Sequence record: OK905446.1 | Strand: one strand, 5' to 3' | Length of the DNA: 64,000 nucleotides | Shown here: piece after piece, positions 1 to 64,000 of the stretch | Position numbering within the stretch: position 1 is the first letter of the stretch | How the letters are laid out: every line of letters begins with the position of its first letter | Made by a program: the position numbers and the translations under genes | The notes under the pieces: generated by a model | What the model was told of the DNA's origin: nothing | What the model saw: the letters and a program-made list of their open reading frames with translations, nothing else | The model's database searches: none

Positions 1-154
1 CGATTTTAGCAGGTTTACCGAAACAGTCAACACCACCAGTAACTCGAACTGTAAAATTGTCTTTGTTGCCAAGACGATTCACAGAGTTTTCATCGTGAGA
101 AATGATTTCAACTTCAGTGTATTTGCCAAAACCTTGATTGATGCGTGCTTTCAT
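1..154 (-). CDS. Hypothetical early protein, 5' part only (MKARINQGFGKYTEV...)
   Basis: ATG at 154 directly downstream of the conserved early leader (GAGAGAACATTATG); frame stays open to the window edge. Confidence 0.7.
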   Translation of the reverse strand, partial: MKARINQGFGKYTEVEIISHDENSVNRLGNKDNFTVRVTGGVDCFGKPAKI

Positions 155-232
155 AATGTTCTCTCTTTGTTAGTCGATGTCGTTTCGATGTAGCTATAAT
201 ACAAAAAAAAGGCTGCCGAAGCAACCCTTTTC
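152..232 (-). promoter_or_regulatory. Terminator/early-promoter cassette copy 1 (TTGCTT-17-TATTAT plus conserved leader)
   Basis: -35 at 219-224, -10 at 196-201; the -35 lies inside the hairpin GGGTTGC-TTCG-GCAGCC-T8; near-identical copies at 14925 and 33625. Confidence 0.85.
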
Positions 233-233
233 T

Positions 234-563
234 TTAATTTTTTTCATCTTTTTTCTGAATATTCGGATCTTGCTCTTTGTACAAGCGAATAACTTCAAGT
301 AAATCAGTGTTATAAGCTTTATACGTGTGCATCCATTTTGCGAAGTTCAACCACTCTTCGTACTCAAACCCGACATACGCCTTGTTATCTTCGATGGTAT
401 CTGTGGTGATTACCAAGATTTTCACACCGGGATTAGCTGGCGGAACTGGCATACTAGGGTGGACAATATTGTTCGTTTGAGGTTCTGGTGTTGGCTCTTT
501 TGGAAATAGACCGCAGCCCACGAGAGTGAAGCAAAGCGCGAACGCTAGTAGTTTATTTAGCAT
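234..563 (-). CDS. Outer-membrane spanin (o-spanin, PseT.2/Rz1-like lipoprotein)
   Basis: Signal peptide with lipobox LVGC, Pro-rich segment, adjacent to the i-spanin gene, near rnlA as in T4. Confidence 0.8.
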   Translation of the reverse strand: MLNKLLAFALCFTLVGCGLFPKEPTPEPQTNNIVHPSMPVPPANPGVKILVITTDTIEDNKAYVGFEYEEWLNFAKWMHTYKAYNTDLLEVIRLYKEQDPNIQKKDEKN

Positions 564-936
564 TTCTCACCTCATCAAAGAACTTGTCTAAAGCTTTCTG
601 CTCTAAACGTTGAACCAACCCTGGCTTTTGGAATACAACGTCTTGACGAGCTTTATATCGCTCAATCGTGTTGTTCTTCTCGTCGAGCTTTGACTGAAGA
701 TTATCTCTAAAGGTCAATTGCTCTTCGTAGACAACTCGCCAGTCTTCGATTGTTTGGTTTTTCTGCTTGACTGTAGCTTCTAGCCGTTCATTCTCACCAG
801 TTAGTCGTTCAACTTCGGCAGTTTGAGTTACTAGATCTCTCTCAAGACTAACATTCTCATACTTTAGATAACCAATAGACCCGATGACGATAACAGCAAT
901 AGCAGCAAGCACATAGAGTTTGTATTGTGCGAACAT
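553..936 (-). CDS. Inner-membrane spanin (i-spanin, PseT.3/Rz-like)
   Basis: Single N-terminal TM helix followed by a long coiled coil; overlaps the lipoprotein gene. Confidence 0.8.
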   Translation of the reverse strand: MFAQYKLYVLAAIAVIVIGSIGYLKYENVSLERDLVTQTAEVERLTGENERLEATVKQKNQTIEDWRVVYEEQLTFRDNLQSKLDEKNNTIERYKARQDVVFQKPGLVQRLEQKALDKFFDEVRNAK

Positions 937-966
937 GATATTACTCCCATATTATTCATACGGGAG

Positions 967-974
967 TATTTATC
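967..974 (-). promoter_or_regulatory. Putative late promoter GATAAATA for the spanins
   Basis: One mismatch to TATAAATA, about 30 bp upstream of the i-spanin start. Confidence 0.5.
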
Positions 975-1245
975 ACTGATAGAAGACTGGACAGAATGTT
1001 TGCGTGAACGGATTGACATAGAACGTCGAGATTACGCCATTCTTGTCTTCAATTTGAACGTCAATACCTTGAACGGTATTTGATTGCGAGGGACCTACAT
1101 AAACGATTCTACCACCACGAGTTTTCGGGTCATCGTCTAAACGCTTTTGTAGGTCTGGCAGGAAGTGTTTGTTAAATTTCTCTAAGAACTCTTGTGGGTT
1201 GCCGACGTTAATCGGCTTCCCATTTTGAAAAACAAAGTGTTGCAT
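973..1245 (-). CDS. Hypothetical protein
   Basis: 90-aa ORF abutting rnlA. Confidence 0.7.
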   Translation of the reverse strand: MQHFVFQNGKPINVGNPQEFLEKFNKHFLPDLQKRLDDDPKTRGGRIVYVGPSQSNTVQGIDVQIEDKNGVISTFYVNPFTQTFCPVFYQ

Positions 1246-2391
1246 TTATGCCTCATTCAGATACTTCTCTGGGATGAGTAGTTCTGGACGCTTCAGATAT
1301 GCACCAATCAAAGTCTCGTATGTGCCTTCGACGGTTTGCTTCTGATACGCGATCATTGCTACGCCAAATTCCCATGGTTTTAGTGCTTTCTGACCTGCAA
1401 TCGCGAAGTCTTTGCGAGAAAGATGACGATTCTTAACGTAAAACTGACTAACTGCGTGGAACGATGCGGTTACAGTTTTTGACACGTGAGAGTCAAATTC
1501 GCGAATACGGTCAATTGTTGGTTTGTCGTCTGAGAACAACGCATAAAGGTCGTCGTGGTTGTTGTTCAAGATAGTTGTTACCAACTTCTTCGGAACGTTC
1601 ACAGAGTCTTTTTGCGAGTGCAGATCAACATACCATTGAGTTTTGATTTTGACAGACTGACCAGACGCTAGACGCAAGATCATGCCTTCAATGCCTTTCT
1701 TAGCACGCAACGTTTCAACGAAATCGCTAACATGTGCTGTTTCAGGGTCGTACTCATCAACTAGCCATTGCTTGATACGCATCAATGCAGGCAATGGGAT
1801 GTCGTCAAAGCCAACATAATCACCAGTTTCGTTGTCACGAATGTTCAAGATGACCAGTTTTGCTTCTGGATACTCAAGAACAATACGATTGTTTGGCGCA
1901 CACCATTCCATGTTCACTGTACAATTAGCTTGACTCAAATCATCACAGAATTCCCACAGTGCGCGGTTATCTGGTTGTTTGATGTAGCGATTCGCTGCGA
2001 CTGCCTGCTCAGAGAAGATGCTTGTTTTCGACTTCAGGGCGAAGTTATCACCAGTCAAGTACGTGCTGATCAATGAACCATCAGCTTTGTCCATTAGCTG
2101 AACTGTAGTCGTCAAGTCCAAATCCATCGTAAAGGGATTCTCGTTCAGATTGAAGAATTTCTCCATCGGGCGAGACACGATACGAATCATCTGATCTTGG
2201 TCGTCTAGCTGAAACATGATGCCACGCGCTTCAAGAGCACCCGGCAATAGCCAGTCTGAGTATGATGCAATGTGATAGCTGAACACCCGGAATTTCTCAC
2301 CAAGAGGTGAAATATGATCTGCAAAGAAGAACTTGCCTTCAGCAGAATCAGTCAGAGCCATCAAATGTTTGTAAAGTTCTTGTGTAGTCAT
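1246..2391 (-). CDS. rnlA: RNA ligase 1
   Basis: EARGIMF, SRPMEKFFNLNENP, adenylation motif KADGSL (KxDGSL), GIEG, VKIKTQWY. Confidence 0.97.
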   Translation of the reverse strand: MTTQELYKHLMALTDSAEGKFFFADHISPLGEKFRVFSYHIASYSDWLLPGALEARGIMFQLDDQDQMIRIVSRPMEKFFNLNENPFTMDLDLTTTVQLMDKADGSLISTYLTGDNFALKSKTSIFSEQAVAANRYIKQPDNRALWEFCDDLSQANCTVNMEWCAPNNRIVLEYPEAKLVILNIRDNETGDYVGFDDIPLPALMRIKQWLVDEYDPETAHVSDFVETLRAKKGIEGMILRLASGQSVKIKTQWYVDLHSQKDSVNVPKKLVTTILNNNHDDLYALFSDDKPTIDRIREFDSHVSKTVTASFHAVSQFYVKNRHLSRKDFAIAGQKALKPWEFGVAMIAYQKQTVEGTYETLIGAYLKRPELLIPEKYLNEA

Positions 2392-2423
2392 TGTATTTTC
2401 CTCTTAAAATAGTCTTTTAACAG

Positions 2424-2452
2424 AGTGTACACCCTAAAATGCACACTGTCAA
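2424..2452 (-). promoter_or_regulatory. sigma70-type promoter TTGACA-17-TACACT upstream of rnlA
   Basis: Exact -35 and 17-bp spacer, within an imperfect inverted repeat. Confidence 0.75.
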
Positions 2453-2456
2453 CAAC

Positions 2457-2720
2457 TTATTTCAAGATTTCGTTGATGATGTCTTTAACCTTTGATAGGT
2501 CAAGATTGACACGTGGCGGAATAACGATGCCGTGAATAGACGGCTCTTCGTTTTTAAATGTCAGAGACAAGACATTATTTTCATGGTCAACGTACCAAGA
2601 TGATATGTCTAAATGAATGTCTGCTTCGTACTTGACGTAGTTCGGAGTTTCCATCCACGGTTCTTGCCAAGGTCTAGAATTTGGGAAGTGATCGCGACAC
2701 ACATCAACAGGTGGGCGCAT
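2457..2720 (-). CDS. Hypothetical protein (start at MRPP preferred to avoid overlap with gene 43)
   Basis: ORF track 2457..2795; fills the gap between gene 43 and rnlA. Confidence 0.55.
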   Translation of the reverse strand: MRPPVDVCRDHFPNSRPWQEPWMETPNYVKYEADIHLDISSWYVDHENNVLSLTFKNEEPSIHGIVIPPRVNLDLSKVKDIINEILK

Positions 2721-2751
2721 TTCTGCGCCACCGATTGCTATTTTGTCTATA

Positions 2752-5304
2752 TTAGCCAAAGAAACTCTCCAACGTGAATGTTTTCTTGTATTCAAACTTG
2801 ATTGCTTCAGAGATTGCAGTCAACGGTTTGATGAACTTGTCATCATACAGTCGATTGTAATCAATGTGTTCAATCAAGTAGCTAAGTGCATCAGGCAGTT
2901 TTCCACCAGACGGGTAAGCGATACGGTCAATGCCGTGCTTGTTTCGAGTCAAGAACACAACAGCGATTTTGTCACCCTCGTTAATCTTGTCGAATCCGTG
3001 CTCTTCAGCAAGCTTGTTGTAGTACAGCGCGCCTTTTACATGACCCGGACATCCCTTGCCAGGGTTACCTTTGTCATCAGAGTATTTGTTCATGTTGTTC
3101 GCGCTAGACACGAATGAAATCTCTTGGTATGGAGCTTTCTTGAACTCTTTCTCGTAACCTTTCACGTATTCTTGAAGCTTCTCTTCGCCTTCTTGCAGAA
3201 TCAAGCGAATAGACTCTTTAAGACCTTTCTGGCAAAGTGGTGGTGTTGAACTGCGTTGAGTTTCAATACCCATGATTTTCAGCTTCGGTTTGCGAATGCC
3301 TTCGTTATCTTGCACGTCAAGCGCATAACGCTTTTTCGCGATAAAGAAGCCAGTACGCGCTAGAACTTCGCGATCCATGAACATTTGACGTTCGTACGTG
3401 TTCATGTACTTGTGAAGTGCTTCGTACGACGGGTTGATAACTTTCGTTTCAACTGTCTCACAAACTTTAGAAAACTTGTCTGTGTAGTCGTCACCCTCAA
3501 GCTTGTTGATGCCAGTCAGTTCAAGCAATGGATCGAAGTTAACGTAGATTGAGTCGGTATCACCGTAAATCACGTAGTCTTTGTCAGTTGTCTTACAAAC
3601 TTTGTTCAACCAAATGTTAACGTCACGCGCTACCCATTTAATTGCAAGCTGACCGTATGCTGTTACTGCTTCAGCGTTACGTAGATCGTAGAATCGGAAG
3701 TATTCGTTGCCTAACGCACCATAAAGTGAGTTGATCAAGATCTTACGCGCCATTTGCTGTACGTCGTAGATTTTCGCTTGATGCTTCGCTTCTTCGTATT
3801 CAGCTAACAGTTCTGGTGTCTCGCCAGTATCGTCCATTTGCTTACGAATGTCGATTGCCTTCTGCTCATACGCAAATGCTTTCTTCTTGTTGTCTTTACG
3901 CTGGAAGAAAACTTTCTCGATTTCAATCGGAATTACACCACGTACGTCTTTGCGATATTGCATACCGTTCGCGCTGTTTGATAGCTCATCAGCAGGGAAC
4001 TTAATCAGACCTTCAACAATCTTGTCAATGCGATCTTCAAGTGCACCGTCGTAGTCAAGCTGACCAACGATTGTTTCTGGTGAAATGTTACACTCACGAA
4101 TGATCGACGGGTACAGTGATGTTAAGTCGAAAGAGCCAATGCCACGGTGATAACCCACTTGAGGCGCTTTAACAAACGCACCCATGAATCGCCCACCTTC
4201 GTGTGAACGCATCATCGGTACTACTTTCTTCTCAGCTTTTAAGCTGTTAAAGATGATTGCATCCCACGGCTTGATTGTACCAAGTACCGTTTGATAGTTG
4301 ATACCCGCGTAGTACGCTAGAGAAACAGTCAAAAGCATAAGCTGAAGCTTTTCATCTAGTCGCTTAACCAAGTTAACGTCTTGAATCTGGTAATCAATGA
4401 AGTTCTGATAATCTTGCTCGTAGAACTCAAGGTAGTTCGCTTGACTGAACTCGACTTTTTTCTCATCAAGTTCAACTTCGCCGATGTAATCAAGACGATA
4501 TGATGGTCGTGTCACATACGTGAATTTCTTGTAAAGTTGAAGATAATCGAGTTCAGACACGCCGAGAATGTTCACTTTACAGATTTCTTGACCGTAGTCG
4601 TTGACCGTAGTCGATACTTGAACTTTACCCCACGGAGACAAGCTGTTCATCACTTTCTCACCGAATAGATTCTTGTATCGGTTAACGATGTACGGCATAT
4701 CGAACGATTCAATGTTCCAACCAGTTACGATTGCTGGTGTTTTCTCGCGCCAGAATTGAAGATACTTAACAAGTAGCTCTTTCTCACTAGCACAGCGAAT
4801 GTAAACCGTTTTTTCTAGTAGTTCTGGCTTAACGATGCTGCTTTCGCGTTTCCACTCAGTGTTTGACGGGATACCGTAAACATAGAACACGTCGTCGATA
4901 TTGTCATAGTGACCGATTGAAGTGATTGGCACTGGCGCGTGCGCTGCTTCAGGGAACTCCACAGACGGAGTTTCAATATCTATGTTTGCAATGCGAATGC
5001 GATTGATGTTGAAATCACGCTGCTTGTACACGTCTGAGATATAAGTCACGATGAAGTCATCCATGCCCAGCACTTCGTTGAACTGCTTCGTGTCTTTGAT
5101 GTACTTACTCGCTTCGCCCATTGTGTCAAACAGCTTAGGACGACAGTTGCGACCGTAAATGTCTTTGTAACCTGTATCTTCGTTGCAGTGAATGAAAAGA
5201 GTCGGTTCGTATTTTACTTTGCGCATGTGTTCAAAACCATCGTTGTCGATGTAGCGTTCACAAAGATTAGAGCCGATTCGTTCAATTGATGTATAGATTG
5301 TCAT
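2752..5304 (-). CDS. 43: DNA polymerase, family B, with 3'-5' exonuclease
   Basis: Exo[32 protein letters not shown]; 850 aa. Confidence 0.99.
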
Positions 5305-5364
5305 GATATTCCTTCACAAGTTGTTACGTGTTGCTATGCTATCAGAGAAAAATGAAGTTCTAAA

Positions 5365-5883
5365 CTACCATCTTCCTAAAAAGTGTTGCTCTTCAATAAG
5401 CCAAGCTTTGAAATCGCCTTTCGGGTTTTTGTATTCGCGAAAAGCATCAATTTTCATATCAATTGGATCATCTTTTGCGAAATAAACCGAGCGTGTTTCT
5501 TCGTCACCGAACACATAGAATATACCATCGAATCCCATGTGGCGAACTGCGTCGCGATACTCTTGAACTTTGTATGAGTCAATTACACCATACATTTTAC
5601 CATCTGTGTGGCGATAAAAGCGTTTCTTACACTTGATTTCAACGCAGAATTGCTTTCCTTTTGTGAAAACAAATACGTCTGGTAGCATGAAGCTTGCGGA
5701 TGTGTCTTGACAGAACATTAAACGCTGTCCGCGCTTATGTTTCTGGTCTGTTTTTGATGTTGCCGTATTGATTAGCATTGCGAGTGGGTCTGCATGACAG
5801 AACACACGAGCTATCTTAGGCTCAACGGCAGCTTCGAATTCGCCACCGAATTGTAGTAGTTCTTGAAAACGTTCATCGTTCAT
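5365..5883 (-). CDS. Putative PD-(D/E)xK nuclease
   Basis: N-terminal helix with E (GGEFE), LPDVFVF, then VEIKCK. Confidence 0.65.
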   Translation of the reverse strand: MNDERFQELLQFGGEFEAAVEPKIARVFCHADPLAMLINTATSKTDQKHKRGQRLMFCQDTSASFMLPDVFVFTKGKQFCVEIKCKKRFYRHTDGKMYGVIDSYKVQEYRDAVRHMGFDGIFYVFGDEETRSVYFAKDDPIDMKIDAFREYKNPKGDFKAWLIEEQHFLGRW

Positions 5884-5896
5884 ATTGTATTCCTCA

Positions 5897-5918
5897 AATA
5901 AAAGGGGCGCAAGCCCCT
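5897..5918 (-). terminator. Intrinsic terminator after regA
   Basis: AGGGGC-TTGC-GCCCCT-TTTATTT on the minus strand. Confidence 0.75.
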
Positions 5919-5947
5919 ATTAAAACCAGTCTTCTTCTCGGCGCATA

Positions 5948-6328
5948 TTAGCCCCCGATTTTGTATTTGTACCTTAGATTCCAGTTTTTAGAATCGCGGA
6001 ACGAAATGACACGGAACTTATTGTCGCCACTGAATTCGTGTGATTCAGGATGAGCGATTTTGCATAAGTTCCAATCTTCAAGCAGCTTGGCGATGTTATT
6101 TCGACGCTCAATGTCTTCGTCAGTGATTTCTACACAACGACCGTCAAGTGCTAAAAGCTCTTTGAAGTGTACCAGAAAGTAAACGCCACGTTTTTGCAGA
6201 ATATGACATGACTGGTACAGAGTATTGGTTTTGTTATTGGCGATGCCAATTCGTGTAAGAGTCTCGCGAATCTTTAGAAAGGCATCGTCATCTGGTAATT
6301 GAATTTCAAGCTTGTTAATAATGTCCAT
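5948..6328 (-). CDS. regA: Translational repressor RegA
   Basis: DAFLKIRETLTRIGIAN...LYQSCHILQKRG..YLVHFKEL; position after gene 62. Confidence 0.97.
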   Translation of the reverse strand: MDIINKLEIQLPDDDAFLKIRETLTRIGIANNKTNTLYQSCHILQKRGVYFLVHFKELLALDGRCVEITDEDIERRNNIAKLLEDWNLCKIAHPESHEFSGDNKFRVISFRDSKNWNLRYKYKIGG

Positions 6329-6362
6329 GATTAATCTCAACAGCATAATAAAAACATATTTA

Positions 6363-6851
6363 TTAGCGTGTTAAGCCCCCCGTTCGGGATTCAAACCATG
6401 TAGTCAACTGCTCAAGCTCACTTTCATTAAGACGATGAAGAACGTCAATAGCTTTTTGCTTATTGATTTGGTAGATTTCCATGATCATATCAACAGAATC
6501 ATACTTCGTTTCTTTCGCCCATGAGTTATATCGCTTACCTTTACGCACTGCATGATAGTAGTAATCATATTGCATATCAGGTGGCAGTTTACTACCGACT
6601 TGATCCATTATGTACGCATGAACAACAGTGTCGATGCCATTCGACATACCGCGATTCACCATGAATGCTTGATACTGACCTTTTACATCATCGTTCATGA
6701 TATAGTCTTTCATGTACAAGCTATTGAGGAAGTCAAATGGCGATAGCTTTTTAACTTTCGCCGCTTTCATTTCAGCTTCAAACTCTTCTTGTTCGTTCTT
6801 TGCTGCTTTCTCAGCTTCTTCGCCTTTCGCTAGTAGTTCAAAAATGTCCAT
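6363..6851 (-). CDS. 62: Clamp loader small subunit
   Basis: SPFDFLNS...FMVNRGMS...QYDYYYHAVRKGKRY; synteny 45-44-62-regA. Confidence 0.93.
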   Translation of the reverse strand: MDIFELLAKGEEAEKAAKNEQEEFEAEMKAAKVKKLSPFDFLNSLYMKDYIMNDDVKGQYQAFMVNRGMSNGIDTVVHAYIMDQVGSKLPPDMQYDYYYHAVRKGKRYNSWAKETKYDSVDMIMEIYQINKQKAIDVLHRLNESELEQLTTWFESRTGGLTR

Positions 6852-6860
6852 TGAACCCCC

Positions 6861-7817
6861 TTATGCGAAAGTACATTCAAGCATGATCTGTACCAATGTG
6901 TACGCTAGTAGAATTTCAGTATCGACACAAGTCGTCGCGTTGTTGTTTGCTTCACCCACAATTTGAATGAACACAGGGATGCTATTGCCGTCTAAATGCG
7001 TGTATGCTGCTTTGTAAAGATTATGCAGAAACGATGCAATATCACCTGAGTATTTCGGAATCAGACTACGTACAGTTTTGAAGTCTTTCGATTTCAATGC
7101 AGTCAGCATTTCAGAAATATCGTCGTTAGCGGTGATTTCAGATAGAATACCTTCGTCAATCGCGCCGTTACGTGCATAGTTCTGCAACGAAACGATAGTT
7201 TTACGATTGTCTGGGTAATTACGCTTCACAAGCTCTTTGAGAACAGCAGCGTTAGTAACCGATACACCTTCTTGCTTACAGATTTGCATAGAGCGAACAA
7301 TCATTTGCTTAACGCAAGATAGCTGTTCTTCTTTGTTGTACACGAATTCAAATTCTTGAAGACGTGAGCGAATCGGTGTTAAGATTTTCTGAGCATAGTT
7401 ACAAGTCAGAATAAAGCGAACGTTTTTGCTGTACTGTTCGATCAAACCACGTAGAGCTTTTTGAGCGTCTGGAGTTAAGTTGTCTGCCTCATCTAGAATA
7501 ACCGCTTTAGGATTACCAGAGAATGAAACAGTTGAGCAGAAACCCGGTAAGTCGTTTTGAACAAGACCAATACCACGGCTTGATGATGCGTTAACAAATA
7601 GAACTTCGTAACCCATATCTGCAAGTACTGCACGAGCAACAGTCGTTTTACCAGTACCCGGTGAAGAGCTACATAGCAACATGTTTGGGATTTCGTTGTC
7701 GTCTACCATTTTCTGAAACAGTTTACGAACACGTTCTGGCAGTACACAATCTTTGATTGATTGTGGACGGTACTTTTGTTCCCAAAGAAGTTCATTTGCT
7801 ACTGATTGAATTGCCAT
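6861..7817 (-). CDS. 44: Clamp loader large subunit (AAA+)
   Basis: WEQKYRP, Walker A SPGTGKTT, Walker B ILDEAD, SRL motif. Confidence 0.98.
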   Translation of the reverse strand: MAIQSVANELLWEQKYRPQSIKDCVLPERVRKLFQKMVDDNEIPNMLLCSSSPGTGKTTVARAVLADMGYEVLFVNASSSRGIGLVQNDLPGFCSTVSFSGNPKAVILDEADNLTPDAQKALRGLIEQYSKNVRFILTCNYAQKILTPIRSRLQEFEFVYNKEEQLSCVKQMIVRSMQICKQEGVSVTNAAVLKELVKRNYPDNRKTIVSLQNYARNGAIDEGILSEITANDDISEMLTALKSKDFKTVRSLIPKYSGDIASFLHNLYKAAYTHLDGNSIPVFIQIVGEANNNATTCVDTEILLAYTLVQIMLECTFA

Positions 7818-7887
7818 TTAGTCGTTTCCCATAATAAAATTTTCAAAAAAGGGGCTGTTACGCCCCGCAACTTACAAAATCTAGCTC

Positions 7888-8553
7888 TTACAGTGCTTCA
7901 GTTGCAATGAAGTACTCAAGAGAAAGACCAAGGAATCGAGAGATACCCGCCGGGTGAATCGAAACTTTGTAGTCTTGATCAACGATGTTCAGACGCTCAG
8001 ATTTGAAGAAGAACTTGAATTCTGTGTCAGCATCAGCTTCGCCAACGTTGATTTCGAATGTGTGTTTGCTAGAACCCTGAGCATCAGTCGCTGACAGAGT
8101 AATTGCAGTGCTACCCGCTTCGGTGCGAACACAAATGTCAGACAGACCAAGAGTCGCAGACGCTTTCTTAACGCGCTGTAGATCTTCACCTTTAAGGTTG
8201 AATTCAGCGCCACCGTCTAGTTCAGTCGGGAAGTTCACTTTTTCAGGTGCTTCAGTCACGAACTCAGCGTTTGCGTATTGGAAAGTAAGCTTAGTGCCAC
8301 CATCGCCAGTAACAACAACGAACTTTTCTTGGAAATCAAGTTCAGCGTTATCAAGTAGATTCAACGCGCTTAGAAACTCACCTAGATCGTACACTGCAAA
8401 TTCTACAGGAAACGAATCTTCGATGTCAGCGTAAGCAATCTGCTTGTTCAAGTTGTCTTGAGTACGGATTCGCGAGCCTTGGTGAATAACCATACCGTTG
8501 TTGATGCCTGCAAAGTTTTTTAGTACTTCGATTGTAGATTTGTTAAGTTTCAT
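7888..8553 (-). CDS. 45: Sliding clamp
   Basis: MKLNKSTIEVLKNFAGIN...FAVYDLGEFL...YFIATE. Confidence 0.97.
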   Translation of the reverse strand: MKLNKSTIEVLKNFAGINNGMVIHQGSRIRTQDNLNKQIAYADIEDSFPVEFAVYDLGEFLSALNLLDNAELDFQEKFVVVTGDGGTKLTFQYANAEFVTEAPEKVNFPTELDGGAEFNLKGEDLQRVKKASATLGLSDICVRTEAGSTAITLSATDAQGSSKHTFEINVGEADADTEFKFFFKSERLNIVDQDYKVSIHPAGISRFLGLSLEYFIATEAL

Positions 8554-8587
8554 TCTTTTACCTTCAAAATTATGATATAGTATTCAG

Positions 8588-8797
8588 TTAAAGTTTAAAG
8601 CCACGTTCAGTATATTCAAAGTTATACTCGTAAGCAGTAAAATAATTGTCTAACCCAGAAGTGATTTTGTGCCAACGTTCTTTTCCGAACGCTTCAATTA
8701 GCTGCACTTCAGGTAGAATTTTTTCTTGGCCAGTGAAGCTGTCAATGATGACCCAGTGCTTTATATCTGGCATTGATAAGTGATTGTCTAAGTTCAT
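8588..8797 (-). CDS. 45.2: gp45.2-like conserved protein
   Basis: IIDSFTGQEKIL..LIEAFG..W.KI; position upstream of gene 45. Confidence 0.6.
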   Translation of the reverse strand: MNLDNHLSMPDIKHWVIIDSFTGQEKILPEVQLIEAFGKERWHKITSGLDNYFTAYEYNFEYTERGFKL

Positions 8798-8853
8798 TTG
8801 TGTTTCCTCAATAGCTGCGCTCATATTAACACAGCTATTTACCGGTCTAAACA

Positions 8854-9318
8854 CTATTGAATGAAGAAAAACGCAGTTTTCTTGTTTAATTGATGCCACA
8901 AAATATGCATCAATTCATCTACTTTCGTAGAAACCCCGCGAACGCGCTGTTCCGCAAACGAATATGTGTCAAACAAGATAATGTCTGGCATATCGCGATT
9001 ACGACGACCTACAAATGCACGGTGATGGAACCCATCATGTACGAGTCTGTCATAAGTCGTTGCCGTATCGTGTTCTTCGCCACGACGATTCATTACTCGA
9101 TGTTGCTCATTGAAGTAGACTTCAAGTACGTTAAAGCCTTCGCGTCGTAGACGTTCAGAAGCTTGCATCATCGAAGTTGTGTGACCCGTAGCACGACCGA
9201 GCATAAAGCGCCCGATCTTGGTTTCAGGACATTCATGATGTGTGTCGTTGAGTAAGAGATACTTACACATCGTGTAAATATCCCCACTGTAATCGACCGT
9301 CATAGGGACGAGTTTCAT
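8854..9318 (-). CDS. Hypothetical protein, possible degenerate P-loop
   Basis: LGRATGHTT (Walker A-like, K replaced by H) and DIILFD (Walker B-like). Confidence 0.5.
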   Translation of the reverse strand: MKLVPMTVDYSGDIYTMCKYLLLNDTHHECPETKIGRFMLGRATGHTTSMMQASERLRREGFNVLEVYFNEQHRVMNRRGEEHDTATTYDRLVHDGFHHRAFVGRRNRDMPDIILFDTYSFAEQRVRGVSTKVDELMHILWHQLNKKTAFFFIQ

Positions 9319-11552
9319 GTGACCTCTCTTGTGAAATTACCTTTCTTCGCAAAGCGAATATGCTTGTCGAACATGCTTTGTTCGTGCTTCTCACTGTGTG
9401 AGATAATAAACACGTTATCGTCGATGCTGCTCAGAATTTGGTTGATAGAATCAACACCATCAGAGTCAGCAGCAGAATCGAATACTTCATCGAGTACTAA
9501 CAAGTTAGTCATCGAGCCAGTACGTGCGCTTACCAAGTCACGGAATGCGAATAGCAATGCTAAGTCAATACGACAACGTTCACCTTGAGAGAATGACGTG
9601 TAACTAAAGTCATCACGACCACGAGATTTGATTGTCTCGTTGAATTCTTCGTCAAGAACAAAGTTGTAGTTCGCATTCATAGTCTTCAAGTAATCATTGA
9701 TGTACTTGTTGATCATTGGAATGTATTGTCGAACAATCATCGACTTCACGCCGTCGTCTTTTAGCAGCGTGCCAACTATAACACGACAATGCTTAGTTTG
9801 CAAGTCATTTTGTAACCCAGCTTTCACGCTTTTCACTTCTGCCGTTAGCTTTTTAATCAATGCCGTACGGTCTTCTGTGGCAGCCTTGGCTTTAACGTCT
9901 GCAATGTCTGCTACGATAGTAGCAATTGTCTTGGTCAACGCGGCTTCTTTTGTCACTACTGTAGCAAGTTCAGCTTTGTCTTTACCAATGTTTGCAGTCA
10001 GTTCTTCGCGTTCACTCGCACCTTTCTTGGTCAGCGACGCATTAATGGTTGCATACTGAGATACAATATCAGCACGTGACTTCGATTGCGTTTCGCGCAA
10101 TAGAGACAATGCATCATTGAAAGTGCTTGTCAGCTTCGACATTGCTTCACGCTGTGCGTCAACTACTTCAGCACGATTCGCAGATTGCTTCTTAATGAGC
10201 GTAGAACGCTCTGTGCGCTGTTTTTCATCTAAAGCTGAACGTTCACTCGCACGAGTGCTAATAAACTCAGCACGCGCTTTAGATTGCGCTTGAGCAGCAC
10301 GAATCTTGTCAGCAAGTTCTTTCGTTTCTTTAGTCAGCGTTGCAATTTGCTGATCAGCCATGTCAATCACACTCTGAGCGAAGTCAGAAGAGATTGTTTG
10401 CTTACACGTAGAACACTCACAGTCACCATTCTTCTCAAAGAATTCTTTGTTTTCTTTAAGTTTGGTGATTTCTTTCTTGTTACCCAATACCGTAGACGTA
10501 TCAGCGGCAATTTCATCAGCATTTGGTGCTTCTGGTGTGCTTGCTTCAGTCTCTTTGTCGAAATCAATCAACGCTTGAGAGTGATCTTTGTCGAGGTCAA
10601 GAACTTCTTGTTCATTGAGTTCGTCAATTACGTTCTGTTCGCTTGTCTGCTTCGCCTTGAGTCCGTCGATTTCGGCTTTCTGATCATCTTCAATCTTGGC
10701 GATATTGGCACGATGTTCAGCATCTATGTTGGCAAGTTCAGCATTCTGCTCTTCTTCAGCCGATGCTAATTCTTCAGCCAGCTTTGCCTTCAAGTCGCGC
10801 AAAATCGTACTATCAGCACTGATTTGATTTTCAAGCTCAGAAATAACAGACCCAAGCGGTCGAAGTTCGTCTTCAGCTTCTTTCTTACGCTCTTCAAGTT
10901 GAGCCAAATCACCATCACGGTTGTCTTGTTGCTCTTTTTGGAACTGAATGTGCAGTTTCAATTCACCCATGCGACGTTCGATGTCAGCTTCGATTTCCTT
11001 GATCTGCTCATTGAGTTTCTTCAGCGCGACTTTGTTCAACGCTGCCATGTCACTGAAGATACCAATATCAAGCAAGTCTTCGACGATTTCACGACGCTTT
11101 GCAGCAGGTAACAGCATGAATGGCGTGTAACCAGCCGTACCAAGAACAGCGATTTGCTTAAACGTGCTCAAGTTCATCTTCAAGATGTTCTTTTCAAGCA
11201 TGTCTTGATAATCAGCAACCGCAGCTTCTTGAGGGATTAGCTCATCGTCTTTGTAGATTTCGAACTTGTTTGGCTTGATACCGCGAACAATCTTGTAAAC
11301 ATGCTTGTTGTCTTGAAAAACAATTTCAACCAAAAGCTTTTTCTTGTTCACTGCGTTGACAATCTGAGTCTTTTTGATGTTACGGAATGGTTTGCCGTAC
11401 AGTGCAAAACAGACTGCCTCAATGTACGTTGATTTACCAGCACCGTTTGTACCAGTAATCAACGTTTTATTGAATTCGTCTAGCAAAACAGTGATCGGCG
11501 TGTTGCCGACCGACATGATGTTGCTATACGTTACTTGTTTGAATTTAATCAT
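9315..11552 (-). CDS. 46: Recombination endonuclease ATPase subunit (Rad50/SbcC-like)
   Basis: Start MIKFKQV; GTNGAGKST, CxxC hook (CECSTC), FSQGE, LLVLDEVFD. Confidence 0.98.
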   Translation of the reverse strand: MIKFKQVTYSNIMSVGNTPITVLLDEFNKTLITGTNGAGKSTYIEAVCFALYGKPFRNIKKTQIVNAVNKKKLLVEIVFQDNKHVYKIVRGIKPNKFEIYKDDELIPQEAAVADYQDMLEKNILKMNLSTFKQIAVLGTAGYTPFMLLPAAKRREIVEDLLDIGIFSDMAALNKVALKKLNEQIKEIEADIERRMGELKLHIQFQKEQQDNRDGDLAQLEERKKEAEDELRPLGSVISELENQISADSTILRDLKAKLAEELASAEEEQNAELANIDAEHRANIAKIEDDQKAEIDGLKAKQTSEQNVIDELNEQEVLDLDKDHSQALIDFDKETEASTPEAPNADEIAADTSTVLGNKKEITKLKENKEFFEKNGDCECSTCKQTISSDFAQSVIDMADQQIATLTKETKELADKIRAAQAQSKARAEFISTRASERSALDEKQRTERSTLIKKQSANRAEVVDAQREAMSKLTSTFNDALSLLRETQSKSRADIVSQYATINASLTKKGASEREELTANIGKDKAELATVVTKEAALTKTIATIVADIADVKAKAATEDRTALIKKLTAEVKSVKAGLQNDLQTKHCRVIVGTLLKDDGVKSMIVRQYIPMINKYINDYLKTMNANYNFVLDEEFNETIKSRGRDDFSYTSFSQGERCRIDLALLFAFRDLVSARTGSMTNLLVLDEVFDSAADSDGVDSINQILSSIDDNVFIISHSEKHEQSMFDKHIRFAKKGNFTREVT

Positions 11553-11775
11553 TAGCGATTTGCTCCCAACGCTCGATAGCTTCTTCTTTCGACACACCGT
11601 ATACGGTTAGATTGTGTTCGACGAATAGCGGCAGTTCTTGGTCGTAATCACTATCGTAATCACACTCAATAATCCACCCTAGAAAGCTACAACCTTTCGC
11701 AGCTATATTTGAACGATGTACAAATGGTTCGTGACCACAGATTTTACACGGACTTAGCTTAATTTGTTCAGCCAT
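11545..11775 (-). CDS. Small Zn-finger protein, Lar (restriction alleviation)-like
   Basis: KLSPCKICG...IEC...SKEEAIERWE pattern resembles the Lar family. Confidence 0.55.
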   Translation of the reverse strand: MAEQIKLSPCKICGHEPFVHRSNIAAKGCSFLGWIIECDYDSDYDQELPLFVEHNLTVYGVSKEEAIERWEQIAND

Positions 11776-12818
11776 TACGCATTCTCCAAAGCTTCAGCAC
11801 GAAGCGCCGAGAAAATAGCTTTGACTTTCGATTTAACTTCAGTCGATTCGTCTAGAGTATCGGCATACTCGGCAACATAATCGTCGATGTCTTTGATCGA
11901 TTTGATGTCGTCAGCTACGTCTTTCTTGATGTCTAACTCATCTAGAGTCTGGCACGCATGTGCAATTTGTGCAATACGGTCTTCTACGACATCAAACGAG
12001 ATTTCACGCTTGTCACTTGAACGGCGTTCAACGATGATCTTAACGTTTCTGTTCTCATACGAAGGGATGGTCTTCGCGTCAAACGTTTCAGCATCAAAGT
12101 ACAGCTTCGTATGCCAACAATCTGGGTTCTCGATGAACTCCATTTCATGAGTTTCAGTATCAAACAACCAAAAACCACGCTTGTCGTCAGCATCCGCAAG
12201 AGTCAACGTATATGGCGTACCAAGATAGTTGATATTACCCGCTTGTGATTGAGTGTGAAAGTGACCAGACCATACTTGCTTGTATTTCTTCAAGAAGCCC
12301 GAATCAAGACAACCAGTAGCTTTCTGACCTTTATGAAACTCGAACCCGTTTAGCTCAAAGTGACCCACACAGTACTCAGACGTGCTATTTTTGATAAATT
12401 CGTCGATTTCAACCGCGTTTTCTTTACAAATCCATGGGATAATGTCAATGGCAACACCATCAAACTCGACAGTAGTCGGTTTTTCATAGATCGTAACGTC
12501 TGGAACGATACTCAATACTTCGTACGGCGTATTGGGAACTATGCATTCACGCAAGTGCATGTCATGGTTACCCACTAGAACGTGAGTGTCAAACCCTTTC
12601 AACATGCCATTCAAGTACGTACGTTGAAACATCAATGTTTCTTGAGTTGCGCCACGACGTACGTCAAACCAGTCACCAAGTTGGATGATTTGTTTCACAC
12701 CGCGCTCTTCGAGTTCAGCAAACATGAAATCGAAGAATTTGCGCTGATAGTTTTGAACCCACATGTCGTCATCTTTAATGCCGATATGCAAGTCACCTAG
12801 CAATGCTACTTTGCTCAT
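11775..12818 (-). CDS. 47: Recombination endonuclease nuclease subunit (Mre11/SbcD-like)
   Basis: GDLHIG, GDWFD, VGNHD, SGHFH. Confidence 0.98.
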   Translation of the reverse strand: MSKVALLGDLHIGIKDDDMWVQNYQRKFFDFMFAELEERGVKQIIQLGDWFDVRRGATQETLMFQRTYLNGMLKGFDTHVLVGNHDMHLRECIVPNTPYEVLSIVPDVTIYEKPTTVEFDGVAIDIIPWICKENAVEIDEFIKNSTSEYCVGHFELNGFEFHKGQKATGCLDSGFLKKYKQVWSGHFHTQSQAGNINYLGTPYTLTLADADDKRGFWLFDTETHEMEFIENPDCWHTKLYFDAETFDAKTIPSYENRNVKIIVERRSSDKREISFDVVEDRIAQIAHACQTLDELDIKKDVADDIKSIKDIDDYVAEYADTLDESTEVKSKVKAIFSALRAEALENA

Positions 12819-13324
12819 TTTTTCTCACTCATAAGGTAAGCCACAACCGAATGCCAGTCAGGGAATTCGTCTGTGCCAAAGTGAATATGTTCGCCCATGA
12901 ACTCACCTGCACCGTTTTTCGTGCGATCGTCGATGAGATAATGACCGAAGTTCAATTGTTTGTTGTGAGACAAGATCAGACGCTTATAAGCACCTTTACC
13001 TAAGTAACGCTCAACCCATAGTCGCTTGTCTTGCCATGACCCGGGATTGTCCCACGGGGCGGTAGACAGTATATAGCAATCAAAGTGTTTGTTCAACACT
13101 TCAAACGCAGCAACTGCGCCGTTTAACGGCTTCATGTGTGAGAAGATACCCGGACATTCGTCGTATCGACCTTGATATTGATTCTTTTCCCACATAGAAA
13201 GAGTATCAATCCCACTTTGGAAATCAACCAATACGTTGTCCATGTCGAAATAAACAATCGGCTTGTCTACTTTCTTCGCACGAGTGATCGCACGAATCAT
13301 TAGTTTAACTACATTCATCAGCAT
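12815..13324 (-). CDS. 5'(3')-deoxyribonucleotidase (HAD, NT5C-like)
   Basis: YFDMDNVLVDF, ILSTAPW, HNKQL...YLIDDR. Confidence 0.88.
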   Translation of the reverse strand: MLMNVVKLMIRAITRAKKVDKPIVYFDMDNVLVDFQSGIDTLSMWEKNQYQGRYDECPGIFSHMKPLNGAVAAFEVLNKHFDCYILSTAPWDNPGSWQDKRLWVERYLGKGAYKRLILSHNKQLNFGHYLIDDRTKNGAGEFMGEHIHFGTDEFPDWHSVVAYLMSEKK

Positions 13325-13769
13325 CTTTTTGAAGATAATCCCGAATCTCTGTCAATCGGCTACAGAATTCTTGTACAGTTAAAACCGTCTCTGCCTGCTT
13401 CTTACGCCCGATTGAATGAGTAAGGGTAGCTTTACCAGTAGCAAGCAGTGCCTTTTGAAATTTGACGTTCTGAGCTAACGCTGCATAGGCATCGTCAAGT
13501 AATGTCTGATAGCCGATTGATGCGCGTTGAATAGGCTCACCTTGCCAATAAAGTGTCTGAGTGCGTTGCCATTTTTTCTTCGCACCGCGTGCTTTAGCAA
13601 CCTTGCCTACAAGTTTGCAGACTTCACGTTGCATATCTGGGTTTTTGAACTTCAGTCCCTGAAGAAACCCTTCCATAGACGCACACTCAACACCACGCAC
13701 AGTAAATGCATGTGGTGCGAAGTTAGACAAAGCACTAGCTGGATAGCCAGCGCCTGATTTAATGTCCAT
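13305..13769 (-). CDS. NADAR-family protein (T4 gp30.3-like)
   Basis: YPASALSNFAPHAF...ASMEGFLQGLKF...LYWQG...KALLATG. Confidence 0.85.
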   Translation of the reverse strand: MDIKSGAGYPASALSNFAPHAFTVRGVECASMEGFLQGLKFKNPDMQREVCKLVGKVAKARGAKKKWQRTQTLYWQGEPIQRASIGYQTLLDDAYAALAQNVKFQKALLATGKATLTHSIGRKKQAETVLTVQEFCSRLTEIRDYLQKDADECS

Positions 13770-14125
13770 TACTGACCAACAGTCGCTTTAGATTCAGCAA
13801 ATGAGCGAATAATCGTCAGTACTTGATCGCGACTTGTTTGCCACAATGTTTCAAGCACGTCGTCACCGACATTCTGACCAGTAATTGAACGAAGCTTGCG
13901 AATAGCATAGATGTAACCATCTTTGTTATCGTCAATCAGACACTTTTCAGCGTGTTTGTGAAGACGTTTAATCTCACGTGAATTCTTCTTGATTCGACGC
14001 TTCGCTTCTTTTTCAACAAGCTCACGACGCTGATTTTGAAGAGTTTCAAGATAGTCTAGTACTTCTTGATCTTCGACTACATCAACAATTTCGTTGTCGT
14101 TAAGTAAATCTGGCTTTTCTTGCAT
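13769..14125 (-). CDS. a-gt.4-like conserved protein
   Basis: EAKRRIKKNSREIKRLHKHAE...YIYAIRKLR...LW; position between genes 55 and 47. Confidence 0.7.
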   Translation of the reverse strand: MQEKPDLLNDNEIVDVVEDQEVLDYLETLQNQRRELVEKEAKRRIKKNSREIKRLHKHAEKCLIDDNKDGYIYAIRKLRSITGQNVGDDVLETLWQTSRDQVLTIIRSFAESKATVGQ

Positions 14126-14586
14126 TACTGCTCCTTGTTTTCGTTCAGCATTTGAAGCTGATCGATGATAAATTGAAATTGTGTATGGCTAGAGAATGGC
14201 AGAATTTTACCACCGCGTTGTGCATGACGTTTAAGAGCGTAGCGGTCTTCGGCAATCAAAAGCGTGTCTTCGTCGTTCTCGACTTCTTGAAAATCAGTGT
14301 ACATGATGTCAAGATTTACGTGCTTGCTGATTGCATCAAACCATGCGCGTTGCTGTTCAGCAATCACTTCTACTTGGCTTAAAACGGCAATGAAAGGAAT
14401 TTTCTCAGTCAATAGAAAATCAAGTACAGCAGTTGACGGCATGCGCTCATAAAGCTTGATTTCGATAGCTTTGTTAAGAACTGTGTCACGCTTTTCTTTA
14501 GGAAGCTGCTCGTGATTAGGGGCACCGCCCATTGAAAATCCGAGAGTGTCATCAGAAAGGATGTTGCTTGTTTCAATATAAATCAT
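14125..14586 (-). CDS. Hypothetical protein
   Basis: 153-aa ORF with SD and an upstream TTTAAC-17-TATAAT promoter at about 14605-14633. Confidence 0.75.
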   Translation of the reverse strand: MIYIETSNILSDDTLGFSMGGAPNHEQLPKEKRDTVLNKAIEIKLYERMPSTAVLDFLLTEKIPFIAVLSQVEVIAEQQRAWFDAISKHVNLDIMYTDFQEVENDEDTLLIAEDRYALKRHAQRGGKILPFSSHTQFQFIIDQLQMLNENKEQ

Positions 14587-14654
14587 GATATTTCCTTCAA
14601 TGTTTGAGTATTATAGGTCAGTGAAGCGAGTTGTTAAACTCGCTTCTCAACTTT

Positions 14655-14927
14655 TTATAGATTATGTTTCTGTTTGATCTGAGCAACGCTTACAGAAAGA
14701 GCAGCGGAGAATTTCGCTTCTAATGTTTCTAGCGTATCATCTAGTGATACAGTAGCTAAACACATCGGATCAAGCATAAAAGTCACTTTATTTTCGTCGT
14801 ACGATTTGATAGTCAAGTCTTCATCTGGGAAGATCATGAACTCGTTTGACCAGAAAGCGAAAGACGTAGCAGGGCAGTCTAGCATATCACGTACAGTTGT
14901 GAAGCGAATTGATTCAGTAATCATCAT
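14655..14927 (-). CDS. Hypothetical early protein
   Basis: Starts immediately after cassette copy 2. Confidence 0.75.
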   Translation of the reverse strand: MMITESIRFTTVRDMLDCPATSFAFWSNEFMIFPDEDLTIKSYDENKVTFMLDPMCLATVSLDDTLETLEAKFSAALSVSVAQIKQKHNL

Positions 14928-15004
14928 AATGTTCTCTCTTAGTTAGTCGATGTCGTTTCGATGTAGCTATAATACGAAAAAAGGGCTGCCGAAGCAACCC
15001 CTTT
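14925..15004 (-). promoter_or_regulatory. Terminator/early-promoter cassette copy 2
   Basis: TTGCTT(14992-14997)-17-TATTAT(14969-14974); leader almost identical to copy 1; hairpin terminates the upstream late operon. Confidence 0.85.
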
Positions 15005-15021
15005 CTTTAAAATAATCGAAA

Positions 15022-15669
15022 TTATTTTGTCCAGACTACAGAAGCACCTGAACCAGATTTCTTGTAACCATACTTTGACAAGTCTGGGATACGTTGAAAA
15101 CTGTCTTTAGCTGTAACCACACCGCGCTCGGAAATTTCTTTCGCGAGTTCTTTAGTGCCACCACCTGCGACAATCTGACCATAAATCTCTGGATATTCTT
15201 GAGCAATGAATTGCATCATTACGTCGTTTTTAGACTTACCAGAAATAACGTTGAAAACTGTCTGTGTGATGTCAGTACCGCGAGTGATGTGGAACACTTT
15301 ACCGCGAGTACGAGATTCAACGTCACGAATGATCTCAGCTTCTACTTCTTCAGGCACAACGTTCAATACGTATGACGTGAATCCAGTATCGAATGTCTCA
15401 CCGTTTGGAATAGTCAAACTCACAGCTTCCCAACCATCTGCCGATGTACCGTTGAATTTGTCGTATGCATACGTTTTGATACCTTCGCCACGTAAGAATT
15501 CAGCGTTACGACCGTATTTGCCAGCGCCGTAATCAAGTGCTGTTCCGCCAGGCGTGAACATGCCTGACTTGAACAACTTAACTAACGCTGCAACTTCTTT
15601 ACCACGAATCGACGTAGCCGCTGAACTGTATTTCTGAACTTCAGATAGAAAATTGCAGAACTTTTTCAT
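15022..15669 (-). CDS. Class I SAM-dependent methyltransferase with capsid-targeting-like N-terminus
   Basis: Motif I ALDYGAGKYG, motif II YAYD, motif IV region FTSYVLNVV; N-terminus MKKFCNFLSE resembles the T4 internal-protein CTS MKTYQEFIAE. Confidence 0.8.
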   Translation of the reverse strand: MKKFCNFLSEVQKYSSAATSIRGKEVAALVKLFKSGMFTPGGTALDYGAGKYGRNAEFLRGEGIKTYAYDKFNGTSADGWEAVSLTIPNGETFDTGFTSYVLNVVPEEVEAEIIRDVESRTRGKVFHITRGTDITQTVFNVISGKSKNDVMMQFIAQEYPEIYGQIVAGGGTKELAKEISERGVVTAKDSFQRIPDLSKYGYKKSGSGASVVWTK

Positions 15670-15678
15670 TTTGTCACC

Positions 15679-17124
15679 TTATTTGATGTCGATGTTAATG
15701 TGGTATTGAGTATCGTTGACTTTGAAATCAATCAAAGTGCCATCAACTGATACGTCTACGCCTTCAGATACGATGCTTTCCATCATAGAGTAAAGCGTTT
15801 CTTGGTCAAGCATTGCTTCCGAGAATGACTGAGCTACTTTAAACGAACTGAACTGGTCATTTGCAAGAGCACGAATTAAGCTGTCAACGTCGTCGACCAT
15901 TTCAGTCACTGGACGTAGGCTTGACATCACTTGAGGGTGGAATACGCGATTTGCCGCTGATTCAGTAACGAATGCAGTAACAGTTTGACGTTCTGGCGTA
16001 ACACAACCGTCGAATTTCATCATTGCTTCAGCAAATGATTTACAATCGAAACGAGTCGCGCCTTTACTTTCCATCATTGCTACCATATCAAGAAGAGGAT
16101 AACCTGCTTCTGATAGCTCAACGCGATATTCTTCACACACGCGATTAGCACGCATAGCGTTACCAGCGTTTGTAAGAACAATGCTCGTGTTGTTGTGCTT
16201 CAGTTTCCAACCGTTGTCGAAATAAGCTTCTTTAACATCAACAAGATTTTGCCATGCAGTTGCTGAAAGCGGGGCACGCGCAATTTCTTTGGTGAATGCG
16301 TTCTGAGCATGTTCAATCATAGTGATTTTTTGCTTCATATCGTACGCTTTGAAGCCTTCAAGCATTGGTAGACCACTGTCTTCAGCTTTAGCACGTGCGT
16401 ATGATACGTCTTTCGCTTCTTTAACAACAAATTGATCCATGACATGACGGTTTAGTGAGCCAAGTGTCATAGCGCGATTCGCTGTCTTGATCTTGATTTC
16501 TTTCATTTCAGAAAGTTGAGCGTCGCTAGACACACTTTCAACAGTAACGTAAACGTCGCCTAGATTGATTGGTGCAGCTTGCGCAAGTACTTCAGACGCT
16601 GTTAGACCGTCAAATGAAAGTGATTCAATGATCAGCTTGTCAGAATCTGCAAGATTGATCTTCATTTCACCCATTGGGATAACAACGTGAATGTCTGATT
16701 TTTTGTAACCTAGCTTAGTTGCTTCAGTCACTACATCGTTCAAATCACCGCCTTTAATCACGATACTAGGAAGACGTGCTTCAGTACACATGATCATTGA
16801 CTTAACTTGCTGTAGAGCATGAGCAGGCATTGCTAAGAATTCGTTTTCCATAAGCAAGTTAATGGTGCTTACGTTCTCACTTAGATTAATGTCGAAGTTT
16901 TTCTCATCAACATTGACATCTTCAGCAAGTTTTGATACCATGATAGATTTAAGCTCATTTGCCTTTTCCATCATGCCGATAGTTGTTTCAACGCCTTTGC
17001 CTTTGCTGAACTCGGTAGAAGCAGTGCCTAGCTCAACAATAACTTGACCAAACTTAGGGTAGATTTTTCCACCCTGAGTTTGACGGCGATTTTCACTCAG
17101 AAATGAGTCAAAGTTACCTAACAT
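15679..17124 (-). CDS. Putative internal head protein, 481 aa
   Basis: N-terminus MLGNFDSFLSE (FxxFLxE, CTS-like); lies in the operon under TATAAATA at 18611. Confidence 0.6.
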   Translation of the reverse strand: MLGNFDSFLSENRRQTQGGKIYPKFGQVIVELGTASTEFSKGKGVETTIGMMEKANELKSIMVSKLAEDVNVDEKNFDINLSENVSTINLLMENEFLAMPAHALQQVKSMIMCTEARLPSIVIKGGDLNDVVTEATKLGYKKSDIHVVIPMGEMKINLADSDKLIIESLSFDGLTASEVLAQAAPINLGDVYVTVESVSSDAQLSEMKEIKIKTANRAMTLGSLNRHVMDQFVVKEAKDVSYARAKAEDSGLPMLEGFKAYDMKQKITMIEHAQNAFTKEIARAPLSATAWQNLVDVKEAYFDNGWKLKHNNTSIVLTNAGNAMRANRVCEEYRVELSEAGYPLLDMVAMMESKGATRFDCKSFAEAMMKFDGCVTPERQTVTAFVTESAANRVFHPQVMSSLRPVTEMVDDVDSLIRALANDQFSSFKVAQSFSEAMLDQETLYSMMESIVSEGVDVSVDGTLIDFKVNDTQYHINIDIK

Positions 17125-17133
17125 GTTAATTCC

Positions 17134-17646
17134 TTAATCGTAAAATTTCTGTAAGTTAATTGGTTCGTTCTTTTCGTCTGCATGAGCTTTAGGCGTCTTG
17201 CCAGATTCATAAGAATTGACACGTTCTAACATTTGCTGAAGAAACTCGAAGTCTGTTTCTTCACCGTCAGCGGTGTAGTTAGACGAATCGCATAAGAATA
17301 CTTTATATTTAATCGCTGTATCTTTTCTTTCTTTCTTAATACGTTGCACGAACGCATTGAAACAGATACGAGTGATATAAGCGTGTGGATTGTTGTATTT
17401 GTCAGTGTCGAAATTCTTGATGTAACGCAAACAGTGCTCGATTGCGTCACCAATCATTTCTTCTTTCCACGTAGCAGTATAACCACTAAAGTTGTAACGG
17501 CGAGATAAGTTCTCGCTAATCTTCATGATGCTGATTGCCACAACGTCTGGGACGGGGATCACAGCATCAGGATTCTTATTCATGTCGTCTTTCCATTCGC
17601 ATAAAGATGCGTATAGAGCTTTATTATCTACATAATGATTTTTCAT
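17134..17646 (-). CDS. 55: Late-transcription sigma factor
   Basis: NHYVDNKALY, KISENLSRRYNFSGY, EEMIGDAIE, NPHAYITRICFNAFVQRIKKE. Confidence 0.97.
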   Translation of the reverse strand: MKNHYVDNKALYASLCEWKDDMNKNPDAVIPVPDVVAISIMKISENLSRRYNFSGYTATWKEEMIGDAIEHCLRYIKNFDTDKYNNPHAYITRICFNAFVQRIKKERKDTAIKYKVFLCDSSNYTADGEETDFEFLQQMLERVNSYESGKTPKAHADEKNEPINLQKFYD

Positions 17647-17654
17647 GTCACACC

Positions 17655-18551
17655 TTATACTGTTACTGCGTATGTGTAAGACAGTTTAGAACTGTTAGCT
17701 AATGCACCAAGGTTGTCCCAGTCGATTTCTTCAGCGCCTGTTTGACCAGATTCAAGTGGAGGAACAGTCAATGCATATCGTGCAATAACACCATACACAG
17801 GGTGGAATGATTTTGGATCAGTGCCTTTGTACTGATACGCAATCGCACCATCAGTTGCGCGGTCAAATTTGTATGGGCTGAATACTAGACTTGAGATTTC
17901 GTAATCACCGAAGTCTTTCTTAACACCAACAGTAACATAGTCAGAAGTTGCGTATTTGTCGTGAACGATGTATAGACCAGACCATGCTTTATAAACGTCT
18001 GATTCACCGACACGCTGAACAACACCACAGCCAGTCAAGTAACCGAAACAATCACCACCCGCAACGACATATGTGCCTTTACAGCCAGTTGTCTTTTCAA
18101 TTGCTGCCGCAGCTAAATGAACTTGAGCATACAGGTCTTGACCTTTTTCCCAATCATTGTTACCCACAAGAGTGATAGCAGTACCAACGCTTGAAATTGC
18201 GTTCAGTGAGTCGATAATGTCACTATTGATTTCATCAGCGATTTGGTCAGCTAACGAGTCAACAATAACAGTATTGCTAACACCAAGTGCAGCCATATCT
18301 TGAATTGTTTCAAGAGAGATTTCAGTCTTCATTTTTGAAGATTTTACTTCAGCATACCAGCGATCAAGTCTAAACCCGAATTGAGTCCAGCCGCTTCCGT
18401 CGTCAGCTTCAGGTACAGCTTTAAAGCCATAAGCAGTTGCAACGGGCTGGGTTGTTGGCTGTTCAGAAACGATTTCCGTAAATACTAGCGGATATACTCG
18501 TTTTTGGACAGTAACAATGTCTGGTAAACCGTTACTATTCGATACAGTCAT
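17655..18551 (-). CDS. 24: Capsid vertex protein (gp23/gp24 HK97 fold), short form
   Basis: YPLVFTEIVSEQPTTQP, RKMKTEISLETIQD-type motif, DEINSDII, FSPY, GVIARYAL; late promoter upstream. Confidence 0.8.
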   Translation of the reverse strand: MTVSNSNGLPDIVTVQKRVYPLVFTEIVSEQPTTQPVATAYGFKAVPEADDGSGWTQFGFRLDRWYAEVKSSKMKTEISLETIQDMAALGVSNTVIVDSLADQIADEINSDIIDSLNAISSVGTAITLVGNNDWEKGQDLYAQVHLAAAAIEKTTGCKGTYVVAGGDCFGYLTGCGVVQRVGESDVYKAWSGLYIVHDKYATSDYVTVGVKKDFGDYEISSLVFSPYKFDRATDGAIAYQYKGTDPKSFHPVYGVIARYALTVPPLESGQTGAEEIDWDNLGALANSSKLSYTYAVTV

Positions 18552-18609
18552 TGTATGATTCCTTTAATTTATTGCCGCATTTCAGCGGAGAGAATGTACG
18601 TAATTTCTT

Positions 18610-18849
18610 TTATTTATACGTCTGGTTATCAACAAATCGCTTTAATTCAGGCAGGTGACCAATGTATGTATCACCGTGCATGGCAAGCGGTACTCGAATA
18701 TTACGAACACCACCAAGCTTTCTATGCAATTCGTCGATGTCAGATTGAGACTGCAACTCGATTACAGTATACGGGACGTTTTTGAACTTACAGAGGGAGA
18801 TAGCGTGACGACAGCCGTCACAGTTAGGAATTGTGTATATCGTTATCAT
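18610..18849 (-). CDS. Glutaredoxin/NrdH-like protein
   Basis: IYTIPNCDGC (CxxC), VP motif, YIG. Confidence 0.88.
   Translation of the reverse strand: MITIYTIPNCDGCRHAISLCKFKNVPYTVIELQSQSDIDELHRKLGGVRNIRVPLAMHGDTYIGHLPELKRFVDNQTYK
18611..18618 (-). promoter_or_regulatory. Late promoter TATAAATA
   Basis: Exact gp55 consensus 60 bp upstream of gene 24. Confidence 0.85.
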
Positions 18850-18867
18850 TTCATCACCTCGACGTAC

Positions 18868-18896
18868 ATTATACGGCTATCAAGGCGGTTCTTAAA
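18868..18896 (-). promoter_or_regulatory. Promoter TTTAAG-17-TATAAT (TTGTTTA context) next to the 9-bp array
   Basis: -10 at 18868-18873, -35 at 18891-18896. Confidence 0.7.
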
Positions 18897-18903
18897 CAAT
18901 TTT

Positions 18904-18968
18904 ACTAATAACTCTAATATTACTAAAACTACTAATTCTACTAAGATGAGACGGAATTTTTCCACCTC
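18904..18968 (-). repeat. Five 9-bp-periodic TTAGT cores plus a 21-bp palindrome (copy A)
   Basis: ACTAA at 18904, 18913 (TCTAA), 18922, 18931, 18940; palindrome 18948-18968; inverted copy at 61493-61557. Confidence 0.9.
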
Positions 18969-18974
18969 AAACCT

Positions 18975-18995
18975 AAAAAAGCCCCTTTCGGGGCT
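18975..18995 (-). terminator. Intrinsic terminator after the SprT-like gene
   Basis: AGCCCC-GAAA-GGGGCT-TTTTT. Confidence 0.8.
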
Positions 18996-19006
18996 GATTG
19001 AGAGAA

Positions 19007-19837
19007 TTACAAGCTGTGTTTCTTTTTGAAAGTGTCTAGACGCTGCTCGATTGTGTGAGCGTCTAGTTCAATCATGATGTACCAATCTTTGTATTTACCG
19101 CGCTGTTCGAAAGATACTGACTTGCAACCTTTGTGAGTTGTAGTCATTACGATTTCTGCGATTGCGTCACGAGCAGCTTGACCACGTGCAGATACTTTAG
19201 CAGGAGCAGCTTTAGGCGCTTCTTTCTTTTCTGCTTTAGGTTCAGCTTTAGGAGCTGGTGTAGCTACTGATTGAGCGTTGTCAGCTTTTTTCGCTTCAAA
19301 ATCAGCTTTGATTGCTTTGAAAGTTGCTGAAGATACACAACGAAGTTGACCTTCAGTTTCAGCTTTACGACCTCTCAAGAATAGAGACTTGATGTTCACG
19401 CCTTGAAAACGACGTGTCATGCGATCCATTTTCTGAACAACTTCAATTTCGCCTTTGTTGTTTTCGAAGAAAACTACGTACTTGCTGTCTACTGCTTCTG
19501 AGTTAGAAACTTTTGAACAACGTTCAGCCGTACCACCCAGTTGACGGTGTACACGTTTCCAGATTGCACCGTGACCAGTTTCGTTGAAATCTGTGTACGC
19601 GATTGCGTGAGCCATTTCATGAGTGATTGTGTTGATTTGCTCTTCTTTAGTACGAGCGTTCAAGTATTTCTCAGAAAGGCGAAGAACTTTAGTACGGTAG
19701 TTACAATCACCAAGTGCAGCTTTACGAGTTGAAAACTCAAAAGACCAGCCTTCAGCAAGCAAATCGCGTTGCATTAGATTGTTGCCGCTCATTAGGTCGA
19801 TTGCGATTGCTTTCATTTCTGATTTAGTGATTGTCAT
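19007..19837 (-). CDS. SprT-like zinc metalloprotease
   Basis: Start MTITKSEMK after the conserved leader; HEMAHA, GHGAIWK...LGG..ERC. Confidence 0.85.
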   Translation of the reverse strand: MTITKSEMKAIAIDLMSGNNLMQRDLLAEGWSFEFSTRKAALGDCNYRTKVLRLSEKYLNARTKEEQINTITHEMAHAIAYTDFNETGHGAIWKRVHRQLGGTAERCSKVSNSEAVDSKYVVFFENNKGEIEVVQKMDRMTRRFQGVNIKSLFLRGRKAETEGQLRCVSSATFKAIKADFEAKKADNAQSVATPAPKAEPKAEKKEAPKAAPAKVSARGQAARDAIAEIVMTTTHKGCKSVSFEQRGKYKDWYIMIELDAHTIEQRLDTFKKKHSL

Positions 19838-19937
19838 AATGTTCTCTCTTAAAGTAGTTTGTGTATCTCGTCTTGATGTGTTTATTATCGGGTATTGGTG
19901 TGTTATTGTCAATACCCGAAAACTACTTTTTCGTGAT

Positions 19938-20444
19938 TTAGATCTCGTTTTTGCTTCTTTCTATAATATCTTGAGCAATTTCAATAACTTCTTCGTATGT
20001 TAGAGAGCCGATTGTGATAGAACCAGTGCCTTTGTGACCTTTCAGAATCTTTTTATTTGCATAAAAATTGTTCAGTTCTTTGTTGCTGAAGTTCTTAGTA
20101 CGAATATTAAGCTGGTGATTAACAACACCGCCAATGAAGTAGAAGCGTAGACCTAGTTCTTCGATTTCAAGACCTGGCTGAGATTCGCGAATGAACCACT
20201 GATATTCAGTAAAATCACCGTTTAGACGCGCTAGATTCTCTTCTGCGGTAGGCAATGCAATCTTCTTGCTTGCTGCACGTACTTTCGCTGTACGCTTCGT
20301 TTTAGCAGCTTTCATTGCTTGTTGACGTAAGTCAGTCAAGAAATGCGAACGACCTTTCTCGTCGATAGCTTGAAAACCGTTTGCTGCAACTGTCATGTTG
20401 AAGTGTGCTGCTACTTGCGCGTTAGTCATTGATTGTGCATTCAT
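19938..20444 (-). CDS. Hypothetical early protein
   Basis: Follows a cassette variant at 20442-20517. Confidence 0.75.
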   Translation of the reverse strand: MNAQSMTNAQVAAHFNMTVAANGFQAIDEKGRSHFLTDLRQQAMKAAKTKRTAKVRAASKKIALPTAEENLARLNGDFTEYQWFIRESQPGLEIEELGLRFYFIGGVVNHQLNIRTKNFSNKELNNFYANKKILKGHKGTGSITIGSLTYEEVIEIAQDIIERSKNEI

Positions 20445-20517
20445 AATTGTTCTCTCTTTGTTAGTAGAAGTCGTTTCGATGTAGCTATATTAGGCGATGT
20501 TTTAGCCAACACGCAAC
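20442..20517 (-). promoter_or_regulatory. Early-promoter cassette variant (TTGCGT...TAATAT plus conserved leader)
   Basis: Leader GCTACATCGAAACGAC...CTAACAAAGAGAGAAC shared with copies 1, 2 and 5. Confidence 0.7.
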
Positions 20518-20566
20518 CATTTTGTTCAAAAAAGTTTAAAATAATTTCAACGGGTGTTACGAGCAT

Positions 20567-20574
20567 CATAAATA
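20567..20574 (+). promoter_or_regulatory. Putative late promoter CATAAATA
   Basis: One mismatch to consensus, 33 bp upstream of the Alt-like start. Confidence 0.6.
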
Positions 20575-20606
20575 CTCATATATTTCTAAAGGGTGAGTCT
20601 ATACAA

Positions 20607-22250
20607 ATGATTGGATTTCAACAATTAACTGAAAACATGAGCGCAACATACGACTACTATCCGGCTCGCTCGACCAAAGAAAACAAATTCTTTGTGATCG
20701 ACATGAACGGCGAAGCTCGTGACGTTGTTGTTACGTTCACAACTAAAACTAAAACTGACATTGGCAACCGTAGCAAGCGTGCATGGTTCTGTACTGTCTC
20801 AGCTATGCGTGGCAAGAAAGGCGGGTTGACTATTCGTGAAATGGGAGACCAACAAAAGTTTCAAGATACTCTGGTGACTCTTGTTCAGAGTTTCATGCTT
20901 AAAACTCGTGCCAATGCTGTATCAATGCGAATTCAAAAGCTAGGTAGCGGTAAAATGTTTGATATGCGCGTTAAGACGCTATTCAAGAAACTACGCTACG
21001 GCTGTGAAACCACTAAAGTAATGAGCGGTGGCGAGAATGAAATGGCTGAAGATTTCAGCTTCTTCGTGATCACTAAACCTGGCTATAATGCTGATAAACT
21101 AGTCGAAGCATCTGAAGAAACAATCAACATGCTTGCTGCTAAAATGGCAACTGAAACTGATATTTCATCTAAAAAGACGATTATCATAACTGCCGATGTT
21201 GGCTACGAAGACTATGACGACGACGTACTAGGTCAATGGGTTGAAGAAAACCCTGCCGCTCGTGTTCCAAATGAAGTTCTTCAAATGCCACAGTTTGAAT
21301 CTCGTCACAGCGCAACACAAAACGCACGCTTAACCGAACTGTCACTTACTGAATCGGATTCGTCATTGGCTAATGCTGCACGCGGTGTTATCGACATGAA
21401 CCTAGAACTACCGGTTCTAGCTGAAGCAGTCAACTCGTACGTACGTGAATCTAAAAACCCTAGTGACGTACTAGCTTGCTTGATGGAATCGCGTTCTCGT
21501 GCGCATACAGCGCAATATGAGCGTCTTTCACTGCAACTAATGCAGGAAGATTCATTCGCGGGCTTGTCTGCGCTTACACAAGCGGCTATCGCTCGTTATT
21601 CTGCTTCTCATAATGCATGGAAAGTTAACGAAGCTTTGATTCACGGTAAAGAATCTGATAAGTCGTCTGAGATTATCAAACGTCTAGACCAAGCATTTGC
21701 TGAAGCTGGTAAGTCTGCCAGTGCAATGACACTGTATCGCGGTACTGAAATGAGCAGCAAGCGAGTTGGGTCAATTCTTGAATCTGGTGTGTTTGTGTCA
21801 ACAGCGTTTATTTCATCGTCAAGCAACCCATTAGTCGCGTGTGATTTCGTTGAATCAACGTCTAAGACTATTGTGAATGCAATTGATAAGAACAGCAAAT
21901 CAACAATGCGTGATATGCTAGAATCAGATAAGAAACTGAACGTTGTGTTTGTTATCGAAGCTGAAGGATTGCCTGTACTGGCATCTGGAAAACACGGGAA
22001 GAAAGGCGATTGTGAATTTATCATCAACCGTAATACGATGTTTGAAGCTGAATTGGTTCAACTGTCTGAGTTTGATGCGGTGATTCGTCTAACGAAACAG
22101 AACAAACATGAAAAATTCAGTGTTCTTTCTGAGCGCAAAAAACAAGACCGTTTGCAGGAACTAACTGAAGTCGCAAACTTCATGCGTGCCGTTGAAATTA
22201 AAATCGACGAAGAACGTCTTGTAAAAGAGCGTAGTCCATTAACGCCATGA
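20607..22250 (+). CDS. alt: Alt-like ADP-ribosyltransferase (R-S-E class)
   Basis: Start MIGFQQLTE (LxE cleavage-like); C-terminal VNEAL...TLYRG...STAFISSSS...DCEFII. Confidence 0.75.
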   Translation: MIGFQQLTENMSATYDYYPARSTKENKFFVIDMNGEARDVVVTFTTKTKTDIGNRSKRAWFCTVSAMRGKKGGLTIREMGDQQKFQDTLVTLVQSFMLKTRANAVSMRIQKLGSGKMFDMRVKTLFKKLRYGCETTKVMSGGENEMAEDFSFFVITKPGYNADKLVEASEETINMLAAKMATETDISSKKTIIITADVGYEDYDDDVLGQWVEENPAARVPNEVLQMPQFESRHSATQNARLTELSLTESDSSLANAARGVIDMNLELPVLAEAVNSYVRESKNPSDVLACLMESRSRAHTAQYERLSLQLMQEDSFAGLSALTQAAIARYSASHNAWKVNEALIHGKESDKSSEIIKRLDQAFAEAGKSASAMTLYRGTEMSSKRVGSILESGVFVSTAFISSSSNPLVACDFVESTSKTIVNAIDKNSKSTMRDMLESDKKLNVVFVIEAEGLPVLASGKHGKKGDCEFIINRNTMFEAELVQLSEFDAVIRLTKQNKHEKFSVLSERKKQDRLQELTEVANFMRAVEIKIDEERLVKERSPLTP

Positions 22251-22252
22251 TC

Positions 22253-22279
22253 AAAAAAGGGAGCAATTTGCTCCCTTTT
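22253..22279. terminator. Bidirectional terminator between convergent late genes
   Basis: A6-GGGAGC-AATTT-GCTCCC-T4; near-identical one at 62893-62920. Confidence 0.85.
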
Positions 22280-22282
22280 CTT

Positions 22283-23164
22283 TTATCTAATATCTTCTAG
22301 TTCATAGCCCCAGATATTACTAAAATCTTCTTCGGATTCGACGTAATACAATGTATCTTGCTCACACAAAATCATATCACCTGCATCAAGCACCGCGCCT
22401 TTTTCCGAAATTTCGAATGTACGACCAGTTTTAGTTTTAACCGTAACATCACCTAGCATTGATAGCCAAATCTCAGCCGAATCTAAGTGGTTGAACTTAC
22501 CACGCGGAGTCGTTGCTTCAATGTGAATAACATCACTTGATTTTCGTTCTATGTAAACTCGACCGTGTGGTAATGCAAATCGAATGTAATCACCGTCGTT
22601 GTCTAGCCAGAATAACTTAGCCCATGTGAATGCATTGGTATTCGGGAAAATGACGTACGTTAGTTCTTCGTCCTTTTTAATACCGTCGTTGTGCAGTCTG
22701 CGAACTTTCGGCGGGTTATTGTTCTTAACCGTGAAGCTATTTCCCATAACGTGAACCGTGTAGTTCATCTTGCTTGCATATCGCTCTGCCATACGCTTGT
22801 ACAGTCGGAAACGTTTGTCTGCATCGTTGCGGTCTTCATCTGAATACGCACTGAACGTAATCTCATCTGGGTGAATTTCAGAGGCTTTTTCAAACGTAGC
22901 AGCTAGGATTGTACTCAATACTGTCATTGCATCTTTAGGCGAACCCTTTGCAAGCGTGTGCGTCCAATTACCAGTTTCGCGGTCTTTTCGTTGGAATGCT
23001 ACATATATGCTTACACCGCGTGGCGTGTCACGGTCTTGAATCGTTGCCATGTATTGCGTACCGCCTACTGTGAAACTAGCTTCATTGTGCATAGCATCCC
23101 ATCTGTATGGAACAGGTCGGTCGAACGCTTCAATTAACGTTTCGTCGTGTTCAAAAATAATCAT
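22283..23164 (-). CDS. Late-expressed hypothetical protein, putative internal head protein
   Basis: N-terminus ...TLIE/AFD resembles the gp21 cleavage site of Alt (LITE/LFD); TATAAATA upstream. Confidence 0.65.
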   Translation of the reverse strand: MIIFEHDETLIEAFDRPVPYRWDAMHNEASFTVGGTQYMATIQDRDTPRGVSIYVAFQRKDRETGNWTHTLAKGSPKDAMTVLSTILAATFEKASEIHPDEITFSAYSDEDRNDADKRFRLYKRMAERYASKMNYTVHVMGNSFTVKNNNPPKVRRLHNDGIKKDEELTYVIFPNTNAFTWAKLFWLDNDGDYIRFALPHGRVYIERKSSDVIHIEATTPRGKFNHLDSAEIWLSMLGDVTVKTKTGRTFEISEKGAVLDAGDMILCEQDTLYYVESEEDFSNIWGYELEDIR

Positions 23165-23186
23165 TTTCGTTCTCTCTAAATGAAAG

Positions 23187-23194
23187 TATTTATA
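23187..23194 (-). promoter_or_regulatory. Late promoter TATAAATA
   Basis: Exact consensus between the ligase terminator (23197-23220) and the 293-aa gene. Confidence 0.85.
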
Positions 23195-23221
23195 CGAAAA
23201 AAGGGGCTTTCGCCCCTTTTA

Positions 23222-24562
23222 TTAACCTTTGAAACCGCTCATTTCTTCAAGAACGTTCGCAACGTCTTTGTCGTCACGGAATTTCACGAAGATTGGCAAG
23301 AAACATGACCACGTGTCTTTGTTTCGTGCTTGTGTAATAGCGTTGTAGTTGATTTCAACAATCATACCAATTACTTCATCACGACGTGCCCAAATCTCTT
23401 CACGGTCTTTGTCAGAAAATCCGCTACCAACTTTAGTAATCAATTTACCACATGCTGAACGCAATAGAAGAGCACCAGCTTTGCCTTTGTTCTTCTTATC
23501 GCCTTCTAGAACTTCGATAACTTCTAAGTCACCGTCATGCACTTCTTTGAACTTAACAAGTGACTTGCTTCGCTTGTCTTCCCATAGTGCTTCTGGGTCT
23601 TTCAAGATGATGCCTTCTAAGCCCTTCGCCACGTAATCAGCGTAGATTTTACCTGCTTCTTCTTTCGAACTGACAGGGTGCCATGGGATTGGTTCGATGT
23701 CTACTGCGTATGCAACTAAATCAGCTAGAATTTGCTTGCGTAGTCGATACGGCATGTTCATCGAGTTATCAATGCCGAAGTACACTTCTTCTGGGATAAT
23801 ATCCCATACTTGGAACACGATGTCTGCTTGTTCTTTAGCAGTGATCGTACCTTTGCTTGCTTTGTTAACGATACCGTTACCAGTTGAGCGATCTTCAACG
23901 CTATCAAGACCATTCGGTGCGTAAACAAGCTCACCGTCAATCACAAACCCTTTTGCATCAAGCTTAGAAAGCTCTTTCTCGATCTTCACAAGACCAAGAT
24001 ACGGCTTGCCGTTTCGAGACGTGAACGTGATGTTGCCTTCTTTGTCAATGTGCGCGAAACAACGAGCACCATCAGCTTTAAGCTCTGCATATGCAGGGTT
24101 TGCTAGAATCGCGTCAACAAGTTCTTCTTTGTAAGAGCTTGCAAGCATTTGCGGTTGCTCTGGGATCAGCTTCTTCCAAACTTTGTTTGCAGTGCCACCC
24201 GTACAGCCAGTTCTAAGGTCGCGAAGAATAACACGACGAATAACTTCAGCATTGTCGGCAGTTACTTGCTTCAGTACGTTTTCAACGAAAATCTGAGCAG
24301 CACCACCGCGTGTTTGCTTAGTCACAAGCTCGGTATACACGTGTTCAAGTGCTTCTTCTAGCGGAAGATAGCAATCGACGTGAAGCGCCGCTGTTTCGTG
24401 ACATACTTCAGGCAGTTTCTTCATGTTGAACTGGTACGTTGGCGTGTAAGCTAGTTGGAAGACACGCTTCAGCAAATCATTGCTTGCTTCAGCTTTCAAA
24501 ATCTTCTCTTTCTCAGTGCGCTTACTCGTTGCTGCTAGTTTGTTTAGAATTGGTAGAATCAT
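23222..24562 (-). CDS. 30: ATP-dependent DNA ligase
   Basis: Start MILPILNKL; ELKADGAR, VIDGELV, EGIILK, KVGSGF, CFLPIF. Confidence 0.98.
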   Translation of the reverse strand: MILPILNKLAATSKRTEKEKILKAEASNDLLKRVFQLAYTPTYQFNMKKLPEVCHETAALHVDCYLPLEEALEHVYTELVTKQTRGGAAQIFVENVLKQVTADNAEVIRRVILRDLRTGCTGGTANKVWKKLIPEQPQMLASSYKEELVDAILANPAYAELKADGARCFAHIDKEGNITFTSRNGKPYLGLVKIEKELSKLDAKGFVIDGELVYAPNGLDSVEDRSTGNGIVNKASKGTITAKEQADIVFQVWDIIPEEVYFGIDNSMNMPYRLRKQILADLVAYAVDIEPIPWHPVSSKEEAGKIYADYVAKGLEGIILKDPEALWEDKRSKSLVKFKEVHDGDLEVIEVLEGDKKNKGKAGALLLRSACGKLITKVGSGFSDKDREEIWARRDEVIGMIVEINYNAITQARNKDTWSCFLPIFVKFRDDKDVANVLEEMSGFKG

Positions 24563-24743
24563 CTGGACCCTCGATATAAATTTCAGGACGAACACGTGCA
24601 ACAAAGCAGAGTTCGTGTAAATCATTTTTGTACAACACTTTAAGCGCGTCTTCTTCTCTCATGTACAATGCAGGCATTGTAACATCAGCGAGATCAATAA
24701 TCGCCACTTCTTGGTTGCTTTTCATTAGTATAGCAAACATCAT
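24522..24743 (-). CDS. Hypothetical protein
   Basis: GAGG SD before ATG at 24743; overlaps the ligase start. Confidence 0.5.
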   Translation of the reverse strand: MMFAILMKSNQEVAIIDLADVTMPALYMREEDALKVLYKNDLHELCFVARVRPEIYIEGPDDSTNSKQTSSNE

Positions 24744-24993
24744 TTTCCTCAAAATATACGTTGCCGTCTTTGATTGTGACTAAGAATGTCTTGCCAGCGA
24801 TATGATCGCCATAGATGTGAACAATGTAATCACATGCTTCCTTGTTCCATTCTTGCCAATCAGTCTGCAATTCAGCTTCCCATTCTTCACGACTTGCGAA
24901 GAAAGGTTTGCCTTTTGCTTCTCTCTTGTCAAGCACAACAGCACGCTTTGCAAGTGCGCTATCAGCATGAATAATATAAGCTCGTTTAATCAT
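24694..24993 (-). CDS. Hypothetical protein
   Basis: ORF downstream of the hairpin promoter at 25015-25055. Confidence 0.65.
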   Translation of the reverse strand: MIKRAYIIHADSALAKRAVVLDKREAKGKPFFASREEWEAELQTDWQEWNKEACDYIVHIYGDHIAGKTFLVTIKDGNVYFEENDVCYTNEKQPRSGDY

Positions 24994-25049
24994 CAGTGAA
25001 TCCAAAAAGCCCCAAACGGAGCTTTATTATACAACGGGGTTTAGCTCTG

Positions 25050-25646
25050 TTAAACTTTCGCGTGAATAAAGTCTAATAGCTTTGACATGTGATGAACGTC
25101 GGCGCGTTCGTCGTAGCGATTTAGGTGAATAGTCTTGAGACTCGTCGCACGACCAATTGCTTCGATGTTCTCAAGCTGATCGTCAATGAATCCCACGACG
25201 TTATGATCTGCTTGAAGTGCAGCAACATAACCGACTTTGCTTTCATCACCGCGAATAGTGATTAGCTCACTGAAGCAACCCGGGAAGAACGTCTCTAGGT
25301 TGAACTTGCGAACTAGCCAGTGGTCAGTAGTGTCACCGAATTTTGTCAGCGCAATTAGATTGTACTCTTTAGCGATTTTGTGTACATGCTCAACAGCATC
25401 TGGGAACGCAGTCATGTACTTGCCATGCTCAAGATTGTATTTCTCAAGCAAGTCGAATGCAATTGAACGTTGCTCTACACCAAACAGGTCGCGCACGTCA
25501 ACGTGTTCTTTTGCTGTGAAGTGTTTTAGAGCACGAACAGGGTCGATGCCGCAACGCTTGCAGAATAACGGTAGCTGACTTGCCCAATCAATAAGCACGC
25601 CGTCCACGTCAAAAATTAGAGTTGGTTTGATTTTCTTATCAGTCAT
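25050..25646 (-). CDS. HAD-like hydrolase, T4 gp30.2-like
   Basis: IFDVDGVLIDW...FIDDQLENI; near gene 30. Confidence 0.8.
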   Translation of the reverse strand: MTDKKIKPTLIFDVDGVLIDWASQLPLFCKRCGIDPVRALKHFTAKEHVDVRDLFGVEQRSIAFDLLEKYNLEHGKYMTAFPDAVEHVHKIAKEYNLIALTKFGDTTDHWLVRKFNLETFFPGCFSELITIRGDESKVGYVAALQADHNVVGFIDDQLENIEAIGRATSLKTIHLNRYDERADVHHMSKLLDFIHAKV

Positions 25647-25716
25647 AATGTTTCTCTCATGTAATATCTACTATATGATACTAAAAAGGGCTGACACGTG
25701 TCAACCCTTTTTTCAT

Positions 25717-26229
25717 TTATTTCATCCACTGTTTACGCTTTTTAGAGCGTTTCCATCCGTGTGAACGTGCGTGGTAAGACTCAAGCCCATCCCAATCACG
25801 AAGCACGCGAACAAGCTTAGAACGCTTCATGCGAACGACATTGCCGTATTCTGGTTCAATCTCGTCTTTGCACATTTGATCGTGGTGAATCTGAGTCATC
25901 AGACCATTTCCACGATGCGCGTAGATTCCGTTCTTGTAGTTGTGAACACCCGGTACTGGCGTGTATCGAAACACGTAGTTACCTTTGTGGCGTGCTAGGT
26001 ATTCGCCGTTACGAATAAGGCGAATGATGCTGTTTGCTTCTTTAGAAATGTAGAAGCCAACTGCGGTACGATAATCCCACCAACGCTCGTATACAACATA
26101 AGTTCTAGCCCACTCTGGAACCCAGCTACCCTCATCCTCTTTGTAGATGTGCTTGTAACCGCATTCACGCGAGTTGTAAACAGGTAGATCTTTTTTCTTT
26201 ACGCCTTTGTACAGTTTTGGTTCTGTCAT
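25717..26229 (-). CDS. Conserved basic hypothetical protein
   Basis: RYTPVPG...RSHGWKRSKKRKQW C-terminus. Confidence 0.7.
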   Translation of the reverse strand: MTEPKLYKGVKKKDLPVYNSRECGYKHIYKEDEGSWVPEWARTYVVYERWWDYRTAVGFYISKEANSIIRLIRNGEYLARHKGNYVFRYTPVPGVHNYKNGIYAHRGNGLMTQIHHDQMCKDEIEPEYGNVVRMKRSKLVRVLRDWDGLESYHARSHGWKRSKKRKQWMK

Positions 26230-26289
26230 TGCTGTTTCTCCTAGTTAAATTACACTAGTGAAACAGCTCCTTACGATGAAATTTCTTCA

Positions 26290-26535
26290 TTATGCAATTA
26301 CCTCATACACTTCAGATAAAAATTCGTCAACGTCATCTACGTTGATTTGGTCTTCTGAGACCTCAAGCAAGTCGCAAAGCAGTTCTAAAATATCGTGCTT
26401 GCGAATTGTACCGTGACTGAACACAGTCTGTCCGATCCATTCTGCTACTGACCAGTAATAGTCATCAAAATCACCGTCGCATTCGAAATTTGCTAGGTTG
26501 TACTGCTCAAGAAGCATATTCAAATCGTGCGTCAT
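26290..26535 (-). CDS. Hypothetical acidic protein
   Basis: ORF track, 81 aa. Confidence 0.7.
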   Translation of the reverse strand: MTHDLNMLLEQYNLANFECDGDFDDYYWSVAEWIGQTVFSHGTIRKHDILELLCDLLEVSEDQINVDDVDEFLSEVYEVIA

Positions 26536-26575
26536 ATTTGTTACCTTGTGTTATTATATTGACGCACGTATTTAA

Positions 26576-26779
26576 TTAGCGAGATTTACGAACTTTTGCG
26601 ATAACACGCTTGCCGAAAAGCAACGCTAATAGCACTGGTGAAACTAACGCGCACGTGAAACTAAATCCCGCGCCACTCATTTTACCACCATGACCTTGAT
26701 ACGACTTGTAAAGCTCGTCGCCGCCAATAATCGTAATAAATGCACCAATCAGAACGTAAATTGTGACAAAAAACATCAT
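26576..26779 (-). CDS. Small membrane protein
   Basis: Two hydrophobic segments and a basic C-terminus. Confidence 0.65.
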   Translation of the reverse strand: MMFFVTIYVLIGAFITIIGGDELYKSYQGHGGKMSGAGFSFTCALVSPVLLALLFGKRVIAKVRKSR

Positions 26780-27504
26780 ATGTCAAAAATCCTCACACCA
26801 TAATCTGGGTTTTCAGAGCCGTATGCATGTGGATTACACACTACATTACAGCCGTTTACATGATAGTCAAATTCTTGATGAACGTGACCGTGAATTGCAA
26901 AATCAAATCCCTCTAGCAAGTGGTCTAGATTTGTGCAATAGAAACTGTTTGTACTTGCGTGCGCATACAAAGGCGAAATGCTGTTTCTAGACGGCGCGTG
27001 ATGCGTTATCAGCACTTTCTTACCGTCGATTTCTCTGCATTTCTCAATGAATTTCACTGCTTTTACGTGCAGCGCATGAACATCTTCGCCGTACAATCCG
27101 CGCCACTGAGGACCCCGAATCTTACGACGGTCATTCATGGTTTCTTTCCATCGTTGACCTTCAAACCAGTCATTAATTTCGTGCCACAGCGTTGTACCGC
27201 AGAATGTCACGTCGTCAATCTGAACTGTATTTTCAAGCAATACATGAACATTGTCAACCTCTGATTCGAATTTATGCGTTTCGTGAATCGCCAAACCCCA
27301 CCAGTCGTGATTTCCCGGCACTGCGATAACTGCACGCCACCGGTCGGCTACAGCTTCTAAATCGCGCACTGTGCGCCCTTTGCTGTTAATGTCACCCGCT
27401 ACTACCAGTACAGCGTCTTTATCGCCTGTAATGCGCTCTAGCGCGTTTGTGTCGTGATAGTCGTTGTGAATGTCGCTACAGTAATAAACCTTTAAATCTG
27501 CCAT
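26776..27504 (-). CDS. Calcineurin-like metallophosphoesterase
   Basis: SDIH, AGDI, PGNHD, THHAP, HGHVH. Confidence 0.92.
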   Translation of the reverse strand: MADLKVYYCSDIHNDYHDTNALERITGDKDAVLVVAGDINSKGRTVRDLEAVADRWRAVIAVPGNHDWWGLAIHETHKFESEVDNVHVLLENTVQIDDVTFCGTTLWHEINDWFEGQRWKETMNDRRKIRGPQWRGLYGEDVHALHVKAVKFIEKCREIDGKKVLITHHAPSRNSISPLYAHASTNSFYCTNLDHLLEGFDFAIHGHVHQEFDYHVNGCNVVCNPHAYGSENPDYGVRIFDI

Positions 27505-27767
27505 CGAATCTCCAGAATGTCGTCTACGTAAAACGCTTTGTACCCCAGAAGTCTGAGATATTCAATAAGCAGTCGTTTGTGCTTGTGGCTTGAAATTTCA
27601 GGCAGTTCATCTTTCATGCTGACATTTATTCCAAATCGGTACTCTTCACAAGCTTCGCCAATTCGGTCGTCTAGATGCTCAATAGCTTCGCTATTAAACT
27701 GCTCTTTCATTACTTTGATGCTGCGTTCTCTCGCCCATTCTGCCGTTATCATGATTTTCGTCTCCAA
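27492..27767 (-). CDS. Hypothetical protein (paralog family MITA..AR...LGY...W)
   Basis: Shares motifs with 28648..28890 and 27749..28138. Confidence 0.7.
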   Translation of the reverse strand: METKIMITAEWARERSIKVMKEQFNSEAIEHLDDRIGEACEEYRFGINVSMKDELPEISSHKHKRLLIEYLRLLGYKAFYVDDILEIRWQI

Positions 27768-28138
27768 TCAATTAGTGTCAATACCATGCGCTCGGGATCG
27801 TCTCTTACAATTCGATTGATTGATAACATCGCCAAGTCATGTGATGAATACTGTAAGTATTCGGTTTCTGCCGCCTCGAAAGGATTGACTTGATTTTTGA
27901 TTTCAAATGTCTCTTTCACCGCTCTGATATTGTAACCTAATTTCTCGAATTCTGCAACCGATGCTTCGTAAAATTCAGCTTTGATACCGACTTTAATCTC
28001 AAGCTCTTTGTCAGCTATTTTATCAATAGAAATAAGCGTGTTATACAAAAAGTTTTGAAATTCGTCGATTTTCTTCAACTGCTTTTCAGTTGGCTTGGAT
28101 GGTTGGTAGCGTTCACGCATACTAGCAGCATCAAACAT
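27749..28138 (-). CDS. Hypothetical protein (same family, more divergent)
   Basis: MFDAASMRER...EKLGY...IDW. Confidence 0.7.
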   Translation of the reverse strand: MFDAASMRERYQPSKPTEKQLKKIDEFQNFLYNTLISIDKIADKELEIKVGIKAEFYEASVAEFEKLGYNIRAVKETFEIKNQVNPFEAAETEYLQYSSHDLAMLSINRIVRDDPERMVLTLIDWRRKS

Positions 28139-28148
28139 AATATTTCTC

Positions 28149-28415
28149 TCAGAAGTAGTCAGCGTACCTATCTAAGATTCGCTTCGGGATTTTTAAGTTG
28201 ACAAATCGCTTACCTTTTAACCCACCATCGTACGCAATTTCTGCAATCAGATCTTCGTACATATCAGGTTCTAATTCGTCGATAATGTCTTTGTACTCTT
28301 TCGGAAGCTGTTTTTTCAGCTTCTTAACGAGTGCGTGAATCTCGTTTATCGTGAGATCACGCAACTCTTGATATGTCATTTCGTTAAGTGATAGTTCAAT
28401 AAAAGACTTTAGCAT
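28149..28415 (-). CDS. Hypothetical protein
   Basis: ORF track, SD GGAGG upstream. Confidence 0.7.
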   Translation of the reverse strand: MLKSFIELSLNEMTYQELRDLTINEIHALVKKLKKQLPKEYKDIIDELEPDMYEDLIAEIAYDGGLKGKRFVNLKIPKRILDRYADYF

Positions 28416-28432
28416 AGTGCCACCTCCGTCTC

Positions 28433-28654
28433 TTATTTAATCCCCAACACTCTAGCGATTAGACTCATCGGGATATAAAACACGGCATAAAATGCAACGA
28501 AAATTGCAATTTGAACCGCAAACCCGATAGAAAGTAACGCAACGTATAATTGCATTAGGTAGTAATCTACCTCTGCCGTTGCAGCTTGATTCAATTCACC
28601 GCGAAAATCGCGGCACATGTCTTCTAGAATTCGAAGAAAGTTGCTCATTACCAC
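28433..28654 (-). CDS. Small membrane protein
   Basis: Long hydrophobic C-terminal half. Confidence 0.6.
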   Translation of the reverse strand: MVMSNFLRILEDMCRDFRGELNQAATAEVDYYLMQLYVALLSIGFAVQIAIFVAFYAVFYIPMSLIARVLGIK

Positions 28655-28890
28655 AGTACCTCAAGTTTTTCACCAGCGATATAAGCTTCATACCCCAAGC
28701 TAATCAAAATAGCTCGTAGAGTATCACGCTCACTCTCAGTCAACTTTTCCGTTTTGAAATCGACGCGATTCTTCGACGGCGATGCAAGTTGCACCGCCAA
28801 ATCAAGTTCTTCAAGCGACTTCGTTACAGCAGCAGGAAGTTTCTTCCTGCGTGCTCGTGCTTCTTTTGCTGTAATCATTGGGTCATCCAA
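28648..28890 (-). CDS. Hypothetical protein (paralog family)
   Basis: MITAKEARAR...ISLGYEAY...LEVLW. Confidence 0.7.
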   Translation of the reverse strand: MDDPMITAKEARARRKKLPAAVTKSLEELDLAVQLASPSKNRVDFKTEKLTESERDTLRAILISLGYEAYIAGEKLEVLW

Positions 28891-30668
28891 TCCTTACGTT
28901 TATCAGTGTCATCACCGAATAATAGTTCAAAACAAGCTGGGTCATCAATTACAATCTCGTCAAAAACTGGCTCGTTAATGACTTTCTTGTATTCTTTCTC
29001 AGTTAATGAACCCAAACCCTTGATGTAACGAATCTTCCATGTCTTTGACAGCTTGGCTTTGCGATACTCTTCGATAGAATAGAACCATTTGGTATCTTTC
29101 TTATTAGTCGCAATCACAACTGGCGTACGAACGAATTTGATTCGTTTCTGTTTGTAAAGCTCTGGCCAGTTGTAGAAAAACGCAAGAAGAAGCGGGAAAA
29201 TCGAACCTTTACCATCGACATCAGCATCAACCAAGATACCAATATCTTTATAGTACATGTCTCGAATGTCATCGTCGCCAAGCTGAATATTCAGAACTGA
29301 CATAATATCGCACAGTTCTTTGTTCTTCATGATCTCAGCAGGACGCTTGCCCCATGTGCTCAGTACTTTACCACGTAGCGGAATACCACCATGTTTCTTA
29401 CTGTCACGCACTTTGATCAGATAACCAATCGCTGACTTACCTTCAGTCAAGAACAACGTACCACCTGGCATACTTGCTTTGATGTGATCTGCGACTTTTG
29501 CGTTCTGTGCTTTTTTCTGCTTACGTGCTAACTCGCGTGCTTCCGCTGCGTGTTGTTTTGCAAGCAATGCTTCGATGATTGGCATGATGATGTCGTCATC
29601 TGCTAAAATCTTCTTGGCAATCTTCTCATACGAAAGATCTTTCAAGTATGGCGACACTTCACCTTGAGAACTCGTTAGACGTTCTTTCGTCTGACTATCG
29701 AATTTCGGGTCAACGAAGTTTCTGATAAACAGACCGATGGTCAACCCGTTCTTCAACTGCGGCTTAGGCACATTGATTTTGTGCTTACGCTTGATCATCG
29801 GGATTAGCTCATCAGCTAACTTATTCGAGAAGTAATCAACGTGTGTGCCGCCATTTGATGTATTTACACCATTGATGAAACTGTTATGTCTGAACTCATC
29901 AGAAGCAGCTACAAACAACGCAACGTCATCGAATTCAAACGACACTTCAGAACCAAACATCTTCGCGTATTGCTTCAGCGTTGGCGCATGTTTCTTCCCG
30001 TTGTACTTGAACGTAATCTCAGGGAATGCAACTGACAACGACGCTAAACGATCTTTGATGATTTCTTCATCTTGTGGTGAAATGCCGAAGACGCCAAAGC
30101 GATTGAAATCAGGGATGAATTCAACCGATGTACCTTGAGTACCGCCTTTTGCAGTTCGAACGAAAATACGGTCTGCGTTGTTCGAACAGCTTACAGTGAC
30201 TGTATTCTTGCCGTCACACGTTTTACCAATAAACTGGTGACTGAAATAGTTCGTCAACGCTGCACCGACGCCGTTCATACCAACAGTAGTTCGATCATCA
30301 TCGAAGTTACTACCTGCTTTTGTGCGTGTCCATGCAGCTTCAGGTCGAAGTAGTTCATTGCCATTCGGGTCGATAACTTTGTCTTGCGGAATGCCGCGAC
30401 CGTTATCAGCGATAGTGATTCGATTACCTTCGATTTTCACTTCAATGACGTTTGCAAACTTGAACTTTGTACGAATCGCTTCATCAAGCGAGTTATCAAT
30501 AACTTCGTTGATGATTTTCACGAGACCCGGTACATATTCGATTTGCTTGTACTCACCCAGAACAAAACGTTCATGCGCTTCTCTGTCAACAGACCCGATG
30601 TACATACCCGGTCGTTTCAGAACGTGTTGTTTGTCTGATAAAATTTGAAATTTGTCTTGCTTAGACAT
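28875..30668 (-). CDS. 39: DNA topoisomerase II large subunit (gp39+gp60 in one ORF)
   Basis: HVLKRPGMYIGS, EVIDNSLDE, GMNGVG, TOPRIM LTEGKSA, PLRGK, DADVDG, YIKGLGS. Confidence 0.97.
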   Translation of the reverse strand: MSKQDKFQILSDKQHVLKRPGMYIGSVDREAHERFVLGEYKQIEYVPGLVKIINEVIDNSLDEAIRTKFKFANVIEVKIEGNRITIADNGRGIPQDKVIDPNGNELLRPEAAWTRTKAGSNFDDDRTTVGMNGVGAALTNYFSHQFIGKTCDGKNTVTVSCSNNADRIFVRTAKGGTQGTSVEFIPDFNRFGVFGISPQDEEIIKDRLASLSVAFPEITFKYNGKKHAPTLKQYAKMFGSEVSFEFDDVALFVAASDEFRHNSFINGVNTSNGGTHVDYFSNKLADELIPMIKRKHKINVPKPQLKNGLTIGLFIRNFVDPKFDSQTKERLTSSQGEVSPYLKDLSYEKIAKKILADDDIIMPIIEALLAKQHAAEARELARKQKKAQNAKVADHIKASMPGGTLFLTEGKSAIGYLIKVRDSKKHGGIPLRGKVLSTWGKRPAEIMKNKELCDIMSVLNIQLGDDDIRDMYYKDIGILVDADVDGKGSIFPLLLAFFYNWPELYKQKRIKFVRTPVVIATNKKDTKWFYSIEEYRKAKLSKTWKIRYIKGLGSLTEKEYKKVINEPVFDEIVIDDPACFELLFGDDTDKRKDWMTQ

Positions 30669-30948
30669 CATGCTCCTCACTCAATTTTACATAGCAGTAC
30701 GTTAACAATGCGCCTAGTATAGACGCACATACCGCTAAAATATACAACTTATCTAGAATGAGTAAAAGTGCTGCTAGAAAAGACACAACAGCACCACTCG
30801 CACTAACGATAATCGCTATTGCTTCAAACAGCAGGAAGCCCATGTGGAAAGTGAATAGAAACATGCTCTTCAATATGTTGATCAATTTCATCAAATGCCT
30901 CAGTGGCTGGCTTGTTGATGAAAATATCACACATACGGATAGCTTCAT
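30661..30948 (-). CDS. Membrane protein (2-3 TM); true start probably downstream
   Basis: Very hydrophobic ORF filling the gap between sir2 and gene 39; 5' end overlaps sir2. Confidence 0.5.
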   Translation of the reverse strand: MKLSVCVIFSSTSQPLRHLMKLINILKSMFLFTFHMGFLLFEAIAIIVSASGAVVSFLAALLLILDKLYILAVCASILGALLTYCYVKLSEEHDV

Positions 30949-31564
30949 TCAATTCAGTGTGCTTCTCTGTATCAATGCCAGTCGGGTTAATTAAAATAAA
31001 TTTACAACCTGTCTGCGCCAAATCCCAGTGAATTGGGTTGATTTCAAGTGTTGAACCAACGACGATTGCAATGTCAGTCGGTAATAGAGTGTCAATTGCA
31101 CCCCAGAAATGAGTGTACATTGGCGCGCCTTCGTTGAAGAACACAACACCCGGTTTATCGCGACGACCTTGACGTAGCTCATACTCGGTATAACCTATAT
31201 CAATAGTCGTACTGTCTTTCGACGTGTAATCTTGTACGATCTTGGTCAGTTCGCCATGAATATGCTTCACGTCTTTACACCCCGCACGCTCAAGCAAGTC
31301 AGACACATTCGCGGTGTAGTTGTCAACGTCGTACTTTTCACACAGTTCAGCAATTTTGAAATGCGCTGAATTCGGCTGAACACCTTCCATCTGAACTCGA
31401 CGTTGATTGTAAAATTTATGAGTTAGCTCATAGTTGCTCAAAAACGTGTTGATATTACACACTTGCATAATATCGTGATTTTCCCATAAGCCATTCGCAT
31501 CACGGAATGTTGGAATGCCAGATTCGGCATCTAGCCCCGCGCCGCTAAAAATGAAAATTCTCAA
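30824..31564 (-). CDS. Sir2/CobB-family NAD-dependent deacylase
   Basis: FSGAGLDAESGIPTFRD, PNSAH, HIHG, KPGVVFF, VGST. Confidence 0.93.
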   Translation of the reverse strand: MRIFIFSGAGLDAESGIPTFRDANGLWENHDIMQVCNINTFLSNYELTHKFYNQRRVQMEGVQPNSAHFKIAELCEKYDVDNYTANVSDLLERAGCKDVKHIHGELTKIVQDYTSKDSTTIDIGYTEYELRQGRRDKPGVVFFNEGAPMYTHFWGAIDTLLPTDIAIVVGSTLEINPIHWDLAQTGCKFILINPTGIDTEKHTELNEAIRMCDIFINKPATEAFDEIDQHIEEHVSIHFPHGLPAV

Positions 31565-31926
31565 GTTACTTCCTTATTCTTAAATGATGGACCCTGAGTC
31601 CAGTTTGTCATGTCATACGTCTTTAACATACTCTTAGGTATATCGTAACGCACGTAAAACGAAACATAAACTTTTTCTTCATGTGTGATTTTCTTACCAA
31701 ACCACGTGTCGCAAGGCTGATCTTTAAACCAGTCTTTGACTTCTGCAATACTAAGACCGGTAAAACGCTTGATTTCGTTGTACACCTCATGCAGAGTTTC
31801 TTTGATGTATTTCGAATCAATATCACCGTCGTTGCATGGTATTAGAAAGATGTCACAGTGTAACTCTTGCTTGTAGTGAACCGACTTGCGATATTCACGA
31901 GCAAGTTCTTGCATTATCGCATTCAT
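31561..31926 (-). CDS. Hypothetical protein
   Basis: ORF track, coupled to neighbours. Confidence 0.7.
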   Translation of the reverse strand: MNAIMQELAREYRKSVHYKQELHCDIFLIPCNDGDIDSKYIKETLHEVYNEIKRFTGLSIAEVKDWFKDQPCDTWFGKKITHEEKVYVSFYVRYDIPKSMLKTYDMTNWTQGPSFKNKEVT

Positions 31927-32183
31927 GGATACACCTCGATTAGAGTTTCAATGGCTTCTTTCGATGGGTTTGCAATTGTTGCCAAATGCCACTCTTCACC
32001 GTAAAGCTCAAAACACGACCACGATTGGTCTTCTTCGTCGAAGTACGGGCGATCAGTCCATCCCGTGACGTAACCGTTTCTGTCTACTGTTACGTATTCA
32101 GTTTCATGGTCTACAACTAACGGAACACCACTGACCATCACAACCGTTGAACATCCCTTGTTCATAGAAATCAAATAGCTCAT
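31923..32183 (-). CDS. Hypothetical protein
   Basis: ORF track, coupled to neighbours. Confidence 0.7.
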   Translation of the reverse strand: MSYLISMNKGCSTVVMVSGVPLVVDHETEYVTVDRNGYVTGWTDRPYFDEEDQSWSCFELYGEEWHLATIANPSKEAIETLIEVYP

Positions 32184-32890
32184 TATGCCCCCAAGTTCTT
32201 CATCAATGCGCGTTTCTGCGCTGGTGTCATGTCTAATTCTTCAATAGAAGTCATGATTTCGTCGATTTGCTGTGACGTTACTTGAATGTTGTCACGTGTA
32301 ATAGGCTTAGAATCGTCTATAACGCGCACTACGCGCTGTTTGATGCTAGGCAGTAGTACTTTACTGACTTGACACTGTTTACGCGATACAGTGCGTTTGA
32401 AGTCGCCTATCGTGATTTCAAAATGCTTACCTTTGCGCTGTGCTTCAGTTGCGTACTTCACGTATAGCTTAGTGATGTCTAAATCACTCGTCGGCGTTTC
32501 AATGAGCAACCCTTTGTACTGGTCAACATATGAGTTAACGACTTTCTTCACACGATTGCTGTCAGCGAGAAATTTCTTAATCGTTTTCAGCGTGTGAGCT
32601 TGTTCCGGCGTTGCACCGCTGATTGGTTGATTGTTTTCAATGAAGTTGCACTTTACATTGTTTGCAATCTGAGTCACTAGAACACAGTTTGTAGGTTCGT
32701 ACGGCTTCGACTCGTCGATCCGTTCAACGGTAGCACGCATTTTCTTACAACTTGCGTTGAATGGATGATTCGTGTATGCACAACGACCACCGTTTTTCAT
32801 ATTCTGTAATGTTTTCCATTGATCTTCAGTAAAGTTGAACGCGATACCGCGTTTCTGACACTCTTCTTTCTTTACTTTGAAACTGCTCAT
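32183..32890 (-). CDS. srd: Srd-like protein (putative anti-sigma/decoy) with His-Me-finger-like repeat
   Basis: KRGIAFNFT...CAYT...TVERID...Y...NCVLV...N, repeated degenerately; resembles T4 Srd as recalled. Confidence 0.6.
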   Translation of the reverse strand: MSSFKVKKEECQKRGIAFNFTEDQWKTLQNMKNGGRCAYTNHPFNASCKKMRATVERIDESKPYEPTNCVLVTQIANNVKCNFIENNQPISGATPEQAHTLKTIKKFLADSNRVKKVVNSYVDQYKGLLIETPTSDLDITKLYVKYATEAQRKGKHFEITIGDFKRTVSRKQCQVSKVLLPSIKQRVVRVIDDSKPITRDNIQVTSQQIDEIMTSIEELDMTPAQKRALMKNLGA

Positions 32891-32893
32891 AAT

Positions 32894-33295
32894 TTATTCC
32901 TCAATCATACCTTGTGATACTAGTGAATCTTTGAAACGTTTAAGAACGCCTTCCCATGCTCGGTCTGTGTAAGCATCAATGTTAAACACGGCGCGAATCT
33001 TGTCGAAAAGTTCTCGACGCTGCTCAAGAGGCATTTCTTTACAGAAAATCATGATTGCAGCTTGATATTCGCGTGCTGTCTCATGCAAACCTTTGAACAT
33101 AAGATGATGCAAGTCGATACCCTTGTGGTCAATTTCGTGAGAAATCTCGCGTGATAGATGCTCACGCTTCATTTCAGTTTTGAAGATATACTTACCTTCG
33201 TCACCCGCAGCAAGTTGACCCATGTCGTAGATTTTCTTGTGCATTTCGCCAAGACGTTCGATTTTCTTTTCCCACATTTCGTAAATATCAGACAT
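32894..33295 (-). CDS. Hypothetical protein
   Basis: ORF track. Confidence 0.7.
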   Translation of the reverse strand: MSDIYEMWEKKIERLGEMHKKIYDMGQLAAGDEGKYIFKTEMKREHLSREISHEIDHKGIDLHHLMFKGLHETAREYQAAIMIFCKEMPLEQRRELFDKIRAVFNIDAYTDRAWEGVLKRFKDSLVSQGMIEE

Positions 33296-33297
33296 GA

Positions 33298-33627
33298 TTA
33301 ACCCTCAAATGATTCAACAAGACGGAAGATTTCGTAGTCAGCTTTTGATGCTGCGCGCCAATGACGAAGTGACACTTTACCGGCTGCTTTGATTTTATCA
33401 ACTAACTGAGCTGATTCGTAACCTGGCCATGCACACGCTTTTTCAACTTTAGTGCTCCACAGTTTGCGACTTTCACAATATGAACCTTTCGCATCAAGAA
33501 ACAGTACTTCGTGCAGCATGATTGTACCGTCTTCAAGCTGCATTGCTACTTTTTGGTGTTCTGCACCGATAGAGTAAACGACTTTGATTTCAGCAAATGT
33601 GATGTCGAATTTAGTTAGGTCAGTCAT
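33298..33627 (-). CDS. Hypothetical early protein
   Basis: Directly after the cassette at 33625. Confidence 0.75.
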   Translation of the reverse strand: MTDLTKFDITFAEIKVVYSIGAEHQKVAMQLEDGTIMLHEVLFLDAKGSYCESRKLWSTKVEKACAWPGYESAQLVDKIKAAGKVSLRHWRAASKADYEIFRLVESFEG

Positions 33628-33704
33628 AATGTTCTCTCTTTGTTAGTCGATGTCGTTTCGATGTAGCTATAATACGCGAAAGGGCTGATCGAAGTCAACC
33701 CTTT
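33625..33704 (-). promoter_or_regulatory. Terminator/early-promoter cassette copy (TTGACT-18-TATTAT)
   Basis: About 50 bp identical to copy 1; hairpin GGGTTGAC-TTCG-ATCAGCCC. Confidence 0.85.
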
Positions 33705-34456
33705 TCTTCAAGAATATTCAAATTATATTTCGGCTTCATGTAATGACTCATGTTTGCACAAATGAAATCACATGCCCAATTCTTGGTAAGCCGTGTAATT
33801 GTCTTCTTCAACGCATGATTCCACGCATTCAACGGCATCATACCATGAACGATATAACGCTCAATGGCAATAACCGTAATTTCTTCGTGGAACAGATTGA
33901 TTTTGTCTTCGAATGACAACTGTTCGAACTTCTCTTTACTGACTAACACATCACATTCGTCTTTGAGAATTTTCTCATACAACGGGCGATTTGGTGCAGC
34001 AACCATTCGATGTAGTTCATCGTGATTGTACACGTATCGAACCTTGTCATTAAAGAAATCGTCTGCATCTTTGTTCAAACACAGATAGTCTTTATTGCCA
34101 AGCTCTTTTCGCCAGTGATTTGTCAACGCTGCGTATAGCTCAGGCTTGATTTTGCAGAATCGCGACAGCGCAATAACATCACGCTTATGCTTGTCCCACA
34201 ATGTCGAACCACCAAACTGACTATACCCGACTTTATGCTCATCCCAACCAAGATGACTGCACTTAATCGTATAGATTTCGTCAGCAGTTGCTATATCACC
34301 GTCGAACATCTGCAAAATGTGAACGGGAATGACGATGAAATCATCCCCGTCGTTAGCCGAGTCGGGCGAGTCTACGAATACATCCAGATCTTTAATGGTC
34401 TTACGCAGGTGAATCCCATGATGATGCAACGCAGTTGACCCGACAACAATACGCAT
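33695..34456 (-). CDS. Putative Pol-beta-type nucleotidyltransferase
   Basis: N-terminal IVVGSTAL...KDLDVF (GS...DxD). Confidence 0.6.
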   Translation of the reverse strand: MRIVVGSTALHHHGIHLRKTIKDLDVFVDSPDSANDGDDFIVIPVHILQMFDGDIATADEIYTIKCSHLGWDEHKVGYSQFGGSTLWDKHKRDVIALSRFCKIKPELYAALTNHWRKELGNKDYLCLNKDADDFFNDKVRYVYNHDELHRMVAAPNRPLYEKILKDECDVLVSKEKFEQLSFEDKINLFHEEITVIAIERYIVHGMMPLNAWNHALKKTITRLTKNWACDFICANMSHYMKPKYNLNILEEKG

Positions 34457-34755
34457 TACTGAGGAGTGCTCACGTATTGAGTTACCGTAACTTGCTTTGG
34501 GTATACTTCAACGAAGTAGTCACCGTAGTTGTCGTAACCGTGATAGCTGTAGTAGCTGTATTCAGTCTTGAAGTAGCGACCGTCTTTTTCAAAGATAGAG
34601 TAGCAGTACTCAGAGCCGCCTTCACCGCCACCATCTTGATCGACTAGCTTAACACCAGGGAAGTCATCACCCCAACCTTCCAGTAGAAAGTCAAGATAAT
34701 CTTTGTCTTCGTAACCTTCACCAAGAATTTCTTCGAATGTGTAACGTTGTGTCAT
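34456..34755 (-). CDS. Conserved acidic phage protein
   Basis: GGGEGGSEYCYSIF...YYSYHG...EVYPKQVTVTQY. Confidence 0.7.
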   Translation of the reverse strand: MTQRYTFEEILGEGYEDKDYLDFLLEGWGDDFPGVKLVDQDGGGEGGSEYCYSIFEKDGRYFKTEYSYYSYHGYDNYGDYFVEVYPKQVTVTQYVSTPQ

Positions 34756-35073
34756 TTATTTCACCATTTGTTCAGTTTGTTTGTGTTCGCTTTCTTTACG
34801 CTCCCATTTGGCAAGCTTATTGCGAACAACGTTCATGATTTCAGCTTCAGTGATATTCGGATTATCAACGTAAATCAGATCAACAAGGCATAAAATCCCG
34901 TCTACTGCTTCACCTAGAATGCCGTCAACATCTGCCGTTTTGTACGACGTACCGTACTTGACGCGAACTTCAGTTGCTAGTTCGCCTACTTCTTCAGTGA
35001 CGCTCAGTTGAACGTCTTTTACTGTTCGACCGTTGTCGATTCGCTTACTTGAAGCTAGAATTTCATTGATCAT
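34756..35073 (-). CDS. MazG-like nucleotide pyrophosphohydrolase
   Basis: TEEVGELA...GEAVDGIL (ExxE...ExxD). Confidence 0.75.
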   Translation of the reverse strand: MINEILASSKRIDNGRTVKDVQLSVTEEVGELATEVRVKYGTSYKTADVDGILGEAVDGILCLVDLIYVDNPNITEAEIMNVVRNKLAKWERKESEHKQTEQMVK

Positions 35074-35360
35074 AGCGTATTCAACACATCAACAATTTGA
35101 ATTTTTTCAACAGTGTGGAAGCCGTATTCACAATAAGGCATCATGTCACTAATGAACTGAAGATCGTCTTCGCTGAACTCAGGATACACTTCAGAGTTCG
35201 GACGGTCTTGGCATTCGCCTTCTGTCCAGCTTGCTAGACTATCACCAGACTTGTGAACTAGCGTTTCAAAACGCTCGACTTCTTCACTCGATGCTGCCTT
35301 TAAATCGCCAACATAATCACCATCGTTTGTGTCTACTTCAACATAAATGTGCAATGACAT
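35070..35360 (-). CDS. Hypothetical protein (start MSLHIY)
   Basis: VDTNDGDY...MPYCEYGFHT; SD upstream of 35360. Confidence 0.7.
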   Translation of the reverse strand: MSLHIYVEVDTNDGDYVGDLKAASSEEVERFETLVHKSGDSLASWTEGECQDRPNSEVYPEFSEDDLQFISDMMPYCEYGFHTVEKIQIVDVLNTL

Positions 35361-35575
35361 TACAATTTCCTCATAAAAATAACTGTAAACGCTAGAATAA
35401 TCGCGGCGATGACTGAAACAATCCACCCCGAGACCGTATGACCCGAAATGATGAGCCATGCACCGAATACAAGCCCGCCAACTGACAATCCGAGAATAAC
35501 AAACATTGCAACGATACCGAATACAAGTAATGTAAGCAAACCCTCAACGAACGTCTTCGTATACATATCACTCAC
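35360..35575 (-). CDS. Small 2-TM membrane protein
   Basis: Hydrophobic profile. Confidence 0.65.
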   Translation of the reverse strand: MSDMYTKTFVEGLLTLLVFGIVAMFVILGLSVGGLVFGAWLIISGHTVSGWIVSVIAAIILAFTVIFMRKL

Positions 35576-35762
35576 CTATTTCGAAGTCAAAAAGATAGTG
35601 AATTTTGCCGTCAGTCAATGACTCACCGATTCGCGGATCATTTGCTGCAACAACTTTACTGAACGGGAGCTTTAGAAGCTCACCGTCGATAGTGTCAATA
35701 CGTTCAATCACGATGATTGGCGTACCTACTTTCAAATCAAAATAATCTGTTTTGCTGATCAT
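35568..35762 (-). CDS. Hypothetical protein
   Basis: Coupled to the td stop codon. Confidence 0.6.
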   Translation of the reverse strand: MISKTDYFDLKVGTPIIVIERIDTIDGELLKLPFSKVVAANDPRIGESLTDGKIHYLFDFEIGE

Positions 35763-36661
35763 GACATTTTACCTTTTAGGGTTGGGTACGGGTCATAGTC
35801 GTACACAACGAAATCGCTTGCACGCTTAGTCAACAGTTGTGACAGCGTATCAAATTCAGGCAGTTCAATTTGCGGTAAGCCACGTGGCGTACGACGCAAT
35901 TGTTTCAGTACCTGCACGATGTGATCTTCATAAATGTGAACATCACCGCCTGAGAAAATCAGTTCGCCAACCTTTAAGCCCGTCAACTGAGCAAGAATGT
36001 GAACTAATAGCGCATACGATGCGATATTGAACGGCAGACCCAAGAATGTGTCAACTGAACGTTGTTGCCATTTCAGACTGATCTTACCATTACGCACGAA
36101 CACTTGAAAGCCATAGTGACAAGGCGGTAGAGCTACGTCTACTGAGTTGCTTTCAGTGTGGAAGTACGGGTCCCATGCTTCTACTAGCATACGACGTTGC
36201 GCACTTTGCGTCGGATCTTCTTTCACCGCTGCAATATCGCACAGTAATTGATGAATCTGATCGAACTCAGTCACGTCTTTGTCTGCGGTTACTGATAGAC
36301 GCTTACGCCATACTTTACCGTAAACATAACCAAGGTCGTCTTCGTTTCGAACAATACCTGCTTTCTTCGCACGCTCGTTTAGCTCATCGAGATTTTGCTG
36401 CCAAATGCAGAAATCTTCGTCTGACAACTCAGTGTATTTGCGCAAGTCGCTAATCAAACCAGAACCGCTCAAGAACCAAAGAAGCTCACCGAAAATAGCT
36501 CTTGTTGCCATTTTCTTAGTCGTCAACAGCGGGAAACCTTTCGATAAATCCCAGCGAAGCTCACGCGAAATAACGCTAACCGTGTTAGTACCTGTTCTGT
36601 TCTCTAGAAAATCACCTTCGTTGAGAATTTCAGTACATAGTTGCAAGTAGTTTTTCATCAA
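35759..36661 (-). CDS. td: Thymidylate synthase, intron-less
   Basis: NRTGTNT, ELLWFLSG, ALPPCHY, QRSVDTFLGLPFNIASY, GDVHIY. Confidence 0.98.
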   Translation of the reverse strand: MMKNYLQLCTEILNEGDFLENRTGTNTVSVISRELRWDLSKGFPLLTTKKMATRAIFGELLWFLSGSGLISDLRKYTELSDEDFCIWQQNLDELNERAKKAGIVRNEDDLGYVYGKVWRKRLSVTADKDVTEFDQIHQLLCDIAAVKEDPTQSAQRRMLVEAWDPYFHTESNSVDVALPPCHYGFQVFVRNGKISLKWQQRSVDTFLGLPFNIASYALLVHILAQLTGLKVGELIFSGGDVHIYEDHIVQVLKQLRRTPRGLPQIELPEFDTLSQLLTKRASDFVVYDYDPYPTLKGKMS

Positions 36662-36675
36662 TTACCTTTTCATCT

Positions 36676-36861
36676 TTAATTACTCCACACGGGAGTACAT
36701 TGCATTAACTGACCGTCAATCTCGTATTGAACGGCTTGCGGTTCAGTCGTATATGTTGTAGTTTGACCGACGCCCAATGCACCTGCACCAATCGTCGCTA
36801 GTATACCCAAAATGACAATCACGACTATCAATTCGATTAGAGTAAATCCTTTAGATTTCAT
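36676..36861 (-). CDS. Type IV prepilin-like mini-protein
   Basis: MKSKG|FTLIELIVVIVILGILA: basic leader, G|F cleavage site, E+5, hydrophobic helix. Confidence 0.85.
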   Translation of the reverse strand: MKSKGFTLIELIVVIVILGILATIGAGALGVGQTTTYTTEPQAVQYEIDGQLMQCTPVWSN

Positions 36862-36898
36862 AATATTACACTCACAAGTTTGATTGTTAAACAGTTAT

Positions 36899-37129
36899 TT
36901 ACGGCAATTTGCTAGTTTTTCGAACTGCTTTGACTGCTTCAGGCAGTTGCAATTCAAAGTGCTCTGCTTGAGACACGTAAAGAACGCGCTCTGCGATTAG
37001 CTCACCTTTGTCATAAACAGTAGTGATGAACTCAGGACCCGAATTGCTGTTCTTGACGACGACGCCAGGGCGCGTCATCAATTCTTCAAAGCGAGTAGCA
37101 GTAGTCAATTTCAAATTCAAGTTATCCAT
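36899..37129 (-). CDS. Hypothetical protein
   Basis: ORF track. Confidence 0.65.
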   Translation of the reverse strand: MDNLNLKLTTATRFEELMTRPGVVVKNSNSGPEFITTVYDKGELIAERVLYVSQAEHFELQLPEAVKAVRKTSKLP

Positions 37130-37565
37130 GATGCGAATGAAACCCCTCTAGGTATTTTGCAAGTTCGTACGTTCTACCGTATTTGTAGAACATGTCTGAA
37201 TCAAATTCACGACGTTTAAGACCTTCACCAATCTTACGAAGTTCACGCCATTCTTTCATTTCGGCTTGAACTTTCATTAACTTCTCGTCGCCAATGAATG
37301 CTACACCCGTTAGAGAGTGATGTAAACCTTCTTCTTGAAAAAATGTAATATCTTCGACTACATTCATTTCGCGAATAGTCATTTCGATTTCTTCAAGATG
37401 GTCATGACCAGAAGCTGAAAGTATAACGATAGTTTCATGTTCATTCAACCATTTATTGAAAATCGGCTTGTCGGCTTTACGTGCCAGACGTAGTAGTGCA
37501 TGAGCACCTTGAATACCGGCTTGAATGCCTTTACAGTAACGATTCACGAAGATATACGCTTTCAA
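37122..37565 (-). CDS. Peptidyl-tRNA hydrolase 2 (Pth2)-like protein
   Basis: YIFVN..CKGIQAGIQGAHA...W...ETIVIL...FQEEGL..SLTGVAFI. Confidence 0.65.
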   Translation of the reverse strand: MKAYIFVNRYCKGIQAGIQGAHALLRLARKADKPIFNKWLNEHETIVILSASGHDHLEEIEMTIREMNVVEDITFFQEEGLHHSLTGVAFIGDEKLMKVQAEMKEWRELRKIGEGLKRREFDSDMFYKYGRTYELAKYLEGFHSHHG

Positions 37566-37567
37566 AT

Positions 37568-37807
37568 TTATTCCTCACAATACATGAAGCCATGCGCGTT
37601 TCGAATAATCTCACCCACGGCTATTCCATTAATCATGTCAATGTTCACAGTATTAACTTGAATGTCATTACCTGCTTCATCAACAAGGCGTAGAAAATCA
37701 CCACGTGCCCACAGACACGGCGATATTTCAATTAACTGACCAAAGAAGTCTTCTTGGTCAAGTTTTTCAGTGATTTCAATAAAATCACCCAATCTAATCT
37801 GAATCAT
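37568..37807 (-). CDS. Hypothetical protein
   Basis: ORF track. Confidence 0.65.
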   Translation of the reverse strand: MIQIRLGDFIEITEKLDQEDFFGQLIEISPCLWARGDFLRLVDEAGNDIQVNTVNIDMINGIAVGEIIRNAHGFMYCEE

Positions 37808-38189
37808 TACGCTTTTTGCCTATATCAATCAGAAAAAACTTATCCACAGGCGGATCGTTTTCAAGTCGATAAATTGTCGTTACCAATATCGCACTCTGAC
37901 CGCGTTCCATGATCATGATAATATCATGACGACGAATTGCTAAGTCTTTGTCGATGTCACTATAGAACCAAAATAGCACTTCAGCTAAATGCTTATTCAC
38001 GGTATGATACATGATCTTGCGAATCGTTGTGTGCTCACACGATGCAAATCTATCATAGATTCTATGCGCGAAGTGCTTCTTCATGACAAAATCAACTGTT
38101 CCGACTAATCCGCGCTGTTTTTCGATTGAATAATTGTTGAATTCAAACGAAAAACGCTTCCATTTGTACATAAACGGTTGAAATTTCAT
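37794..38189 (-). CDS. Hypothetical protein
   Basis: ORF track. Confidence 0.7.
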   Translation of the reverse strand: MKFQPFMYKWKRFSFEFNNYSIEKQRGLVGTVDFVMKKHFAHRIYDRFASCEHTTIRKIMYHTVNKHLAEVLFWFYSDIDKDLAIRRHDIIMIMERGQSAILVTTIYRLENDPPVDKFFLIDIGKKRNDSD

Positions 38190-38191
38190 AG

Positions 38192-38461
38192 CTATTCACC
38201 GAGTAAGAATTCGATAAGCTCGTCGAATGTTTTATCACCACTGATCATTTCGAAATCAGCAACACCCATATTGTGCATCAATACAAATTCAGTTGCAATC
38301 TTTTGGTGACGGTCTTCGTCATTCATCAAGTCTTCGAGTTCAATATCGAAGAATTCATTAACCATCGGCTCTAGTGCCACTGCACGCGCTGAAACTGCTA
38401 CGACGCACTCAGCGATTGTCAAGTGATAAGGTTGACCTTCATATTTGATTAAGCGACTCAT
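38192..38461 (-). CDS. Hypothetical early protein (start MSRLIK)
   Basis: ATG follows the leader AAAAGAGAACATTAT and a cruciform promoter. Confidence 0.7.
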   Translation of the reverse strand: MSRLIKYEGQPYHLTIAECVVAVSARAVALEPMVNEFFDIELEDLMNDEDRHQKIATEFVLMHNMGVADFEMISGDKTFDELIEFLLGE

Positions 38462-38476
38462 ATAATGTTCTCTTTT

Positions 38477-38521
38477 CGTTGTCGATGTGAGTATATTACA
38501 CAAGTCACATCGACAACGCAA
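38477..38521 (-). promoter_or_regulatory. Promoter TTGCGT-17-TAATAT with the -10 in the loop of a 14-bp perfect inverted repeat
   Basis: Arms CGTTGTCGATGTGA (38477-38490) and TCACATCGACAACG (38505-38518). Confidence 0.75.
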
Positions 38522-38528
38522 CCACTTT

Positions 38529-38690
38529 TTACATATTTTCTGTAATTCGGAAAATATTAATCAGTGGGTATTTCAAAACCACACCGTCGTTCATCATCAA
38601 ACAGTAAAGACCGTCTTTGGTGTATGCGTTCTTTACATTGTCATGAACAACTGGCTTGGCTTGAGAAAGCAAATGTACTGCTATCATCAT
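38529..38690 (-). CDS. Small hypothetical protein (53 aa, below ORF-track cutoff)
   Basis: ATG overlaps the dexA stop; MMIAVHLLSQAKPVVHDNVKNAYTKDGLYCLMMNDG... Confidence 0.6.
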   Translation of the reverse strand: MMIAVHLLSQAKPVVHDNVKNAYTKDGLYCLMMNDGVVLKYPLINIFRITENM

Positions 38691-39376
38691 AGACCAAGTT
38701 CCTCTTTCTCTTCGTCAGTAAAATCAACCGAAACTTCATGGCATTCAATTTTCGCGGGTAGATCTTCCAAATCAAGTGCGTAGCGTGCAGCCATGATCAG
38801 CATCATTGCATCTTTCGCACAGTCGTGAACGCCATTGTGGTGAATAAACCCTGGCATTGCATCACGACGAACTGGCACTTTACACATATCACGCTGAAGC
38901 ATTAGAGCTTCGATACGAGTACGAACGTCGCGGAATTTCCAGAATCGCTCGATAATCGCATGACGCAATCCACTGTAACGGAAACAGTCAGCCATTAGCG
39001 GAATATCGTAGTTATTACCACGACAGTAGAAGTGCGAACGACCATCGTATCGCGTATTCTGCTCGATCCACTCAATGAACAGCTTGTGACCTTCTTCAAC
39101 AGAAACGTCTTCAGCAGAAGGGATTAGAATCTCTTTTGCTTCGGCTGACTGCTCAGACCACCACTTTACAGTAGCTTTGTTGATGCTACGCTTGCCTTTT
39201 TGAGTCTTGACTTCAAACTTACAGCGAAACGAGTTCTTCACTAGCTCTTGATAGTCAGGCACTTTGGTGAAATCGTGTTCGAATTCAACTGCACCAAGCT
39301 CGATAACCGCTGCGTCGGGAGTTACGTCGAATCCCTCATAGTCGATCAGAATGTCGTAAACTGGCTTGTCACTCAT
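38687..39376 (-). CDS. dexA: Exonuclease A (DEDDh)
   Basis: LIDYEGF, YCRGNNYDIP, RDVRT, HNGVHDCAKD. Confidence 0.93.
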   Translation of the reverse strand: MSDKPVYDILIDYEGFDVTPDAAVIELGAVEFEHDFTKVPDYQELVKNSFRCKFEVKTQKGKRSINKATVKWWSEQSAEAKEILIPSAEDVSVEEGHKLFIEWIEQNTRYDGRSHFYCRGNNYDIPLMADCFRYSGLRHAIIERFWKFRDVRTRIEALMLQRDMCKVPVRRDAMPGFIHHNGVHDCAKDAMMLIMAARYALDLEDLPAKIECHEVSVDFTDEEKEELGL

Positions 39377-39635
39377 GGTATGTTACTCTCTTTAAAGTTA
39401 GTAATCGGTGTAGCAAGTCAAGCTTGCTTTCGATTTTTCGTTGCTGATCTTGAATCTGACCAAGAGTCGCTTTGCGACTATCGTTCATCTTCTGCTTTTG
39501 TTCTTGGTCGCCTGCAATATCAAGACGAAGCGCGGCTTCAATGCGCTCGTCAAACAATACAGAACGGGTTTCACGACGACGCTTGCTTCGTTCAAGCGCC
39601 GTATGGTCGTTTAAAAGATCATCTTCATATGACAT
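39369..39635 (-). CDS. Hypothetical coiled-coil protein
   Basis: ORF track. Confidence 0.65.
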   Translation of the reverse strand: MSYEDDLLNDHTALERSKRRRETRSVLFDERIEAALRLDIAGDQEQKQKMNDSRKATLGQIQDQQRKIESKLDLLHRLLTLKRVTYHE

Positions 39636-40147
39636 TATTTCACCCCGCTACCGCCAAATCCACGCGCTGAACGGTCTGTTTCTTCTTCGAAGTCTTCAAC
39701 TTCTTCGAATGTCACACCCTTCACGTAAGTTTGGAAGATAAGTTGACAGAAACGATCACCACGCTCAATAACAACAGACTCTTCGCCTTCATTACGAAGC
39801 TTAACCATGATCTCGCCTTGATAGTTCGCATCAATGATGCCGACTGTATTAGCAAGACGAACGAAGTATTTGAAGCCCATGCCAGAACGAGGTGCAACCA
39901 TACCGTAAACACCAAGGTCAGTGTATAGCTTATGAATTGGATGTGAGCCGATGTGAATCTTAACGCCAGTCGGGATTACTTTCGTCTGACCGGGACCCAA
40001 TCGTAGCGTCTCAGTGATAGCAGCACGTAGATCAATACCTGCGTCATCTGGGTCTTTAACAGCAAGTGGCTCGATTGCTTCAAGGCCAAGTTCTTCGTTT
40101 TCTTTGTAATGCGGTAGGTAAATAATCTTCATTAAATCTTTTTCCAT
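39635..40147 (-). CDS. dut: Trimeric dUTPase
   Basis: AGIDL, PRSG, GIIDANYQGE, AQL-like CQL, RGFGGSG. Confidence 0.96.
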   Translation of the reverse strand: MEKDLMKIIYLPHYKENEELGLEAIEPLAVKDPDDAGIDLRAAITETLRLGPGQTKVIPTGVKIHIGSHPIHKLYTDLGVYGMVAPRSGMGFKYFVRLANTVGIIDANYQGEIMVKLRNEGEESVVIERGDRFCQLIFQTYVKGVTFEEVEDFEEETDRSARGFGGSGVK

Positions 40148-41190
40148 CTGTTAAGTCTATTAGTTGCCATTAGACCACTAACGGCATTTTCATAAATGTA
40201 TTGCTGAATGAACTCAGCAGACACACCAGCTTTTACAAAGTCATTGATGTCTTTCTTGCCAATGATTTGTGGTGGGAGCTTATCCCAAATAACAACACGT
40301 TCACCCGCTCTTATTAGAACTTGAAGACGTTTAATCACGTCGGGATGTCGTGGTTCATTATCAAGTGCCCAAATGCGATTGCCAGCATAAGGTGCATTGT
40401 TCGGACTAACTTGTCCGCCTACTATAGCACAGCAATTGTATAGGAATAAACTATCAATCGGCCCTTCAACAAAAATAACAGGGTCATCTTCATTGATTCG
40501 CTCAGTACCATAGATTTTGTTAAAATCATCGTCGATTTTGATGGTCATATATCGTTGAGCATGTTTGTTTGTCAACGCACGACCTTGAACTGCAACCAAC
40601 CCGTCTTTGTTGTAAATCGGAATTACAAGACGTGGGTGGTCATTCTTGATCTCGCCTTCGTATAAGTCAGGGCGTAGAGTTTTCGCCATTGTTGTCCAAC
40701 CGCGAGTAAACCCAAGTAAATGCCACTTGTCTTTCGGGATTTTACGAGACTCAAGATATTTGTGCATCACGTGACCTTCTTTCAGTGCAGTGATGTTGTA
40801 AAAAAGCTGTTCTTCTTGTTCTTTCTCGATTACCGTCGCTTCTTGCTTTTCTTCGACGGGTTCTGGCTCTCGCTCTTTGCGTTCGCGTGAGTTGCGTTCT
40901 TTGAATAGATCAACTCGATATTGAGAAAATAGGGATGGCTCGTGGTCTTTCAAAAAAGTGTACAGCGATTCGTTGTAGTCGCAGTTCCAACACGAACAGC
41001 GTAAATGAACCTCACCAGTTTTAGTCTTAACTTCATTAATCCAAAAACGTGTCTTGTACTTGTTCTTTTTCGAGTCACCGCAAATCGGGCAACGAGCGTT
41101 TATTTTGAAAGGTCGATTGCTATGCACTTTCGGCAATAACAAACGATGCTGAAGCATTTTTGCGTATTGTATATCAATCAAAATTTGCAT
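40132..41190 (-). CDS. 61: DNA primase
   Basis: Zn finger CPICGD...CWNC, QGRAL, VEGPIDSLF, KDIND. Confidence 0.97.
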   Translation of the reverse strand: MQILIDIQYAKMLQHRLLLPKVHSNRPFKINARCPICGDSKKNKYKTRFWINEVKTKTGEVHLRCSCWNCDYNESLYTFLKDHEPSLFSQYRVDLFKERNSRERKEREPEPVEEKQEATVIEKEQEEQLFYNITALKEGHVMHKYLESRKIPKDKWHLLGFTRGWTTMAKTLRPDLYEGEIKNDHPRLVIPIYNKDGLVAVQGRALTNKHAQRYMTIKIDDDFNKIYGTERINEDDPVIFVEGPIDSLFLYNCCAIVGGQVSPNNAPYAGNRIWALDNEPRHPDVIKRLQVLIRAGERVVIWDKLPPQIIGKKDINDFVKAGVSAEFIQQYIYENAVSGLMATNRLNRWKKI

Positions 41191-41200
41191 AATATAACCT

Positions 41201-41239
41201 CCGTGTAGTCATTATACACGGCATCACGATACGATAAAC
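41201..41239 (-). promoter_or_regulatory. Promoter GTTTAT-17-TATAAT for primase, -10 overlapping a hairpin
   Basis: -10 at 41211-41216, -35 at 41234-41239, arms CCGTGTA/TACACGG. Confidence 0.7.
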
Positions 41240-41269
41240 ATAAAAATGCCCCTAAATCGGGGCATTTTG

Positions 41270-41749
41270 TTAGTCAAAGTGCCTGAATTTCTTCAGTTTC
41301 TTTTTCTTTTTCTTCTTACCTAGAGTCTCAGGACCCAGATTTGTGACTGCACCAGTCGTTTCGCCTGAAGCGATTGATTCTGGCGAACCACTGCCGTCAC
41401 CTGCATCACCAGCCACCATAGACTCTTCAACGCGAATACACTCGTCGGCAAAGTCATCTGATAGACCGTATTCTTTTGCAAGCTCGATCAGTAGAAGATA
41501 AGAAGCACCATAATCTAGTGCAGTTCTACCACCCGGCAATGCATTAACCATACGCTTGATATTGCGCACAGTCACGTGAAACATCGTCCAGTTGCTTTTC
41601 TCTTGTGCTGTTTCTGGGTCGCGCAACTTCTTACCAGTTGCGTCGATAATGCCCATTCGATACGCTTCCCAACGTTCAAAACGTAGATGAAGCAAACGAG
41701 ATAGACGAAGAGCATAAAACCCGTCAGCACCGCGTTTAGCTATGCTCAT
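41270..41749 (-). CDS. 61.1: gp61.1-like conserved protein
   Basis: WEAYRMGIIDATGKKL, FHVTVRNIKR, EESMVAGD..G..ESIASGETTGAVTN. Confidence 0.8.
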   Translation of the reverse strand: MSIAKRGADGFYALRLSRLLHLRFERWEAYRMGIIDATGKKLRDPETAQEKSNWTMFHVTVRNIKRMVNALPGGRTALDYGASYLLLIELAKEYGLSDDFADECIRVEESMVAGDAGDGSGSPESIASGETTGAVTNLGPETLGKKKKKKKLKKFRHFD

Positions 41750-42573
41750 TATGCCCCCAATAGCTGCTCAATTTGACGGTCAAAGATCTTCTCAGCTTCA
41801 TTCATCGACAGTGGCACGCTTCTGAAGAATTCAGTTAGGTTGTCTTCGCGAATCAGATTTTCAATTGTGCTAGATGGGACTTTGTTCTTGACTTCGACGA
41901 TCTCAAAACGCGTACCACCAACACGTAGGAAATGGCGAGCAAGGCGACGATATTCAGCGACTTTCTCTGCTTCTACAAATGCAAATACGCGAGTAATGCC
42001 TTTCTGAATCATGTTTTCTACTTCAGCAAACATAACACCTTTCGGAGCAACGTCAACGTCAGAGAACGATTCAAATAGTTCAACACGCTCTTGCAATGAC
42101 AGAACTTTGTTTCGTGCTTCTGGTACATACACTTTACCGACTGCACCTACGTGCTCACACGCTTCTGAAAGAGTTTTAGTCAGTTCTTTGTGACCTACTG
42201 AAGGAATGCTTGAGTCAACGTCCATAATACATGCAGCGTCAATCGCACACTCATTAACTACGGTTTCATGTTCGAAGAATTCTTTCTCAGAAACAACGAA
42301 AAGACCTTCATCAAGTTTAGCCGCAATTGCTTCAGCTTCTTGTTGCTGTTTTTTCATTGCTGCTTCTTCTTTCGCAGCGTTGTTTTCTTTGTCGAACATC
42401 GTGATTTTACCACGAATCGCGTCACGAACACGAATGTCCATCATCGGAGTGATGTTAGCACCGAGTTCTTTTTTCTTTTGCGTATATAGTTTTTGAATCT
42501 CAACTACACCGTCTTTGGTAGTACATTGGTGAACCGACGCAATAAGTTCTTCCAATTTATCTTTGATAGCCAT
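41749..42573 (-). CDS. Degenerate cytidyltransferase-like (HUP fold) protein
   Basis: IPSVGHKEL, NKVLSLQERV, GITRVFAFV, SSTIENLIREDNLTEF echo the phage cytidyltransferase pattern, but the catalytic motifs are eroded. Confidence 0.5.
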   Translation of the reverse strand: MAIKDKLEELIASVHQCTTKDGVVEIQKLYTQKKKELGANITPMMDIRVRDAIRGKITMFDKENNAAKEEAAMKKQQQEAEAIAAKLDEGLFVVSEKEFFEHETVVNECAIDAACIMDVDSSIPSVGHKELTKTLSEACEHVGAVGKVYVPEARNKVLSLQERVELFESFSDVDVAPKGVMFAEVENMIQKGITRVFAFVEAEKVAEYRRLARHFLRVGGTRFEIVEVKNKVPSSTIENLIREDNLTEFFRSVPLSMNEAEKIFDRQIEQLLGA

Positions 42574-42576
42574 TAG

Positions 42577-43422
42577 CTACTCCTCGTAAACAATCGTATT
42601 TTTCGTAATTCTTGATTCGAATACAACTTCAACGCGAACACCATAAGGCAAAGCCTTAGAACGGCGACACGCATCATTTCTAATCATCATATACGGGTGG
42701 TATATTGTGTCTTTTACATCATTTGAATCTAAAAGCACCTCACCGTTAATATGTAAAGTACCGCGCTTGAATACAAAATCATCTAGAGTAAAGCTATTAA
42801 CAATGACCAGACCGTTACCGAGAATATCCGAGCCGAATACGACGTGATTAATCTCATCGTCGCGAAGTCGTCTCGCTATTGGCTGACTCAATCGTTTTAC
42901 CTTCCCGTCATCTGAGAAATCAGTCAAAGTAACGATACTCTTCGATACCATGCGATTTAACAGTTTACACGCTTCTGTGCCGTGAATAACGTCAGTACTC
43001 GCCCAACGCTCTGCATTTGATTTTTTTATTGAAATCGGGAAATCGCCGCTTATTGTCTTCAAGACCATATCGGCTTTCTTATTATTTTTCGTGTCATGAC
43101 CAGTCATTTCAATCGACTGGACACCTTTTATAAGACGCCCACCAATTTTAATCCGCTTACAGCCAGAATCAATGTGTTGCTTTACAATAGTATAGAAATT
43201 GCGTTCATTCTCGATGCCAGGATTAGATGTTGGTTTGACGTATACTCTGCATTTTTCCATCTGTATACAACCAATTGAACTGCCCGGGTCGCACTTTTTG
43301 TACATCCCATCGAGTTCTTTCGCGAGTTTCACAATAAGACTGAGACGATTTTCATCTGTGTAGATGACTATCTTTCGGCTATTGATGATCCTTGCGTCAT
43401 ATCTCAACAAAACATCTATCAT
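42577..43422 (-). CDS. Putative PD-(D/E)xK restriction-like endonuclease
   Basis: GIENE...KKADMVL...PISIKK (E...D...SxK). Confidence 0.6.
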   Translation of the reverse strand: MIDVLLRYDARIINSRKIVIYTDENRLSLIVKLAKELDGMYKKCDPGSSIGCIQMEKCRVYVKPTSNPGIENERNFYTIVKQHIDSGCKRIKIGGRLIKGVQSIEMTGHDTKNNKKADMVLKTISGDFPISIKKSNAERWASTDVIHGTEACKLLNRMVSKSIVTLTDFSDDGKVKRLSQPIARRLRDDEINHVVFGSDILGNGLVIVNSFTLDDFVFKRGTLHINGEVLLDSNDVKDTIYHPYMMIRNDACRRSKALPYGVRVEVVFESRITKNTIVYEE

Positions 43423-43455
43423 AGTGCATGAACACCATCTTTAATACCATACCAG

Positions 43456-43463
43456 TATTTAGA
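43456..43463 (-). promoter_or_regulatory. Putative late promoter TCTAAATA
   Basis: Same variant precedes gene 34. Confidence 0.55.
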
Positions 43464-43486
43464 TGTTCATGCAGATAGACTACGTG

Positions 43487-44017
43487 TTAGAAGTCGTAGC
43501 TGACCTCTTTAGACACGCGACGTTTGTCAAGCAATTGACGCAAATCGGTTAAACGAATCATCGGCTGACCAATGTTACGCTGTAGGTTATCACAGCAAAC
43601 GTTTACATAACGATAATCATCAATCGTTTCATAATGCACGTGACCGTGAATGCTGAAATGACCGCGCAACTCAGCAGGATGTAATGGAAAATGGCTTAGC
43701 CAACCCAGTTTCTTGAACTTCTCACACCCGCGAATCACGTCAAACGCACGCAAATAGCTTGTTACTGGTAGATCGTCGTGGTTTCCACCGTACTGAACTT
43801 TGCGACCCGGTAGACCCGCAAGAATACCAATTGCTTCTTCTGTGAATGCAGTATCACCAAGCATGATCACAGTGTCACGCTTCTTTACGTTCTGAACCCA
43901 GAAATCAACAATCCAATCTGTGTTCGCTTGAGTATCGGCAATACCTTCACGAAACTTACCAATGTTACGATGACCTAAATGCAGGTCACTAGTGATCCAA
44001 ACACAACTCACTTCCAA
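43487..44017 (-). CDS. Calcineurin-like metallophosphoesterase
   Basis: SDLHLGH, LGD, GNHD, SHFP, HGHVH. Confidence 0.9.
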   Translation of the reverse strand: MEVSCVWITSDLHLGHRNIGKFREGIADTQANTDWIVDFWVQNVKKRDTVIMLGDTAFTEEAIGILAGLPGRKVQYGGNHDDLPVTSYLRAFDVIRGCEKFKKLGWLSHFPLHPAELRGHFSIHGHVHYETIDDYRYVNVCCDNLQRNIGQPMIRLTDLRQLLDKRRVSKEVSYDF

Positions 44018-44456
44018 CTCTCCTATACATTATTTGATTGTCAGACCCACGCCACGCTTTCTGCGTTGCCTGATGTCTCTTGTACTTTCCATCAATGAAG
44101 ACATCAATATAATTCATTATCTCTAAATGATAAACATGAGATAACTTATAACCGCTCCACATCCATATGTCTTTTTCAGGGTAGCGTTCTTTTACTGCTT
44201 TGCAAATTCGCAATATTTCTTCGCGATTACTCGGGTACAACGGATCGCCACCCGTGAGACTCAAACCATCGTGCTGATCTAAGCTCGTCAGAACGTCTCT
44301 AAGCGTATCTTCGGTAAAATCAATACCATCGTTCGAGTCCCACGTCGATTCGTTATAGCAGCCCTTACAACGATGCTCACAACCCGAAACGAAGATGCTC
44401 AATCGAACACCCTCGCCGTTTGCAAAATCAAACTCGTTAATTTTTTGATACTTCAC
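43989..44456 (-). CDS. nrdG: Anaerobic RNR activase (radical SAM)
   Basis: CEHRCKGC, LTGGDP, RGSDNQ. Confidence 0.96.
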   Translation of the reverse strand: MKYQKINEFDFANGEGVRLSIFVSGCEHRCKGCYNESTWDSNDGIDFTEDTLRDVLTSLDQHDGLSLTGGDPLYPSNREEILRICKAVKERYPEKDIWMWSGYKLSHVYHLEIMNYIDVFIDGKYKRHQATQKAWRGSDNQIMYRRVGSELCLDH

Positions 44457-45006
44457 TCGGTGTACCTACAAAAACATCTTCGTTGATGCGACAAGATTCT
44501 TTAATCCCGTTTGTTGACACATGAGCAATTCGCTTACACGTCACATCAATTCGGTTAAATGTAAATGGAATGTCGTCTGCAATAACGATGATAAACTCGT
44601 CGTTACAGAATGCAACTTCAGCTTCAGATTGGTAAGGAGCATATTGACAGTTCATGTACACTTTGATCTTATCGCCTGCTTTGATTCGAACATATTCAAT
44701 CTTTTCTTCGAATGTTTCAGTATTGTACGATAACACACCGTCGTTATTAAACAATTCTTGACATGTTTCGACTTCTTCAAAGCGTGTGATATTACGCCCA
44801 CGAACGTGATCAATGATTTTCTTACCAGCGACGATGAATGTCTCTGAATTCATGTAATCATACAGAACACATTCGCCACTTTCATCTTGGAACACAAATC
44901 GAGATTCGGTGAAGAGTGTACCGTCAACGTACACTCGAACTTTTGCACCGATTTCTAACGCTTTAGGCGTGTGAATTGGTACTTTTCTCTCTCTAGGGAA
45001 ATACAT
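44437..45006 (-). CDS. Hypothetical protein with two SH3-like repeats
   Basis: IGAKVRVY / AGDKIKVY duplicated. Confidence 0.7.
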   Translation of the reverse strand: MYFPRERKVPIHTPKALEIGAKVRVYVDGTLFTESRFVFQDESGECVLYDYMNSETFIVAGKKIIDHVRGRNITRFEEVETCQELFNNDGVLSYNTETFEEKIEYVRIKAGDKIKVYMNCQYAPYQSEAEVAFCNDEFIIVIADDIPFTFNRIDVTCKRIAHVSTNGIKESCRINEDVFVGTPSEVSKN

Positions 45007-45043
45007 TAGAATGCCTCATTTAGTTTTGATACGTGACCTTGAA

Positions 45044-45424
45044 CTAGCGTCCAACAGCCGCCCGAACCCAACGACCTGTCAACTGTTTGCGGTAATATTT
45101 GCTACCCGTTGTAGTCGTGATCATTTTCATTGTTTTTGAAATCTTAGCGATCTCACCGTCGGGACGACTGTCACCATTGAAAGCATAGCTAACTTCATCA
45201 CCTACGCGTGGCTTTTTGATGATGTCAAAGCGAGGTGAACAACCCGCACCAGAATCAGTTACCATGTAAAGCTCTTGATCAAGCATGTTACACACTTCAG
45301 TTGCACGCTCTAGCGTAGACCAATCCCAACGAGATTGCACGTTGTGACCGTCTTTTACGCGCCATTCTTCAGCTACTGAAAACTCGTCTGTGGTGCTGCA
45401 TGTAGTTAAGTTGATGTATAGCAT
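45044..45424 (-). CDS. Hypothetical early protein
   Basis: Follows a cassette variant at 45422-45497. Confidence 0.75.
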   Translation of the reverse strand: MLYINLTTCSTTDEFSVAEEWRVKDGHNVQSRWDWSTLERATEVCNMLDQELYMVTDSGAGCSPRFDIIKKPRVGDEVSYAFNGDSRPDGEIAKISKTMKMITTTTGSKYYRKQLTGRWVRAAVGR

Positions 45425-45497
45425 AATTTTCTCTCTTAGTTAGTCGATGTCGTCTCGATGAAGTTAATATTACGCTCTTCGATTTTCGTTTGCAACC
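45422..45497 (-). promoter_or_regulatory. Early-promoter cassette variant (TTGCAA...TAATAT/TATTAA plus conserved leader)
   Basis: Leader CATCGAGACGACATCGACTAACTAAGAGAGAA. Confidence 0.7.
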
Positions 45498-45540
45498 TTT
45501 ATTTTCTATAAAAACAAAAAAAGCGCCCGAAGGCGCTTTC

Positions 45541-47376
45541 TTAACAGTGTTTAACTCGATTTTGCATTTCTACAGTCTTGCCATGATTCCACCCACGAGC
45601 ACCTGGGTTACCGAGATACCCACAGACACGTCGTGTTACGTGTAGCTTTTCAACGTCACGTTCACCGCAAACAGGACATGAATATCCGTCTGAATCTGCA
45701 TGAGCTTCACCAGACCAACCACAAGTACATTGGTCAATCGGTGTGTTTGTACCGAAATATGCAACTTTACCGTATGCATAATCCCACACACGCTCTAGAC
45801 CTTTTATGTTGTCTCGCATGTTCGGGAATTCAGCGTAGCAGATAAACCCACCATTCGCGTGAATAGGATAAGCTGCTTCGAAGTCGATTTTCTCAAATGG
45901 GTTCACTTTCTTGAACACATCTAAGTGGAACGAGTTGGTGTAGTAATCTTTGTCATTGATGCCAGTAATGATACCGTATTTCTCTTGGTCGAGACGACAG
46001 AAACGATCACACAATGATTCGCTCGGCGTGCTGTACAGACTAAAGCCGTAACCAGTCAGTTCTTTCCATGCGTCAGTATACGCTCTAAGCGTCTCTACAA
46101 TCTTCTCAGCAAGGAATTGCTTGTGCTGTGACTCGAATGTATGCATATCTTTATCAGGCGACAGCAGCGTTACAGCTTCGTGTAGACCGATGTAACCAAG
46201 TGAGATACTTGAACGACCGTGCTTGAATACTTCACTGACTTTATCAGTTGGTTTCAAGCGTACGCCCATTGCGCCTTCACAGTACAGAATCGGCGCAACT
46301 GATGCAGTCACATCGTCAAATCGTTTGATACGCAACATCAATGCTTCGTATGCAAGCGTGCAGCGTTCATGCAGAATTTCAAAGAAACGTTCAGTATCGC
46401 CCGATGCTTCAATTGCAATTCGAGGAATGTTCAACGACACAACACCTAGATTGTTTCGACCATCGAATACAGTTTCACCAGCTTCGTTTTTCCAATCACC
46501 TAAGAATGAACGACATCCCATTGGCGATTTAAACCCACCAGTTGTTTCAACTAATTTGTCATAGTTTAGAATGTCTGGGTACATGCGCTTACTAGCACAC
46601 TCAAGAGCAAGCTTTTTAATGCCGTAGCATGGATCGCCTTCTTTCAAGTTCACGCCGTCTCGCAGTGTGAAAACGAGTTTCGGGAAAATCGCAGTTTTCT
46701 TAGTCTTACCTAAACCTGCAATTCGGTTTTGTAGAATGCACTTCTGAATCAGCTTTTCTTCCCACGATGTACCCAACCCAAAGTTGATTGTCGTGAATGG
46801 AGTCTGACCGTTTGAAGTCTGCATTGTGTTAACTTGATATTCAAAAGTCTGGAATGCGTCGTATGTTTCTTTTTCTACACGCTTACGCGCAAAGATAGCT
46901 GCTTTTGAATCAGAATCTGGGTGTTCTTCTCTACCGATTTCAAGCCACTTGTAATATGACTTACGTACGTACGGTGCTAGAACTTCGTCGATTCGGTTGA
47001 TAGTGTTGCCGCCATAAATGTGGCTGCTTACTTGCTGAATAACTTGAGTCACGATAGTCGCAGCAGTCGCGATACTATTCGGCTCTTCGATTTCAGCATT
47101 ACCCATTTTGAATCCGCCTTCGAACATACCTTTGATGTCGATAAGCATACAGTTGAATTGTGGAAATAGCGGGCTGTAATCTAAGTCGTGAAAATGAATA
47201 TCGCCGTCAACATGAGCGTCTGCAATGTGCTTCGGTAGATAGTCTTCAAGAGCGTATTGTTTAGCTACTGTACCTGCTACCAAGTCACGCATTGTAGGGA
47301 TCACTTTCGAGTCTTTATTGGCATTTTCTTTGTTATTACCCGAACCACTAACAATGTCTAAGATGTCGTCTTTCAT
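45541..47376 (-). CDS. nrdD: Anaerobic ribonucleoside-triphosphate reductase, intron-less
   Basis: HFHDLDY, NCML, MGCRSFL, YTNSFH, RRVCGY. Confidence 0.98.
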   Translation of the reverse strand: MKDDILDIVSGSGNNKENANKDSKVIPTMRDLVAGTVAKQYALEDYLPKHIADAHVDGDIHFHDLDYSPLFPQFNCMLIDIKGMFEGGFKMGNAEIEEPNSIATAATIVTQVIQQVSSHIYGGNTINRIDEVLAPYVRKSYYKWLEIGREEHPDSDSKAAIFARKRVEKETYDAFQTFEYQVNTMQTSNGQTPFTTINFGLGTSWEEKLIQKCILQNRIAGLGKTKKTAIFPKLVFTLRDGVNLKEGDPCYGIKKLALECASKRMYPDILNYDKLVETTGGFKSPMGCRSFLGDWKNEAGETVFDGRNNLGVVSLNIPRIAIEASGDTERFFEILHERCTLAYEALMLRIKRFDDVTASVAPILYCEGAMGVRLKPTDKVSEVFKHGRSSISLGYIGLHEAVTLLSPDKDMHTFESQHKQFLAEKIVETLRAYTDAWKELTGYGFSLYSTPSESLCDRFCRLDQEKYGIITGINDKDYYTNSFHLDVFKKVNPFEKIDFEAAYPIHANGGFICYAEFPNMRDNIKGLERVWDYAYGKVAYFGTNTPIDQCTCGWSGEAHADSDGYSCPVCGERDVEKLHVTRRVCGYLGNPGARGWNHGKTVEMQNRVKHC

Positions 47377-47619
47377 TCATTCCTCTAATTTCTTGTCGAT
47401 GCGAGATAACACACTCACACCCTCGCCTAAGCATTCACCATTGTAAAACGCTATCGGATGGGCAATATAACCTTCGTCTTCAGCAATCTTCTGAAGAATC
47501 ACATAGCGTTCACTCGGAACAAATGCATCATAAAATGTGTACTTAATGTCTCGCTTGTCTAACGTGTCGCAGACTTTACGACACGCAAGACAAAACTTAG
47601 ACCCAATGATCTCTACCAA
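47377..47619 (-). CDS. Glutaredoxin-like protein
   Basis: IIGSKFCLAC (CxxC), next to nrdD. Confidence 0.75.
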   Translation of the reverse strand: MVEIIGSKFCLACRKVCDTLDKRDIKYTFYDAFVPSERYVILQKIAEDEGYIAHPIAFYNGECLGEGVSVLSRIDKKLEE

Positions 47620-49013
47620 TTTACCGCCTCTGTTTTTGTCGCCGATTCTTTCTTCTGCGAGAAAGGAGACGCCGATTTCGCTTGAGACTGAGCAGGCGCT
47701 GAATAATTCGCTGTACCATCAATATCACCCCATCGTTGTTTGCCTTTGTTAACAGCAATCATAAATGTTTGGTCTTGATTTCGGTCAGCATAACGCGACT
47801 TGATTTGCTTCACTCGTTGTTGCCCGAGCGCGACAGTTTCTTCAGTTTCCATAATACCGAGAATCAAGTCAGCGGTATGTGCAAGACCAGCAGATTCAGC
47901 AATATCACCCATTCCCATGTCGCTTGCATCCCATGCGTTACGTGTAGTCTGAGCAGCAGACCAAACAGCTACGTTATGCTCAACAGCAAAACCACGAATT
48001 TCTTCCGCGATTGCTTTAACATGAACGTATGTGTTCTCTGAACTACTTACACGCGAACTCGCACAGATACCTAGGTAATCGACGATTACAATGTCAGGGA
48101 TAACGTTCTTCTTCGTACGTAGCTCGTTCATGAGCGTGTTGAAGTGAGTTACGTTAGCACCAGCCGTCGGGAACTGCTTGATGAATAGCTTACCTTGAGT
48201 TTTCTTCTCAAGATTCTGAATCTTATTGCCGTATGTTTTTTCAGTAATAGTATCGAAATCGTCCATACTGATGTCCATTAAGTTGGCATCAATACGCTTC
48301 GATACTGCCGCTTCACTCATTTCCATACTGATGTACAGAACGTTGTAGCCTTGTAGAAGATACTCAGTTGCTAAGTGACACAATGCAAGTGACTTACCAA
48401 CGTTAGAACCCGCTAGAAGAAGGTTCAGCGTACTTCTCTCAACACCACCTTGAGTGATCTTGTTAAGAATGTTCATTTTGAACGGGAGTTTCGATGCTTT
48501 CTCAATATAAGACTTGTATCGAGGTTCCCAGTCTTCAAAGTAGTCGTGACCGACCGACGTATCAAAGCACACGTTTAGCGCGTCTCGCATAAGCTCAGGA
48601 ATCGCACCAAGTGACTTAATACGCTTGTTTTGTTGATCAAGTGGCTTTGCTGCGTTTTCTTGAATCGCTAGAGATTCGCTAAGGGCGTTGAAAACACTTT
48701 GTTCAATACAAAACTGTTCAGTCGTATCAATGAGCCAACGTAAATCGTGACTCGGATGTGGTTCTAGTTCGTTTATTGTTTGCTGTATTTCCGCATAGTC
48801 ATATTCACTAATGCCGTTAAGAGATTCAAGACATACTTTCAGAACTTCAGGCGTTGCACGTCGCTTATACTCATCCGCGTGATTCTTTATCATCATGAAA
48901 ATGTGCTGATGTGCCGCAGACTGAAAATACTCTTTCTTTAAATGCGGGATTACGGTAGCAAAGTACTCTTGATTTTCGATAAGATTTGAGAAAATCGACT
49001 TCTCGATTTGCAT
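47613..49013 (-). CDS. 41: Replicative DNA helicase
   Basis: AGSNVGKS, YISMEM, IVDYLGI, ESAGLAHTAD. Confidence 0.98.
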   Translation of the reverse strand: MQIEKSIFSNLIENQEYFATVIPHLKKEYFQSAAHQHIFMMIKNHADEYKRRATPEVLKVCLESLNGISEYDYAEIQQTINELEPHPSHDLRWLIDTTEQFCIEQSVFNALSESLAIQENAAKPLDQQNKRIKSLGAIPELMRDALNVCFDTSVGHDYFEDWEPRYKSYIEKASKLPFKMNILNKITQGGVERSTLNLLLAGSNVGKSLALCHLATEYLLQGYNVLYISMEMSEAAVSKRIDANLMDISMDDFDTITEKTYGNKIQNLEKKTQGKLFIKQFPTAGANVTHFNTLMNELRTKKNVIPDIVIVDYLGICASSRVSSSENTYVHVKAIAEEIRGFAVEHNVAVWSAAQTTRNAWDASDMGMGDIAESAGLAHTADLILGIMETEETVALGQQRVKQIKSRYADRNQDQTFMIAVNKGKQRWGDIDGTANYSAPAQSQAKSASPFSQKKESATKTEAVNW

Positions 49014-49252
49014 TTTTGTTCTACCCCGTTTCGTTTTTGTTCTTCACTAATAAGTTTCATAATACATGCCTCAACATGCGGACGAATTTGTTCTTCACGG
49101 TCTGGATGTTGAGTAACAAATTCAATTTTGAGTCTCCCGCTATTATCTACTAGAATGTCAGTGATATAAACTTCAATATCATCAATCATGATACTAAATT
49201 TGACACGCTCGTTTAATTCAGTAAGCATTGTGCTTATTTGGGATGGATTCAT
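48950..49252 (-). CDS. 40: Head assembly chaperone gp40-like
   Basis: VYITD...LKIEF...HVEACI; position between uvsX and gene 41. Confidence 0.7.
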   Translation of the reverse strand: MNPSQISTMLTELNERVKFSIMIDDIEVYITDILVDNSGRLKIEFVTQHPDREEQIRPHVEACIMKLISEEQKRNGVEQKCKSRSRFSQILSKIKSTLLP

Positions 49253-49310
49253 AATTTTGCGTCCTAAAAGGTTAAAAGACCCGCTGACAGAATCAACGGG
49301 TCTTGGGGTA

Positions 49311-50411
49311 TTAGTCGAACAGGCTATCAACTTCGCCAAACAGTTCAGATTCGTCTAGCTGACCTAGGCAGTAGATGCGTTTCACGCCTTCTTTGAACGT
49401 TGGTGCGTTGATGATTTCTTTCCAGAATGAGATAGTTTGAGTTTCTTTCGCACGGTATTTCTTCTCTTCGATGATCATTTCACCCGTTTCTTCATCAACC
49501 ATAGCACGCTGATACCAGCCATTCGATGGTTTGACTACGTGACCAGTTTGAAGAGCAATATCGAGCAGACCAGAGAACGGGTCAATACCGTTTTCATAAG
49601 TTACAGTCAGTGGGACTTTCATCTTCTCTTTCACGAATCGAGACTTCTCAATGTTCATGATAAAGTGATAACCGATGATCTCTTTGCCGTCTTTCTCTTG
49701 CTGTTTGCCAAGAATGATTACCGTATCAGCAGAGTACATAATACCTGTACCACCCGACATTACAGTTTTCGAGTAGATTTCTTGAGTCTGATACGTGTGG
49801 TTGATAGCAATACAAGGAATGTCTAGCATTGTGAAATACGGCGTGATGATACGGAACAGTGATTTCAACTGCTTCGCACGCGACATATCAGCAACCGACT
49901 TCTCGTTTTGAGCGTCGTCGATTTCTTTAGCTGATGCTACGTTACCAACCGAGTCGATGAAGAACACAACACGATCTGGCTCGTCACCTGCTTTCTTAGC
50001 ACGCTTACGCTCTGCAAGGTCTTTAAGTTGATTAGCCATTTCGAACTTCATACGCTCAACGCTCTCACATTGTATATGAAGAACACGGTCTGGGTCAACC
50101 CCTTGTGAACGTAAATATGACGGTGTGATACCGAATTCAGTATCAATAAACACACAAATCGCTTCAGGGTACTTCTTCAGATAAGCAGCAACGCCGACTA
50201 AACCTAAGTTTGATTTAAAGTGCTTAGACGGACCCGCCAGAACTGTCAAGCCTGAAGTTAAGCCACCATCTACTTCACCACTGAATGCAATGTTAATCGC
50301 AGGTACATACGTACGAGTGTGGTCTTTGTCAAACATAAACTTACTTTCTGATAGAACTTGAGCATAACCAGAAGTGCTTGACTTTTTCAGTGATTTCATT
50401 AAATCTGACAT
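49311..50411 (-). CDS. uvsX: RecA-like recombinase
   Basis: AGPSKHFKS, IDTEFG, IDSVGN, DMSRAK, SGGTG. Confidence 0.98.
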   Translation of the reverse strand: MSDLMKSLKKSSTSGYAQVLSESKFMFDKDHTRTYVPAINIAFSGEVDGGLTSGLTVLAGPSKHFKSNLGLVGVAAYLKKYPEAICVFIDTEFGITPSYLRSQGVDPDRVLHIQCESVERMKFEMANQLKDLAERKRAKKAGDEPDRVVFFIDSVGNVASAKEIDDAQNEKSVADMSRAKQLKSLFRIITPYFTMLDIPCIAINHTYQTQEIYSKTVMSGGTGIMYSADTVIILGKQQEKDGKEIIGYHFIMNIEKSRFVKEKMKVPLTVTYENGIDPFSGLLDIALQTGHVVKPSNGWYQRAMVDEETGEMIIEEKKYRAKETQTISFWKEIINAPTFKEGVKRIYCLGQLDESELFGEVDSLFD

Positions 50412-50478
50412 TATTTTACCTTTTAAACTAAGAAAGGAGCAGCATTTGCCACCCCTTTAAATTACAACAGAGACTATA

Positions 50479-51219
50479 TTAGCCTTTCTTCACAGTTTTG
50501 CGCGTGCGTTTTGGCTTCGGCTTCTCGACGATTTCAATCTCTTCTTCGAACTCATCAAGATCTTCATCTTCAGCTTCTTGTAGCTCACGTAGCTTTTCAG
50601 CAACACGCTCGGCAATTTGCTCTTCAAGTTGAGCTTCAATATCACCCGCGATTTTTTCTTCAGCTTCTTTAATGTCAGCTTCGAACTTCTGAGACATCAA
50701 TTGAAGACGCTCAGTAACTTCGTCAGGCGTCAACCACAAGTCTTGGTTATGGTTGATGATCATGTCGATTTCGTCAGCGTCGAAGAACGGATCGTAAAGC
50801 AGACCACATACGCGGTTCAAGTGCTCTTCATGTGCTTTCGCTTGCTTCAGCGTATCAGGCATTTTACCGATTTGACCGCCACTTGAAGTATGGAACATGA
50901 ACGTTGAAAACGGTGATACATGCCAGCCATTACAAGCAAGGAAAATCATAGTACCTGCGCTGCATACTTCACCCTCAGCACATGCAACAACTGCACCCGC
51001 TTTAGATTGCATAATCGCATCACAGATTTGACAAGCCGCAGCAAAGTTACCGCCAGGCGTGTTCAAGTGCAGATAAATGATGTCAGTTTCAGAAGCAGTG
51101 TGAAGAATTTGAAGCATTTCGTTGTAATCTTCTGGCTCTTCAATCACACCGTTGATGTAGAAATCATGACGAACTGAACCCGCGCCTGCGTACCATCCAA
51201 TGTTATTCTTAAAAATCAT
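50479..51219 (-). CDS. ClpP-like serine protease
   Basis: LHLNTPGG, VCSAGT (Ser), FMFH (His); acidic then basic C-terminal tail. Confidence 0.85.
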   Translation of the reverse strand: MIFKNNIGWYAGAGSVRHDFYINGVIEEPEDYNEMLQILHTASETDIIYLHLNTPGGNFAAACQICDAIMQSKAGAVVACAEGEVCSAGTMIFLACNGWHVSPFSTFMFHTSSGGQIGKMPDTLKQAKAHEEHLNRVCGLLYDPFFDADEIDMIINHNQDLWLTPDEVTERLQLMSQKFEADIKEAEEKIAGDIEAQLEEQIAERVAEKLRELQEAEDEDLDEFEEEIEIVEKPKPKRTRKTVKKG

Positions 51220-51767
51220 AAGTCACCCTTTGTTAACTTGTCGATGAATATCATTGAACCATTCTCGCATTCAATGACATTCTGCTTTTCCGCGTGTGGG
51301 AAATGCATGAAAATTTTAGTTAAGTCAATCGCAACGTCGTACGCTTCGATTTTCTCAGCTATCGTAGTTTTATATATGCAGTCTGCAAAAGGCAATGCAG
51401 ACTCGATAACACTAGGGCCACCGATAACACTTATTTTATCAAAACCTTCGATAAGATAAACATTTTCAATGTAGGTAATTAACTTTTCGAAGTCATCACA
51501 GCTACAATAGACATCGGCGCGTTGACCGTTCTTAGCTGTAACGTCACTGTGCAGCTTGCTAGTAAGCACAATATGAGGTCGATTGGGAAGTTTACCCGGT
51601 AGTGATTCGAAGGTCTTAGAACCCATCACAAGCACGCTATTCATGGTCGTGGCTTTGAAATGTGCTAAGTCTTCTTTGTTGTGATTCCAAGGGAGTGCGT
51701 TTTGATTACCGAAAGGGGCGTGTGGCGACTTGCTCATGGCGTGCGCAAAAACGATTTGAACTTTCAT
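51216..51767 (-). CDS. frd: Dihydrofolate reductase
   Basis: LPW...EDLAHFK, MGSKTFESLP..LPNR, IGG. Confidence 0.93.
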   Translation of the reverse strand: MKVQIVFAHAMSKSPHAPFGNQNALPWNHNKEDLAHFKATTMNSVLVMGSKTFESLPGKLPNRPHIVLTSKLHSDVTAKNGQRADVYCSCDDFEKLITYIENVYLIEGFDKISVIGGPSVIESALPFADCIYKTTIAEKIEAYDVAIDLTKIFMHFPHAEKQNVIECENGSMIFIDKLTKGDL

Positions 51768-51817
51768 TTAGTCTCCTATAGAGAGAACAAAGGGGCTTTT
51801 CAGCCCCTTACCATTCA

Positions 51818-52729
51818 TTAATCGTCGCCTAGCTCTAGGTCAGCCAATAGCGCGTCTAGCTCGTCGTCAACAGAGTCAGTAACTGGCTCTGGATCAACCG
51901 CTACAGATGCAGTTGGCTTAGCAGCAGCTTTTGGAGCGTTTGCTTGAGCAGGTACAGAAGTGTTCAGTTGCGCTTCAAGGTTTTGAGCAGCAGATGCTTT
52001 TGGCTGTGCCGCACCTGTTACTTGCAAGAAACGTTTCTGTAGGTCAGCCTCTGATTTGAAAGCTGATGGTGCAATGATTGCGTTTAGATCGTGCATTGCG
52101 TCCCAAACTTCTTTCAGTTTGCCTTCGTCACCGTTGTATAGCTCAGTGCTTGGGCCGAACTTAGAGTCGTCGTAGTTAGGGAAACCAGATACTTTCTTAG
52201 CTTTCAAGCTGAAGTTAGCACCGTCGAACACACATGTTACGTCCATGCCCGGTACACCTAGATCTTCGTCTGCTTGAGCAGCTTGAGTGATCTTGTCAAG
52301 AATTTTCTTACCGAAGCGGTATTTGAAAACTTTGCCTTCATTTTCTGGCGCAGCTTCATCTTTGATTACGATGATGTTAGCCCAGTATGAAAGAGTACGC
52401 TTGCGTTTACGTGCAATGTTTTGATTGTCTTCGTTCTCAGTTTTCCAAAGTTCGCCGTTAGCTGCACAGCAAGGACATGGAAGATCGATAGTCGATGGAC
52501 AGTTTTCGATGTACCAGTTGCCGTTTTCTTTGAAACCGTGAGTGAAGATTTTTACGAATGGTAGGTCGTCTTCGCCTTTTGCAGGAAGGAAGCGAATCAC
52601 AGCAGCACCATTGCCTAGTTTGTCAGTGGATAGTTTCCACTCGTCAGCATTGTCAAAAGATTTTTTGCTTGACATTTGCTCTAGTTTTTCTTGAAGTTGT
52701 GCTGGAGATTTGCGTTTGAACATAGACAT
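51818..52729 (-). CDS. 32: Single-stranded DNA-binding protein
   Basis: MFKRKSPAQL, IRFLP, HGFK, ENCPST...CPCC, acidic tail DDELDALL. Confidence 0.98.
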   Translation of the reverse strand: MSMFKRKSPAQLQEKLEQMSSKKSFDNADEWKLSTDKLGNGAAVIRFLPAKGEDDLPFVKIFTHGFKENGNWYIENCPSTIDLPCPCCAANGELWKTENEDNQNIARKRKRTLSYWANIIVIKDEAAPENEGKVFKYRFGKKILDKITQAAQADEDLGVPGMDVTCVFDGANFSLKAKKVSGFPNYDDSKFGPSTELYNGDEGKLKEVWDAMHDLNAIIAPSAFKSEADLQKRFLQVTGAAQPKASAAQNLEAQLNTSVPAQANAPKAAAKPTASVAVDPEPVTDSVDDELDALLADLELGDD

Positions 52730-52779
52730 ATTGTATTTTACCTTGTATTGTATAGTATGATATAGTATCGTTTTTGTGT

Positions 52780-53430
52780 TTATATTTTACTTTGATTTTT
52801 TACTTGAATAAACAAATCTTTCGCAAGTTCTTCGTCGATTTTCAGCAACTTATCGTATGCTAAAGCTCGTGTTTTGAACTCGTGCCAAAAGATGTCATCA
52901 CTGTAGCTCTTGTCGATTACAGGGACGAAATTTAAAAGTCTATTCAGAATCACGAACGTCTCAATTGAGATAGTGTTTCGTAATACGAGTTGCATTATAA
53001 CTGGATGCCCCTCACCTCTAAACAAATCTTTAAATTTTTTGTTCTCTTTATTTATAAGAGTAAAAATCGAAAGTAGCTCATTTTTGTAGTGTTGACTGTA
53101 AATTTCCATAAATCCAGTATGTTTCAACCAAAATTCATGAGCGTCAGCACCTGCTATTTCATACGAGATAGCATTAGGGTTAGCTGCTAAGTTGCTCACA
53201 AGCAACTGATAGCATTCGTTCAATGTTAGCCGCTTGGCTAGCCGTTCAAAAAACACCTTATCTGAACGCTTCTCGAACGCAGACCTAGGTGTTTTCATCC
53301 CGAGTTTGTACTTGGAGATGTCGTACTTACCACCCATGTGCGCTTTTACTGCACAATAGACGCGAAATACGCTATATCCATTTACCCAAGTCCGAGGAAG
53401 AACCAAATCGACTTCTAATAGTCTTTTCAT
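52780..53430 (-). CDS. 59: Helicase loader
   Basis: NGYSVFRVYCAVKAH..GKYD...FEKRSD; synteny. Confidence 0.93.
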   Translation of the reverse strand: MKRLLEVDLVLPRTWVNGYSVFRVYCAVKAHMGGKYDISKYKLGMKTPRSAFEKRSDKVFFERLAKRLTLNECYQLLVSNLAANPNAISYEIAGADAHEFWLKHTGFMEIYSQHYKNELLSIFTLINKENKKFKDLFRGEGHPVIMQLVLRNTISIETFVILNRLLNFVPVIDKSYSDDIFWHEFKTRALAYDKLLKIDEELAKDLFIQVKNQSKI

Positions 53431-53665
53431 TTATCGCCTCAGTCTCAATCTTGTCTCGCAGTGTCTGATTAATCAGAAACGGGAATCGACTGATGTCGTA
53501 ATCGTATTGCTCGATAAAGAACAGACACGCTTCAAGATAGGTCATGGCAGGACAGCTATTGTAGATTGATTCAATCTCCAACGAAATTTGCTGTCTAAGG
53601 CTGCCTTTAATAGGCGGCACTAAATCGCCAAGCTCTTCTTTAAGAACGTAGTCTTCACTCTTCAT
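53372..53665 (-). CDS. 33: Late transcription coactivator
   Basis: IE..Y.....TYLEA...FIE...LRDKIETEAI; synteny. Confidence 0.85.
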   Translation of the reverse strand: MKSEDYVLKEELGDLVPPIKGSLRQQISLEIESIYNSCPAMTYLEACLFFIEQYDYDISRFPFLINQTLRDKIETEAINEKTIRSRFGSSSDLGKWI

Positions 53666-53927
53666 CAAATAGCTTCTCGTATAGATTATCAACTTTCTCG
53701 TGCTTCGCCTGTTCTTCTTGGCGATTCTGCTTGTGATACATCTTCACAACTTTGTTGAAATCAGCAGGTTTGATTTCGAATTCTTCTTTTGCACGATTCG
53801 CAATGTCTTTCATTAGGTCACGCTCAGAATCAATGCGAAGCAAAGACGCAGAAGCTTCTTTAACCATGTTAACTACTTCTTGCTTGTCTTGTGGAGTTGA
53901 AATTGTTTCGTATTCAAGAATGTCCAT
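53655..53927 (-). CDS. dsbA: dsDNA-binding protein
   Basis: KDIANRAKEEF...FNKVVKMYHKQ; synteny. Confidence 0.9.
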   Translation of the reverse strand: MDILEYETISTPQDKQEVVNMVKEASASLLRIDSERDLMKDIANRAKEEFEIKPADFNKVVKMYHKQNRQEEQAKHEKVDNLYEKLFDEE

Positions 53928-53962
53928 CGTTACCTCAATATGTTTTGTTCAATGTCGTTGTT

Positions 53963-54002
53963 TCGTGCTGCTCATTATACAGCAGCACGAGTTGTTCTAA
54001 AC
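53963..54002 (-). promoter_or_regulatory. Promoter GTTTAG-17-TATAAT for dsbA, -10 in the loop of a perfect 10-bp inverted repeat
   Basis: TCGTGCTGCT-CATTATAC-AGCAGCACGA. Confidence 0.75.
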
Positions 54003-54009
54003 AGTTTTT

Positions 54010-54942
54010 TTAAAATTCGCTCATGCTCTCAATCAGTTTATCTAACTTCTTAGAAGCGAAATACATCATGATTTTACTGCGCGGTGCAGGCTTTTGCGTT
54101 TCAAATTGTTCGATAATACTATCACTGATATTCTTAGGAATAAACGCGAAATCTAACAATTTTCTGTTTTCTTCGTAACGAGCAAATTGCTCGTCAGTAA
54201 GAAGAGTTTTAAGCTCTTCTGGCGTAGAAGTCATAAGCGTGCGAAGCTCTTCTTTACGAACAGACGGCGCACGACGACCATCACCATGTGTATAGTGATC
54301 ATTTGGCGCTTTCATCGGTGCAACGCCATCTTTCTTATCGCCTTTGATGCACTTGAACATGATGTCCATTTCTGGCGAACCATGTTTTGGTTTTACCCAC
54401 TTCTTCTGAATTGGCGACCACTGTGACACAAGCTTGCTAGTGTGCAACTGAGTAAAGTCACCGTCTGAAGACGTGATTAAAACAGGTACGTTTTTACTTA
54501 CGTAATAGTTAGTCAACACACCAATATGGTCATCGGCTTCGACGCCTTCAATGTCCATAACGAAATACGGCATATTCTGCTTAATTTCTTCTTTGATTGT
54601 TGCCATTGCTTCGAAAATGGTGTCAAAATCCCACCCAGATTCGTCACGCTGCTCACTACGCTTGTATTTGTAATACCACGCTTCTTTCTTACGCCAATAA
54701 CCGCCTTTGCCGTTATCAATACACAAGATAATACGCGGGTATTTAATCTTGTTCTTTAATACGTTACTACGCAACGTGTTCAGAACGATGTGTCGAATCA
54801 AATCGACGGTAAGTAAATCAGTCGGCTTATACGTCGCCATGATTGTACTCAAAACAATCTGACTAAAGTCAACGAGATTAACCCCCGCTGGTAAGCCGTC
54901 AAACGATTTTGTCTTTCGTTTGAAGAAACCCTCTAAACTCAT
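54010..54942 (-). CDS. rnh: RNase H / 5'-3' exonuclease (FEN family)
   Basis: LVDFSQI, YWR, EADDHIG, SSDGDF, IKGDKKDG. Confidence 0.97.
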   Translation of the reverse strand: MSLEGFFKRKTKSFDGLPAGVNLVDFSQIVLSTIMATYKPTDLLTVDLIRHIVLNTLRSNVLKNKIKYPRIILCIDNGKGGYWRKKEAWYYKYKRSEQRDESGWDFDTIFEAMATIKEEIKQNMPYFVMDIEGVEADDHIGVLTNYYVSKNVPVLITSSDGDFTQLHTSKLVSQWSPIQKKWVKPKHGSPEMDIMFKCIKGDKKDGVAPMKAPNDHYTHGDGRRAPSVRKEELRTLMTSTPEELKTLLTDEQFARYEENRKLLDFAFIPKNISDSIIEQFETQKPAPRSKIMMYFASKKLDKLIESMSEF

Positions 54943-54972
54943 GTGCCGTTTCCTATGTGTTTATATCGTGTG

Positions 54973-54980
54973 TCTAAATA
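54973..54980 (+). promoter_or_regulatory. Putative late promoter TCTAAATA for the tail-fibre genes
   Basis: One mismatch to consensus, 40 bp upstream of gene 34. Confidence 0.65.
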
Positions 54981-55020
54981 TAACATAGCGAATTGCATAT
55001 CTAAACAAAGGAGCAATGAA

Positions 55021-58000
55021 ATGTCGGAATTCCGCAGAGCATTTCGTGCGTCAGGTCTTGATGCAAGTAATCAAAACGTAATCAACGTAGCTAACCCAAG
55101 AACTGATGAACTGTTCGACGGTATTAACCAAGGTTACTTTATTGATGAAAACACCGTTCAAGAGTATGATTCAACACGAGCGCACTACAAAGTAGATTTC
55201 ATCGTTGAATTTAACCAACGTCTCTACAAAAATATTATTGAAGTCAACGCGCCCGAAGCATTCGATCCACAAAAGTGGAAGAAGATGCGTAACGACCCAG
55301 AATGGGAAGATACGGACTCTTCAGTTGGTGCTAACGTCGGTGACTTCTTATTGTTGACTGCTAGTTCAGCAATCACAGTTACACTACCAGCATCGCCACT
55401 TACTGGCGACACAGTAACAATCAAAGACGGGCGTGGCGTTATTTCAACATACCCATGTTCTATTGTTGCGGCTGGCGGTAAAACTATTCAGCATTACGGT
55501 ATCAATGGTGGCGTACAATCTGACACAAGTATTTCATTCAATCGCCCTTCAAGCACAATTTATCTTGTGTACAACGGGATTGCATGGACGTATCAGATCA
55601 ACCAACAACCATACCACACATACCTAGATGACAGTCACGCAAGCCAACAAGGCGCGTATCTGACAACTGGTGGTTACTTCACTAACGCCGGTGAAACTGT
55701 TACGTTTGACGGATCAGTGAAGAAAATTGCGATCTCGCTACCGCTTAACCCGAACGTGGGCGACACAATTCATCTTAAAGATGTTGCGTATCTTGAAAAT
55801 CAAACGACAATTCAAATTGGCGTGCGAACAGTGTCAACTGGTCAAATTGTTCAAGACCCGTTCTCAGGTGTTCGTAGCAATACGATCAGCTTAGATACAA
55901 TCGGTGCGGCTGACATCACATTCATTGATGACAACGGCACAGGCGTGTGGATTATCACACTTGCGAACAACCCACACTTGTGGAACTACGTAGGTGAATC
56001 AAGCTCAGTAACGCTTAAACCACGTACTCGTTACGCGATTGAAATCGCAGATGCTGTACCGTCAATGACGATCACTCTACCAGAAAAACCAGTTGATGGT
56101 GACTGGATTGAGATTTCGCATAACAAAACAGCACATAAAACAGTAACAGTTCAAGTACACCCGAACTTCGGTGATAATGACCCGGGTCATGGCGTCGATG
56201 AATACAAAGTATTCTTGGACTTTGAAACGTATCGTTACCAGAAATATCGTCACTATGTTGACTTCGTTCCGTTCTTCGTTGAATCGTTCGAAATCAGCGA
56301 TTATGACAGCGGCTACTCGTTTGTTCTGTACTACGACGGCACACGTAAAGTATGGTCGTTCGGTAACATTGCAACTCGTATCGACGTTGCAGATGAACTA
56401 CATCGTAAACGCCCAGGTATTGTTCCGTTAGCGGACCCTACTGAAGCACTTGCACACGGTATTGAGTACGCACACCCAGAAGACGCAGCACAGCCATGGG
56501 CTGATCAAAGTCCTCTAAAAGATCACGTAATCACGGTTGAAACTCTAGATGCACGTCGTGCAGCAGAAGATCAAGTCGGTATTGCGCGTATTGCTACACT
56601 CGATACTGATGAAGCACTTGAAGAATCACGTTCAGGGACGCTTGTTCGTTACCCAGATTCAGCATTCAGACATGATATTATTATCACGCCTCGAAGCTTG
56701 AACGCAAGAACTGCTACAGAGACACGTCGTGGTGTTGTTGAAATCGCAACACAGACTGAAACTCGAAGCACAACTAACGATGTACAAGTACTGACACCGA
56801 AGAAGTTTCATGCTGCTCAAGCGGAAGAGAATTTAACAGGTGTAGCAGAGCTTGTCAAGGCTTCTAACAACATAAATGCAAACGGAACGCTAGGTTCTAC
56901 TGCAAATATGCGTTCTGACAGAACAGTTAACGGTCTAGTTGATACAGTATACGACATCAATGATCATGTTCGTATCGTAACACCGAAGATGCTTAATGAA
57001 TATCGCGCTACTGAGAACCAACCGGGTACATTGTGGGTTGCTAAATCAAGCGAACTTCGCGTTAACGATTCTACAGTAGATGACGCAATCATCACGCCTA
57101 AGAAATTAGCAGCGTGGAAAGCAAGTGCAACGATTCGCGGTATTGCTCGTTCAGCCACACAAACTGAAGCGAATGCAATTACTGGCTCAGGTGAATCATG
57201 GACTACTGTGTTCATCACGCCAGAAACATTGCATAACCGTTCAGCTACTGAAACACGTCGCGGTGTTGCAGAGATTGCTACACAAGCTGAAGTTGATGCT
57301 GGTTCTCTTGATACGCATATCGTTAGCCCACTGAAACTACAAACGTGGCTTGCTTACGATCACTTTACAAGTGACGGTGTGTTGCAAGGTGCAGGTTACG
57401 GCGTATCTGGTATCTCTCATACAGGCGATATTTGGAACGGCATCAATCTTGAGATTGCACTAGCGACTGAGACTCAACGTGGTACGCTTGAAGTTGCAAC
57501 GCAATCTGAAGCAAACGCACAACTAGTACCGTCAGATACGAAGATCATCACGCCTGCGAAACTGAATGCACGTCGTGCAACAGAATCACTAGCGGGTATC
57601 GCTGAACTTGCAACAACTGGCGAGATTGATACAGGTACAGATGATGTAACTATTGTTACGCCTGCTAAATTGCTGCACTGGACTCGCAACAGTACAAACT
57701 CACGTGCGACTGAATCTCAATGGGGTACAGTTCATAACGCGACTATTGCAGAAACGTTCGTTGGTAACGACACAGTTGGTTCAACACAGCCATATACGTC
57801 TTACTTGCGTAACACATATGCAGTAACTCCGTACGGCTTGCATTACGCATTGCGTAACTACTTGCCATTACATGCAAAAGCTGATGATTCAGAATTGCTA
57901 GACGGTATAGACAGCACGCAGTTTGCACGTAGCGACGAATCAGATGTGATTGACGGCGTTTACACATTCACACAGAATGATTTGATTGTTCGCGGGGAAT

Positions 58001-58761
58001 CGCCGCGTTTAACACTGATTGAAACAGATCAATCTAATAAAGAATGGAATGTTCTTGTCAGCCTTTCAGGATTGAGCATTCGAGAAGACGGATCAGCAAC
58101 TGTTCGCCAATTGTTTGCTGCGAACGGTGATACTTCGTTTCAAAATGGTTCGGGTATTGTTCGAGTGAATGACGGTGCTTCGGCAACTGATGCTTCTCGA
58201 CTATTCGTTACTGGTGCGGTTACTGAGACTCAAAGCACTGCAAACGTCGATGGTACATACGCGACTTACAGCAGCCCAGCAGCAGGAACACTACGTCAGA
58301 AGTACTTGGGTATTAATAACGTAGCTAAAGCGGCTGAGAAGTGGGTTACAGCGCGTACAGTGACACTAACTGGCGACTTGACTGGTAACTTCACAATTGA
58401 CGGAAGCGGAAACGTTTCAACAAACGTGCAAGTTAATGACAATAGCCACAATCACTCTGGTGAGAACATCACTAGCGGTACAATTGCAAACGCTCGACTA
58501 ATCAAGTCAAGTCGTACAAGTCAAGGTATCGTTCAAGTAACAAGTGACGTTCGTACAGCCGATCCGGTGAATGCGTCAGACCCACACCAAGCTCTATCGG
58601 CAGGTGCAGGTAAGACGCTTTCTGAGCGTATCGACTTGTTCACGCCAGACGGCGGTACAGGCGACAGTGTTAAATACAGAGACTATATTCAAGTTGGCTC
58701 TGTAAGAATGTCAACAAACAATCAAGGCGTGCTGGAGTTCACTTTCGGTCACGCGATATAA
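55021..58761 (+). CDS. 34: Long tail fibre proximal subunit
   Basis: Start MSEFRRAFRASGLDA; repeated ATETRRG.AEIATQ.E motifs; divergent from rnh as in T4. Confidence 0.95.
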   Translation: MSEFRRAFRASGLDASNQNVINVANPRTDELFDGINQGYFIDENTVQEYDSTRAHYKVDFIVEFNQRLYKNIIEVNAPEAFDPQKWKKMRNDPEWEDTDSSVGANVGDFLLLTASSAITVTLPASPLTGDTVTIKDGRGVISTYPCSIVAAGGKTIQHYGINGGVQSDTSISFNRPSSTIYLVYNGIAWTYQINQQPYHTYLDDSHASQQGAYLTTGGYFTNAGETVTFDGSVKKIAISLPLNPNVGDTIHLKDVAYLENQTTIQIGVRTVSTGQIVQDPFSGVRSNTISLDTIGAADITFIDDNGTGVWIITLANNPHLWNYVGESSSVTLKPRTRYAIEIADAVPSMTITLPEKPVDGDWIEISHNKTAHKTVTVQVHPNFGDNDPGHGVDEYKVFLDFETYRYQKYRHYVDFVPFFVESFEISDYDSGYSFVLYYDGTRKVWSFGNIATRIDVADELHRKRPGIVPLADPTEALAHGIEYAHPEDAAQPWADQSPLKDHVITVETLDARRAAEDQVGIARIATLDTDEALEESRSGTLVRYPDSAFRHDIIITPRSLNARTATETRRGVVEIATQTETRSTTNDVQVLTPKKFHAAQAEENLTGVAELVKASNNINANGTLGSTANMRSDRTVNGLVDTVYDINDHVRIVTPKMLNEYRATENQPGTLWVAKSSELRVNDSTVDDAIITPKKLAAWKASATIRGIARSATQTEANAITGSGESWTTVFITPETLHNRSATETRRGVAEIATQAEVDAGSLDTHIVSPLKLQTWLAYDHFTSDGVLQGAGYGVSGISHTGDIWNGINLEIALATETQRGTLEVATQSEANAQLVPSDTKIITPAKLNARRATESLAGIAELATTGEIDTGTDDVTIVTPAKLLHWTRNSTNSRATESQWGTVHNATIAETFVGNDTVGSTQPYTSYLRNTYAVTPYGLHYALRNYLPLHAKADDSELLDGIDSTQFARSDESDVIDGVYTFTQNDLIVRGESPRLTLIETDQSNKEWNVLVSLSGLSIREDGSATVRQLFAANGDTSFQNGSGIVRVNDGASATDASRLFVTGAVTETQSTANVDGTYATYSSPAAGTLRQKYLGINNVAKAAEKWVTARTVTLTGDLTGNFTIDGSGNVSTNVQVNDNSHNHSGENITSGTIANARLIKSSRTSQGIVQVTSDVRTADPVNASDPHQALSAGAGKTLSERIDLFTPDGGTGDSVKYRDYIQVGSVRMSTNNQGVLEFTFGHAI

Positions 58762-58769
58762 GGTGACTT

Positions 58770-61448
58770 ATGTACGAAAGACTTAAACGTGATGGCGATT
58801 GGCTTCTTGTCTTTCGCCACGACTCTACGGGAGGTGTTTATTTCACCTCCAACGCTGAGGCTAGAAGTGTCGGGTCAGATCCCGACATTGAAGCTAAATT
58901 CAGTGCATTAAATGGGCTTGAGGAATTTCGCCGTGAAGACGGCAAATTCCAATTCAAGCTACACTACCCTGAACTCGGTGTAACTAACATTTGGAAGCAG
59001 AGTAACAACTTTGCAGCAAGCAGCGTTGGTCAATTTCTAACAAACGGTAACTTAGCAGGCGGCGTATCTGTAACTGAGCAGACATCGACAACAGGCACGT
59101 GGAATATCATCGAGAAATCGAATCCCGGGTCGTCGAAGTATACAATAGAACAGCCAACGCCTGCAATAAACAATCAGCTAAGATTTGATATACCTCAAAC
59201 ACGTTTACTTCCAAACAGAACATATACACTGTCTTGTTGGGTGGGATATGAAAACGAATCAGACCATGATACCGCGGCGATTTTCCATGCGCAATGGTTC
59301 AATGCGTCAGGTACAGCGTCTTCACTAAGCCCGACTCCCGGTGATGTTTTCGAAGCAGCGGGAAATGAAGTAACAATTGACGGCATCGTGTGGAAACGAC
59401 ACTATGCTAGAATCACAACACCATCGTCTCTAAACACGTCAAATATGTCGTGGTTTGTCGGCTATACGAACACAAGTGGTCAAGTTCCGTCTGGAAAACG
59501 TTGGATTACCAACTTTATGGTGTCAGATGCACCATTGATCAAAAACTACACGGGCGATTATGATGCGTATGCAGGGGGGGTTCGTGGATATGAAGCAATC
59601 TCGATTCAGTCTACAGCTAGTAGCTGGGGTGGCTTAGAGTTCAATACGGGACCTCAGTCACTTGCAGATGGTTCGGTTAATAGCACATCGTGGTGGTATG
59701 CAATTGGTCAACAAGAAGCATATACTGGAAATACAACGCCAGGTCCCGGTCAAACAGTAAACATTACTGAACTGTGGATTTATGCACCAGTTGGCTCGAT
59801 GATAGGCGAGTATGAGCTTGCAACGCGACATCTAAGAGAGTTTTCAAACAACAATTTTAGACTAGTAGCAACAGGTGTAGCAAACGGAAGCTCAAATCTA
59901 GCATCATGCTATTTGAATGACGTTAGCGTATTCACACCAGAAGCAAGAGCAACTTCACAAATCAGAATCATCATTTTTAATGATAACATGACAGTGAAGA
60001 CAAACAGCAAATATCTGCTAAACAACTCGACGCAGAGAAGTAACTTTATCAATGCGCTGAATAACTTGACAAATGAGATATTCCTTATCATATCGAACGG
60101 GTCAATGTATGCAGATACTGCGGTAGATACTGCAATCAATCAATACAGACCAGTTGAGTATCGAGGTGCTTCGTATTTCGGAAATTATCCGTATAGCTAC
60201 GCTGCATTTGGTCGCGCTGATCTGGGAATTGTATATGATCGTTGTATTCACATCGCTGAGGGTGATAGCATTGTAGATACTGCATTCGAAGACAAAGATG
60301 GAATCGGTTCAGCGGGTTACGGCAACGCTTTATTAGCGCGTGATCTTGTGCCAGTCGATCAACGCCAGAACATTGCTGATTTCGGAATAGTCGAGGGTCA
60401 AAATTTGATTTACAAAGTCAGAGCTTGTATTGACCGAACAACTGCAATCGGTAACGGAACTAAATCTTGCAACTTGAGATTCTACAACGCTATCAATGCT
60501 GAAATAGGTCGTCAGAATGCTATATTTGGTTCGTCTGAAATGTTCGAAACTCAAGAGTACTTTGTACCTGTACCAGCAGGCGCAGTTACATTTGGTGTAT
60601 GGTCTGACTTAGATCAAGAGTATTTTGACTATGCTCTATTGTTCAAAGGCGGATTTTCTGCGCCAGACGGCGTGCCTCATATGATCTCGAACATCAATGG
60701 TATGGCTGCTCAAGACGTAATCAACTCGCCAATCTCAGGAAATGCAGTTGATAACACAAGTTGGCTTAATGCATACAATTCAGATTCGAATCTGTATGAC
60801 GGTGTTACAATGCCTGTTCTAGAAAGTGACAACGTTCATTGGGGTAACTATGTTTTATCAAATGGCGAAAAAGTTTTCACTCGTTCAACTGGCGCAACTT
60901 CTTGGATTGAATTGGATGAAGTTGACATTGATCCGTCTAGACCATACTTTGCTTCAATGTGGGTTAACTCAATTGACAAAGATAACGGTTCACTGACATT
61001 CGGCTGTGAGGTAAAAACTGCACTTGACTCGACAACTTCTCTAGTCAAGAGTGATGGAACTGATGCTGTATTGTTTCCGACTACTCAAGTCGTAGACAAC
61101 TTCCCGGCTGACAACGGAAAATGGATTCTTCTTCAGACGTTCATACTACCACATGATTGGACTGATGAACAACACCAAGAATTCGAAGATAAGTTCGAGA
61201 ACTACTTCGGTGTTCACAACCCTGAAGATGATACTACGTTGAAAACAGCGAAAGGCATCGGTTATTACACTACAGCTACTAGCGTACTAAGATGGAAATC
61301 AGATCATGCTAAGTTTAATCTGAGATTCAGAGATACAGCGTCAATAACTGAAAGTCAAACAATGTGGGCATTGCCTATCGTGTCTGAAGTTAAAGTTGCT
61401 TGTTTCTATGAGAACACGTTAACAGCCATTGACTATTCAATGAAATAA
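58770..61448 (+). CDS. 35: Tail fibre hinge/knee protein, extended (892 aa) with fibrinogen-like and lectin-like domains
   Basis: Follows gene 34; WLLVFRHD...WKQS / WGGL...WWYAIG fibrinogen-like motifs; ILEI-like segment. Confidence 0.75.
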   Translation: MYERLKRDGDWLLVFRHDSTGGVYFTSNAEARSVGSDPDIEAKFSALNGLEEFRREDGKFQFKLHYPELGVTNIWKQSNNFAASSVGQFLTNGNLAGGVSVTEQTSTTGTWNIIEKSNPGSSKYTIEQPTPAINNQLRFDIPQTRLLPNRTYTLSCWVGYENESDHDTAAIFHAQWFNASGTASSLSPTPGDVFEAAGNEVTIDGIVWKRHYARITTPSSLNTSNMSWFVGYTNTSGQVPSGKRWITNFMVSDAPLIKNYTGDYDAYAGGVRGYEAISIQSTASSWGGLEFNTGPQSLADGSVNSTSWWYAIGQQEAYTGNTTPGPGQTVNITELWIYAPVGSMIGEYELATRHLREFSNNNFRLVATGVANGSSNLASCYLNDVSVFTPEARATSQIRIIIFNDNMTVKTNSKYLLNNSTQRSNFINALNNLTNEIFLIISNGSMYADTAVDTAINQYRPVEYRGASYFGNYPYSYAAFGRADLGIVYDRCIHIAEGDSIVDTAFEDKDGIGSAGYGNALLARDLVPVDQRQNIADFGIVEGQNLIYKVRACIDRTTAIGNGTKSCNLRFYNAINAEIGRQNAIFGSSEMFETQEYFVPVPAGAVTFGVWSDLDQEYFDYALLFKGGFSAPDGVPHMISNINGMAAQDVINSPISGNAVDNTSWLNAYNSDSNLYDGVTMPVLESDNVHWGNYVLSNGEKVFTRSTGATSWIELDEVDIDPSRPYFASMWVNSIDKDNGSLTFGCEVKTALDSTTSLVKSDGTDAVLFPTTQVVDNFPADNGKWILLQTFILPHDWTDEQHQEFEDKFENYFGVHNPEDDTTLKTAKGIGYYTTATSVLRWKSDHAKFNLRFRDTASITESQTMWALPIVSEVKVACFYENTLTAIDYSMK

Positions 61449-61449
61449 G

Positions 61450-61470
61450 AAAGCCCCATGGGGCTTTTTT
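61450..61470 (+). terminator. Intrinsic terminator after gene 35
   Basis: AAGCCC-CAT-GGGCTT-TTTTT. Confidence 0.75.
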
Positions 61471-61492
61471 TGTACGCGAAGCAAAAAGGTAA

Positions 61493-61557
61493 GAGGCGGA
61501 AAAATTCCGTCTCATCTTAGTAGAATTAGTGGTTTTAGTGAAGTTAGTAATATTAGT
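61493..61557 (+). repeat. 21-bp palindrome plus five 9-bp-periodic TTAGT cores (copy B)
   Basis: Palindrome 61493-61513; TTAGT at 61517, 61526, 61535, 61544, 61553. Confidence 0.9.
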
Positions 61558-61567
61558 GAGATTCTTG

Positions 61568-61596
61568 TTTACAGAAACCCGAATGATATGTATACT
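61568..61596 (+). promoter_or_regulatory. uvsY promoter TTTACA-17-TATACT
   Basis: TTGTTTACA...TATACT, 20 bp upstream of the uvsY ATG. Confidence 0.75.
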
Positions 61597-61616
61597 TGAT
61601 GGAGCGAGGGTATTAT

Positions 61617-62030
61617 ATGAAGCTACAAGATTTAAAAGCACAATACCATGAAGACGTTAAGATCGATACGACTGCACTAGAAACAGCAGCCGTACGCATC
61701 CCTGTTCTTCATGCAAAGTGGCTTGCATATCGAGCCGATGCAAGACAACTTCTTATTAAAGCTGAAATGAAAATGGAAGCTGTGAGAAAAGACCGCTGGC
61801 TCTTTTATAGCGGCAAACACGATGATGAAGTTTGTGATTTCATCGTTGAGAAGAGTGAAATGAAGTACGCACTTGCAGGTGATGAATATCTACAAGTTGC
61901 GATTGCTCGTTTCCAACACATGAAAGATACGTTGTCTTTCATCGAAGAGGCTTTAAAAGGCATTAGCCAAATGGGCTTCACAATTAAACACATTATTGAT
62001 AACAGAAAAATTGAGAGTGGCATAGTATGA
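61617..62030 (+). CDS. uvsY: Recombination mediator
   Basis: EDVKID...LHAKWL...FYSGK...KSEMKYALAGD...GFTIKHIIDNRKIESG. Confidence 0.95.
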   Translation: MKLQDLKAQYHEDVKIDTTALETAAVRIPVLHAKWLAYRADARQLLIKAEMKMEAVRKDRWLFYSGKHDDEVCDFIVEKSEMKYALAGDEYLQVAIARFQHMKDTLSFIEEALKGISQMGFTIKHIIDNRKIESGIV

Positions 62031-62440
62031 TCATCGAAACTATCAAAGCAACACGTCTACAAGCACGTAAAGACCGTAACAACGCAGTGGCATCCGTTCT
62101 GGGTGTTATCATGGGTGAACTTGACCGTCGTCAGAAGCACGATGACGAATCTTGTATCAAAGTAATCTCTAGCGCGATTGACAACAACAAACTAGCACTT
62201 GAGCACGCTCAAGGCGACCACGTTGACATTCTTAACAAAGAAAACGCTGTGCTTGAGTCTCTATTACCTGCGAAAATCTCAGACTCTGAACTAGATACGT
62301 TCGTTTCTGAATTCGTTCTTGAATCTGGTTCTGACTCTATGCGTGACATGGGTAAACTGATGGGTGCTTTGAAAGCAACTGGTAAAGTTTTCGATGGTGG
62401 CAAAGCGTCTGCTCTATTCAAACTAGCAATCGGTCTGTAA
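62027..62440 (+). CDS. GatB/YqeY-domain protein
   Basis: LQARK...LESLLP...DMGKLMGALK...FDG..AS. Confidence 0.85.
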   Translation: MIIETIKATRLQARKDRNNAVASVLGVIMGELDRRQKHDDESCIKVISSAIDNNKLALEHAQGDHVDILNKENAVLESLLPAKISDSELDTFVSEFVLESGSDSMRDMGKLMGALKATGKVFDGGKASALFKLAIGL

Positions 62441-62441
62441 T

Positions 62442-62606
62442 ATGCAGACTGATTACATTAAATACAAAGTAGTGACGCATAACAATTCAAAAACTTTTGA
62501 AGAAGAAGTGCAGCAACTACTTAACGAGGGATGGGAACTGCATGGCTCTTTGCAAGTCGACCGGTTCTACCTCTACCAATCACTAATAAAAACGGGGTTA
62601 GACTAA
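62442..62606 (+). CDS. Small DUF1737-like protein (54 aa)
   Basis: YKVVT...FEEEVQQLLNEGWELHGS. Confidence 0.65.
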   Translation: MQTDYIKYKVVTHNNSKTFEEEVQQLLNEGWELHGSLQVDRFYLYQSLIKTGLD

Positions 62607-62776
62607 TGGCACATTGTGTTGTATGTAAACAGCCAATTAAAGAAGGCGATGTCACTATCGACACGCCACAAGGCACTGTACACGCAGGTCAATGTCAGCA
62701 ACATCTTGCCGAAATGGCGATGTCTGAATCTGGCGGTGATCAGCAGCTAGTTGAAACACAACTTCTAAACGGGTAA
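62606..62776 (+). CDS. UvsY.-2-like small protein
   Basis: Start MAHCVVCKQPI...GTVHAGQC...SES...ETQLL. Confidence 0.8.
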   Translation: MAHCVVCKQPIKEGDVTIDTPQGTVHAGQCQQHLAEMAMSESGGDQQLVETQLLNG

Positions 62777-62780
62777 AGAT

Positions 62781-62891
62781 ATGAGCAGAGATCGCAAACG
62801 AGATCGAGGGTTCTTCGATTGGTTATTTTATCCAATTGAATTATTGTTTGAGATAATCGGTGCGATTCTCTCGGCAATCTTTTCTGACTAA
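62781..62891 (+). CDS. Small membrane peptide (36 aa)
   Basis: MSRDRKRDRGFFDWLFYPIELLFEIIGAILSAIFSD. Confidence 0.5.
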   Translation: MSRDRKRDRGFFDWLFYPIELLFEIIGAILSAIFSD

Positions 62892-62892
62892 T

Positions 62893-62920
62893 AAAAAAGG
62901 GAGCTAATTGCTCCCTTTTT
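62893..62920. terminator. Bidirectional terminator
   Basis: A6-GGGAGC-TAATT-GCTCCC-T5 between convergent genes. Confidence 0.85.
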
Positions 62921-62925
62921 CGTAT

Positions 62926-64000
62926 CTATGCGGCAAGGTCTACTTTCTTAACTGCATATTTGAACTCTTCTTGGTTGTAAAGCTCAATACGCTGCATCCC
63001 ATGCTTCATCGTATAATTTACGTGTGTATACGGCTTCTTAGCGTTCGCACGTTTCGGCTTGATTGCTAAGTTGTCGATAATATCAAACAGCTTCGCAGTA
63101 ACTTTCGAACCGTGTTTACGTAGAATACGACCAATCGACTGCAAGTTGATGATCTTACTCTTCGTTGGGTGAGCGAAGATTACGTTGTGAAGTTTCTTGA
63201 TACTGATACCAGTCGAGAATACACCATACGACGCGACGATAATCGCACCATCAATGTCTTCTGCAATCTTCTTCACATGCGTGCGGTCATCGGTTTTAGT
63301 CTCACCTGATACGTAGAACACTTTCTCAGGGTCATAAACTTTCTTCAATGCTTCGTACAGCAACTTACCATGCTTGATGTTCTTAAACAGCAATAGCGTG
63401 TTTTCGCCTTTCTTGGCACTTAGATGATGCGCAAGCTTGATCAAATAACGATTTCGCTGCTTGTTCTCAAGAATGAATTTCATTTCTTCTTGATATGAAC
63501 TGCCTTTCATTTCATCACGCAGTGGCTGTGGATATTCGAGCATTAAGCAGTTGATCTTCAGATCAGTTACTTGTCCCTCTTCCATTAGCTGTGCAGTTGA
63601 AACAGGTCGGAAAATATCACCGAATGAACCCACATACTGTAGAATATTCGCTTTACCGTCTCTAAGTGAGCCAGTCAATCCGATTTTGTATTCACAGTTG
63701 GTCATTTTCTTGATAATGCCGTCTAATGACTTACCCGTTGCTAAGTGACATTCATCGACTAGCAACATACCAAACTGATCAAACCATGCTTTGTCTTGCT
63801 TAACAGCCGACTGCCATGTTGAAACGACAATGTTACAATCACCGATTGCATCACGGTCAACACCACCGCGAATCTGATAAATATCGCCATGTTCGAATAA
63901 ACGATAATCTAAGAAGTCATCACGCATTTGCTGAACAAGTGCAGTGGTCGGTACGATAATCAATACTTTCTGACACTCGTGATTCTCTAAGAACCATTTG
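62926..64000 (-). CDS. uvsW: SF2 helicase UvsW, 3' part (5' end beyond window)
   Basis: IIVPT, STWQS, VDECH, GLTGS, FSTGISIK, QSIGRILR. Confidence 0.96.
   Translation of the reverse strand, partial: KWFLENHECQKVLIIVPTTALVQQMRDDFLDYRLFEHGDIYQIRGGVDRDAIGDCNIVVSTWQSAVKQDKAWFDQFGMLLVDECHLATGKSLDGIIKKMTNCEYKIGLTGSLRDGKANILQYVGSFGDIFRPVSTAQLMEEGQVTDLKINCLMLEYPQPLRDEMKGSSYQEEMKFILENKQRNRYLIKLAHHLSAKKGENTLLLFKNIKHGKLLYEALKKVYDPEKVFYVSGETKTDDRTHVKKIAEDIDGAIIVASYGVFSTGISIKKLHNVIFAHPTKSKIINLQSIGRILRKHGSKVTAKLFDIIDNLAIKPKRANAKKPYTHVNYTMKHGMQRIELYNQEEFKYAVKKVDLAA

Follow-up and report, generated by a model that had tools for sequence, protein, structure and literature searches.

The stretch of DNA analysed here, which we call the window, comprises the 64,000 nucleotides at positions 1-64000 of the record of Vibrio phage VS1 (OK905446.1), a KVP40-like Schizotequatrovirus. 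Its minus strand carries an ORF, the ortholog of KVP40.0066, whose product is annotated as 'hypothetical protein' in nearly all records. The ORF starts with ATG and is preceded by the Shine-Dalgarno-like sequence GGTGA (Table 1). A preliminary description of this DNA had proposed that the product is a SAM-dependent methyltransferase which is packaged in the virion and injected, quoting the strings MKKFCNFLSE, LDYGAGKYG, YAYD and FTSYVLNVV, and all of them are found in the translation.

The gene order on the minus strand of the window is nrdH, 24, 55, a 481-aa ORF, the methyltransferase ORF, two small ORFs, a homolog of a-gt.4, 30.3, an NT5C-like gene and 47. The T4 record reads nrdH, 55.x, 55, a-gt.5 to a-gt, 47.1 and 47. 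The agreement between the two bears out the earlier placement of the gene in the interval between genes 47 and 55, where T4 carries a-gt. The correspondence with a-gt is positional only.

Table 1. Features of the methyltransferase locus in the window.
Feature	Position	Strand	Basis or remark
Late promoter box TATAAATA	18611..18618	-	Exact T4-type; 60 nt ahead of gene 24
Head vertex protein (gene 24), 298 aa, first in run	17655..18551	-	Pfam Gp23 4e-48; PHROG major head protein; KVP40 annotation gp24
Gene 55, late sigma factor, 170 aa	17134..17646	-	phrog_234 7e-58; 46% identity to T4 gp55
481-aa ORF, KVP40.0065 ortholog	15679..17124	-	Always immediately upstream of methyltransferase
Methyltransferase ORF, 215 aa	15022..15669	-	Window translation
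Candidate capsid-targeting propeptide MKKFCNFLSE, codons 1-10	15640..15669	-	Likeness to T4 leaders; predicted cut after E10
Predicted mature methyltransferase body, codons 11-215 and stop	15022..15639	-	205 aa, 22.3 kDa, pI 8.6
Motif I LDYGAGKYG, aa 45-53, SAM-binding glycine loop	15511..15537	-	Alignment of 85 relatives and TehB structures
D70, acidic residue ending strand 2 (YAYD, aa 67-70)	15460..15462	-	Alignment and model
FTSYVLNVV, aa 97-105, strand 4 and next turn	15355..15381	-	Alignment and model
Intrinsic terminator hairpin, UUCG loop, A-run before and U-run after	14977..15006	-	Folding energy; 16 nt past stop codon

Fold and family of the enzyme

According to the structural model, the ORF product is a class I SAM-dependent methyltransferase of the small-molecule, RNA or protein type, which looks active, its activity being predicted. 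The class I core had been claimed in the preliminary description, and motif I, D70, the AlphaFold model and the fold matches agree in supporting it. Searches with the protein itself gave no match in Pfam (E<=0.1), NCBIfam or PADLOC and nothing useful among PDB sequences. In PHROGs it falls in a family without a name, and a profile search of the PDB returned only sub-threshold matches to motif I, from TehB and flavivirus NS5. Among the 85 aligned relatives, 75 match PF13489 (Methyltransf_23), with a best E of 7.4e-8, and the alignment contains 14 invariant columns, including D46, G48, G50 and D70. In class I enzymes the acidic residue that ends strand 2 binds the ribose of SAM, and D70 closes the predicted strand 65-69. 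N103 and V104 are also invariant; the segment FTSYVLNVV, to which they belong, fills the place of motif IV, and it is not of the DPPY/NPPY/PC type.

Structure prediction followed by a search, which had been suggested as a check, gave an AlphaFold2 model, built from the alignment of the relatives, that has a pLDDT of 90.2 and matches SAM methyltransferases. Foldseek retrieved 265 matches from the PDB at E<=1e-3, and the best 50 of these 265 all have the class I SAM-methyltransferase fold. METTL6 is the top match (TM 0.59), and TehB, DhpI, ChlM, CysG/BelI and plant O-/N-methyltransferases are also among the matches listed. A search of a viral structure library agrees with the assignment to the SAM methyltransferase fold. 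With Methyltransf_23/11, TehB and METTL6 the VS1 enzyme has in common a Rossmann-like fold, motif I and an acidic residue behind strand 2, but it differs from them in its low identity (~10-20%, with TM of 0.4-0.6) and in belonging to a phage-only family. Residues conserved specifically in this family are T19-S20-I21, R54, H127, R130 and Q192-R193. To judge from the alignment, the methyltransferase forms a family of its own, with its own invariant set.

As far as seen in the sequence collections, this family appears to be restricted to phages. Relatives numbered 231 at E<=1e-3 in a collection clustered at 90% identity, and 133 clusters were found at E<=1e-30 in one clustered at 50% identity. 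In 50,697 phage records the gene was present only in 49 Vibrio phages, which are all 49 of the Schizotequatrovirus-type records, and no relative turned up in the 185,579 bacterial and archaeal genomes scanned. The methyltransferase is therefore a core gene of a genus of Vibrio phages with a broad host range.

Likely substrate

The DPPY/NPPY and PC motifs are not found in the translation, as had been stated when the enzyme was set apart from canonical DNA methyltransferases: neither PP[YFW] nor the dipeptide PC occurs in the 215 residues, and the place of motif IV reads LNVVP. The model consists of a single domain of 205 residues and lacks a target-recognition domain; the best 50 of the 265 fold matches from the PDB, which are small-molecule, RNA or protein methyltransferases, do not include a DNA methylase. 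On the basis of this model, the substrate is most likely not a DNA base. An anionic ligand is suggested, since the conserved pocket, lined by R54, H127, R130, Q192 and R193, holds arginines and a histidine.

Another view is that the protein is a DNA methyltransferase, packaged or not, which shields the phage DNA from restriction and stands in for the DNA-modifying enzyme that T4 encodes at this place. We consider this very unlikely. The interval is indeed syntenic with that of T4 a-gt, and the nearest named sequence family is TIGR04096 (DNA-phosphorothioation-associated putative methyltransferase), whose N-terminus is weakly matched by 42 of the 85 relatives (best 6.6e-8). However, the match reaches only ~27 bits against a cut-off of 150 bits and covers positions 14-83 of the 478 of the model, that is, motif I and the segment before it, and the VS1 protein itself gave no match to TIGR04096 when used as query. 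Membership in TIGR04096 was rejected, as the scores are far below the curated cut-off. Moreover, TIGR04096 is a cellular family, itself uncharacterised, unlike the phage-only family of VS1. Phages of the genus also carry a methylated dPreQ1 (mdPreQ1), but experiments have attributed the methylation to DpdM, which is a DUF3109 protein (PMC10516641). A role of the VS1 enzyme in making methyl-dPreQ1 was ruled out because DpdM performs that step (PMC10516641). The features of DpdM are also absent from it: DpdM is a cysteine-rich, metal-binding, DUF3109/YkgJ-like protein, whereas the methyltransferase has a Rossmann fold and a single cysteine, located in the leader. In addition to the lack of DNA-methylase motifs and of a target-recognition domain, a separate DNA methyltransferase, KVP40.0137, is already annotated in KVP40.

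Since some relatives have pseT, rnlB and rnh in their vicinity, a Hen1-like function in RNA repair was also considered; it found no support, no Hen1 structure being present among the fold matches listed.

Transcription of the run

Near the locus, TATAAATA occurs in one exact copy on the minus strand, which overlaps the last codons of nrdH. Between this box and the methyltransferase ORF there is no one-mismatch variant of it, and no terminator was seen. The 64 kb contain three exact sites against 1.9 expected by chance, which is no excess. In KVP40, about 10 of the 13 exact boxes are located 24-60 nt upstream of start codons, including those of genes 22, 23, 18, 25, wac and 24, and the box ahead of gene 24 is in the same place as in VS1. 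Because the KVP40 boxes sit non-randomly before the starts of late genes, the VS1 box is a credible late promoter. Genes 24 and 55, the 481-aa ORF and the methyltransferase gene are separated by gaps of 8-9 nt, with a ribosome-binding site at each, and the hairpin that follows the methyltransferase gene has a folding energy of -18.1 kcal/mol (z = -3.5), none of 200 shuffled sequences being equally stable. The single box, the tight spacing and the terminator uphold the earlier claim that the methyltransferase is the final gene of a run behind an exact copy of this box.

Late expression of the methyltransferase gene is supported by this arrangement, while exclusively late expression is not established. 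The run is probably also read before late times, from early or middle promoters upstream, because gene 55 must precede late transcription. No transcriptome for Schizotequatrovirus was found in the literature searched.

Such pre-late expression, implied by co-transcription with gene 55, would also suit an ordinary cytoplasmic methyltransferase acting on RNA, a metabolite or a protein, with an N-terminal amphipathic helix that serves as a lid or as an oligomerisation or partner-binding element and resembles the T4 leaders by convergence. This is quite possible, if less than probable. Short helices that begin a protein and end in hydrophobic-x-E are common, and the literature searched yielded no virion proteome for a KVP40-like phage. 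The loci of the relatives, taken from viral and metagenome contigs, bear on this point as well. Most of those with any recognisable marker are T4-like, and many of the relatives lie among early-type or replication genes with no late box upstream, near rnh, gp43/gp41, nrdA, pseT, rIIA or cd; no TATAAATA was seen in the 110 nt preceding the distant relatives. In favour of packaging, the relatives of six lineages are in or beside structural modules of T4-like phages. The gene precedes gp20-gp21-gp23 at locus L017, adjoins gp23/gp21 at L021 and L023, follows gp18 and gp4 at L019, lies between gp4 and gp17 at L049 and is near gp18 at L024 and L025/L091. All-against-all clustering of the neighbouring ORFs gave no universal neighbour. 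What argues against a purely cytoplasmic enzyme is its N-terminus.

Similarity of the N-terminus to the T4 capsid-targeting sequence

The propeptides of T4 have 10-19 residues, and gp21 cuts after L/I-x-E; mutagenesis of IPIII assigned residues 4 and 7 to targeting and residues 8 and 10 to processing by gp21 (PMC9026906). In the preliminary description the leader had been likened to the capsid-targeting sequence of T4, and this likeness was verified against T4's own record (AF158101.6), in which IPII and IPIII start with MKTYQEFIAE followed by A, and IPI starts with MKTFKEF. The corresponding leaders are MKKFCNFLSE in VS1 and MKQFCNFLAE in the KVP40 copy, both followed by V. Like the VS1 protein, IPI, IPII and IPIII have a ten-residue leader with M-K at positions 1-2, an aromatic residue at 4, F7, I or L at 8, E10 and a small residue at 11. 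The VS1 leader agrees with those of IPII and IPIII at positions 1, 2, 4, 7, 8 and 10, the targeting positions being F4 and F7 in VS1, Y4 and F7 in IPII and IPIII, and F4 and F7 in IPI. A gp21-type cleavage motif is present as L8-S9-E10, and the length of 10 residues is within the T4 range.

To count such leaders, the pattern ^MK.[YF]..F[IL].E was fixed beforehand from the T4 record and a review (PMC9026906). It is present in only one of the 385 KVP40 ORFs, namely the methyltransferase, and is found neither in 60,431 internal windows nor in 813 ORFs flanking the relatives. Among 120 family members it occurs in seven, three of which (P0044, P0055 and P0075) are ~40% identical in the enzyme body. 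That a pattern chosen a priori is unique in the KVP40 proteome speaks against a cytoplasmic protein whose likeness to T4 is convergent. The same can be said of the way in which the leader varies. In nine orthologs (65-95% identical overall), positions 2, 4, 7, 8 and 10 are K, F/L, F/Y, L and E, respectively, whereas 5, 6, 4 and 6 kinds of residue are seen at positions 3, 5, 6 and 9; elsewhere in the protein, only 12% of the alignment columns vary to this extent. Because the fixed and free positions coincide with the functional and free ones, the constraint on the leader reproduces the mutational map of T4.

Less stringent patterns were not retained. The bare motif [LI].E is common, occurring at positions 8-12 in 31 of the 385 KVP40 ORFs and having a base rate of 16% at positions 5-13, so that a bare L/I-x-E near the N-terminus, present in 8-16% of ORFs, was dropped as evidence. 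A loose hydrophobic pattern, also set a priori, gave four matches against ~2 expected (P=0.14), and a 'strict' pattern derived from the matches themselves was discarded as post hoc. The full T4-type leader is found in two lineages only. Most of the distant relatives have a shorter leader, M-K-L-x-D-I/L-F-E, with a spacing unlike that of T4, and some relatives within head clusters have no L/I-x-E. Leaders are enriched among the relatives, with 64% in the 90%-identity collection and 32% of the 50%-identity representatives, the sequences counted being related to one another; the P-values of this enrichment are too small because the family members share descent.

A portable leader and a partner protein

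In the AlphaFold model residues 1-20 lie outside the predicted fold, with a pLDDT of 44-50, and the leader residues 1-10 are at 44. The distance from the leader to the segment ...GGTSI.G varies by tens of residues within the family, and some members begin right at that segment. In P0133, P0135 (GNAT) and P0136 the leader is at the extreme N-terminus and a whole extra domain stands before the methyltransferase. The leader is, from these comparisons, a module separable from the fold.

At least six loci carry, on the same strand and 44-309 nt from the methyltransferase gene, an ORF of ~165 aa related to the N-terminal half of KVP40.0371. In L044 this partner domain is fused ahead of the methyltransferase, and P0136 and P0150 start with the same domain motif. 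The domain has the motifs GVGK..GG..Y.H, HHKW and GFD and more than 600 relatives; no relative of it was found in Pfam or the PDB. Leaders such as MKTFKEVISE are present in 61 of 120 members of the partner family, against the base rate of 16%, and other members are leaderless. Since two unrelated families have the same portable, optional leader, as the T4 internal proteins do, these sequences suggest that the methyltransferase and the partner protein work together; in other phages the enzyme would act alongside this domain or fused to it. A leader that is dispensable for the fold, can be separated from it by inserted domains and is common to an unrelated family also speaks against a lid or oligomerisation element of a cytoplasmic methyltransferase.

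Proposed route and comparison with packaged proteins

Because its leader is of the T4 capsid-tag type, the methyltransferase may well be a new enzymatic cargo that enters the host together with the phage DNA. By analogy with T4, we tentatively favour, at close to an even chance, the interpretation that the protein is a precursor which is packaged by means of its leader, processed and injected as an enzyme. The late promoter before gene 24 would give one transcript comprising genes 24 and 55, the 481-aa ORF and the methyltransferase gene and ending at the hairpin. The propeptide, with K2, F4 and F7, would then direct the protein to the prohead's scaffolding core, as its likeness to the T4 tag suggests, and a gp21-type protease would cut after L8-S9-E10, leaving in the head a mildly basic enzyme of 22 kDa that starts at V11. 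This enzyme would exit with the DNA and methylate its target before phage gene expression. In the annotation of KVP40, gp21, gp22, gp67 and gp68 are present and there are no internal proteins; the VS1 copies lie outside the window.

It is also conceivable that the protein is packaged via its tag and acts in the assembling head, methylating a component of the head or core or the DNA that enters during packaging, or that it is lost after cleavage, and that there is no injected effector. This rests on the same tag evidence as the injected enzyme. Most of the cleaved fragments of the T4 core leave the head (PMC9026906), and the gene is linked to gene 24 in VS1 and to gp20/gp21/gp23 elsewhere. However, those T4 proteins that are cut just once, at the N-terminus, namely the internal proteins and Alt, remain in the head and are then ejected (PMC9026906), and the VS1 protein is a globular, mildly basic enzyme of the size of IPIII. 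A supply of SAM in the sealed head would also be improbable. We regard a packaged protein that is not an injected effector as distinctly unlikely.

Among known systems, the internal proteins of T4 are close to the proposed delivery of the methyltransferase. As here, they are unrelated cargoes with a common tag, and their genes are located in variable regions outside the head cluster. IPIII has 21.7 kDa and a pI of 9.5, compared with 22.3 kDa and 8.6 for the predicted mature methyltransferase. The cargo of VS1 differs in being a conserved enzyme fold, whereas the T4 internal proteins are small basic DNA-associated proteins or a nuclease inhibitor. Its gene belongs to the core of the genus, whereas those of the T4 proteins are polymorphic, and packaging and cleavage in VS1 are predicted.

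T4 Alt is an ADP-ribosyltransferase with a propeptide cut by gp21, which is delivered with the DNA and modifies a host target before phage expression (PMC9026906). It is similar to the candidate cargo of VS1 in being an enzyme with an N-terminal propeptide, but the methyltransferase would transfer methyl groups and not ADP-ribose, has one third of the size of Alt and shows no sequence relation to it. The P1 protein DarB is a very large, virion-packaged methyltransferase-helicase that protects the incoming DNA from type I restriction. It gives a precedent for a protein with a methyltransferase domain that is carried in the phage head and delivered at infection; compared by description only, DarB is ~10 times larger, has multiple domains, belongs to an unrelated phage and is packaged by another route.

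Implications and other tag-like proteins

The capsid-targeting tag of T4 is the classic route for delivering ready-made proteins together with phage DNA. To our knowledge, its natural cargo comprises a few small proteins and a single ADP-ribosyltransferase, and no small natural methyltransferase with such a tag was found in the literature or the sequence libraries searched. If the proposed delivery is true, a tagged, phage-only family of methyltransferases would add to the chemistries known from injected phage proteins, and the VS1 enzyme would be the first candidate head cargo for the KVP40-like phages. As the tag can be read as a sequence rule, with positions 2, 4, 7, 8 and 10 fixed, it could serve to search T4-like genomes and metagenomes for more delivered proteins, and it already flags a second uncharacterised family, adjacent or fused to the methyltransferase.

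A more far-reaching proposal would be that a set of tagged enzymes (the methyltransferase, its partner, an ADP-ribosyltransferase-like protein and others) takes the place of T4-style small internal proteins in the heads of KVP40-like phages and of many uncultured T4-like phages, and that the methyltransferase is an injected effector that, seconds after infection, inactivates a host molecule or puts a chemical mark on it. We consider this proposal doubtful, and rather unlikely in its entirety. If true, it would represent a new class of counter-defence, acting by methylation before phage expression, with a defence signal, RNA or a protein as candidate targets.

For further tagged proteins, the sequences of the 481-aa ORF, KVP40.0290 and KVP40.0097 give hints only. 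The N-terminus of the 481-aa ORF, MLGNFDSFLSEN, contains F..FL.E, offset by one residue from its place in the leader of the methyltransferase. Its homologs form only 12 clusters, all from Schizotequatrovirus-like phages, and its AlphaFold model has a pLDDT of 68, with residues 1-22 below 50; it gave no PDB fold match at E<=1e-3 and no match in Pfam, NCBIfam or PADLOC. KVP40.0290 starts with MKNLKSFMEE and has a weak PARP-catalytic match, which is below threshold (E = 1.3e-4), and no relative among PDB sequences. Judging from its sequence, this protein, rather than the methyltransferase, is the likelier analogue of Alt. KVP40.0097 starts with MKLFTEFYQE and has a HEAT-repeat match.

Partner domains and neighbours of the methyltransferase

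In other T4-like phages the methyltransferase adjoins, or is fused to, a domain of about 165 residues that defines a family of more than 600 members with the motifs GVGK..GG..Y.H, HHKW and GFD. No relative of this domain was found in Pfam or the PDB. Half of its members carry N-terminal leaders, which are optional and are the same as those of the methyltransferase family. Several methyltransferase relatives are themselves portions of bigger proteins, such as P0157 (1110 aa), in which the methyltransferase is N-terminal and a DUF5710 match is present, P0134/P0138, with DUF5661 at the N-terminus, and P0135, with an N-terminal GNAT acetyltransferase.

The ORF that in every case lies immediately 5' of the methyltransferase encodes 481 aa, is confined to Schizotequatrovirus-like phages and has a leader-like N-terminus, MLGNFDSFLSEN. 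Its AlphaFold model, of moderate confidence (pLDDT 68), consists of two domains with a disordered linker; it gave no fold match in the PDB at E<=1e-3.

Other proteins with leader-like N-termini, gene 24 and a 61-aa ORF

The 293-aa ORF orthologous to KVP40.0058 has its own exact late-promoter box and an N-terminus closing with L-I-E/AFDRP, the KVP40.0058 equivalent being L-C-E/AFDRP; the residues ahead of L-x-E differ between the two copies. It looks like another late protein that undergoes N-terminal processing. Its domain is seen again in KVP40.0115 and in KVP40.0371, where it forms the C-terminal half.

Two further KVP40 proteins begin with tag-like leaders and are possible additional head cargo. 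The one starting MKNLKSFMEE has a weak PARP/ADP-ribosyltransferase Pfam match and is perhaps an Alt analogue. The one starting MKLFTEFYQE has a HEAT-repeat match.

Gene 24, which encodes the head vertex protein, adjoins gene 55 and is distant from the gene 20-23 head cluster. Its 298-aa product is short among gp23-family proteins, and the KVP40 annotation mentions a possible internal deletion. Elsewhere in the window, a 61-aa ORF starts with MKSKGFTLIEL followed by a hydrophobic stretch, and this N-terminus has the look of a type IV prepilin/pseudopilin leader, here phage-encoded.

Coordinates of the features in the window, in KVP40 and in loci of KVP40 or other T4-like phages (L-numbers)
Feature	Location	Strand	Remark
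~165-aa domain family	L044 7425-8588		
~165-aa domain family	L074 4933-5433		
~165-aa domain family	L075 1424-1930		
~165-aa domain family	L082 14-469		
~165-aa domain family	L106 730-1212		
~165-aa domain family	KVP40 231409-232371		outside window
MKNLKSFMEE protein	KVP40 156073-157191 (L005 6073-7191)		outside window
MKLFTEFYQE protein	KVP40 58233-59687 (L003 8233-9687)		outside window
481-aa ORF	window 15679-17124	-	
Gene 24	window 17655-18551	-	
293-aa ORF	window 22283-23164	-	phrog_6387, weak DUF6934 match
Late-promoter box TATAAATA	window 23187-23194	-	23 nt 5' of 293-aa ORF
61-aa ORF	window 36676-36861	-

Follow-up and report, generated by a model that had tools for sequence, protein, structure and literature searches.

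A conserved six-copy cassette with a hairpin and 9-nt repeat core at gene junctions of KVP40-like phages

The window analyzed here is a 64,000-nucleotide stretch of record OK905446.1 corresponding to bases 1–64000 of Vibrio phage VS1 (100% identity), a KVP40-like member of the Straboviridae. The locus of interest lies on the minus strand, between a gene for an SprT-like protein, the D482 orthologue of which gives a Pfam SprT-like match, and nrdH, past which the gene order continues with gene 24 and then gene 55. The stop codon of the SprT-like gene comes before the cassette (hereafter c1), whose parts are listed in Table 1 together with those of the other copies discussed below. The feature order given in a preliminary description of this DNA, that is, terminator, palindrome, five repeat units and promoter on the minus strand of 18868–18995, is exact.

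Table 1. Coordinates of the cassette features and neighboring genes in the window, positions of the six copies in the VS1 genome, and short open reading frames annotated on or beside cassettes in other records.
Feature	Position	Strand	Details
SprT-like protein gene, upstream of c1	19007..19912	-	ORF; relatives annotated SprT-like
Intrinsic terminator, c1	18974..18995	-	AGCCCCGAAAGGGGCT + T-run; stem 18995-18980
Palindrome/hairpin, c1	18948..18968	-	GAGGTGGAA-AAA-TTCCGTCTC; conserved core (C/T)GGAA-N3-TTCCG
Linker + start of unit 1, c1	18940..18949	-	TCATCTTAGT; from alignment
Five 9-nt units (TTAG + 5 nt), c1	18900..18944	-	TTAGTAGAA TTAGTAGTT TTAGTAATA TTAGAGTTA TTAGTAAAA
Degenerate sixth unit, c1	18891..18899	-	TTGTTTAAG; in array register, contains -35 region
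Putative T4-early-type sigma-70 promoter, c1	18868..18896	-	TTTAAG 18896-18891, 17-nt spacer, TATAAT 18873-18868
nrdH (glutaredoxin, 79 aa), downstream gene	18610..18849	-	start codon 18849
Terminator after gene 35, c2	61452..61471	+	
Palindrome + linker + five units, c2	61493..61561	+	palindrome 61493-61513, units 61517-61561
Promoter TTGTTTA...TATACT, c2	61565..61596	+	TTTACA-N17-TATACT; TTGTTTA 61565-61571, -10 61591-61596
c1	18.9 kb		junction SprT-like to nrdH
c2	61.5 kb		junction gene 35 to uvsY
c3	87.7 kb		junction gene-12-like fibre to wac
c4	114.1 kb		junction tail tube (19) to gene 1 (dNMP kinase)
c5	170.4 kb		junction unknown 138-aa gene to lipoprotein gene
c6	223.6 kb		junction between two unknown genes
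Short annotated ORFs on or beside cassettes			D482 VPHD482_0031, 0097, 0308, 0408, 0434; D527 VPHD527_0095; F86 VPHF86_0317, 0343

Both the repeat and the palindrome occur far beyond chance: TTAGTANNNTTAGTA is matched five times with at most one mismatch, against 0.37 expected, and the 21-mer palindrome twice with at most three mismatches, against 0.00 expected. At the place of the degenerate sixth unit, the D482 and CZ01 orthologues of c1 carry a true TTAGTTTAG/TTAGTTTAA.

The second copy in the window, c2, lies on the opposite strand, with its promoter ahead of the uvsY ATG (61617) and with a GCGAAGC motif at 61476–61482, upstream of the palindrome, that is common to c3–c5. We rejected this mini-hairpin as a separate signal, as it has 51 genome copies and those outside cassettes nearly all appear to be coding. 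The preliminary description took c1 to be the second, inverted copy of a cassette, which is correct and yet incomplete, as the whole VS1 genome holds six copies, spaced 26–56 kb apart around its 248 kb. When the 91-bp core is used as a BLAST query, 52 related records are hit, nearly all of them at six places. Furthermore, in independent Logan assemblies the summed depth on the array is approximately 6.3-fold (130.8 vs 20.8), in contigs that end inside the array and cannot show joints or transcripts. We read all six copies in D482, five each in KVP40 and F86, three in VH7D, and single copies in ValKK3, CZ01, D527, nt-1, 1.081.O and one marine metagenome contig. Every copy read, in VS1 and in all of these sources, occupies the same gene junction as its counterparts and points the same way as the genes on either side of it. 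In the case of F86, c5 is apparently absent, with a scan returning no cassette and two ORFs abutting at the D482-syntenic place (~132.7 kb, L271 36105–37016), from which at least one of the six copies would seem to be dispensable. The preliminary description would have been undermined by a palindrome and period that are not conserved among relatives, or by a copy confined to one assembly; the six-place conservation across approximately 50 records, together with the depth in independent Logan assemblies, argues against both. The cassette is thus a real and old conserved family in KVP40-like (Schizotequatrovirus/Mylasvirus) phages.

Outside this group, a metagenome scan with the pattern GGAAAAATTCCG-N7-TTAG gave mostly chance matches and only two real ones, and a scan of IMG/VR for five TTAG units at period 9 returned mainly coding tandem repeats of giant viruses and none with the hairpin and C-free architecture. 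We note separately a C-poor intergenic array on the reverse strand (~200–330) of IMGVR_UViG_3300002231_001563, an unrelated 167.6-kb sequence, in which TTAGTATGT and TTAGAGTGA alternate with an 18-nt period, and which may be an analogous element.

The outer parts of the cassette are ordinary. The stem of the c1 terminator has six pairs, five of them G-C, and is followed by TTTTT; the arrangement is that of a standard intrinsic terminator, and it recurs at c2–c4. On the promoter side, TTGTTTA in c1 lies at 18899–18893 on the minus strand with TATAAT 19 nt further on, and the preliminary description was right that this spacing is the same as that of the uvsY promoter. It is not, however, special to the cassette: TTGTTTA-N19-TAnnnT has 19 sites in the VS1 genome, against 1.45 in shuffled sequence, mostly just ahead of genes (those in the window lie at 18891–18899, 52815, 53025, 55008 and 61565), and the remaining approximately 15 members of the class do not have the core. 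By sequence match, the pattern read as TTTAnn-N17-TATAAT, with TTTAAG-17-TATAAT in c1 and TTTACA-17-TATACT in c2, fits the T4-early-type consensus, described as a -35 element GTTTAC or as TTTACW-N17-TAYWAT (PMC1524935, PMC4122927). As this match and the pattern itself extend genome-wide, the shared spacing of c1 and c2 is best regarded as a general property of what is, judging from consensus, a T4-early-type sigma-70 promoter class.

The relationship between promoter and core is, in addition, variable. The distance from the array to the -35 element ranges from ~3 to 23 nt across loci, without helical phasing; c6 carries a canonical TTGACA-17-TAATAT promoter instead; and in four lineages c5, which sits between two co-directional ORFs, has neither promoter nor terminator, with its units 5–6 supplying the Shine-Dalgarno sequence and start codon. 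Two side observations concern promoters elsewhere in the genome. TTGACA-N16-18 has 29 sites in VS1, distinct from the TTGTTTA-N19-TAnnnT class, and these phages may have two promoter classes, one for each of the two patterns. The late-promoter-like [AT]ATAAATA has 23 genome sites, three of which (18618, 87620 and 114622) lie on the same strand 150–550 nt downstream of c1, c3 and c4, where ~0.2 would be expected; this may merely reflect that the cassettes border late-gene clusters.

Between terminator and promoter lies a core of ~65–75 nt, comprising a predicted 6-bp stem with a 3-nt loop, an invariant 10-mer and five or six 9-nt units. In a gapless alignment of 29 copies, which covers 11 phages plus a single metagenome contig, TCATCTTAGT (alignment columns 27–36) is invariant in 29/29 copies and the inner palindrome CGGAA-N3-TTCCG nearly so. 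All 29 copies have TT at the start of units 1–5, and in units 1, 2, 4 and 5 the G of TTAG never changes. Units 1–4 are conserved position by position (TTAGTAGWA TTAGTRGTT TTAGTGAAG TTAGWRRTA), while units 5–6 fit the local setting: in c1 and c2 they hold the -35 region, and in c5 the start codon together with its Shine-Dalgarno sequence. Between VS1 and D482, identity over the 59-nt core is 0.97 for c3, 0.97 for c4, 0.92 for c6, 0.83 for c5, 0.81 for c1 and 0.69 for c2, compared with 0.65–0.79 for flanking coding DNA, such that every core except that of c2 is more strongly conserved than the adjoining genes.

The arrays are also strongly asymmetric between strands. Their sense strand contains 1.4% C and 24.6% G at 74% A+T, and the rates of change per 100 cells relative to the column consensus are 7.9 for A>G, 14.5 for G>A, 7.2 for T>A, 4.0 for T>G and only 0.7 for T>C. 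A constraint on the duplex should not distinguish A>G from T>C, so that the asymmetry is not explained at that level. The repeat tract is, furthermore, predicted to be unstructured. Taken together, the core is a separate unit that is conserved, strand-specific, probably structured at one end and independent of the promoter.

Several simpler readings of the core were considered and rejected. An open frame runs through the array, and its AGT and ATT codons are never AGC or ATC in the 29 copies; a translated micro-ORF was therefore discarded, because no synonymous third-position variation is seen. Public records nevertheless annotate short "hypothetical proteins" of 29–57 aa on or beside cassettes (Table 1), and, given the missing synonymous variation, those that read through the array are probably spurious. 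A promoter inside the core (TGGAAA-18-TAGAAT) scores 9/12, which is within shuffle expectation, and is not conserved. An antisense small RNA was set aside because there is no promoter-like site on the opposite strand of the cassette, and the terminators are not convincingly bidirectional. Readings as IHF, Fis, MotA-box or DnaA-trio sites were compared by eye only, and none fits. A DnaA-trio element would be an unbroken row of 5'-(T/A)A(G/A)-3' trios adjoining DnaA boxes; in the TAG register only one or two of the three trios per unit fit, and no DnaA box is seen. A search of Rfam with both strands of 18500–19300 gave no match with E up to 1.

The hairpin requires more careful treatment. The palindromes of c1 and c2 differ at one position, T versus C, which gives a T.G pair on the sense strand, and the preliminary description saw in the retained G.U pairing a hint of selection on a hairpin. 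The single difference proves nothing of the kind, because there are no compensatory stem changes in 26 copies and the outer stem (GAGG/YMTC) varies without compensation and is mismatched in half of the copies. The suggestion does, however, gain support for the 6-bp core stem from one lineage, F86. In its c1 (GGCTCGA-AAA-TTGGGC), three pairs have changed (G-C>U.G, G-C>C-G and A-U>G.U) and all three are still paired, on the sense strand only, with fold energies of -7.4 kcal/mol for the sense and -2.2 kcal/mol for the antisense strand. F86 c4 has both A-T pairs flipped, which gives arms of CGGTT/AACCG; a 20-nt loop insert forms its own small hairpin, and there is a new outer stem, TGGTG/CATCA. 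When F86 c1–c3 are added to the alignment, two pairs change on both sides (a number reached by 7 of 500 shuffles), with a covariation score of 0.120 (reached by 2 of 500 shuffles), both values deriving from this one lineage. The covariation check proposed in the preliminary description shows compensatory pairs in F86 alone and broken stems in the uvsY copies of D482 (GGAAAAAAACC) and F86 (C.A).

The loop varies between copies in both sequence and length (AAA, TTA, AA), and the spacer of CZ01 c1 is 1 nt shorter. Dyad symmetry and half-site spacing, as would be looked for in a palindromic operator, are not kept in F86 c1, F86 c4 or CZ01 c1, and a single strand that folds would appear to account for the hairpin data better than a duplex site with dyad symmetry. 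We note that the hairpin is upstream of the local promoter and is, therefore, not part of that promoter's transcript.

The preliminary description also suggested that copies in opposite orientation could act as substrates for recombination or inversion. VS1 and D482 are ~75% identical, and on both circular maps the six loci follow one another in the same order and orientation; the BLAST places of KVP40 c1 and c2 agree with this orientation, and no joints between copies were seen in contigs; thus, there is no sign of inversion. Exchange of sequence, on the other hand, seems evident from tracts that copies have in common, which point to gene conversion: VS1 c3 and c4 have 45 identical upstream nucleotides in common, D527 c1 contains a TTAGTGATC TTCGAGATA TTCGAG run also seen in D482 c5, and TTAGTACAC is common to F86 c3 and c4.

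Taking these observations into account, we tentatively propose, at clearly less than even confidence, that the core is a strand-specific element that acts while single-stranded and bound by a factor, most likely on RNA that crosses the junction. Binding by a candidate sequence-specific factor would begin at the hairpin and at UCAUCUUAGU, which is invariant, and would then extend over the unstructured tract of UUAG + 5 nt units, with one unit per subunit or domain. The RNA would be polycistronic at c5 and would arise by terminator read-through elsewhere; transcripts crossing the junction might then be cut, silenced or marked, such that the downstream gene would be expressed from its own promoter, independent of upstream transcription. 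RNA is slightly more probable as the active form because G.U pairs are tolerated, all copies read are co-oriented, and c5 lies in an operon and runs into a ribosome-binding site. The position-wise conservation of units 1–4 exceeds what simple binding to repeats would need, and gene conversion could explain part of this.

The main difficulty for action on RNA is that four of the six VS1 copies, including c1, lie directly behind strong intrinsic terminators, and no promoter is recognizable between terminator and hairpin in those four, so that little RNA should contain the core. This objection favors a site acting at the level of DNA, and the main rival is accordingly that the six cores are sequence-defined replication origins, or helicase- or primosome-loading sites, recognized in single-stranded form by a dedicated phage factor, which we consider unlikely. 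The AT-rich tract would unwind upstream of a strong early promoter, and the sense-strand hairpin and C-poor strand would be recognized as ssDNA to start or prime replication, in keeping with the strand asymmetry and the A+T content of the arrays, while the upstream terminators would shield the site from incoming transcription. An iteron-type origin would have tandem direct repeats that bind an initiator, and the arrays have five or six direct repeats with a 9-nt period. T4 oriE offers a precedent for short repeats combined with an early promoter, c2 sits at the uvsY promoter as does T4 oriF, and the copies are dispersed around the genome. T4 origins have no common motif, however, and their unwinding element is downstream rather than upstream of the promoter; no initiator gene is evident, and the neighboring genes belong to no initiator-like family. 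G.T pairs, as in c1 of F86 and VS1, are poor in DNA hairpins, and the DNA fold of c1 amounts to only -4.4 kcal/mol. GC skew follows the transcription strand, with c2 and c4 lying 3–4 kb from sign changes and c1, c3, c5 and c6 not being near them, and F86 apparently lacks c5. If true, such an origin architecture would be without precedent in T4-like phages, for which the origins are described as having no motif in common; in the literature searched, we found nothing on replication start sites of KVP40-like phages.

Two further explanations assign the core either to duplex DNA or to no molecular function of its own. In the former, which is quite unlikely in our estimation, the cassette would be an operator or enhancer, with a dimer of a phage transcription factor on the palindrome and an oligomer on the 9-bp repeats, through which the adjacent early-type promoter would be activated or repressed after AsiA appears; this would supply the missing "middle-mode" control of phages that have AsiA and no MotA. 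In five of the six copies a sigma-70 promoter does follow ~40–110 bp downstream, in c1 and c2 the last unit reaches into the -35 element, and AsiA is present in the phage group. Two of the downstream genes, uvsY and gene 1, are MotA-dependent middle genes in T4, and ribbon-helix-helix proteins, for which tandem 7–11-bp repeat operators are known, provide a precedent. An operator is harder to reconcile with a c5 that has no promoter, with the variable and unphased promoter distance, with the members of the same promoter class that do without the core, and with the avoidance of C at every variable position on one strand only. The half-sites of F86 c4 are, moreover, 20 bp further apart and F86 c1 loses dyad symmetry, whereas pairing is kept in both. 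In the latter explanation, which strikes us as very unlikely, the cassette would be nothing but a recombination module resembling PeSL elements, a terminator–promoter repeat homogenized by gene conversion that serves or parasitizes homologous recombination (by shuffling, and possibly by inversion), with a hairpin and repeats that have no molecular function themselves. T4-like phages, nt-1 and KVP40 among them, are described as carrying composite terminator/promoter repeats (PMC4122927), and the apparent gene conversion between copies (D527/D482, F86 and VS1) fits this picture. The six BLAST places nevertheless recur in ~50 records with the same junctions wherever they were read, neither mobility nor indels are apparent at the cassettes, gene order in VS1 and D482 is collinear without inversion, and the cores are conserved above neighboring genes across lineages; strand-specific base avoidance and compensatory stem changes point to a sequence that is itself under selection.

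The cassette provides a sharply defined six-copy cis element, with uvsY, gene 1, wac and nrdH among the junctions that it marks, and offers a direct handle for experiments on the process that it serves. With respect to post-early transcription control, KVP40-like phages carry AsiA, and no MotA, analogue or other partner of AsiA has been identified in them (PMC1524935). As a separate observation, AsiA (PF09010) in D482 (L142 42992–44319) is flanked by a 243-aa protein and a Tad2-like (Thoeris anti-defence) protein; the 243-aa neighbor has no Pfam family and is a candidate partner of AsiA. The cassettes are also of practical concern for annotation, as they break short-read assemblies and seem to attract spurious short ORF calls, either on the cassette or next to it.

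We further note, with respect to guanine modification in this phage group, genes for preQ0/7-deazaguanine synthesis in D482 (L141 714–5081), F86 (L271 920–5288) and 1.081.O (L138 7277–11954), the last record also annotating a tRNA-guanine transglycosylase-like gene. nt-1 and VH7D encode DpdA2 (PMC6884629, PMC10516641), and published measurements on nt-1, phi-Grn1 and phi-ST2 amount to only ~35–350 modified G per million nucleotides. This level corresponds to tens to fewer than 200 per genome, comparable in order of magnitude to the number of G's that the six arrays carry on their C-free strand; a link between 7-deazaguanine and the arrays is pure speculation.

Finally, the cassette can be compared with several known systems. 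Ribbon-helix-helix operators, such as the omega heptads, the 8-bp boxes of MetJ and the ParR/ParG centromeres, resemble it in having five or six head-to-tail repeats of 7–11 bp next to a promoter; they are, however, duplex DNA sites with a fixed relation to the promoter, whereas the cassette combines a variable relation with a C-avoiding strand and a hairpin-like palindrome. The translational operator of T4 gene 32 is a structured RNA followed by unstructured A/U-rich repeats that run into the ribosome-binding site, and the cassette likewise has a structured element followed by a repetitive tract, which in c5 runs into the Shine-Dalgarno sequence and AUG. The sequences are nevertheless unrelated, and in five of the six copies a promoter lies between the tract and the gene start, which places the tract outside the leader of that gene.

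In the case of the T4 origins, the likeness lies in several dispersed, promoter-tied sites, of which oriE carries evenly spaced short direct repeats, namely 12-nt iterons, with an early promoter, and oriF, the uvsY promoter with an unwinding element, corresponds in position to c2 (PMC3016281). The repeat period of oriE is 12 nt compared with 9 nt in the cassette, the T4 origins have no shared motif, and the unwinding element of the R-loop origins oriF and oriG lies downstream of the promoter (PMC3016281), in contrast to the AT-rich tract of the cassette, which is upstream of it in five copies.

The closest comparison is with the PeSL/PmSL elements of T4-like phages, including nt-1 and KVP40 (Arbiol 2010; Comeau 2014, PMC4122927). 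Both are repeated intergenic elements in which a stem-loop or terminator lies shortly before an early promoter of the sigma-70 type, with a Shine-Dalgarno sequence and a start codon after it, and recombination between copies is likewise common to both. The nt-1-type PeSL has an A3-4G3-loop-C3T3-4 stem and a TTGYVH-N17-TAWWAT promoter and occupies hyperplastic regions next to indels (PMC4122927), whereas the cassette has a GCCCC...GGGGC terminator stem, a TTTAnn -35 element, a 65–75-nt hairpin and repeat core between terminator and promoter, and fixed loci, four of which (c1–c4) are core-gene junctions, with all six retained and collinear in VS1 and D482. VS1 also contains near-identical AAAAGGG-TTGACA...-CCCTTTT elements, at 25704 on the minus strand of the window and at 148807, 205117 and 242827 (minus strand) of the genome, in which the stem-loop encloses the -35 element; these match the nt-1-type PeSL consensus and would thus constitute a repeat family separate from the cassette. 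The core is not described in the literature searched (a search that did not extend to the KVP40 genome paper, PMC180978); the phi-pp2 paper makes no mention of repeats or palindromes, and the excerpts of the nt-1 PeSL paper (PMC4122927) do not describe the core. Repeated regulatory junction cassettes are a known kind of element in T4-like phages, and the hairpin and 9-nt-repeat core that they carry here is undescribed in that literature.

Follow-up and report, generated by a model that had tools for sequence, protein, structure and literature searches.

Vibrio phage VS1, a KVP40-like relative of T4, carries a non-coding module of 70-95 bp in which a small hairpin is followed by five to seven 9-bp repeats of the TTAGT type, and six copies of this cassette, occupying identical intergenic loci (uvsY, nrdH, gene 1, wac, 0136, and lipoprotein), are present in each of the five genomes that we scanned, which belong to two genera (VS1, KVP40, VH7D, D480, and nt-1, the last being a member of the genus Mylasvirus). 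The reading that we favor, with a probability of roughly 0.3, is that the cassette is an autonomous array that acts at the DNA level and is bound by an oligomerising protein, possibly in an origin-like role. In its broadest form, the claim that the cassette is a protein-bound DNA site comes closer to an even bet, while staying somewhat short of one, and in its fullest form, in which the cassettes are replication origins, we consider it unlikely.

Two cassettes in the VS1 window

The window analyzed here is a stretch of 64,000 nucleotides of the VS1 genome (record OK905446.1), and the features of its two cassettes are collected in table 1. At the uvsY locus (61493-61561), a 21-nt hairpin, the triplet ATC, and five TTAGT units with an exact 9-bp period (starts at 61517, 61526, 61535, 61544, and 61553) stand between the terminator of gene 35 on one side and an early-type promoter of uvsY on the other, the identities of both genes being taken from the KVP40 annotation. 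All four elements described in an earlier note on this DNA (terminator, inverted repeat, five 9-bp units, and uvsY promoter) are thus found where it had placed them. The gene 35 terminator was listed by the scan as a minus-strand hairpin only (61467..61450), and its plus-strand reading with a T-run was made by eye. The uvsY promoter, in which TTGTTTACA starts at 61565, was picked up by the promoter scan as TTTACA-17-TATACT (10/12, at 61568-61596); it comes near the early consensus of nt-1 and KVP40, TTGYVH-N17-TAWWAT (PMC4122927), without matching it strictly, and a strict-pattern scan did not list it. The inverted repeat is imperfect, with a G.T pair at position 4. The GCGAAGC motif recurs at a comparable offset in most of 32 cassettes and is not specific to them, since the genome contains another 51 occurrences of this 7-mer.

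An inverted copy of the cassette lies upstream of nrdH (18968-18900) and shares with the uvsY copy the order terminator, hairpin, array, and promoter. This copy had been noticed before, at about 18922-18963, as a stretch of ~45 bp with one mismatch and a conserved architecture; both the copy and its architecture are real, but the most similar 47 nt hold two mismatches, 33 nt being identical before a first one. Over a longer span, the window contains an 80-nt inverted repeat (18895-18974 vs. 61487-61566) that is 84% complementary. At both loci, the last unit overlaps the -35 element, for example in TTAGTGTTTAA. When the window was searched for TTAGT-N4-TTAGT-N4-TTAGT with at most two mismatches, 7 matches were returned, all within the two cassettes, where 0.26 were expected and where none of 100 shuffles reached 7, so that a chance origin of these arrays is excluded.

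Table 1. Coordinates of the two cassettes of the VS1 window and of their immediate surroundings
Feature	Position	Strand	Remark
Gene 35 intrinsic terminator, AAAGCCCCATGGGGCTTTTTTT / AAAGCCCCATGGGGC plus T-run	~61450-61471	+	Flanks the cassette, outside the conserved core
GCGAAGC motif, AGCGAAGCG in most copies	61476..61482	+	Precedes the hairpin by 10 nt and marks where the shared sequence has its 5' edge
Hairpin GAGGCGGAA-AAA-TTCCGTCTC	61493..61513	+	Conserved inner stem CGGAA/TTCCG
ATC linker, hairpin to array	61514..61516	+	Last three bases of TCATC (alignment columns 26-30), whose invariance is partly circular because the collecting pattern demanded TCATC
Five 9-bp units TTAGTAGAA TTAGTGGTT TTAGTGAAG TTAGTAATA TTAGTGAGA	61517..61561	+	Array
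Early-type sigma-70 uvsY promoter TTG-TTTACA-N17-TATACT	61565..61596	+	Adjoins the cassette, outside the conserved core
uvsY, downstream gene	61617..62030	+	ATG at 61617
Hairpin GAGGTGGAA-AAA-TTCCGTCTC, second copy	18948..18968	-	G.T and T.G pairs, confined to the sense strand
Array TTAGTAGAA TTAGTAGTT TTAGTAATA TTAGAGTTA TTAGTAAAA, second copy	18900..18944	-	
Early-type promoter TTG-TTTAAG-N17-TATAAT	18868..18899	-	Directly abuts the array
nrdH-like glutaredoxin ORF	18849..18610	-	Downstream of the second-copy promoter
Intrinsic terminator of the upstream SprT-like gene	18980..18995	-	11 nt before the hairpin

Copy number, conservation, and structure

The repeat structure, copy number, synteny, conservation, orientation, and spacing of the cassettes could be read directly from the genomes. 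Where the earlier note counted two copies, each genome holds six, and the scan of the genome and its relatives for TTAGT-N4 arrays that it had called for returned six syntenic loci in two genera, conserved above the level of coding DNA. Five-unit arrays occur in VS1 only at the six loci, KVP40, D480, and nt-1 likewise have six arrays each, GGAAAAATTCC is restricted in VS1 to the six cassettes, and blastn places the cassette at about six positions per genome in 51 Vibrio phage records. The annotated neighbors are uvsY, nrdH, gene 1, wac, 35, 3, and 12, several cassettes being located inside conserved blocks of structural or replication genes, and the orientation of the cassette is that of the flanking genes at all six loci in every genome scanned. 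Core identity between phages reaches 81-99%, against ~78% for the flanking coding DNA. Around the 248-kb VS1 genome, the cassettes are separated by gaps of 26-56 kb, an even spacing (P ~0.005 each for minimum gap, maximum gap, and CV, in a post hoc statistic) that could instead reflect recombinational loss of closely spaced copies. No shift in GC- or AT-skew, local or cumulative, was seen at the cassettes, a result of little weight, as in these phages skew tracks transcription. Indels adjoin two of the loci, 0136 and lipoprotein: the lipoprotein gene is absent in nt-1, where the cassette abuts the next gene, and the upstream flank of 0136 is 54% identical between VS1 and KVP40 and 90% identical between VS1 and nt-1. 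Some variants (GTCTC/GCATC and GGCGG/GGCCC) are common to paralogous copies, which suggests gene conversion.

The repeat unit is also larger than the TTAGT core that had been taken for it: its consensus is a 9-mer, TTAG-T-R-R-W-A, with an invariant TTAG core and flanks that are degenerate by position, and array length changes by whole units. On the sense strand of the unit, C is nearly absent (10 of 750 variable positions, vs. 182 for G), and unit 1 is the best conserved, reading TTAGTAGWA in 30 of 32 copies. Contiguous repeats, an invariant 4-bp core, and gain or loss by whole units are what iteron or operator arrays that bind proteins usually look like. Of the iteron-like, protein-bound array that had been proposed, the conserved, repeated, and iteron-like character is confirmed, and protein binding is probable.

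The hairpin preceding the array, in which 88.9% of cells are paired, varies in a way that is informative about its nature. Two of its pairs have undergone G-C to C-G flips, in three sequences, pair 10-24 is a G.U pair in 16 of the 31 distinct sequences of the 32-cassette alignment and a U.G pair in one copy, and the loop may be AAA, AA, or TTA. A palindromic operator for a dimeric protein was rejected by eye because of these symmetric G-C/C-G flips, of loops of 2 or 3 nt, and of the altered loop sequence, and the element behaves as a base-paired structure rather than as a protein-binding palindrome. The imperfect 9-bp stem is moreover a poor cruciform in duplex DNA, and the compensatory flips, the G.U-type pairs found on the sense strand only, and the variation in loop length all point to a single-stranded form and thus against a duplex reading. 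As RNA, the hairpin is strong in the sense direction alone (-22.9 kcal/mol, z -5.65, vs. -8.3 in the antisense direction), and the array alone folds weakly (z -2.2). As single-stranded DNA, the array is unstructured on both strands and the hairpin is stable, and this juxtaposition counts for the reading of the cassette as a protein-bound DNA array.

Searches in wider data sets help delimit the cassette. In IMG/VR, two cassette patterns recovered true cassettes only in the KVP40 and VH7D entries, the other matches being due to chance, including a TTAGT-rich contig (L018) of 25% GC that has no hairpin, and a UvsY-based search of IMG/VR returned KVP40, VH7D, and distant phages at 25-29% identity. 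Among metagenome loci matching TTAGT-N4 x3-TTAG, the 80 that were examined are unrelated microsatellites or coding repeats, the pattern being too loose. The scan of bacterial genomes gave three chance matches, none in Vibrio, so that the cassette is not a host element. The covariance search against Rfam 15 yielded at best 22 bits or less, for thresholds of 50-114, with all matches on the terminator or elsewhere. A coding role was likewise rejected: the D480 annotation has an ORF (VPHD480_0031) running over the uvsY cassette, and many OZ records show a "hypothetical protein" at the place of the match, but these ORFs are spurious because the open frame differs between phages. No convincing match to the units is known among DnaA boxes, IHF and CRP sites, sigma-54, sigma-E, and sigma-32 promoters, the late-promoter TATAAATA, ops/RfaH elements, and HUH nonamers. 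No description of the cassette was found in the KVP40-related literature searched; the original KVP40 genome paper may mention it.

Genomic setting and comparison with known systems

The cassette is independent of the position of promoters and terminators. In all the genomes scanned, every locus but one has an early-type promoter 0-23 bp downstream of the array, and the distance from the start of the array to the -35 element ranges from 49 to 77 bp across loci, with values of 66, 74, and 77 by lineage at the 0136 locus alone; since this distance is not fixed, a stereospecific contact is unlikely. Upstream, a terminator-like stem-loop of the PeSL type (A3-4G3-loop-C3T3-4) precedes the cassette at four of the six VS1 loci and none is present at the lipoprotein locus, the order terminator-cassette-promoter being observed at four loci. 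At 0136, the cassette comes before the terminator in VS1, KVP40, VH7D, and nt-1 and after it in D480, so that in the former four genomes it lies in a 3' UTR, with a terminator-like hairpin between the array and the promoter. At the lipoprotein locus, where the promoter scan called no promoter and a terminator is also absent, the cassette is intercistronic and ends, in the five genomes, in units that supply both the AGGAG ribosome-binding site and the start codon (in nt-1, this ribosome-binding site serves a different downstream gene); the array there certainly lies inside an mRNA. Three cassettes mark the junction of a late structural operon (35, 3, and 12) with the next gene.

This setting recalls the PeSLs of T4-like phages, in which a terminator stem-loop, a "generally AT-rich region," and an early promoter are associated, and which are numerous and concentrated in hyperplastic regions (Arbiol 2010; Comeau, Arbiol and Krisch 2014, PMC4122927). 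Like PeSLs and PmSLs, the cassettes are intergenic, and most of them follow a terminator stem-loop and precede an early sigma-70 promoter, a Shine-Dalgarno sequence, and a start codon, and as with PeSLs, gene content changes at their edges between nt-1 and KVP40-type phages. Sites resembling the PeSL promoter consensus (TTGYVH-N17-TAWWAT) were present at five of the six loci, but the fit is approximate, the strict scan having missed both promoters of the window. However, the cassette adds to the PeSL plan a non-terminator hairpin and a strictly periodic 9-bp array, is present in six fixed copies rather than in clusters within hyperplastic regions, and can occur without terminator or promoter.

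T4 fires at least five origins at once, one of them at uvsY, and its oriE contains evenly spaced 12-nt repeats that are syntenic in relatives and suspected of binding an initiator, their role being unknown (PMC3016281). The cassettes resemble oriE in their evenly spaced short direct repeats and their conserved syntenic positions, but oriE is a single locus near gene 5, whereas the cassettes are contiguous 9-mers at six loci, none near gene 5, each with a hairpin. Their 9-bp units are also shorter than classical iterons (12-22 bp), yet they do form a cluster of direct repeats. Origins of the iteron type usually have the gene of their cognate initiator nearby. In T4 oriF, a MotA-dependent middle promoter (with a Mot box, TGCTT, near -30) transcribes into a downstream unwinding element, and the best-known T4 origins more generally need such an upstream promoter transcribing into an unwinding element, which is the opposite of the cassette layout. 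One cassette, like T4 ori(uvsY), or oriF, immediately precedes uvsY and has a promoter associated with it. However, this promoter is of the early sigma-70 type, has no Mot box in VS1, and fires away from an AT-rich array located upstream of it, all of which speaks against an origin of the T4 ori(uvsY) type. By eye, neither a separate AT-rich unwinding region nor DnaA boxes common to the six loci could be found, the immediate neighbors of the array being the hairpin on one side and a promoter, a terminator, or a start codon on the other. To our knowledge, T4 origins share no motif.

Other systems built on short repeats are the 8-bp metboxes of MetJ, the 7-bp heptads of omega, ParR/parC, and TubR/tubC, all bound by ribbon-helix-helix or winged-helix adaptors. 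Such arrays comprise at least four contiguous repeats of 7-12 bp with an off-helical period, support a spiral filament, and often lie at or upstream of promoters. Contiguous direct repeats within this size range and a short invariant core are likewise found in the cassette. However, the binder of these arrays is normally encoded beside them, and the array serves to regulate or segregate the locus in question, whereas the cassettes are six dispersed sites, and in the six ORFs around the 0136, lipoprotein, and nrdH loci we found no RHH or wHTH adaptor domain and no DNA-binding or Rep-like Pfam domain, the Pfam matches being SprT-like, a lipoprotein signal, and a weak MmcB-like one.

At the RNA level, the operator of T4 gene 32 mRNA consists of a 5' structured element and a repeated, unstructured tract of the UUAAA type that extends to the ribosome-binding site. 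A comparable arrangement, with a folded element and a repeat tract of ~45-60 nt running into a Shine-Dalgarno sequence and an AUG, exists at the lipoprotein locus only; at the five other loci, a promoter (and sometimes a terminator) intervenes between array and gene, so that the array lies outside the main mRNA leader, unlike in gene 32. The nut sites of lambda and the put sites of HK022 also share with the cassette a small conserved hairpin, an A-rich loop, orientation dependence, and a low number of copies per genome, but they are located just downstream of the promoters that they serve and have no tandem 9-nt array, whereas most cassettes are found upstream of the local promoter, after a strong terminator.

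Readings of the cassette

From these observations, we infer protein binding, an action at the level of DNA rather than RNA, and a link with replication. Under the preferred reading, the cassette would be an autonomous, orientation-dependent, cis-acting DNA site on which a protein would bind the 9-bp units head to tail, five to seven protomers occupying each site next to a small GC-rich repeat able to form a hairpin; as 9 bp falls short of a helical turn, these protomers would wind around the DNA in a spiral, as happens on other arrays of short repeats. Six complexes of this kind, regularly spaced and pointing with transcription, may serve a genome-level function, for which our committed guess would be replication initiation or replisome loading; the phage would then have multiple origins, as T4 does, but with one motif common to them all, and the adjacent promoter, which fires outward, would provide the negative supercoiling that opens the AT-rich array. 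The restriction to six loci, the conservation, the even spacing, and the independence from transcript structure and from the promoter count for a DNA-level array, and the position of one cassette at uvsY, the equivalent of T4 oriF, together with the even spacing, would speak for an origin. On the other side, the location of the lipoprotein-locus array within an mRNA and its contribution of a ribosome-binding site count against a DNA-level array. In its most specific version, where the six cassettes would be sites of replication initiation, or of strand-specific loading or nicking, that share one motif and are served by a dedicated protein recognizing the hairpin and TTAG, the proposal is to be seen as a long shot.

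Nearly as likely as the preferred reading, though still tentative, is an element acting in the sense transcript, at the RNA level or coupled to transcription, in which the stable hairpin and a C-poor (UUAGURRWA)n tail would form a platform for an RNA-binding protein or a nuclease and act as a processing or stabilizing site, a conditional attenuator, a processive anti-terminator on read-through polymerases, or a translational operator. The co-orientation of all six cassettes with transcription in every genome scanned and the scarcity of C on the sense strand also fit such a role, as do the strength of the hairpin in the sense strand only, its G.U/U.G pairs, flips, and tolerated loop variants, the intercistronic cassette that supplies a ribosome-binding site at the lipoprotein locus, and the 3' UTR position before a terminator-like hairpin at 0136 in four genomes; standing in tandem with a terminator, whichever of the two comes first, would also fit a role in back-up termination or anti-termination. 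However, four or five of the loci have a strong intrinsic terminator 6-35 nt upstream and a promoter downstream, which puts the cassette in a largely untranscribed gap, and its order relative to terminators and promoters, and hence to transcript ends, varies by locus and lineage when an RNA element would be expected at a fixed place in the transcript; the weak folding of the array alone and the lack of a match to an Rfam family argue in the same direction, and an even spacing around the genome is unexpected for a gene-specific RNA element. The proximity of an early-type promoter at five loci, the overlap of the last unit with the -35 element at uvsY and nrdH, and the three cassettes placed where the late operon meets the next gene lend some appeal to a third reading, close to the activator array for a promoter class that the earlier note had suggested, according to which a phage or host factor on the units would activate, repress, or insulate the adjacent promoter, so that the uvsY, nrdH, gene 1, wac, and 0136 promoters would be kept active or silent after AsiA remodels sigma-70, or late read-through would be blocked. 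In this respect, asiA is annotated in KVP40-type genomes, and these phages have AsiA with no known MotA partner (PMC1524935). This suggestion is nevertheless weakened, to the point that we hold it doubtful, by the unfixed and, at 0136, lineage-dependent distance to the -35 element, by the scarcity of arrays among promoter-like sites of the same type (TTGTT(T/G)A-N19-TAnnnT, at least 23 in VS1, with an array at only five), by the hairpin that intervenes at 0136, and by the promoter-less lipoprotein locus, and it leaves the hairpin and its covariation without a role.

Two further readings can be considered. The cassette may be a recombination module or selfish dispersed repeat, a specialized relative of PeSLs whose main effect would be to offer modular shuffling ~90 bp of homology, and which no trans-acting factor would be devoted to: exactly like a PeSL, it is preceded by a stem-loop and followed by an early promoter (PMC4122927), its edges show changes in gene content (absence of the lipoprotein gene in nt-1, divergent 0136 flanks), and paralogous copies share variants in a manner suggestive of gene conversion. 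We find this improbable, since neutral blocks would drift, whereas cores, hairpin, and linker are held above coding DNA across two genera, since the copies number only six, all of them at fixed syntenic loci, and give no indication that they spread recently, and since the 9-bp period, the invariant core, and the compensatory changes in the stem mean that the sequence itself is under selection. Finally, an unconventional promoter could lie inside the cassette, with TAG(A/T)AT of unit 1 as the -10 element, the hairpin at the -35 or activator position, and the other units as a 5' leader, which would account for the superior conservation of unit 1, for a scan match (TGGAAA-18-TAGAAT) within the nrdH copy, for the location right after terminators, and for the absence of another promoter at the lipoprotein locus, the array then forming a leader of ~35 nt with AGGAG-ATG at its end. 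Neither visual inspection nor the scan made such a sigma-70 promoter convincing: most copies have no credible -35 or extended -10 element, the key -11 A is lost in two of them (TGGTAT and TTGAAT), the scan of the lipoprotein locus yielded no promoter, and the need for five to seven periodic units would be left unexplained, as would the stem covariation, all of which makes this the least probable of the readings considered.

Whatever its function, a polar, regularly spaced, non-coding module that is held tighter than the surrounding genes, at the same six places in two genera, must do something important. KVP40-type phages are the model of the "schizo-T-even" group and are used in Vibrio biocontrol work, and we know of no mapping of their replication origins. 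If the preferred reading of the cassettes as protein-bound arrays extends to origins, they would be the first sequence-defined origin set in a T4-like phage, would provide a handle on how 250-kb genomes start their replication, and might bear on the partner of AsiA in phages that have no MotA. In practice, recognizing the cassette would keep annotation pipelines from calling spurious ORFs across it. Being small and sharply defined, it is directly testable, and any outcome, be it an origin, an insulator, an RNA operator, or a recombination hotspot, adds a named cis element to the biology of T4-type phages.

A cassette at conserved gene junctions

The window matches Vibrio phage VS1 (OK905446.1; 248,270 bp; Schizotequatrovirus; unannotated record) exactly over bases 1-64000, and in the annotated relative KVP40, 83.5% identical to VS1 in the cassette region, the syntenic genes run 34, 35, uvsY, so that the gene names used in the earlier note are right. 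The terminator, inverted repeat, five-unit array, and promoter that it described upstream of uvsY are likewise all present (see table). A pattern of three TTAGT cores at 9-bp period, with up to two mismatches, yields seven matches in the window versus 0.26 expected (at least seven in 0 of 100 shuffles), confined to two places. The second is an 80-nt inverted copy (84% identity) upstream of an nrdH-like glutaredoxin gene, itself followed by genes 24 and 55, and the order terminator-hairpin-array-promoter is kept there, as had been claimed.

Coordinates of the cassette and other repeats in VS1
Feature	Position	Strand	Basis
Gene 35 terminator	~61450-61471	+	plus-strand reading by eye; hairpin scan lists it on the minus strand only
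Inverted repeat, imperfect, GAGGCGGAA-AAA-TTCCGTCTC; ATC comes directly after it	61493-61513	+	sequence
Five 9-bp units	starts 61517, 61526, 61535, 61544, 61553	+	sequence
uvsY promoter TTG-TTTACA-N17-TATACT	end at 61596	+	10/12 in promoter scan
uvsY ATG	61617	+	sequence
Second copy in the window	18895-18974	-	
Cassette loci	61517, 114092	+	five-core scan
Cassette loci	18944, 87751, 170467, 223615	-	five-core scan
87-nt repeat family	151-237, 14924-15010, 20442-20528, 33624-33710, 45421-45507	-	
Symmetric terminators AAAAAGGGAGC(A/T)AATTGCTCCCTTTTT	22254-22285, 62889-62920		

Scanning whole genomes for TTAGT-N4 arrays, the check proposed in the earlier note, bore out their conservation: five cores at 9-bp period occur at exactly six loci in VS1, to which the hairpin core GGAAAAATTCC is also restricted, and at six loci each in KVP40, D480, nt-1, and, in IMG/VR, VH7D. 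The junctions are constant across the scanned genomes: 35/uvsY, KVP40.0061/nrdH, gene 3/gene 1, gene 12/wac, KVP40.0135/0136, and KVP40.0251/0252, the last with a lipoprotein-like gene. With the cassette as query, blastn returned 51 records, all from Vibrio phages and mostly with six places per genome; the number is not strictly six, with 4 places reported for F86, 5 for each of D482 and D490, and 7 for 1.081.O (MG592456.1). True cassettes were limited to the two KVP40-type genomes in the IMG/VR scan, and a pattern scan of bacterial genomes found none.

Between VS1 and KVP40, D480, or nt-1, the latter classified in a separate genus, Mylasvirus, the hairpin and five units show identities of 0.81-0.99 (mean ~0.90) versus 0.54-0.93 (mean ~0.78) for the 300-nt coding flanks, and a further comparison gave 95.6% for the cassette versus 83.5% for the surrounding region. 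A non-coding cassette more conserved than coding DNA across two genera is under purifying selection. The six cassettes lie 26-56 kb apart. Against six random points, a minimum gap this large or larger, a maximum gap this small or smaller, and a coefficient of variation this low or lower each have P ~0.005 in the four complete genomes, which are syntenic and hence amount to one observation, in a test picked post hoc on data already seen. Neither GC nor AT skew shifts at the cassettes; skew tracks gene orientation.

The window also harbors other repeats. Read on its own strand, the five-copy 87-nt family comprises a terminator stem-loop with TTGCTT within the stem; TATTAT 17 nt further, matching the Mot-box-type "PmSL" promoter/stem-loop cassette of Comeau 2014 (PMC4122927); and a conserved leader of ~40 nt, CTACATCGAAACGACATCGACTAACAAAGAGAGAACATTATG, with an ACATCGA direct repeat inside and a start codon at its end. 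The two symmetric terminators, 40 kb apart, are near-identical (91-93%), and one of them separates the uvsY operon from uvsW, which is convergent with it.

Anatomy of the hairpin and the array

Across 32 cassette copies, the shared sequence usually starts with AGCGAAGCG, followed ~10-14 nt on by the hairpin, ATC, and five to seven units. In the hairpin alignment, 88.9% of cells are paired and the inner stem CGGAA/TTCCG is almost constant; the loop is mostly AAA (TTA in one copy, AA in another), and one copy lacks the two A-T pairs. GGCCCAA...TTGGGC, in which two neighboring G-C pairs have become C-G, is carried by three copies, those of KVP40 and VH7D at gene 1 and that of VH7D at 0136. Stem covariation comes down to essentially a single event, which gene conversion may have spread from copy to copy. 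A G.U stands at pair 10-24 in 16 of the 31 distinct sequences, and the hairpin of the nrdH copy in VS1 has a U.G pair as well; both are valid on the sense strand only. As RNA, the cassette folds at -22.9 kcal/mol in sense (z -5.65) versus -8.3 in antisense, the array by itself weakly (z -2.2); as single-stranded DNA, the hairpin reaches about -6 kcal/mol and the array has no structure on either strand. Such behavior is more in keeping with a stem held by base pairing than with a palindrome recognized by a protein. On the antisense of the lipoprotein-locus cassette (20475-20487, plus strand, of the extracted VS1 stretch L004), the hairpin leads into a T-rich tail, CCTCTTTGGTTTATTT, and was flagged as terminator-like; by eye, the copies at uvsY, gene 1, and wac have similar tails, and the cassette might also stop antisense transcription.

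The first 26 copies supplied 150 units, collected in a way that itself fixes TTAG. In these units T is commonest at position 5, ahead of A and then G; purines take positions 6 and 7 in 98% and 87%, A or T fills position 8 in 93%, and A predominates at position 9. The consensus is therefore TTAG-T-R-R-W-A. C occupies 10 of 750 variable positions versus 182 for G. Array length varies by whole units, and the distant phages 1.081.O and D480 retain the cores with drifting spacers. No reading frame was found open across the cassette in every phage. In D480, an annotated 53-aa "hypothetical protein" (VPHD480_0031; 365-526 of stretch L203) spans the terminator, hairpin, and array of the uvsY cassette and looks spurious because its frame is not kept in VS1 or KVP40; "hypothetical protein" is also listed under the cassette match in other OZ-series records, where these calls are probably spurious too.

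Transcription signals around the cassettes

All six copies are co-oriented with both neighboring genes in every scanned genome. At the uvsY, nrdH, gene 1, and wac loci, the cassette is preceded at 6-35 nt by a strong terminator and followed by an early-type promoter. At the 0136 locus of VS1, KVP40, VH7D, and nt-1, the cassette directly follows the upstream stop codon and a long hairpin with T6, embedding a TTGACA -35, lies downstream; in D480, opposite to the other four genomes, the terminator is upstream. The VS1 gene driven from the cassette and promoter of the 0136 locus (22949-23476 of stretch L005, minus strand) codes for a strongly acidic protein of 175 aa that matches no Pfam family, and the next ORF (22376-22948, minus strand) for a 190-aa protein with an NPPF motif, whose KVP40 and nt-1 counterpart carries a DNA methyltransferase annotation; together the two may form an anti-restriction operon.

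At the lipoprotein locus, the scan found neither terminator nor promoter; the upstream ORF terminates within or next to the cassette, whose final units, TTAGGAGTA TTAGATG, are ribosome-binding site and start codon. The lipoprotein gene is absent from nt-1, where the cassette is joined likewise to the next gene: its final unit, TTAGAATGA, gives that gene's start codon (genome position 51325, ~1325 in stretch L227, compared with VS1 L004 19714-20418), which places a deletion or replacement endpoint exactly at the cassette edge.

KVP40 encodes AsiA, with no known MotA analogue (Nolan et al., PMC1524935). The gene asiA (anti-sigma-70) is annotated in KVP40 (KVP40.0295), D480 (VPHD480_0353), and nt-1 (VPFG_00344) and motA in none of the three, in agreement with the question raised in that paper.

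Possible roles

That the cassette is real, is selected for its sequence, and functions independently of a fixed promoter distance or transcript position is well supported. Sites for oligomerising proteins typically consist of short repeats, set end to end, that share an invariant core, and in the MetJ, omega, and ParR arrays the bound protomers wind around the double helix. By likeness, the 9-bp period would make the protomers of such a protein spiral around the duplex, and a protein-bound DNA site, broadly taken, falls a little short of an even bet. Our tentative overall reading (probability about 0.3) is a role at the DNA level and on the scale of the genome, for which replication initiation or replisome loading is the committed guess, because the cassettes lie mostly in untranscribed gaps, the terminator position flips, the spacing is even, and T4 offers a precedent of several origins, one at uvsY. 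In T4, at least five origins fire without a common motif, and oriE has evenly spaced 12-nt repeats whose role is not known (Kreuzer and Brister, PMC3016281). That the cassette is specifically an origin, in line with the iteron reading of the earlier note, may still hold but seems rather unlikely.

The main rival, an element acting within the sense transcript or on the polymerase that makes it, is a serious if still unlikely candidate: the hairpin is good on the sense strand only, C is avoided in the units, co-orientation is strict, and the array is an mRNA leader at the lipoprotein locus. A promoter-proximal regulator or insulator is distinctly doubtful, and the suggestion of an activator of this promoter class is the weakest part of the reading in the earlier note: the first unit stands 49-52 bp from the -35 hexamer at nrdH and uvsY, 61 in 1.081.O, 63 at wac, 66-77 at 0136, and 73-76 at gene 1, this distance varies between lineages within one locus, and only five of at least 23 TTGTT(T/G)A-N19-TAnnnT sites in VS1 have a cassette. 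PeSLs, promoter/stem-loop cassettes reported in nt-1 and KVP40 by Comeau, Arbiol and Krisch, consist of a stem-loop resembling a terminator, then a stretch that is generally AT-rich, a promoter of the form TTGYVH-N17-TAWWAT, a Shine-Dalgarno, and a start codon, and are associated with indels; the second hairpin and 9-bp repeat of our cassette are not mentioned in the available portion of their description (PMC4122927). A PeSL-like recombination module is improbable, and an internal unconventional promoter in the cassette very improbable.

A literal motif search returned no relevant paper, and the literature searched, its reach ending short of the original KVP40 genome paper, contained no description of the element. 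KVP40-type phages thus have in the cassette a non-coding element with sharp limits; in structure it is a variant of promoter/stem-loop cassettes and of iteron-like arrays, and its function is open to direct test by ordinary phage experiments.
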